Below are positions 1 through 64,000 of a DNA stretch of 64,000 bases, one piece after another. Position 1 is the stretch's first letter; each line of letters starts with the position of its first letter. The stretch is from Macrostomum lignano. Its lineage: Eukaryota. The notes below the pieces were generated by a model. It did not search any database and was not told the origin of the DNA. It saw nothing but the letters and a program-made list of their open reading frames with translations. The position numbers and the translations under genes were made by a program. The stretch spans positions 186,001 to 250,000 of the forward strand of contig NIVC01001102.1 of assembly GCA_002269645.1 (NCBI GenBank), written 5' to 3'.

Positions 1-39
1 TAAATCAACAAGAACATTATATGATATAGTATGCATAGG

Positions 40-300
40 AAGCATCATGTTAGACAAAAAATCATGTGTCATGTCAGGCATAAAATAAGCATCATGTCAG
101 GCAAAAAATCAGTGTCATGTCAAGCATAAAATGAGTGTTATATTAGGCATTATTAAATATGTGCCATGGTAGGCATAAAGTAAGCATTATGTCAAATATA
201 AAATGAGTGTCATGTCAGGCATAAAATAAGCCTCATGTCAGACATAAAATCAGCACCATGTCAGACATAAAAGAAGTGTGATATCAGACATAAAATATTT
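40..300. repeat. Degenerate ~29-bp AT-rich tandem repeat (atcatgtcaggcataaaataagc)
   Basis: Recurrent catgtcaggcataaaa / catgtcagacataaaa units. Confidence 0.6.
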
Positions 301-1530
301 CTTATTTTATATTAATATTGCCAAGGCAAATTTTAGACAAAACAAAATACTTATTAACTAAATAGGAGAATGCTTGATACAATGCCAATGGGAACCTAAT
401 TGACCAAGCAGAATTAAATGATTCAAGAGACAATTGCAACTGTTTTTATGAATTATATTCTCTCATAGTCATAAGGAATTCATGTAGGAGGTAAAACGGT
501 AAATAGAATTGCGATCGGGCCCCCTAATGGAGAGCAATTGTGCTAGTTATCATACTATAATTTAAATGAAATTTTTGCTCTGACTATAAAAATAGCCCTT
601 GTGTTTCCTACACCCAGTGACTATAAAATAGCCCCCCCCCTAATAGTTTTGCCATTTATACTATACAGTTACATTACGTAAAGACACTAGGCCCAGATAG
701 TGTCTTAGACTTATAACCTTATATTGACTAAAAATAACAGTTTTGCTTTTTATATGGTCACATATTTACAAATAACAACTGCCAAAATCCCTACCCATAA
801 AATGAAACTCTGTCTGTGTACAAATGGGCTCCAAAACTGCTCAAGCTCAAACAAATTAAACCAAATTTTGTGCCCACCCCGCCTAAACTCACTATGGAGA
901 AGGTCTTAGGCTACCTTAAATTTTTTTAGGTATTATATAAATTTGTATAGTCTATAGATCTAGATTTTTCTAAATTGATAGGCCTGACTTGATACAATAG
1001 ATTTAGTCTGACTTCATGATCATGGTCATCTTCCTTGTCTTCGACTCTTCTCTAGCCTCAGCTACTTTACAAACACAAGCAAAGCTGCTGCTGCAACTGC
1101 AAGACACACCATTGTATTAAGGCCAGAGTTCTTTCTTAGAACTAAATTCTTAAAAATTTTAAATTAAATGATTTTTTACAGGATCCTGTTATGAACAAGG
1201 TACACGTGTGTACACAATTAACTAGATCAAAATTTCAGTTCTGAGACAAGAATCAGAGCCTAAACATATGCTATTTTGAAAGTAAATGTCTTTTTAAAAA
1301 TTTTTTGTTGAATTTAAAAAAAACTGTTGTTTCGTTGCAAATATCTATAGTTAAAATTGTTATACGCTTATAATAAACACCAAGCACCGATTTAACAAGC
1401 TAAAATACACGAAATAAGAAATATCTGGATTGGCTTTGGCAGTTTTGGCAGGGTTAGCTAAGCAGTTCATTTTCTTTTACGCCGCAAATTAAAAATATTT
1501 GTGCGACATAATTGAACAAAAAAAACTACA

Positions 1531-4500
1531 ATGTCTAAGGATCGAATCAATGTTTTCCCTTCGCGAATGTAAGTATACAATGAAATTAAGCTCTTGCAAG
1601 TTGCATCTCATATCTTGTCTCTTTTTTAATAGACCTACTATTGGGTCTAAGTTTCTTAGTTCCATTAGTTAAGTTTAACAGATTTTGTATATATTTGTTA
1701 GTAATTTATAAAATTGTTCTTAAAATTGATAATTATATATTGCAACAATATTTTTAATTCATTAATTATAATTGATCATTTAATTTAAAGTTTATAATAA
1801 TAAATTTACCCTTTTAAGTCTTCTTTCAGTTTTTCTTGATTGAAGGGTCCTTTGCCGTCATTGACATTGATCATATAAGATATTCTAGATTTTTCAGCAT
1901 TCTTTTGTCTTACAATGCCCAAAATTGTATCTGTTTTGTCTTACGATGCCCATGTTAAATAAGCAAGAAGGGTTTAAAAATGTATACTTTACAACGGAAG
2001 AGAGCAGTGTTTCAGAGGTCTTAAATTCAGTCACACAGTTGGTTTGTACTTCTAACTGTATTTCCACAGAAATGTCACGACTCACATGCTTTAACATTGT
2101 GTCCGCCCTCATTAGCAACTGAAGCTATCAAGCCATTGGCATTATAAAATATAATCCATTTCGTTTTATGATGCCTTATGAATAATTACAACGTCTATGA
2201 AATGGATATTATAGCGGTACTCTCGGACTCAAACTCATACATTACACAAAGAGTCTTATGAATTGATAAAAAAGAGGAGACAAAAGCGGTAAACCAATTT
2301 AAGGACCCAAAGTAACCCTCTCACTTTCGTTTTGCAATGCCCATAATGGACTAAATTACACCAAAGGCATCGTAAAATGAAACAGAATATATAGCTTGCC
2401 TTTCATTAATGAACAATAATCTATCAAGTATACATAATACAAAATACATGTATAGCCATAAAATGAAAATTATACAGAAACTACAGCATCATGCCTATGC
2501 CATATGCTTTCTATGGGCATCGTAAAATGAATGGGGGCCATCCCATTGAAATGCATAGCAGGCATTGTAAGACAAAAGAATGCCAATTTTTCTAGCTTAA
2601 ATTTGGGTTGTTATTGTATGAATATTAGATGATTTGCTAAAAACCTTTTTGTATACACAAACACCTGTAAGTGCTAGCAGCCCAAACCAGTTCATTAGTG
2701 CACACTGCCCCTCCCCAAAGGACACATAAGACACAGAGCTGGCAAGCAGACAAGGTGAGAGAGCCTGGCAATGGAGCCCCCAATACTAAACAAAAGCAGA
2801 TGCTAAAGGAATGTGCAAAGGCAAAAGGGCAAAGGTGATCAGCACCTAAAAAGCAAAGCAACTACTAGTTTCCAAGCGACACTGAAAGCTGCATCGCCAG
2901 GCAACAAATATTAGTTCACTGCATTGCTGCCCCAGTTGCCCGCACTCTAGATTAACTGACAAACTAAAATGTGTCACCTAAGTAGCTGCACCCTTCCACA
3001 AGCTGTGCACGGAGTAGCCTGCCACACTGATGCCACCTTATTAAGCTGGCATTTAAACTATACATTCAATATCTGAGATATCAGAGATGCACTACTGGCT
3101 AAACTGCCTGAGATGGGGAATAGGCCCTGCTGCAATAGCTTCAATGATTGCAACAAAGATGATCTTGCAGTGCCGCAACAGGACAGAGTGGGTGACTGGG
3201 CATCAGCTGCAGCAGCAGCAGTACCCTATGGCTCCTGTCAAACTCGTTGCTTTCCTATAGCTGGATAGCAAAAGCAGACCAACCTTACACTCCAACTAAG
3301 AACTAAGCTATAGCAGAAAAAGATCAATGTGCCCAACAGGCAATAGGCTAGACTTCCTAAACATGCCCTACTAGGTGCACATGACTACAACCCAGCAGGC
3401 AGCTTGGGCTAGGTTCAAGCAGTCAGCTTAGTGACGCAGCCTTGTTAAAAACTTGGGAGACATAGACAGCTTGCAGCTTGGCTCTGTCCCAAGCTTGCAC
3501 CTGGCTAACTACAGCACCAGGTGCAGCAATGAATGCTTGGTCAGATCTGGCACCCCTGCCAGCTAGAAGTTGGTAGAGAAAATGCTAATGTGCACCCGGA
3601 TTCTGCCAAAGGAGCTAAGCTGGCCATCTATGAGTCGGGCAACGTAATTCACGAGGTCCTTTGCCCAGTAGCAGAGCAGGTTGAGCTGCCACTCAGATGG
3701 TAGATGATTGCAACTTCTTGGATGATGAGGCATAGGCCTGCTGGAAAAGCTTGGTGGCATCTTCGAGAGACTTAGGAAGGCGACCTGCAAAAGGGAGAAA
3801 GGCATTGATAAGAAGGCTGAGCACATGACTAGCAGTAGGCTTGTAGGCTAACACAAAATGTTGCATAGGCTTACAACACAAATATCAGCAATTCATAACT
3901 GCAGTGCAGATATAAAGCTGTGTCAGCAAATAGCGAGAACTGGCCAGGCACATGATAGGCAGTAATAATCACATTCTGCTTCAAGCAAAACAAAGCAACA
4001 GTTTGCAGTAGCTGCAGTAACTGGAACTCCCTGGAAGACCCCTTGTTGATGATTGCGCAGGTGGCAGCGTTGTTGCAATAGACAGCAACCTGGCAATTGT
4101 CTGGCAGTTGTGCAGCTGATAGCGCCAGCGCAGCAAGGCCAACAGGACTGCAGCAGCCTCTTTGTAGCTGATTTAGCACTTGCTGAAGACGCCGCCAGCA
4201 TCAACATCCCACTTCAGGTAGCACCAGTCAAAACTAGCCGAGTCATGCCAAAGAAAACCAAAGCTTCCATTGGCAAACAAACATATTGACCACGCGACTT
4301 TCAGGCTGGTTGTAGTCATGAATAAGCTATATGCCTCCACCCAACTTGGGAATGGTGCCTAGGGCCCTCACAATCACTGGCTTTACACAAACACAATATC
4401 TGCCCATCTGCAGCTCTTCATAAACTTGAGCCTGAACACTGGCACAGTCATACACGCACAACCTCCAAAATTCATTTGGCTATGCGACTTAGTTTCAACA

Positions 4501-7500
4501 AAAATGCGACATAGTTTTTTGCTTAAAATGCAACTTACAGGTAAAAAACCCTAAAGCAAAATTAACCCAACTTTGGGTAAATGGCAGGAGTATTTATAAC
4601 TGTCTTATTAAGCCAAAATGCCTCATCAGCTACTTAGTTTTACTACTTGGGTGTTTTTTCAGGTGGGCATTTTCGGCCGACTCAGCCAACTGTTGCACAT
4701 GTATGGGCACAGTGCTGACTAATAGATCCATAGTTATCTTGCTCAATAGTGTCAATGGTGCAACTGATATTCCTAATGTTGAAACCCTCCTTCATACTAG
4801 AGAGAACAAACTGCGTGAGCTCCGCTGGCATCTCGGTGTTGGCTAGGTCCAAATGCCAAGCTTCAAAGTGCAAGTTGGTAGGGAAGGTTCCGCCTGAGTT
4901 GCCCTCATGATGGCTTTATCAAAAGCAGCAGCAGGGGTAGGCAACTCAATGTTAAGAGACCCCTGCTGCTGAACCCCACCCATTAGTTTTTTGCCATCGA
5001 GCCACCCTTTATCCAATCCATGGAAGGTGGCCTCCAAGTTTGCCTGGCCGCAGCATAGACAACAGTGCGTGAACCAGCACAGATTGCAGTGGCAGCCGGA
5101 CAGTCTGTTGTAGTCAAAGCAGACTGTTTGCTTTGGTGCTGGCCTAGCTGCAGCACCAGCCTGCCGCTGCAGACCCAGTGTCATCAAGTGCACCGCCATT
5201 AGTCCAAGGTCAGTCACTGAGCTGTCCCAGGCGCTGGCACCCGCCTGCTGTATCCTGAACTCGTCATCGTAGCGCAACACGCGACTGCGGTTGAAATTGA
5301 GGTCAAGGAGGTTGCCGATCTTGGCTATGTGTTTCAGGTACTCAAGCAACTCAGATATGTTAATGGCGCCATCTCTGAGAACCAGAAGCCTGCCATCCTT
5401 CAGCATCTGCATCAGTGCATTTGCATTCCTAATAATCCAGTCACCAATAGACAGACTGTCTAGAATGAACTGCTTCTCTGCCTAGCTTGATTTGTGATTT
5501 GTGACAGCCGCTTCTGAGTGCTGATAAAGTCTAGCACCCGATACATGCTCAGATGCTACTGTCCTGGCTGCTGCACCCACCTCATTTGCCCCTCCAGTTG
5601 TGGGTCCCAACACCAAGTCCTCAAGGCATGAGTACTCACTGGGTACCGCAACATTTAGTGGTCGCCACAGTTGCTCATCAACTTGGCTGGCTAGCTGCTG
5701 GATCTTAGCCTCCATGTGCGCTTGATCATTGCAAATCATCAGCAGGTGCAGCTGCTTCTCTGCTTCCAGCAGCTCCTAGTCCAGGTCGTCAGTCCCATGA
5801 GTCTCCTGCCGCCTTCTTATCCTCTTAAGACATCTTGCTAAGCTTCCGCCTCCTTGGATGATCGCTGCTGTCACAATCATCAATGAGTCCAGAGATTGAT
5901 GCTGATTGGACTTCTGCTGAGTCTCGTGCCTCCGCCTGTTGGAGTTTCCTACAAGGTGTGTTTGTTTCCAGCAGTATGCAGGCCTCTTGCACGCAAGGCA
6001 GTCCACAGCTCCTTTATAGTCATTGGGCTGTGTGACATGACTTAGGAGTCCAAAAATTTTTTCAAGTGCTTAGCAAGACACAAACTCAGCTAGCCCGCAG
6101 GCATAAAAACCCTCCTGAGGGAGGGAGGTAGGCCCAAGCCAGGGGTTTGGCAGTGTACACAAACCAGTTCATTTTAGCATTGGCCCCCTATCTGTATGAT
6201 ATAAAATATATAAGCCCCATGAACAGCCAAGGCCATATAATCATTTATATCAATGTATCCTAATGCTACTTTGAGCCAAATGAGGCCATATTACACTATT
6301 TCTTTCAAAAAAGTGTCACTATTGGCTAATTGTAAAAATGGCACATTTTCCTATAGATAGAGTGACATAAAGAAAACTAAGATCACCATTTTTCCAATGT
6401 CTTTAATCTTTAATTAACTGTCTCTTTTGCAAATATTTAAACATGTTATGTTTTTAAATGCAATATCTGAACCATTTACTAAAATTTTACTAAAAGAAAC
6501 AGACTATGAAAAAATCCAAAGCCTAGAAAAAACATACAACTTAGCATAAAAAGTTTTCTTTTAAAATTTTCTAACAATATTACAAAGTTATATTTTCCAT
6601 TTTGATTGGAAGTATTGTAGTTGCTCCAGGGACATAAATGGATTGTTTTAACAATTTTTCTGGGAAAGATCCAATACTGTGAGAAGTAAAGATTGTTTTT
6701 AAATCATTGCTTTCTCATTTAACAGGGCGCACACTTTGATGAAAGGTCGCCTTCAAGGGGCACAGAAAGGTCACAGTCTGTTGAAGAAGAAAGTGGATGC
6801 TTTGACATTCAAGTTTCGTGAAATTCTCAAGCAAATTATCGAGGTAAGGACGTTCATAGCAACTAGCTTGTTAATGTGGATTGATCTGTTAAATTGTATT
6901 ATGCTCCTAAATCGAGAACCCCTCCCTAGTTCCCAATCCCCATCAACAAACCCAGAATCAATGCCAAAAATCTCATAAAATCTTTAACCAAGAATCCCAA
7001 AAATCGCTCTTAAAAAATTCCCCTAAAATTCCCTTAAGAATCCTTATAATGTAACCCCTGAAATCCCCATCAAGAGTCCTCCTAATATCCCACTAAGAAT
7101 CCCATAAACTCCCCATCAATAATCCTATAAACTCCCCATCAATAATCCTCATGATTAGTACCCTAAAACCCACAAAAATCCCCATCAAGAATCACTGTGA
7201 TAAATCCCATGAAACCTACTAAAACCCTCATGAAAAATCCCAGGAAACCCACTAAAATGAAGAATCCCCATGATAAATCTCATGAAACCCACTAAAACCC
7301 TCATGAAAAATCCCAGGAAACCCACTAAAATCCCCATCAAAAACCCCCTCGATAAATTCCATGAAACCCACTTAAATCCCCACCAATAATCCCCATGATA
7401 AATCTCATGAAACCCACTAAAATCCCCACCAATAAATCCCATGATAAATCCCATGAAACCCACTAAAATCCTCATCAATAAATCCCATGGTAATTCCCAT

Positions 7501-9041
7501 GAAACCCACTAAAATCCTCATCAATAAATCCCATGGTAAATCCCATGAAACTCACTAAAATCCTCATCAATAAATCCCATGATAAATCCCATGAAACCCA
7601 CTAAAATCCTCATCAATAAATCCCATGATAAATCCCATGAAACCCACTAAAATCCTCATCAATAAATCCCATGGTAAATCCCATGAAACTCACTAAAATC
7701 CCCATTTGTCTGGCCTATTTGCAGACAAAGCAGGTAATGGGCGATGCCATGAAGGAGGCGGCCTTCTCCCTTGCCGAGGTGAAGTTCGCCACAGGTGACA
7801 ATATCAATCACACGGTGCTGCAGAATGTGTCCAGAGCCCAGATCAAGATCAAGACTAACAAGGACAACATAGCCGGAGTCACGCTGCCAATATTCGAGCC
7901 CTACGCTGATGGCGGCGACGCCTTCAACCTGACTGGACTGGCGCGAGGCGGGCAGCAGATCGCCACGCTGAAGAAGCACTACGCCAAAGCTGTTCGTCTG
8001 CTGGTTAAGCTGGCCTCTCTGCAGACTTCGTTTATCACTCTGGACGAAGTTATCAAGGTTTGATTGGTTGTCTTGATCGTGTGTTGGATATCACATGCTC
8101 CGCCAGATTCTCGGGTGGAATATGAGCTGATCTCCTCAGATCCTTAGATAAGATAATCCTTCCCAGATCCTCAGGTGGGATAATCTTCCCCAGATCCTCA
8201 AGTGGGATAATCTTTCCCAGATCCTTAGGTGAGATCACCATATCCTTAGGTGGGATAATCAGATCCTAAGGGGGATAATCAGATCCTCAGGTGGGAAAAT
8301 CACATTCTCAGTTGTGAGAATCAGATCCTCAGTTGGGATAATATTCTCAGGTGAGATAATCACCCTCAGATGGGATAATATTCTCAGTTGTGAGAATCAG
8401 ATCCTCAGTTGGGATAATATTCTCAGGTGAGATAATCACCCTCAGATGGGATAATATTCTCAGTTGTGAGAATCAGATCCTCAGTTGGGATAATATTCTC
8501 AGGTGAGATAATCACCCTCAGATGGGATAATATTCTCAGTTGTGAGAATCAGATCCTCAGTTGGGATAATATTCTCAGGTGAGAAAATCACCTTAGGAGG
8601 GATAATCATCCTCAGGTGGGATAATCACATATTCAGTTTGGATAATCACATATTCAGTTTGGATAATCAGATCTTCAGGTGGGATAATCATCTTCAGGTG
8701 GGATAATCACATCCTCCGGTGAACCAAAGCGGTAGTAACCAATCCCCAAAATAGACAGCTAGTCACACTCACACACACAAATCCAGGTGACCAACCGCCG
8801 TGTGAACGCCATCGAGCACGTGATCATCCCGCGCATCGAGAACACGCTGACTTACATCAGCCAGGAGTTGGACGAGCGCGAACGCGAAGAATTCTACCGA
8901 CTAAAAAAAGTGCAAGAGAAAAAGAAGAGGGACCGCGCCAAGAAGGAGGCCGAGGCCAAAGCCAAAGGAGCGGATTTGTTGGATGGCCCTGGCAGCCTGT
9001 TGGAGAAGGAAGTGGACCAGGACCTGCTGTTTAATGACTAG
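1531..9041 (+). CDS. ATP6V1D: V-type proton ATPase subunit D, 247 aa; exons 1531-1568, 6726-6843, 7725-8057, 8787-9041
   Basis: Spliced product [35 protein letters not shown]...[10 protein letters not shown]...[20 protein letters not shown]...[15 protein letters not shown]...DLLFND matches recalled family motifs. All introns are GT-AG with consistent phases (2,0,0); 744 nt total. Exon 1 is too short for the ORF track. Confidence 0.97.
1896..2584. mobile_element. Non-autonomous DNA transposon (MITE), ~690 bp, in ATP6V1D intron 1
   Basis: Perfect 23-bp TIR gcattcttttgtcttacaatgcc (1897-1919) / ggcattgtaagacaaaagaatgc (2561-2583); subterminal copies of ttacgatgccc/gggcatcgtaa; candidate 8-bp TSD gatttttc (1888-1895) / aatttttc (2585-2592). 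Confidence 0.8.
2640..6180 (-). mobile_element. Decayed DIRS/Ngaro-type tyrosine-recombinase retrotransposon in ATP6V1D intron 1
   Basis: Minus-strand order: gag (YDDEFR...W...[18 protein letters not shown]), RT start (W..L......MKEGFNI), RNase H ([18 protein letters not shown]), integrase N-terminal region ([12 protein letters not shown]), YR remnant ([11 protein letters not shown]). Many stops and frameshifts. A short aaaccagttcatt motif recurs near both ends. Confidence 0.85.
6930..7705. repeat. Minisatellite in ATP6V1D intron 2 (cccatgaaacccactaaaatcctcatcaataaat-type)
   Basis: Visible tandem copies up to ~20 nt before the exon-3 acceptor. Confidence 0.9.
8110..8725. repeat. Minisatellite cagatcctcaggtgggataat in ATP6V1D intron 3
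   Basis: Tandem copies; reverse complement of the 9.6-10.5 kb array. Confidence 0.9.
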
Positions 9042-9584
9042 TTCAGTGACTTCAATTGATACACACGTCAGACGATGGAGAAAAAATAGGAAGTAACAAA
9101 AACATTGTCGCCTACTGGAAGTAGAGTAGTAAGAATCTTATTATATATTATGCAAAATGAAAATTGTTTCTGTTCCAAGTTAAATAACACTTAAAAATAC
9201 TTGATGCATAATACTGCAATAGTTGTTATTGCTATAATTATTCGCCCATCTCTGTCGTTGTCATTTCGTATTATATTGCTCGTCAATTATTTGATTTATT
9301 AACTATTCATTGTGGTTATTAGTGACACTAAATTAAGCAGATCACAGTTGCTTAAATTGATGATTAAGTAATTTGACACAATAAATGCAGATTGTTATTC
9401 TGAATTATTCTTTGGTAGTTTTTTTCAGTTTTATTGTTTGTTTGAATCGTTGCTGTCCAGCACAATAAATAATTATACAATTCTCGCATCATCTTAGCGT
9501 AATCATTAATTATTGTTAGAATTTTACTCCTGTTTGCTTTAAATCTTTTCGTTTTTATTTCATAATCCTAGATTTACGGTGTGA

Positions 9585-10490
9585 TTATCCCATCTGATAA
9601 TGTGATTATCCCATCTGAGGATGTGATTGTTCTATCTGAGGATGTGATTGTCCCACCAAAGGATCTGGGGGAGGTTATGATTATCCCACCTGAGGATTTC
9701 GGGGAGGTTATGATTATCCCACCTGAGGATTTGGGGGAGGTTATGATTATCCCACAGGAGGATTTGGGGGAGGTTATGATTATCCCACCTGGAAATCTGA
9801 GGATCTGGGAATGATTATCCTACCAGAGGATCTCTGAAGGATTATCCCGTCTGAGGATCTGGAAGGATTATCCCACATGAGGATCTGGGAATTATTATCC
9901 TACCTGAGGATCTCTGAAGGATTATCCCACCTGAGGATCTGGGAAGGATTATCCCACCTAAGGATCTGGGAAGGATTATCCCACCTGAGGATCTGGGAAT
10001 GATTATCCTACCAGAGGATCTCTGAAGGATTATCCCGTCTGAGGATCTGGAAGGATTATCCCACCTGAGGATCTGGGAATTATTATCCTACCTGAGGATC
10101 TCTGAAGGATTATCCCACCTGAGGATCTGGGAAGGATTATCCCATCTGAGGATCTGGGAAGGATTATCCCACCTGAAGATCTGGGAAAGATTATCCCACC
10201 TGAGGATCTGGAAGGATTATCCCACCTGAGGATCTGGGAAGGATTATCCCACCTGAGGATCTGAAAAGGATTATCCCACCTGAGGATCTGGAAGGATTAT
10301 CCCACCTAAGGATCTGGGAAGGATTATCCTACCTGAGGATCTGGGAATGATTATCGCACCTGAGGATCTGGGAATGATTATCCTACCTGAGGATCTCGGA
10401 AGGATTATCCCACCTAAGGATCTGGGAAGGATTATCCTACCTGAGGATCTGGGAAGGATTATCCCACCTGAGGATCTGGGAGAAGATGAG
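9585..10490. repeat. Minisatellite gattatcccacctgaggatctgggaag downstream of ATP6V1D
   Basis: Tandem ~23-24-bp units. Confidence 0.9.
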
Positions 10491-11059
10491 ATAACCCATC
10501 TTAGTATGGGATTATCCGAAATGAGGAACTACTGGGTGAGGATTTGATTATCCCTAATAAACCAAGGATTACACTCAGCAACTTGTTAAAATTCCTACTG
10601 TTCTCAGAGTTCAGTAATCAGTCACAAGTGTGACGCGATTCACACAACAGCCCCGCGGTTCTCGTCTCAACTGCAGGTGATGCCATGTGGGTTAGTGAGG
10701 AGAGTGGAGAGTTATGGCTAAAGTTGGGTTAAATCTGCCATTCTTGCAATTCTCATAAACTGGTTTCAGGGAGGACTCTTTGTGACATGTTGCTGGGTGT
10801 GCATGTATATAGCGCTTCCTGCATGTACTGTACATGTACGTCGGCTACTGGAGTGCACTGGCCGGTGCTGATGCAGGTTTTTTTCATGCCAGGTCTTCGC
10901 GACCACGTCCTGCAGCTCTCAAGAGACACTGCATGAGACCCTGAACAACCAACAGTTCTCAGTTCCTTGAGCAAGTTCTTCCTCTCGTTGCAATGAAGCT
11001 ACGAATATCGAGAAAATTTCCAACGTGAATCGCTCGTTAAGTACTTGGAGATGGGGCAT

Positions 11060-11430
11060 TTCTATATTTTGGTTTTCGGAGTTGTGATATTTCTGGTTTG
11101 TGACATTTCGGGTCTCCGATATTTTCGGGTTTATGACATTTCGTGTTTGTGTGATAGTTCGGAGTTGTGATATTTCGGGTTTGTGACATTTCGGAGTTGT
11201 GATATTTCGGGTTTGTGACAGTTCGAAGTTGTGATATTTCGGGTTTTTGACTGTTTGAAGTTGTGATATTTCAGAGTTCTGATATTTCGGGTTTGTGATA
11301 TTTCGGAGTTGTGATATTTCGGGTTTGTGACAGTTCGAAGTTGTGATATTTCGGAGTTGTGATATTTCGGGTTTGTGACAGTTCGTAGTTGTGATATTTC
11401 GGAGTTGTGATATTTCGTGTTTGTGATATA
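11060..11430 (-). repeat. Inverted orphan copy of the 16-bp array/subterminal region of the 12121-12714 element
   Basis: gatatttcgggtttgtga units and ctatattttggttttcgga match the reverse complement of the 12.2-12.6 kb sequence. Confidence 0.75.
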
Positions 11431-12120
11431 AACTTAAAGCTCTGAACTTAGAATGTTAGAAATTTAATTAGTTTTGTTATCAATTTATGCATTATTACTG
11501 GATAAGGCAACATTGTATCCAAGGGATCATCACAATGTCAAAGAGAAATAAATTTACACGCAAGTCTATAGGTCTTTTAGAGTAAAGGGTCCATGCTATT
11601 TACACATACGCTCCGACATTTATGGAGTCTAGAGTGAAATTGTGTATTTGCAGGGCTCAAATATGGTGCGAGACACTTTACAGCTGTACAGAAATGCAGT
11701 TCTATTGAGCACTGCATGCTGTGCTCAGCTGTACATTGGCTGCAGACACCACTGGCAACTCGAGTTTGCATGCGCACACGCTCACAAAAACCAACTCAAA
11801 ACTATCTCCGTGTGTGTGTTTGTGTTTATCTTCTCAAAGCTGCATTACAGGCGCACGAGGTGAGTTGAAAACGTGCTCACATCTGTCATTTTATGACTGG
11901 AGTCTCTCCGCTCACTCGGACAACTCGCAGTAGAACAGGCTCCGCCGTGCCAAGATAGACAATTATTTGCTGCTCTTGCGGTCAGGGACGCTTAAACTTA
12001 GACACCTGGACTGGGACTGGTATATCTGAGCTAATTTTAGTAGTTTGCTAAAAACTTTATGCCGATATACCATTCTCAAACTCTAAACGAAAAAAGTTAT
12101 AATCACGTGTTTTGTATTAA

Positions 12121-12714
12121 CTGCAGTGCCGGGTCGCTATCAAAAACCCGAAAAATCACAACTCCGAAAGCACTTCCCATCATAAACCCGAAATATCACA
12201 AACCCGAAATATCACAAACCCGAAATATCATAAACCCGAAATATCACAAACCCGAAATATCACAAACTCGAAATATCACAAACCCGAAATATCACAAACC
12301 CGAAATATCACAAACTCGAAATATCACAAACCCGAAATATCACAAACCCGAAATATCACAAACTCGAAATATCACAAACCCGAAATATCACAAACCCGAA
12401 ATATCATAAACCCGAAATATCATAAACCCGAAAAATCATAAACCCGAAAAATCATGACCCCGAAATATCACAAACCCGAAATTGATAGCAACACACATCA
12501 TAAACCCGAAAAATCACAACTCCGAAAAACAAAATAGCAATGCGCATCATAAACCCGAAAAATCACAACTCCGAAAAGCGCTTCCCATAATAAACCCGAA
12601 ATATCATAACTCCGAAAACCAAAATAGTTCGGGTTTGACATTTCGGGTTTATGATGGGAAGCGCTTTTCGGAGTTGTGATTTTTCGGGTTTTTGATAGCG
12701 ACCCGGCACTGCAG
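12121..12714. mobile_element. Foldback-like MITE with ~75-bp TIRs and an internal 16-bp tandem array (aaacccgaaatatcac)
   Basis: ctgcagtgccgggtcgctatcaaaaacccg... (12121) is the reverse complement of ...cgggtttttgatagcgacccggcactgcag (12714). No clear TSD. Confidence 0.8.
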
Positions 12715-13213
12715 TGCCATGTACGCCGGAAATTTGATTTGAGACGCGCATTGAGCGCCCATATTTAGTATCTAAGCGGGCGAAGCTTATCTCTTGGTGT
12801 CTCTTGTCTCTTGGTTGACGCTCTTTGTAACAACTACACAGTAAAGCATTCGATTTAAGTATTACCTGTCTATTTAAGGTAAATATGATTTTAATTTTGT
12901 ATAAAAATTGAAATGTAAATCAGATCAGCTCAATTTCCAGTCCAGACTCTAACATCAGGCATCCCTGGCCAGCGAATTGCTCAACTCTGGCCTGTCTTTC
13001 CTTTCCTTTCATTTCGCTCTTATCTCAGCCAACCCTCTTTAATTAGGCAGCCACTGCACAAACTGCAGCGGCTTTTGCGGCAACACCGGAAAGAGAGGTC
13101 CATGAGGCTGCTCTGCCTGTGTGCGTATTTAAGGGAGAGATTGAAACGAGTTTACTCAACCAGCTCCACCCCTCTAATAAGTTTGTGAGCAACTCTGTCA
13201 AACACTAACAACC

Positions 13214-16777
<3,564 letters not shown>

Positions 16778-17339
16778 ACTGATGAAGCTGCACTGAGATG
16801 CTGGAATTTGAGCTAATTGCTACTACTGATAATGAAGGATTCGCATGAAAATCTCAATAAAACTACTACTATTAAATCTACAAAAAATTATTAACCAATT
16901 AACAGTTAATTCGTTTCTAATCACAACTATTAATATAAAAAACAGCTATTAATTATTCAGTTAAAAATACACATTCGAAATTCATAAAACTAACATTCAT
17001 GTTACAAGTCGAAATTATGTTTTTCGCTACTCTTGTTTTATATTCAAACTACTCTACTTAAAGTAGAAAGTAGCGATTATCTAACATTCTATATTGCTCT
17101 CCGGTTTCTCATTGGTCAGTGGGGCGGACAAGTCATGCTGGCCAATAAACAACGAGACTGCATGATCCCAACGAAAGGGTTAAAACTGTTTTTGTGTCCA
17201 TTTATTGAAACAGAATCAAGTGGAAAACGCCAACCGAACTAAAGGGTTCCGTGTTCTGTGTTGCTTTTATATTATACATGTACATTGAATTCAGCAACGG
17301 CTCTTGTTAAGAAAGCTGGTAAGTTATACATTAACTTAA

Positions 17340-17942
17340 AGATAGCGGCCCAAATGCTTAGATAGCGGCCCAGATGCTTAGATAGCGGCTCAGATGCTTT
17401 CATAGCAGCCCAGATGCTTAGATAGCGGCTCAGATGCTTAGATAGCGGCTCAGATGCTTTCATAGCAGCCCAGATGCTTAGATAGCGGCTCAGATGCTTA
17501 GATAGCGGCTCAGATGATTAGATAGCGGCCCAGATACTTAGATAGCGGCCCAGATGCTTAGATAGCGGCTCAAATGCTTAGATAGCGGCTCAGATGCTTA
17601 GATAGCGGCTCAGATGCTTAGATAGCGGCCCAAATGCTTAGATAGCGGCTCAGATGCTTAGATAGCGGCTCAGATGTTTAGATAGCGGCTCAGATGTTTA
17701 GATAGCGGCTCAGATGCCTAGGTAGCGGCCCAGATTTTTAGATAGCGGCTCAGATGTTTAGATAGCGGCTCAGATGATTAGATAGCAGCTCAGATGCTTA
17801 GATAGCGGCTCAGATGCTTAGATAGCGGCTCGGATGCTTAGATAGCGGCCCAAATGCTTCAATAGCGGCTCAGGTGCTAAGATAGCGGCCCAGATGCTTA
17901 GATAGCGGCTCAGATGCTTAGATAGCGGCCCAGATGCTCAGC
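17340..17942. repeat. 20-bp minisatellite cagatgcttagatagcggct
   Basis: Direct; between JmjC and APCDD1. Confidence 0.95.
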
Positions 17943-18081
17943 AGTGCATCTTTTCTAGCAAGTACCTATATATATATGGAAAATTAATTCTTTCCATTTA
18001 AATCCGAAGAAAACTCAAACAACTCAACAATTAACCAGAATCAGAATCCTCATCAACCTTTTTACTCAAACCTTGGCAGCC

Positions 18082-44403
<26,322 letters not shown>

Positions 44404-44489
44404 TGCTTGAACTGGGGCCGCTATAGGAGAACGTGAAAAATTTACAGCGCCGGAAAATTTAAAAGTATAATATAGCTCGGACAGTACTT

Positions 44490-44790
44490 CTACAGCCCAC
44501 CTCACTCCCTGTTTTTCCTACCCCTCAGTTCTGCAGCCACCTCACTCCCTGTCCATCTCTACCCCTCAGTTCCGCAGCCACCTCACTCTCTGTCCCTTTC
44601 TACCCCTCAGTTCTGCAGCCACCTCACTCCCTGTCCCTCTCTACCCCTCAGTTCTGCAGCCACCTCACTCCCGTCCCTCTCTACCCCTCAGTTCCGCAGC
44701 CACCTCACTCTCTGTCCCTTTCTACCCCTCAGTTCCGCAGCCACCTCACTCCCTGTCCTTTTCCTACCCCTAAGTTCTGCAGCCATTTCA
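44490..44790. repeat. ~41-bp minisatellite ctacccctcagttctgcagccacctcactccctgtccct
   Basis: Direct. Confidence 0.9.
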
Positions 44791-45819
44791 CTATCTGTTC
44801 TGTTCAACAGCTACCCCTCAAGCGAGAGTATACCCAGACATTGAATTGAATATTGATTTCCAGCGGCTACTTCAACTTCTGAATGGCTAATAAAACAGCA
44901 ATTATAAGAATAAAATGCAATAAAATTGTTCTTAATTCCTAGTACACAAATCTGTAATATTGCAATACATCATAGAGTATTGTGTGTTATGCAGTGTTAA
45001 ACATGTGATTTACTCGTAGCAAAAAAGTGTATAAATACTTTTTTATTTCCTCTACCGTATAATTTTTAAACACTCTCGTGCCATGCATGCTAGACCAATG
45101 CAACGAAAAATACGCAATTTCATGCCTAATTTCTGTAAAATATATTTATAACTCACTTACGGCTGTTGTTGTTTTTTGTAAAATTCAAATAAAATAAGAA
45201 TAATTTTCATTCAGAAAACATTTTTGATGGGTCTTCACCGTTATTTTAACTAATTGATATCAGGTAAAAACGTTACGTTGTAGCTTTGCATTTTACGAGT
45301 AAGTCTTCAGTCTAAAACCTTTGACTTTACTGCACATATATGATCGATTGATCCATCGATCCGGCCTTTCCACTTGACTTTGTACACAGCTTGGTTAGTT
45401 TGCACAATGACACTCGTCGCCCAGACGTCAGCTCGGTCTTACGCGTATCCAACCAGCTGCGATAAAGATTGGCTTTCTCGTGGCTAAGAATACAAACACT
45501 TGGACAAGGTAAACATTGTGTAAAGTGACAGGCGCGCACTCCCACACACATTTGCTCTGCACCTGGTCCGACTCGAGCTTCAAGAGCTCAACACACCCCC
45601 GGGCCTTAGCAACAAGCGTTAATTATAAATCAGTGTACCCAGCCAGACTAGTGTTTGACAGATATGCATGTATTCGATTTAAATTAACTTAGGGGGGTTT
45701 GGAATGCAGGTGGTAATTAAAGCGCGACCTTGACAATTCCCTGTGTGGTTCCATTCAGTGCCGTGGTGCCACATTCATTTTGGGTCTCGTGCACCAAAAT
45801 TAGCCCAATGAGGGTTGAG

Positions 45820-47780
45820 GGTATCTAAGGATTCAGTGAGGGAAATACTGGGTGCCGGGTGGGATTCAGTATTGGGAATACTGGTTGGGGGATGTGATTC
45901 AGTGTGGGAAACACTGGATGGGGGGTGTGATTCAGTGTGGGGAATACTGGGTGCCGGGTGGGATTCAGTGAGGGGAATACTGGATGGGGGATGGGATTCA
46001 GTGTTGGGAATACTGGTTGGGGGATGTGATTCAGTGTTGGGAATACTGGTTGGGGGATGTGATTCAGTGTGGGAAACACTGGATGGGGGATGTGATTCAG
46101 TGTTGGGAATACTGGGTGGGGGTGGGATTCAGTGTTGGGAATACTGGTTGGGGGATGTGATTCAGTGTGGGAAACACTGGATGGGGGATGTGATTCAGTG
46201 TTGGGAATACTGGGTGGGGGATGTGATTCAGTGTGGGAAACACTGGATGGGGGATGTGATTCAGTGTGGGGAATACTGGGTGGGGGATGTGATTCAGTGT
46301 TGGGAATACTGGATGGGGGATGTGATTCAGTGTGGGAAACACTGGATGGGGGATGTGATTCAGTGTGGGGAATACTGGGTGGGGGTGGGATTCAGTGTGG
46401 GAAACACTGGATGGGGGATGGGATTCAGTGTGGGAAACACTGGGTGGGGGTGGGATTCAGTGTGGGAAACACTGGATGGGGGATGTGATTCAGTGTGGGA
46501 AACACTGGATGGGGGATGTGATTCAGTGTGGGAAACACTGGATGGGGGATGTGATTCAGTGTGGGGAATACTGGGTGGGGGTGGGATTCAGTGTGGGAAA
46601 CACTGGATGGGGGATGTGATTCAGTGTGGGAAACACTGGATGGGGGATGTGATTCAGTGTGGGAAACACTGGATGGGGGATGTGATTCAGTGTGGGAAAC
46701 ACTGGATGGGGGATGTGATTCAGTGTTGGGAATACTGGGTGGGGGATGTGATTCAGTGTGGGAAACACTGGATGGGGGATGTGATTCAGTGTGGGAAACA
46801 CTGGATGGGGGATGTGATTCAGTGTGGGAAACACTGGATGGGGGATGTGATTCAGTGTGGGAAACACTGGATGGGGGATGTGATTCAGTGTGGGAAACAC
46901 TGGATGGGGGATGTGATTCAGTGTGGGAAACACTGGATGGGGGATGTGATTCAGTGTTGGGAATACTGGGTGGGGGTGTGATTCAGTGTGGGAAACACTG
47001 GATGGGGGATGTGATTCAGTGTGGGGAATACTGGGTGGGGGTGGGATTCAGTGTGGGAAACACTGGATGGGGGATGTGATTCAGTGTGGGGAATACTGGG
47101 TGCCGGGTGGGATTCAGTGAGGGGAATACTGGATGGGGGATGGGATTCAGTGTGGGGAACACTGGATGGGGGATGTGATTCAGTGTGGGGAATACTGGGT
47201 GGGGGTGGGATTCAGTGTGGGGAATACAGGATGGGGGATGGGATTCAGTGTGGTGAATACTGGGTGCCGGGTGGGATTCAGTGAGGGGAATACTGGATGG
47301 GGGATGGGATTCAGTGTTGGGAATACTGGGTGGGGGTGGGATTCAGTGTGGGGAATACAGGATGGGGGATGGGATTCAGTGTGGTGAATACTGGGTGCCG
47401 GGTGGGATTCAGTGAGGGGAATACTGGATGGGGGATGGGATTCAGTGTTGGGAATACTGGGTGGGGGTGGGATTCAGTGTGGGGAATACAGGATGGGGGA
47501 TGGGATTCAGTGTGGTGAATACTGGATGGGGGATGGGATTCAATGTGGTGAATACTGGATGGGGCATGGGATTCAGTGTGGTGAATACTGGATGGGGGAT
47601 GCAATTCAGTGTGGGGAATATTGGTTTGGGGATGGCCGGGGATTCAGTGTGGGGAATACTGGGTGGGGGATGGGATTCAATGTGGGGAATTCTGGGTGGG
47701 GGATGGGATTTAGTGTGGGAATTCTGGGTGGGGGATGGGATTAGTGTGGGGAATTCTGGTTGGGGGATGGGATTCAGTGC
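45820..47780. repeat. 33-bp G-rich minisatellite gattcagtgtgggaaacactggatgggggatgt
   Basis: Direct; explains the CDSVWETLDGG ORFs. Confidence 0.97.
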
Positions 47781-48276
47781 GGGAAGCTGCATGTATCGGA
47801 ACTATTTCAACCTCTCTGACTTTACAAAGATTTCTCTAACGCGTCAGTAAATTTACATGTTTATATCAGATGTGCAAATTACTCGCTGCCTGTGTTTATT
47901 ATTTTATTTTCCCTGTTCAACGTAAACAGTTTAGATACCACACCATCAGATGCAGATCCAAGCGCTGATCCAAGGAATTTTATTCATTTCCGACCGACAA
48001 GTGGACTCTATATAATTAATCAATTATTTTGTACTGCACAGCCGACGGAATCCTTATCAGAAGCTTTTGGGGTTACGCACTGACTGCAATCTGTCAAATA
48101 CGTTTATGCGCATTTTGCCAACCATGGACACCCACGCGGGGTTCAAAAAGCTGAAATGCTAGGGGATTTGCACAAGCAGTCACCGACTTGCGATTCGGTT
48201 CTAGGAAAAATTCTACTTTAAATGTAAATGTAAGTTCAAAGTAGCACATTTTCTGCTGCTGGTAAAATGTCAGAAG

Positions 48277-48628
<352 letters not shown>

Positions 48629-49154
48629 TCAAGTGAGTACCCGTCAAAGACAACAGCGCACTGCATGAGAAGCTGATGAGCTGCAATGGATCTGTTTCTA
48701 CTAAAAGAAGAAGCCAGCAGCAATTTGCACGAAGCGACAGTCGCTCAGCGGGTGGAAAGGCAGCGTAGACCTCAAGATTGAAACAGAAAACAGTAGCTTG
48801 CAGTGCCTTTTTCTTTCGCATATTTCTGGCCTGGCTGTCACTAAAGATGAACCATCTGCGCTGGTGATGCAGCAGTCATTTGCGAACCCAAGAAATTCGC
48901 CCTTGGCTCGCCCTTACCCCCTGCAGTGCGCGAGAGTCTCCAATAAAGATGGCGACACGATATTGGCTAAGGCGAAGTTTCTGACCTCGGGCTTGGTCAA
49001 TGTGTTTTTCCTGTGAACAAAAAACCTCATTGAAGCAAATTGAATAATTGACAGAATATGAGTGCACTTTGAAATGCAAATACTGCACCTACCTAACTGT
49101 TAGATGAGGAATGAAACTGCAACGAATTGTCTAAGGGACTGCGTTTAACAGAGT

Positions 49155-49860
49155 TGGTGTCTAACAGCTCTAAAAGTTTGTGTCTAACAGGTTGAGCGCT
49201 GTGTCTAACAGGTTGGGTGCTGTGTCTAACAGGTTGCGTGCTGTGTCTAACAGGTTGTGTTCTGTGTCTAACAGGTTGGGTGCTGTGTCTAACAGGTTGC
49301 GTGCTGTGTCTAACAGGTTGCGTGTTGTGTCTAACAGGTTGGGTGCTGTGTCTAACAGGTTGTGTTCTGTGTCTAACAGGTTGGGTGCTGTGTCTAACAG
49401 GTTGAGCGCTGTGTCTAACAGGTTGGGTGCTGTATCTAACAGGTTGCGTGCTGTGTCTAACAGGTTGTGTTCTGTGTCTAGCAGGTTGGGTGCTGTGTCT
49501 AACAGGTTGTGTTCTGTGTTAAACAGGTTGGTTGCTGTGTCTAATAGGTTGGGTGCTGTGTCTAACAGGTTGTGTTCTGTGTCTAACAGGTTGGTTGCTG
49601 TGTCTAACAGGTTGTGTGCTGTGTCTAAAAGGTTGCGTGCTGTGTCTAACAGGTTGTGTTCTGTGTCTAACAGGTTGGGTGCTGTGTCTAACAGGTTGCG
49701 TGTTGTGTCTAACAGGTTGCGTGTTGTGTCTAACAGGTTGTGTTCTGTGTCTAACAGGTTGGGTACTGTGTCTAACAGGTTGCGTGCTGTGTCTAACAGG
49801 CTGAGTTCTGTGTCTAACATGTTGTGTGTTGTGTCTAACAGTTTGTTGGTTGCTGTGTCT
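49155..49860. repeat. 21-bp minisatellite gtgtctaacaggttgggtgct
   Basis: Direct; reverse complement of the 58-59.4 kb array. Confidence 0.95.
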
Positions 49861-50389
49861 AAGATATTGATACCAGTTTACACTGTACAGCCCAATATCA
49901 ATCACATTGAGAATGTTTATCGAGCTAATGTTTTAGTTCGAATATCACCAAAGCAACCATAAAATGCTGAATAAATTTTATAGCTATTATAAATCCCAAT
50001 AAATCCTGTCCCTATCCCATGGGAATGACATATGGGCCCTGCATCAGAGCTTGGAATCTCCCAGAATAAAGTGGTGTTGCCAGTTTCGTATCTACAGTGT
50101 GGCATAACTGCCATTCTGACGGATACTGATGGCTCTCACAGTGAGAAATTGCATACGTATTACGCAACTTGATGCAGCAGATATTATGATGATGGGAAAT
50201 CCATTTTGTTGACGGAACTGTCTCTGAGGTTGCTCTGAGCGCAAAATTAGGACTGTATAGAAATGAGATATCCGTGATCCGATGGTCAGTGTTAGATCAT
50301 TTGCAGTCACTGCTTCTGTGATAAGTTTTCTCATTCTACAGAACAGATTTTATCTGTCTCTGGTCTTTTCTGTCTTGAATACAATCTCT

Positions 50390-50700
50390 GTAGCTTAGTG
50401 CATGGTTAGAGCGTCTGACTCGTGACTGAAAGGTCGCGGGTTCGATTCCCGATCCCACTGGAACAATTTGTGTCCTTGAGCAAGACACCTAACTCTGCAT
50501 TGCTTCAGTTCACCCAGATGTAAAATGGGTGCCAGCATTAGCTGGGGTAATTGAGGGTGCGTGTGGCGACCCCCCCCCCCCCAGTCCTTGGACTGAACAG
50601 CCGTACGCAGCCTTCAGATGCGCCGCGCAATAGCTGCGGCTGAGCTGTCGGTTGCACATCTGCCTATTAGGACAGGTGAAATCAATTGTTATTATTATTT
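50390..50700 (+). mobile_element. tRNA-derived SINE with Nin/Deu-like central domain
   Basis: A box tagcttagtgcatggttagagc, B box ggttcgattccc, then gtgtccttgagcaagacac...cacccagatgtaaaatgggt and an (ATT)n tail. Confidence 0.8.
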
Positions 50701-52054
50701 TTTTATTATCTCTCCTTTGATCTCCAATCTCTGTAGAATCTAATCTCTTTCAAATCTTGTCTCTCTCAAATCTAATCTCTATCAAATCTTATCTCTTTGA
50801 AATCTAATATACTCAAATCTGATCTCTCTCTAATCTAATCTCTCTCGAGTCTGATCTCTTTTAAATCTAGAATCTGTCTCGAATCTCTTAATTTCTCTCT
50901 AATTTAATTTTGAAATCTCGTATATATCCACAATTAAGATTTAAAATCTCTCCAATCTCTGAGCGTATCTGCCTCGGCTGTTTGGTTCCCGGCATCCGCG
51001 AAGATCTGCTACGTCGCTGCGGGCTTGTTTGGGCTGCCTCTCTTTCCGTGAAGGAGGCCAGGACTGCCCGACTGCCAGAGGGCGGCATTAATTGTTCCAG
51101 GCGGTGGTCGAGACCTGGACGCTGACTGACTTACACGTAGAACAACAACTGTTGTTCTTGTTTTTTGTTATTATTCTTATTATTGTTGTTATTATTGTTT
51201 TTTGTTGTTGCTTTTATTGTTGTCGTTGTTGTTGCTATTATTGTTGTTGTTTTTGCTGCTGCTGCTGGCACTACTGGTACTAATCCATCCCATTTGCTTC
51301 AGTCTTTGCAAGTCAAACACAGCATCATAGTTAATATCGGGATAAATTCTCGCGCTTGTGCAAGCAGCATCAAAATTGTCAAAAGAAAAACAGGAACATG
51401 TGTATCTGCTATTACTCAACTGTCAAACCAGAACACCCCAAAGTGCTGCCTGTCGCACGCCAAACAGATCGACTGCTCGCTTCTTGCAAAAGAAAGCTGA
51501 CAGAAATGCAGATCTGTCCCAGATTTCAATCGAGAATTTCTGCAAAAGCAAAACATCTGCTTGCTGCTTGTTGCTTTTCCAACCCATTCCGAAGTTGCAA
51601 CACGCGTTCCTGAGCTGATAGCAGAAATCGACAAAAAGCTTCATTGTATTCAGAACTGCCTGACTGACACCCCTGAGGAGCTGGTATTGCCTGCCTTCCA
51701 TCTGGACTCCTCCGCCTCCGTCTCTGCTTTTTCATCCCAATAATTCGATTGAGGAGGTGGGAAAGTGGAACAGAGAGACAGAGAGATGGAGGGGATGCAG
51801 TTTAAGGTGGGCTACAGATTTAAGTGTCGAGGGTTGGCCATCCCGAACATTGCAGCATGCGGTTTCACTGGGAATGCGAGAGGAAGTGCTTGAGTGGCTC
51901 TCCGGACCCCCTGCCTGTAAGCGACCCCCTGCAGCGTGGCCTAAGTTAATGATAGAGCAAAGCTTCTCAAGACCCCGGAGAGCCACTCGTTGACTATTGA
52001 GCATCCACGGGTATGACGAATGAACGGATTGAGCAATATTGTCTTGCGATAGTT

Positions 52055-52891
<837 letters not shown>

Positions 52892-52967
52892 TTCATAAGG
52901 CAGTTTGAAACTGCAAACCACGCACTCGGAAGATATTGAAGGTTACCAGTTGTCGAATGTTCGAAAA

Positions 52968-53008
52968 AAACCGATATTTCGGCCCAGACTGGGCCTTCGT
53001 CAGGGTTT
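52968..53008 (-). ncRNA. Minimal type-I hammerhead ribozyme (copy 1)
   Basis: Minus strand: AAACC-CUGACGA-A-GGCCCAG U CUGGGCC-GAA-AUAU-C/GGUUU. Stem I AAACC:GGUUU, core CUGANGA and GAAA, stem II hairpin, palindromic AUAU in place of stem III. Confidence 0.85.
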
Positions 53009-53402
53009 ATTTATTCGGGTTTAAAAACAAATATATTGGCAGTGAAGTTATTGTAACATAATTTCAATATATATATATGCTACTTTTGGGGGTGCACTGA
53101 GCAGTGTTGAGTAAAGATGTGTACGTATAATTAGTTAAAAACGTGAGTTGAAGCACGCTGATTGGTTAAAGATTGGCAGCTTAAAGCCTTGCACAAAAAA
53201 TATTAAAGATGTTAGGTGCTATAGAAAAACAGATTTAGAGCGTAGAAGTGTATGAATAAGCATCTTGAAAAGTTCAACAAATAAGTTATTTACGCCCGTA
53301 GAATTGAGAACAAATATTAAATTAAAACAGAGCACTGAGAACTTTTCAAAAAGAAGTGCAAGTAAATAGATGTTATTACATAAACAGTAAATAAATTGAG
53401 TC

Positions 53403-54310
53403 GCCAGGCAGGCCACTAGTTGCAGTTGGCGGCGTCTGGTCACAGATCGCCGCCTGCACAGCCCCTGGTCACAGGCGACTGGGCACTGCAGATCAGTTGA
53501 GGCTAGATTATCAGTAGTAGTAGCACTAGTAGTTGCAGTAGTAGCTCGTAGTAGTAGTAATGGAAGTAGTAGTAGTACAAGTATTAGTAGAGTAGTAGTA
53601 GAGCAGTCGTAGGCGTAGTCGTAGTAGAGACGTACTGGTAAGCAGTTATTTGAAGTAGCCAGGCAGGCCACTAGTCGCAGTTGGCGGCGTCTGGTCACAG
53701 ATCGCCGCCTGCACAGCCCCTGGTCACAGGCGACTGGGCACTGCAGATCAGTTGAGGCTAGATTATCAGTAGTAGTAGCACTAGTAGTTGCAGTAGTAGC
53801 TCGTAGTAGTAGTAATGGAAGTAGTAGTAGTACAAGTATTAGTAGAGTAGTAGTAGAGCAGTCGTAGGCGTAGTCGTAGTAGAGACGTACTGGTAAGCAG
53901 TTATTTGAAGTAGCCAGGCAGGCCACTAGTCGCAGTTGGCGGCGTCTGGTCACAGATCGCCGCCTGCACAGCCCCTGGTCACAGGCGACTGGGCACTGCA
54001 GATCAGTTGAGGCTAGATTATCAGTAGTAGTAGCACTAGTAGTTGCAGTAGTAGCTCGTAGTAGTAGTAATGGAAGTAGTAGTAGTACAAGTATTAGTAG
54101 AGTAGTAGTAGAGCAGTCGTAGGCGTAGTCGTAGTAGAGACGTACTGGTAAGCAGTTATTTGAAGTAGCCAGGCAGGCCACTAGTCGCAGTTGGCGGCGT
54201 CTGGTCACAGATCGCCGCCTGCACAGCCCCTGGTCACAGGCGACTGGGCACTGCGGATCAGTTGAAGCTAGATTTTCAGTAGTAGTAGCACTAGTAGTTG
54301 CAGTAGTAGT
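53403..54310. repeat. 255-bp tandem unit x3 plus a partial fourth, inside the hammerhead element
   Basis: gccaggcaggccactagt starts at 53403, 53658, 53913 and 54168. Each unit has a GC-rich hairpin half and a (GTA)n-rich half. Confidence 0.95.
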
Positions 54311-54588
54311 AGTAGTGGTAGTAGAGTAGTAGTAGTACAGTCGTAGTCGTAGCCGTAGTCGTAGTAGTGTCGTGCGTCTTAAATATTCAGCTGCAGAAAT
54401 AGTACTCTTGCTTATCCCAAGTAGATTTTTGGCGGAGAATAGCTCGTATACGAAGATATTTTGTTGACAAACATGGCGAGCCTCAATAATAGTCCGGTCC
54501 TGGGTACAGATATTCATAAGGCAGTTTGAAACTGCAAACCACGCACTCGGAAGATATTGAAGGTTACCAGTTGTCGAATGTTCGAAAA

Positions 54589-54629
54589 AAACCGATATTT
54601 CGGCCCAGACTGGGCCTTCGTCAGGGTTT
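54589..54629 (-). ncRNA. Minimal type-I hammerhead ribozyme (copy 2)
   Basis: Same sequence as 52968-53008, in the second direct repeat. Confidence 0.85.
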
Positions 54630-55004
54630 ATTTATTCGGGTTTAAAAACAAATATATTGGCAGTGAAGTTATTGTAACATAATTTCAATATATATATATG
54701 CTACTTTTGGGGGTGCACTGAGCAGTGTTGAGTAAAGATGTGTACGTATAATTAGTTAAAAACGTGAGTTGAAGCACGCTGATTGGTTAAAGATTGGCAG
54801 CTTAAAGCCTTGCACAAAAAATATTAAAGATGTTAGGTGCTATAGAAAAACAGATTTAGAGCGTAGAAGTGTATGAATAAGCATCTTGAAAAGTTCAACA
54901 AATAAGTTATTTACGCCCGTAGAATTGAGAACAAATATTAAATTAAAACAGAGCACTGAGAACTTTTCAAAAAGAAGTGCAAGTAAATAGATGTTATTAC
55001 ATAA

Positions 55005-55905
<901 letters not shown>

Positions 55906-56167
55906 TAAATATAAAGAGACGCACAGACACAGACTAAAAGTTAGAGTATGTATGTGCAAACATTGTCAAACACTGTCGTTACTTTACTTGTATTGTTATT
56001 GTTAGATTATATAGATTAATATAGAATAATATCACTGATTGACAGGTCAGTCAGTACAAGCAAGCGAATGTCCCTGCGTACGCTGGATTTTACGAGCTAG
56101 AATAAAGATTTCGGATATTTTAGAAACGTTCCAATCATACTACTGACTCCACTCGGCTAGTAAGTAG

Positions 56168-59100
56168 TCACACACGCATAGCCATCAGCTGGTCCAAATG
56201 CAGGTCCTCCTGGTCGCGGATGAACAGCTCCTTGGTGAGCAGCATCTGGTGGCCCTCGAAGCTTTTCAGACGCGTCTCGATGTGTCCCAGCTGGGATCCG
56301 ATGGACAGCCGATGAACCACGTGCTCTCCGCAGATGTCTTCGCAGACTCTTGGGAAGCACTCGTGCACATTGGCTATGGCTGTGTTCACCATGCGGCTGA
56401 TCATGGAGGGCGGCAACAGGCTGCTCACGCTGAGGTCAGAATCGCACCGCAGCAGGTCGTACAGGAGCTGACAGAGACTGCTGGTGTCTAAACAGCCTTT
56501 TTGATTGTGTGCGTTTGTTTGTGGGCATCAATTTTACTTACACCTGTCTCATGACTGGCTCTTGGCTTTGCAATTAGCTAAGACACCTGGGGTAGATAGC
56601 TGAGACACCTGGGATAGATGTAAAGACACCTGGGATAGATGGTAGAGACAAACGGGGTAGATAGTGGACACCTGGGGTAGATAGTAGACAACTGGGGTAG
56701 ATAGTGGACACCTGGGGTAGATAGTAGACAACTGGGGTAGATAGTGGACACCTGGGGTAGATAGTAGACAACTGGGGTAGATAGTGGACACCTGGGGTAG
56801 ATGGTAGAGACACCTGGGGTAGATGTAGACACCTGGGGTAGATAGTAAAGACACCTGGGATAGATAGTAAAGACACCTGGGGTATATGGTAGAGACACCT
56901 GGGATAGATAGCAGAGACACCTGGGGTAGATGGTAGACACCTGGGGTAGATGGTAGAGACCTGGGGTAGATTGTAGACACCTGGGGTAGATGTAAAGACA
57001 CCTGGAGTAGATAGTAAAGACACCTGGGGTATATGGTAGAGACACCCGGGGTAGTTAGTGGACACCTGGGGTAGATGGTAGAGACACCTGGGGTAGATAT
57101 AGACACCTGGGGTAGATAGTAAATACCTGGGTTAGATTGTAAAGTCACCTGGGGTAGATGGTAAAGACACATGGGGAAGATAGTAGACACCTGGGGTAGA
57201 TAGTAAAGACACCTGGGATAGATAGTAGATACCTGGGTTAGATGGTAAAGTCACCTGGGGTAGATAATAGACACTAAGGGTAAATGAAAGAGACACCTGG
57301 GGTAGATGGATAGATAGTAGAGACACCTGGGGTAGACACCTGATAAGACACCTGTGAAAACACAGATAAGAGACCTGTGAAAACACAGATGAGACACCTG
57401 TGAAATCACGGATGAGATACCTGGTGACCTTGCACAGAAGATCGGTACCGCAGAGTGATAGATCGACACTATTTCACACATGATAGTATGATGGTACGTG
57501 AGCTGGGGAATGACATGCTGTACTCGATAAGACTACACTTGTAGCGACAGGACTACGACTCGTAAAACGTGACGAGCCAGCTCACCAGTCTCCTTGAGAT
57601 CGAAGCAGTTGTACAGAGCTAGCAGCTTCTGCATCTGTGCTACATCCCTGGGACAGGTAACTCCGGTAAAATAGCACATATCCGGTAGAGACTTGACCAG
57701 GTGCATCTGAGGACACCCGATACAGTTGGAAAATGTCAGCGACAGGCTCTTAACAAACGCAGTGAAGCTGAGCTGCTCCCGATTCCAGAACAGCATCCGG
57801 TAGATGTACTTTTTCAGTGGATTTCCCGCCAGCAAGGAGCTGTGACTTTCCAAGTCGTTCTGCGATGGGAATTCAGACGCATTTAAATGTAGGAGTAAAT
57901 ATGTAAGATTGGACGGAGCAGTTGCCGCTGTTCGACAAATTAAACGCCTGACTGTTAGATGCATCACCAACGTGTTAGACACAGCACCCAAACCTGTTAG
58001 ACACAGCACCCAAACCTGTTAGACACAGCACCCAGCCTGTTAGATACAGTACCCAACCTGTTTGACACAGCATACAACCTGTTAGACACAGCACCCAACC
58101 TGTTAGACACGGAACCCAACCTGTTAGACACAACCCAACCTGTTAGACACGGAACCCAACCTGTTAGACACAGCACACAACCTGTTAGACACAACCCAAC
58201 CTGTTAGACACGGAACCCAACCTGTTAGACACAGCACGCAACCTGTTAGATACAGCATCCAATCTGTTAGACACAGCACCTGATCTGTCAGACACAGCAC
58301 CCAGCCTGTTAGATACAGCATCCAATCTGTTAGACACAGCACCTGATCTGTCAGACACAGCACCCAGCCTGTCAGACACAGTACACAACCTGTCAGACAC
58401 AGCACCCAACCTGTTAGACACAGCACACAACCTGTTAGACACAGCACACAACCTGTTAGACACAGCAACCAACCTGTTAAACACAGCACCCAACCTGTTA
58501 GACACAGCAACCAACCTGCTAGACACAGCAACCAACCTGTTAGACACAGCACCCAACCTGTTAGACACAGCACCCAACCTGTTTGACACAGCATACAACC
58601 TGTTAGACACAGCACCCAACCTGTTAGACACGGAACCCAACCTGTTAGACACAACCCAACCTGTTAGACACGGAACCCAACCTGTTAGACACAGCACACA
58701 ACCTGTTAGACACAGCACGCAACCTGTTAGATACAGCATCCAATCTGTTAGACACAGCACCTGATCTGTCAGACACAGCACCCAGCCTGTTAGATACAGC
58801 ATCCAATCTGTTAGACACAGCACCTGATCTGTCAGACGCAGCACCCAGTCTGTCAGACACAGCACACAACCTGTCAGACACAGCACCCAACCTGTTAGAC
58901 ACAGCACACAACCTGTTAGACACAGCACACAACCTGTTAGACACAGCAACCAACCTGGTAAACACAGCACCCAACCTGTTAGACACAGCACCCAACCTGC
59001 TAGACACAGCACGCAACCTGTTAGACACAGCACCCAACCTGTCAGACACAGCACCCAACCTGTTAGACACAGCACACAACCTGTTAGACACAGCAACCAA

Positions 59101-59791
59101 CCTGGTAAACACAGCACCCAACCTGTTAGACACAGCAACCAACCTGTTAGACACAGCACACAACCTGTCAGACACAGCACCCAACCTGTTAGACACAGCA
59201 CACAACCTGTTAGACACAGCACACAACCTGTTAGACACAGCAACCAACCTGGTAAACACAGCACCTAACCTGTTAGACACAGCACCCAACCTGCTAGACA
59301 CAGCAACCAACCTGTTAGACACAGCACCCAACCTGTTAGACACAGCACCCAACCTGCTAGACACAGCACCCAACCTGTTAGACACAGCACCTGATCTGTA
59401 AGACTCGGGTTTAACAAATCACGCCTCTTTGGTTACGTATGGTTAAGTAAAGCCACGCACTCACCACGGTAAGAAACGCTCTCTCAGAGTCGTTAACCAA
59501 CAGTTGAAACTGTTTGTACAGTCGAGTGATCTGACTCTCATCGAGCAAACAGCTAGATTTGAGCTCCTCCATATCCTCCTTCGGTACCTTGACTCGCATA
59601 GTCAAATGTCGCCACCAGAGTTTGAAGATGAATTTCAGATGTCCAAACACGGTTGTGCTGGGTCGGTAGTCAAATTCGCCGCCAGTTTTATCTACAGCGG
59701 CAATCGTAGCCCCTGTCGCCGACTCAGCAGACATTCCAGGTGCTGTCAGCGCGGACACCAGAATCGGTTTGCTATCTTGTTCTTCAGTCAT
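56168..59791 (-). CDS. Divergent calcineurin B homologous protein (CHP)-like EF-hand protein, ~309 aa; exons 59791-59465, 57859-57586, 56496-56168
   Basis: EDMEELKSSCLLDESQITRLYKQF matches CHP EELEEIKKETGFSHSQITRLYSRF; NPL motif; LSFTAFVKSL; KL..YNCFDLKETG|CLDTSSLCQLL (EF3 position); C-terminal LDQLMAMRV* parallels CHP VEQKMSIRFLH*. Phases 0,1. The exon-3 acceptor was chosen from EF-hand register (an alternative AG lies 9 nt downstream). Confidence 0.85.
56580..57400. repeat. ~21-23-bp minisatellite gacacctggggtagatagtaga (CHP-like intron 2)
   Basis: Direct. Confidence 0.92.
57970..59395. repeat. 21-bp minisatellite gttagacacagcacccaacct (CHP-like intron 1)
   Basis: Direct. Confidence 0.95.
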
Positions 59792-60181
59792 TTATAGTAC
59801 AACTTTAATATTAGCCTAAATTTTTACCCAAGTATAATAAATTCTGAGAGTATAAGCTAGTACTACTCTAACTTTGATGCAACGTCTGTATTGTCGATGT
59901 ATTGAACTAACTGAAGCACTTGTATACAGTGCTTCTGTTTATACTTAAATTGATTTTTTATTTTACCCATAGAATATTTATACTGGCTACTTGGTTACTA
60001 ATACTATAGTTTAATGCATTGTAATTCTCACCATTCTCCGAACGGATCGGGAGGCCATGGTGACTGGAAAAAAGGAGGGAGGAGCTGATGAAGTTCACTG
60101 GAGCCTTGACCCCGGCCGCAGAAGTCCATGGTATATTTTTAAAGATCTGTTCTTACCTGGGATGCAACATCAAGACCTGAA

Positions 60182-60520
60182 TTAGTCATGGTCGTGGGAG
60201 GCAAAATTAAGAAGACAAGTAAAATGGCAAGTAAAGATGGTATCATCAGCAAAGAAATGAATTTCTAAGGTTTTAATTTCAAGAACGTCATTTATAAAAA
60301 GTAAGAATAATTGGTAGGTCTTAAGACAGATTCCCAGGGAACACCCAGCATCTCTACTTGAAGAACAATTCGACCCAATGAAAGTATAAATTAGTTGTCT
60401 GTTTGATAAATATGAGGAAAGCCATGCAATCATGAAGTGCATGGGGATTTTATCCCAGGAAGCAATTACTAGTAATTTATTTTGTCTTAGGAACTCAGCA
60501 GCCAGAGCTACGCGCATCAC
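60182..60520 (-). mobile_element. Degenerate LINE (CR1/L2/Jockey-like) reverse transcriptase fragment
   Basis: WLSSYLSNRQ...SLG...LFLLFINDV...IHFFADDT corresponds to LINE RT motifs around FADD. Confidence 0.75.
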
Positions 60521-61788
60521 ACATCTAGTTTGTTTAAATCGATTTTAACTCTTGAAATTTTCAGCACTGATTTGAACGCAGCCGAAAGCGCGCATGAAAT
60601 TTTTAAAGTAAACTCTTTACTTTAGTCTGCCCCAGCCCTTAGTTACTCACTCATTAGAATCAATCTCTCGCCGTCTCGGAAATACTTTTGCGCTCATGAC
60701 CTCATGTTAATTATTACCGAAAAATGGCCATGTCTGGACACGTGGGCAATAAGCAATTTACTAACGCCTGGCCTGGCCTTATTACAATTACAGTTGGTTT
60801 AGGGGCCTAGGCCTATTACATTTTTGATAATGTAAAAAATACATAATGTTTAATCTATGTTCCCTTACATTTATATAATTATTTCTGTATTTATTTACTT
60901 CTCAGCCTTACTGATTTTTGTAAGCAGTAGAAATTTATTATATTTTTATATTATCAAAATGCATGCTAGTATACTATAGGCCTTTTAAAACTATACATAT
61001 TATCCATGTGCTATCTTGATAGAGTGCAAAGTTTAGCAGAGTGCATGTTTGTTATCTAGCATGCTTGTTAACTTTGCTTAGTATATTGTAGTATAGAATG
61101 CCTAGTATATTGCAGTCTTATTAACCATGCACTCAAATAGCTGTTCCTTGGCTATTGGGCCACATGCATAAACTGAGCTTGCCAGGACTTAGGAGTGGAA
61201 CAGATTGAATGTAATGAACAGATAGTGTCTCAATGGGCCCTTGAACCTTAGGCTAAACTGTTAGAGCCAATTATTTTATCTTTGACCAGAGAGAAAGTAA
61301 ATTTGATCATGTGTATAACGAATGCCACATTTGGATAGCTACAGGTCAAGGCAAGAAAGGTATAGAATTACACTGGCCTTACTGACTAGCCTTGATAGGT
61401 TAGAGCATGCATGGCCTCTTCAATTTCAGCATTAGCATCTGCTGATATAATAAGACAGATGGCATTTGGGCAATCTTCAAGTTTCGTTCGTTTAATTATT
61501 TCCGGAATTATTTTCGCCCTCTATTCAAGGGTGGTGGGGGGTGGGTGTTGGAATTAAACGAACGAAACTTGAAGATAACCGGCATTTGTAGCATCTAAAA
61601 TTATGCAGTCTATAAGGCAAATGCTATTAAAGCATTCTATGCAATGAGTGAATAAATTGTGTAGGGTACTTGCTAGTTACTAGATATTCTTCACAACATC
61701 CTATAGCAACATAGTTATAGTTTAATAGTTGAATAGTTATAGTTAAACAAGATAATATATGCAATATGATACTTAAAATATATATTAT

Positions 61789-61962
61789 ATACATGCTTAG
61801 GCGCAACCTAGGGATTCACCCGGCCGTTTCTATTGGCAACACACACATGTAAGTCGCTATTGGACGGAATAGTAGTCACGTGACTGCTCTTGGCCAATAG
61901 CGACTTACATGTGTGTGTTGCCAATAGAAACGGCCGAGTGATTCCCAAGGTTGCGCATGTAT
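61789..61962. mobile_element. Palindromic mini-element (~170 bp), MITE-like
   Basis: Arms gcgcaacc.aggga.tcac.cggccgtttctattggcaacacacacatgtaagtcgctattgg and its near-perfect reverse complement; central agtcacgtgact; AT-rich flanks. Confidence 0.75.
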
Positions 61963-63534
61963 GATTATATATATATTATATTTTGTAATGCAAATCTTAT
62001 AAAACAATCTAAGCCATTAAAAATACCCTAGGGCAAATGTTGGCAACTAGTGGCAATTAGTCTCCAACTGGTATGCACCTTCCAGTGGGGCATCTGTAGG
62101 TATTATATGGTTTCTATAAATGTTAGAAAAAATGTCAATGAATAAGTAAAAAAAATACTTTAAAGATTCCCCATAAAAACTTATATGAGCATATTTACCT
62201 GATTAGACTAAGGTCCTATAGATATAACAGGTCAAATACAAAATCCCAACCAAACATTTCTAATTGTAGTGTCTTGTCATCCTTGCAGCATAGGTTTTCT
62301 GCATAGAAAGCTATAGGAAGCTTTGGGCATAAGGTAGCAATTGACTCCTACTGGTATATAGCCAAGTTCACTAGAGGTGGACAATATAACATTTTTAGAC
62401 TTTTGATAGAAATTTGGTCAAGATTGAATAGGCCTATTTAAGTTATACAATTCTATCTATTAATGCTAATATTAAAAAAAATTTAAATGTGTATAATGAT
62501 AATAGTAGAATAAAAAACAATGATTATTTAGTATTTAGCTTATTAATAACTTCATATAGCTATATCAAATATAAATATCATAATATTATAGTCACAAATC
62601 TTAAAGCTTTTTGTCTTGCAATCTCAAAACCAAGATTAAGATTGGGAAAAATGCCAAAATCTTGATGATTGATCAAGATCTTATCTAACCCCTAAAACCC
62701 ACAAAATTCTATCTGACAAAATGGAAGACCCCACTCAGACTCTGACACTACTTGTGATAAATATTGGGATACAAAAAGAAATATTTATCAAATAGTCTGT
62801 ACAACTTTATATTGTTTAATAAAAGTTATGTCTATGATGGCAAGATTTAGAAAATGTGCAATGTCCCAATTTATATGCAAAAGACTAATCTAATTGGCAG
62901 TAGCCAGGTGGGCAGCAATGGCAACATAAAATGGCTCTACCTGGTATTGGCCATTTGAGATAATTCTAATTAGATGATTCCATGGTGGTGGAAAGTTGGC
63001 AAGGCCTTCAAAAAGCCACTTTGCCAAGACTTTGCCACTACTATCCATGTAGCTATTGTATACTGCTAGAGTACTAGCCAGAATGGTAGGCATCATAAAG
63101 GCCTTGCGCTTGCTGCCTTAAATGATAACCTTTTTGGTTCTGTTTTATGCACTTTGTTTGCACTGCTGTTTTGGCTGTGAATGCAATTTGAGCAAAAGCT
63201 TATGGGCCTTGGGTACATTGGGATGTTCAAAACCATTGGTACACAAACTGTGCTAGCATCAGGTTTACCATTAGCATCAGACCAGTTATGCCAGCACTTC
63301 CTTCATGTGTCTAACTTGGTATGTATTGTCATCGCACTAGATGTGGCAGTTTCAATCAGGCAATGTAGGCAGTAGAGAGTGTAGGTCCTCTACTTTTCTA
63401 GAGCTAGAAGACTTCATCCTTTTGGCATCTATGGTAGATCAATTAAACAAAAACCATTGATCTATGATTTATGTTTGGCATTATAATAATAATAACTTAG
63501 CCCATTGGCATTGTCTGTATTTTCAAGATGCTTC

Positions 63535-63653
63535 CAAAGCAATGAGTTGTGTCTTGCTCAATTAGGACACAAATTGTTCTGAGTGGGTCGAGAATCGAAC
63601 CCCTAACTTTTTAGTGGTGAGTCCGATGCTCAAACGATTAGGCTACAACCCCC
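63535..63653 (-). mobile_element. Truncated copy of the same SINE family as 50390-50700
   Basis: Minus strand gtagcctaatcgtttgagc...ggttcgattctcgacccactcagaacaatttgtgtcc..tgagcaagacac matches the head of the 50.4-kb copy. Confidence 0.75.
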
Positions 63654-63793
63654 TCACTAGGCTAAAGGGGTTGTAACCTGGAAAAAACTTTATTGTACCA
63701 ACATGAATACAATAAAGCACTATCAATTATAGTATTTTGGCATTAAAATTCTGATCCCGCAATCAAAAACACTGCTGCTTGCTCCGCCACTGC

Positions 63794-64000
63794 ATGAACG
63801 CCCTACAAGACACAATCTCTCCAGAGGAGTTGAAGCGAACTCGCGACCGATTTGAACGCGAATTCCGCAGCGGTCAGCCAGTCTCAACTCCCACTCAGTT
63901 GGCTTACGCCGGCGCCTTGACTCGAACCAGCGACCATCGCTGTCTTAGACAAGCCTGCCAATTATTAGAGACACTGTATCGTCAGACTACCGACGAAATA
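63794..64000 (+). CDS. FIS1: Mitochondrial fission protein FIS1-like, N-terminal 69 codons (truncated by window end)
   Basis: Open from ATG 63794 to the window end: MNALQDTISPEELKRTRDRFEREFRSGQPVSTPTQLAYAGALTRTSDHRCLRQACQLLETLYRQTTDEI. Aligns by eye without large gaps to FIS1 MEAVLNELVSVEDLLKFEKKFQSEKAAGSVSKSTQFEYAWCLVRSKYNDDIRKGIVLLEELL. Absent from the ORF track because it has no stop. Confidence 0.8.
   Translation, partial: MNALQDTISPEELKRTRDRFEREFRSGQPVSTPTQLAYAGALTRTSDHRCLRQACQLLETLYRQTTDEI

What the first reader, a model, noticed from the sequence alone, without database searches (positions are those of the whole stretch)
52973..54593. Predicted 1621-nt self-excised, possibly circular RNA
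Cleavage after the C of AUAUC falls between 54594/54593 and between 52973/52972. A minus-strand transcript spanning both repeats would release exactly one unit length (1621 nt) with 5'-OH and 2',3'-cyclic-phosphate ends. Those ends suit RtcB-type ligation, as established for retrozyme circRNAs. Production of the circle here is inference.
Basis: inference. Interest (0 to 1): 0.75.

Follow-up and report, generated by a model that had tools for sequence, protein, structure and literature searches.

The report
Flatworm hammerhead retroelement, circle unproven
The 1621-base interval is one repeat unit of a young, non-coding mobile element of the flatworm Macrostomum lignano that carries a minimal hammerhead ribozyme in each unit and always lands in (ATCT)n microsatellites. 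Release of a 1.6-kb RNA circle is plausible but not shown.

Summary
Two 501-nt repeats, 100% identical and 1621 nt apart on the minus strand, each carry the same hammerhead motif. The predicted cuts at 54594/54593 and 52973/52972 delimit exactly 1621 nt. A purpose-built descriptor finds only these two copies and none in 300 shuffles.

It is not an LTR element. It is a 1.31-unit head-to-tail insertion (pseudo-LTRs) of a very young Macrostomum lignano family. I fetched five independent insertions, of 1.2 to about 7 units. All lie inside (ATCT)n in one orientation. All four visible 3' ends are the same, 86 nt past the ribozyme cut. The five 5' ends all differ. That is the signature of target-primed reverse transcription.

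The ribozyme is the minimal type-I hammerhead described for Penelope-like elements (PLEs): no helix III hairpin, an extra base after A9, and no Rfam hit. That class cuts poorly, and only as a dimer or with protein.

The insertions need an RNA template with an intact cut site, so either a religated circle or an uncleaved multimer. The circle therefore stays an inference (about 0.35). Junction reads cannot test it, because the genome holds the same junction. I rate this a new member of a known kind, of moderate interest.

The parts
52887..55008 (-). The whole insertion: 2122 nt, or 1.31 head-to-tail units of a 1621-nt element, embedded in an (ATCT)n microsatellite.
   Evidence: Sister insertions have the same architecture.
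54508..55008 (-). Upstream pseudo-LTR. It is the 5'-truncated extra 0.31 unit and carries hammerhead copy 1.
   Evidence: 501/501 identical to 52887-53387. No TG..CA termini, and no primer-binding site after it.
52887..53387 (-). Downstream pseudo-LTR. It is the 3' end of the full unit and carries hammerhead copy 2 and the fixed 3' terminus.
54589..54629 (-). Minimal type-I hammerhead, copy 1. Helix I 5' strand AAACC 54629-54625; CUGACGA 54624-54618; extra A 54617; helix II GGCCCA/UGGGCC 54616-54602 with loop GUC; GAA 54601-54599; palindrome AUAU (15.1-16.1) 54598-54595; C17 54594; helix I 3' strand GGUUU 54593-54589.
   Evidence: Sequence; MFE fold gives helices I and II; descriptor scan; features match the PLE min-HHR description.
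52968..53008 (-). Minimal type-I hammerhead, copy 2. Identical to copy 1, with C17 at 52973.
52973..54593 (-). The predicted unit-length RNA (1621 nt) between the two cleavage sites.
   Evidence: Circular fold: -385.6 kcal/mol, 48% paired, z = -2.5.
53399..54339 (.). Internal 255-nt minisatellite, 3.7 copies. Its copy number sets the unit length in the family (1365, 1621 or 1876 nt).
52887..52894 (-). GAAUAUCU, the fixed 3' terminus of the element and the inferred start site of reverse transcription. It lies 86 nt downstream of the hammerhead cut and shares UAUCU with the target repeat.
   Evidence: The same junction ...CCTTATGAATATCT|ATCTATCT is seen in the window, L002, L004 and L005. The unit holds 20 ATCT and 3 AATATCT sites, yet only this one is used.
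52048..52886 (.). Target microsatellite, 3' flank of the element ((GATA)n on the + strand, (ATCT)n on the element strand).
55009..55911 (.). Target microsatellite, 5' flank of the element.
53219..54517 (-). 432-codon ORF on the ribozyme strand. It starts 77 nt after the cut site and runs through the 255-nt (85-codon) repeats. It is probably not coding.
   Evidence: No Pfam family reaches its threshold. Intact in only 3 of the 7 units compared. Relatives are annotated only as hypothetical proteins of M. lignano.
54631..54797 (-). Candidate Pol II signals in the pseudo-LTR, upstream of the hammerhead: CCAAT at 54797-54793 and AACCAATCAG around 54786-54782; a TATA-like (TA)n at 54700-54687; AATAAA at 54636-54631 inside the helix I 5' flank. 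These are inferences from the sequence only.
   Evidence: Read directly. Not tested.

Best explanation
The interval is one unit of a 1.31-unit, head-to-tail insertion of a very young, non-autonomous retroelement family of Macrostomum lignano. The family has the hallmarks of Penelope-like elements (PLEs) and of their derivatives, the animal non-LTR retrozymes. These hallmarks are pseudo-LTRs that arise from copying more than one unit, one minimal type-I hammerhead per unit, a fixed 3' end, variable 5' truncation, and integration into a microsatellite, here strictly (ATCT)n.

Shown: the element architecture, the hammerhead motif, the family, its target, and its end structure.

Inferred mechanism: (1) A sense (window minus-strand) transcript covers at least two units. 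It could start from the pseudo-LTR, which has CCAAT and TATA-like motifs, or come from read-through. (2) Two hammerheads pair through their palindromic AUAU to form a double hammerhead and cut after C17, releasing a 1621-nt RNA with 5'-OH and 2',3'-cyclic phosphate ends. (3) RtcB closes it into a circle, which then holds a single, inactive ribozyme. (4) A PLE-type reverse transcriptase/endonuclease supplied in trans nicks (ATCT)n and starts cDNA synthesis at the internal site GAAUAUCU, 86 nt past the cut site. It then copies through the intact or religated cut site for more than one turn. This recreates the tandem ribozymes needed for the next round.

My estimates: that it is a hammerhead-bearing, target-primed, PLE-like non-autonomous retroelement, about 0.85. 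That a PLE enzyme mobilises it, about 0.6. That steps 2-3 really yield a 1621-nt circle in vivo at a useful level, about 0.35. The confidence given for this entry (0.6) is for the statement as a whole, with the circle marked as inferred.
For: Species: the element ORF is 100% and 97% identical to two hypothetical proteins of M. lignano.

Five independent insertions were read: the window, L002, L003, L004 and L005. All lie inside (ATCT)n with the ribozyme strand on the ATCT strand. The four visible 3' junctions are identical, at unit position 86, although the unit has 20 ATCT sites. The five 5' ends differ (element positions 1, 251, 815, 1060 and 1309), with 0-2 nt of microhomology or a 7-nt filler. 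Insertion lengths are 1.2, 1.3, 3.7, at least 4.1 and 6.9 units, and each holds at least two hammerheads.

Units are more than 99.5% identical and the window's two pseudo-LTRs are 501/501 identical, so the family is recent.

[quoted passage not shown] It is not a chance motif.

The literature supports each comparison. Partial tandems, pseudo-LTRs, microsatellite bias and non-autonomous derivatives are described for PLEs (PMC8557442). Internal initiation of reverse transcription downstream of the hammerhead is shown for a PLE (PMC11167929). Animal retrozymes have been proposed to be PLE derivatives (bioRxiv 10.64898/2026.07.22.740005).

Sense-strand transcripts at sister loci follow from the RNA-seq-guided gene models, one of which is a host gene spliced into the array.

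Every insertion contains uninterrupted AUAUC|GGUUU junctions upstream of its 3' end. The template therefore had an intact or religated cut site, which a circle explains.
Against: No reverse transcriptase or GIY-YIG endonuclease is present in any DNA I hold, so the partner enzyme is not identified.

I have no RNA data for this locus.

Min-HHRs were inactive as monomers and weak as dimers in vitro. In the PLE called PAc, cleavage needed the PLE protein, ribozyme mutants still inserted, and no RNA-seq reads ended at the cut site.

The nearest-neighbour energy of the double-hammerhead fold (-25.2 kcal/mol) is far above the dimer MFE (-48.3). The 4-bp A-U helix III costs energy in this model.

The circle would be only 48% paired, unlike known retrozyme circles.

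Units within one array differ in 255-nt copy number (1876/1365/1618 in L002; one unit of 1876 among units of 1620-1621 in L005). Simple rolling-circle copying of one circle does not predict this.

There is an ascertainment bias: sister loci were found through the internal ORF, so copies shorter than one unit would have been missed.

All copies are near-identical, so covariation cannot be tested.
Confidence: 0.6

Rival explanations
1. Same element, but no circle. The hammerhead rarely or never cuts on its own. The transposition template is an uncleaved multi-unit or read-through linear RNA, and reverse transcription starts at the internal GAAUAUCU site. The motif serves as part of the RNA fold that the reverse transcriptase recognises, or cuts only within the protein complex.
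For: PAc shows this behaviour: protein-dependent cleavage, catalytic mutants that still insert, unprocessed RNA as the main substrate, and no RNA-seq ends at the cut site. Min-HHRs have low in vitro activity. The double-hammerhead fold is unfavourable. Arrays of up to 7 units exist that could give long multimeric RNA. Units within one array differ in length.
Against: It does not explain how the first copy longer than one unit arises from a shorter source. It does not explain why a complete catalytic core with a G10.1-C11.1 pair and a palindromic helix III is kept. Animal retrozymes with type-I hammerheads do give abundant circles.
Confidence: 0.4
2. A plant-type LTR retrozyme or solo LTR retrotransposon derivative: true LTRs, tRNA-primed reverse transcription and integrase-mediated insertion.
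For: Two identical direct repeats of about 500 nt flank a non-coding core, with a hammerhead in each repeat.
Against: The hammerhead is type I and minimal, not type III. The repeats do not end in TG...CA. The sequence after the 5' repeat (GTACCCAGGACCGG) is not a tRNA primer-binding site, and there is no polypurine tract before the 3' repeat. Sister copies are arrays of 3.7 to 7 units with variable 5' ends and one fixed 3' end, which integrase cannot produce.
Confidence: 0.02
3. A 1.6-kb satellite that spread and expanded only by DNA-level processes (unequal crossing-over, or reintegration of circular DNA) within (ATCT)n tracts. The hammerhead would be an inert relic.
For: Arrays vary in copy number and in 255-nt repeat number. 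L004 holds two copies with an identical 5' junction, most simply a DNA duplication. The genome is extremely rich in tandem repeats.
Against: Unlinked loci have different 5' ends but the same 3' end and the same orientation relative to the microsatellite, with fillers or microhomology at the 5' junctions. These are marks of target-primed reverse transcription, not of recombination.
Confidence: 0.05
4. The locus is a protein-coding gene (the 432-aa ORF) and the ribozyme-like motif lies in its untranslated regions.
For: A 432-codon ORF lies on the ribozyme strand, while antisense open stretches are at most 79 codons. GenBank carries four hypothetical proteins derived from the family.
Against: No Pfam family reaches its threshold. 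The sequence is low-complexity and the ORF runs through TAC/ACT/CTA microsatellite that has no stop codon in any sense frame. The frame is broken in 4 of the 7 units compared. No homologues exist outside the family among 5.8 billion clusters.
Confidence: 0.05

Closest known systems
Minimal hammerheads (min-HHR) in the pseudo-LTRs of metazoan Penelope-like elements, for example Cercyon of Schistosoma mansoni (Cervera and de la Pena 2014, PMC4209133)
   Same: Type-I topology with no helix III hairpin and only a palindromic 15.1-16.1 tetranucleotide. An extra nucleotide between A9 and G10.1. A G10.1-C11.1 pair. A long helix II (6 bp) and a short helix I (5 bp) with an ill-defined loop 1. Located in direct flanking repeats of a retroelement. 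The host is also a flatworm.
   Different: No reverse transcriptase/endonuclease ORF lies between the repeats. The family is homogeneous (over 99.5% identical), whereas high heterogeneity is reported for min-HHRs in most genomes. Catalysis is untested here.
Animal non-LTR retrozymes (Cervera and de la Pena 2020, PMC7229834; Li et al. 2026 preprint, 10.64898/2026.07.22.740005)
   Same: Non-autonomous. Head-to-tail tandem units, each with one type-I hammerhead. GC below 50% (44.5% here). No primer-binding site or polypurine tract. Proposed mobilisation by PLE enzymes. A predicted unit-length RNA with ends that RtcB can ligate.
   Different: The unit is 1621 nt, against 150-450 nt typically and 51-972 nt for vertebrate consensus sequences. 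The hammerhead is minimal rather than canonical, with no loop-loop contacts. The predicted circle is only 48% paired. Targeting of (ATCT)n is strict, with a fixed 3' end 86 nt past the cut site. No circle has been demonstrated.
Poseidon PAc of Anolis carolinensis, the one PLE reconstituted in vitro (Frangieh et al. 2024, PMC11167929)
   Same: Tandem organisation. The hammerhead lies a short distance upstream of an internal start site for reverse transcription. The start codon of the ORF lies near the hammerhead.
   Different: PAc is autonomous. Its target preference is AT-rich DNA rather than a specific microsatellite. Its start site is not homologous to the target, whereas here 5 nt (UAUCU) match the target repeat.
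Non-autonomous PLE derivatives and microsatellite-biased PLEs: MRC1 and Chlamys at (CA)n and (C)n, Naiad at (TA)n (Craig et al. 2021, PMC8557442)
   Same: Pseudo-LTRs and multi-copy head-to-tail insertions of non-autonomous elements. Strong insertion bias for microsatellites, which hides target-site duplications.
   Different: Those clades mostly lack canonical hammerheads. The target repeat differs. No inverted 5' copy and no 30-40 bp tail was seen here.
Plant LTR retrozymes (Cervera et al. 2016, PMC4918200)
   Same: Two hammerheads in direct repeats flank a non-coding core. The model of a circular RNA intermediate is the same.
   Different: Those have type III hammerheads, true LTRs, a primer-binding site, a polypurine tract, 4-bp target duplications and high GC. 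None of these is present here.

Membership tests
Hammerhead ribozyme, minimal type-I class of PLEs | Catalytic core C3-U4-G5-A6-N7-G8-A9 ... G12-A13-A14 ... U16.1-H17 | tested here: met
   CUGACGA ... GAA ... U-C, twice.
Hammerhead ribozyme, minimal type-I class of PLEs | Helix I and helix II flank the core, with a G10.1-C11.1 pair closing helix II | tested here: met
   Helix I is AAACC/GGUUU (5 bp). Helix II is GGCCCA/UGGGCC (6 bp), starting with G-C. Both form in the MFE fold.
Hammerhead ribozyme, minimal type-I class of PLEs | No helix III hairpin of its own; palindromic 15.1-16.1, so that two copies form helix III together | tested here: met
   AUAU lies directly between GAA and C17. The dimer fold can be drawn, but it is not favoured energetically: -25.2 against -48.3 kcal/mol.
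Hammerhead ribozyme, minimal type-I class of PLEs | [quoted passage not shown] | tested here: met
   A at 54617 and 52996. This feature is listed in PMC4209133.
Hammerhead ribozyme (any class) | Match to a curated Rfam hammerhead covariance model | tested here: not met
   No hammerhead hit at the gathering score or at E<=10. This is plausibly because the motif has no helix III hairpin; I did not inspect the Rfam models.
Hammerhead ribozyme (any class) | Covariation that supports the helices | tested here: inconclusive
   All 21 copies read are identical, except for two single-base deletions in homopolymer runs of helix II.
Hammerhead ribozyme (any class) | Site-specific self-cleavage | not testable with these tools
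   Needs in vitro transcription or end-specific RNA sequencing.
Animal non-LTR retrozyme | Head-to-tail tandem units, each with one type-I hammerhead; no LTR, primer-binding site or polypurine tract | tested here: met
   Arrays of 1.2-6.9 units. No primer-binding site, polypurine tract or TG..CA termini.
Animal non-LTR retrozyme | Small unit (about 150-450 nt; up to 972 nt in vertebrate consensus sequences) | tested here: not met
   Units are 1365, 1621 or 1876 nt, against the ranges.
Animal non-LTR retrozyme | Canonical hammerhead with loop 1-loop 2 contacts and efficient cleavage | tested here: not met
   The motif is the minimal variant and no recognisable loop-loop motif is present. Activity is untested.
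Animal non-LTR retrozyme | Expressed as a highly self-paired circular RNA | tested here: inconclusive
   The predicted circle is 48% paired with z = -2.5. Expression and circularity cannot be tested here.
Penelope-like element (autonomous) | An ORF encoding a reverse transcriptase and a GIY-YIG endonuclease | tested here: not met
   The only ORF has no reverse transcriptase or endonuclease domain. No YxDD or GIY-YIG patterns occur in the window or the loci.
PLE-type insertion (autonomous or not) | Partial tandem giving pseudo-LTRs, frequent 5' truncation, a hammerhead in the pseudo-LTR, and microsatellite bias | tested here: met
   compared with the description.
PLE-type insertion (autonomous or not) | An adjacent inverted 5'-truncated copy and/or a 30-40 bp tail | tested here: not met
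   No inverted copy in the window or the loci. The 5' junctions show only 0-2 nt of microhomology or a 7-nt filler.
PLE-type insertion (autonomous or not) | The 3' region is shared with an autonomous PLE of the same genome | not tested
   No searchable copy of the M. lignano genome was available.
Plant LTR retrozyme | Type III hammerheads in true LTRs, a primer-binding site, a polypurine tract and a 4-bp target duplication | tested here: not met
   Type I topology. No primer-binding site or polypurine tract. A target duplication cannot be determined inside a microsatellite.

The most novel reading that the evidence does not exclude
Two minimal hammerheads of a tandem transcript pair with each other and excise a 1.6-kb RNA, and RtcB closes it. 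A telomerase-related PLE reverse transcriptase then uses this circle as a rolling-circle template, primed by (AGAT)n DNA ends at one fixed internal site through UAUCU pairing. The dimer-only ribozyme and the copying of more than one unit would then form a self-sustaining cycle. This would be the first case in which the circular-template model of PLE and retrozyme mobilisation, proposed in 2014, could be read from insertion structure and tested in a transgenic-capable animal. It would also be the largest ribozyme-made circular RNA of an animal genome.
Probability: 0.25. Interest if true: 0.7.

Novelty: new member of a known kind. Interest (0 to 1): 0.4.

Why it matters
What hammerheads do in Penelope-like elements is still open. 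The only biochemical study found them dispensable for insertion (PMC11167929).

This family is useful for that question for several reasons. It is young, so its ends are unblurred. It has one strict target and one fixed start point for reverse transcription, 86 nt past the ribozyme cut. Every copy read spans more than one unit. The template must therefore have carried an intact or religated cut site.

The host, M. lignano, is a laboratory flatworm with transgenesis and public RNA-seq data. A marked copy, ribozyme point mutants and RNase R northern blots could decide between a circular and a linear template.

I found no paper in the searched library that describes hammerhead elements in this species.

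For genome annotation, the finding also shows that four GenBank hypothetical proteins of this species are read from a retroelement.

Tried and rejected
- Rfam, at the gathering score on the whole window and at E<=10 on 52400-55200, gave no hammerhead. The only hits were two weak mir-34 matches on the opposite strand (E = 3.6), which I take as chance.
- My first fixed-spacing pattern miscounted the gap and found nothing. The variable-gap core pattern alone is no better than chance. I therefore wrote a full descriptor.
- Pfam on the 432-aa ORF gave nothing above threshold.
- A homologue search with the ORF returned only copies of the family itself. This was nevertheless the route to the sister loci.
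- A covariation test was impossible because all units are near-identical.
- A regex scan for reverse transcriptase (YxDD) and GIY-YIG motifs in the six frames of the window and the loci found none.
- A relaxed min-HHR scan of all loci found no second ribozyme family.
- An exact-pattern scan of metagenome contigs for the ribozyme gave 0 hits.
- The supplement of PMC4209133 is not held, so I could not align against published min-HHR sequences.
- Literature searches for Macrostomum with hammerhead or with Penelope found nothing relevant.
The result could not have been restricted to this species.
- Rejected readings: LTR retrozyme, pure satellite, coding gene and chance motif (see the rival explanations).
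Full report
**1. The observation**

Read on the minus strand, the window contains the following twice: AAACC-CUGACGA-A-GGCCCA-GUC-UGGGCC-GAA-AUAU-C followed by GGUUUUUUU. The C that would be hammerhead position 17 is at 54594 in one copy and at 52973 in the other. The stretch 54593..52973 is exactly 1621 nt.

The two motifs lie in direct repeats of 501 nt (54508-55008 and 52887-53387). These repeats are identical at every position.

The bare core pattern is no rarer than chance in this window: 6 found against 5.9 expected. A descriptor for the whole motif behaves differently. It requires helix I, the core, helix II closed by G-C, GAAA, a palindromic 15.2/16.2 pair and U-H. It matches only these two sites and gave no hit in 300 dinucleotide shuffles of the 64-kb window on both strands.

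No Rfam hammerhead model detects it, even at E<=10.

**2. What kind of hammerhead**

The motif has no helix III hairpin of its own. Between GAA and C17 there are only four bases, AUAU, which are self-complementary. It also has an unpaired A between A9 and G10.1, a G10.1-C11.1 pair, a 6-bp helix II and a 5-bp helix I that runs into an irregular extension.

This is the feature list that Cervera and de la Pena (2014, PMC4209133) give for the minimal hammerheads in the pseudo-LTRs of metazoan Penelope-like elements (PLEs), including those of the flatworm Schistosoma mansoni.

The same paper reports no cleavage by single copies and only low cleavage by dimers or trimers. In the one PLE reconstituted in vitro (PAc, PMC11167929), three results bear on this. 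The hammerhead cut only when the PLE protein was present. Catalytic mutants still inserted. No public RNA-seq reads began or ended at the cut site.

My own energy evaluation agrees that the active form is not favoured. The double-hammerhead pairing scores -25.2 kcal/mol. Two separate monomers score -35.8, and the dimer MFE, an extended rod without a hammerhead core, scores -48.3. Nearest-neighbour models ignore the tertiary structure of the core, so this argues only against easy cleavage, not against any cleavage.

**3. What the repeats are**

The 432-codon ORF on the ribozyme strand (53219-54517) has no Pfam domain. It did identify the organism and the family. It is 100% and 97% identical to two hypothetical proteins of Macrostomum lignano, and two more sit in the same 90% cluster.

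I fetched the DNA around these four gene models from assembly GCA_002269645.1. This showed the same element at four other loci whose flanks beyond the microsatellite do not match the window:

- L002: about 3.7 units, interrupted by an unrelated transposon.
- L003: at least 4.1 units, running into an assembly gap.
- L004: two copies of about 1.2 units with an identical 5' junction. I count these as one event that was later duplicated.
- L005: about 6.9 units with 7 hammerheads.

The window copy is 1.31 units. The "LTRs" are therefore pseudo-LTRs, the overlap produced when more than one unit is copied head to tail.

Consistent with this, the repeat does not end in TG...CA. The sequence after the upstream repeat is not a tRNA primer-binding site, and there is no polypurine tract before the downstream repeat.

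**4. How it inserts**

All five independent insertions lie inside long (ATCT)n microsatellites, with the ribozyme strand on the ATCT strand.

The four 3' junctions that can be seen are identical...CCTTATGAATATCT followed by ATCTATCT. This is unit position 86, which is 86 nt downstream of the hammerhead cut. The unit contains 20 ATCT and 3 AATATCT sites, yet only this one is used.

The five 5' ends are all different (element positions 1, 251, 815, 1060 and 1309). They join the microsatellite with 0-2 nt of microhomology or a 7-nt filler. In L005 about 390 nt of unrelated DNA lie in between.

A fixed 3' end, variable 5' truncation and a fixed orientation relative to the target are the marks of target-primed reverse transcription. 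The 5 nt (UAUCU) shared between the RNA and the target suggest that the nicked (AGAT)n strand anneals there. The choice of one site among many points to recognition by the enzyme rather than annealing alone.

The published record on PLEs contains each of these traits. Partial tandems, frequent 5' truncation, hammerheads in pseudo-LTRs, microsatellite bias that hides target duplications, and non-autonomous derivatives that make pseudo-LTRs are all described (PMC8557442). Reverse transcription that starts at an internal RNA site downstream of the hammerhead is shown for PAc (PMC11167929). [quoted passage not shown]

I found no reverse transcriptase or GIY-YIG endonuclease in the window or in any locus. 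The partner enzyme is therefore inferred, not identified.

**5. Does a 1621-nt circle form?**

*For.* A sense transcript that covers both hammerheads has what the published model requires. The two ribozymes are identical and can pair through AUAU. The product would carry 5'-OH and 2',3'-cyclic phosphate ends, which RtcB ligates efficiently in animal retrozymes (PMC7229834).

Sense-strand RNA of the family exists at sister loci. The GenBank gene models of this assembly derive from an RNA-seq-guided transcriptome (PMC5730564). All four models lie on the ribozyme strand, and one is a host gene whose last exon is spliced into the array.

The pseudo-LTR carries CCAAT and TATA-like motifs 60-170 nt upstream of the hammerhead. 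This is sequence reading only.

The strongest structural argument is this. Every insertion ends 86 nt past a cut site and continues upstream through one to seven uninterrupted AUAUC|GGUUU junctions. A linear, ribozyme-cut monomer could yield only an 86-nt cDNA from that start site. The template was therefore either a religated circle or an uncleaved multimer. A circle would also explain why every copy is longer than one unit, and why a dimer-only ribozyme can persist.

*Against.* The ribozyme class is a poor cutter. The circle would be only 48% base-paired (z = -2.5), unlike the highly paired retrozyme circles. It would be far larger than the 170-400 nt circles demonstrated so far, and larger than the 51-972 nt unit range reported for vertebrates.

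Units within one array differ by whole 255-nt repeats. Copying a single circle does not predict this, although later unequal exchange could produce it. The sister loci were found through the internal ORF, so shorter copies would have been missed.

I put the probability that a circle is really made at about 0.35, and the uncleaved-multimer alternative at about 0.4.

The "junction" is contiguous genomic sequence in every tandem copy. RNase R northern blots, 2D gels or end-specific libraries are needed.

**6. Comparison and novelty**

The element works like an animal non-LTR retrozyme or a non-autonomous PLE.

- It meets the architectural tests for a PLE-type insertion and the motif tests for a PLE min-HHR.
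- It fails the autonomous-PLE test, having no reverse transcriptase or endonuclease.
- It fails the plant LTR-retrozyme tests.
- It fails three descriptive features of the animal retrozymes described so far: small unit, canonical hammerhead, and highly paired RNA.

I found no paper describing hammerhead elements in M. lignano. I rate it a new member of a known kind. Its unusual traits are the 1.6-kb unit (swollen by a 255-nt minisatellite), the strict (ATCT)n targeting, one fixed start site for reverse transcription, and near-zero divergence. Together these make it a convenient system for the open question of what PLE hammerheads are for.

**7. Verdict**

- Observation: confirmed.
- Interpretation: partly supported.
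- Interest: 0.4.
- Most novel reading not excluded: a circular RNA as the rolling-circle template of a microsatellite-specific PLE derivative. Probability 0.25, interest 0.7 if true.

Noticed in passing
window 53219-54517 (-); L002 6001-6822; L003 10001-16085: A 432-codon ORF on the ribozyme strand starts 77 nt after the cut site and stays open through the 85-codon repeats. GenBank lists four hypothetical proteins read from this family: PAA94865.1, PAA86640.1, PAA62220.1 and PAA55498.1. One (P0002) is a host gene whose last exon is spliced into the first unit of an array. The ORF is broken in 4 of the 7 units compared.
   Followed up: partly
L002 3514-4740: An unrelated element of about 1.2 kb with terminal inverted repeats (CAGTGTTGGGC...GCCCAACACTG) and an 8-bp target duplication (CTTACCAG) is inserted in one unit of the array. 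It is most likely a non-autonomous DNA transposon.
   Followed up: no
window 53030-53073 and 54651-54694 (+): A weak Rfam mir-34 match (16.8 bits against a gathering score of 53.4; E = 3.6) lies on the strand opposite the ribozyme in each pseudo-LTR. It contains the GGCAGUG seed. Probably chance.
   Followed up: no
window 54631-54636, 54687-54700, 54782-54797 (-): An AATAAA hexamer lies inside the 5' flank of helix I, just upstream of the hammerhead core. A (TA)n TATA-like run and two CCAAT boxes lie further upstream in the pseudo-LTR. These are possible promoter and poly(A) signals that would compete or cooperate with the ribozyme.
   Followed up: no
window 13722-14526: A second (CTAT)n microsatellite of about 800 bp carries no element. 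It is a candidate empty target and shows that such tracts exist independently of the element.
   Followed up: partly
window, whole (63 TRF rows, for example 23304-25360, 45830-47783, 57952-59391): The window is extraordinarily dense in minisatellites with periods of 16-46 nt and in 4-nt microsatellites. These produce most of the long ORFs, which are therefore spurious.
   Followed up: no
window 7671-8063 (+); 39104-39541 and 43140-43796 (+): These are host gene fragments: a V-type ATPase subunit D exon (Pfam ATP-synt_D, E = 1e-25) and two APCDD1-like exons (Pfam APCDDC). The element lies about 9 kb downstream of the latter, on the opposite strand.
   Followed up: no
L005 6056-6448: About 390 nt of unrelated, non-repetitive sequence lie between the upstream (ATCT)n tract and the 5' end of the 6.9-unit array. 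It could be a 5' filler or transduced sequence, or a separate insertion.
   Followed up: no
L004 9760-11340 and 12064-13899: Two copies of about 1.2 units are separated by 730 bp of (ATCT)n. They share the same 5' junction and an A-to-G change, but differ by one 255-nt repeat. This is either a DNA-level duplication of insertion plus microsatellite, or an assembly artefact.
   Followed up: partly
L003 19535 and L005 17617: Two hammerhead copies each lack one base in a CCC or GGG run of helix II. Homopolymer errors in the long-read assembly and real mutations cannot be told apart.
   Followed up: no
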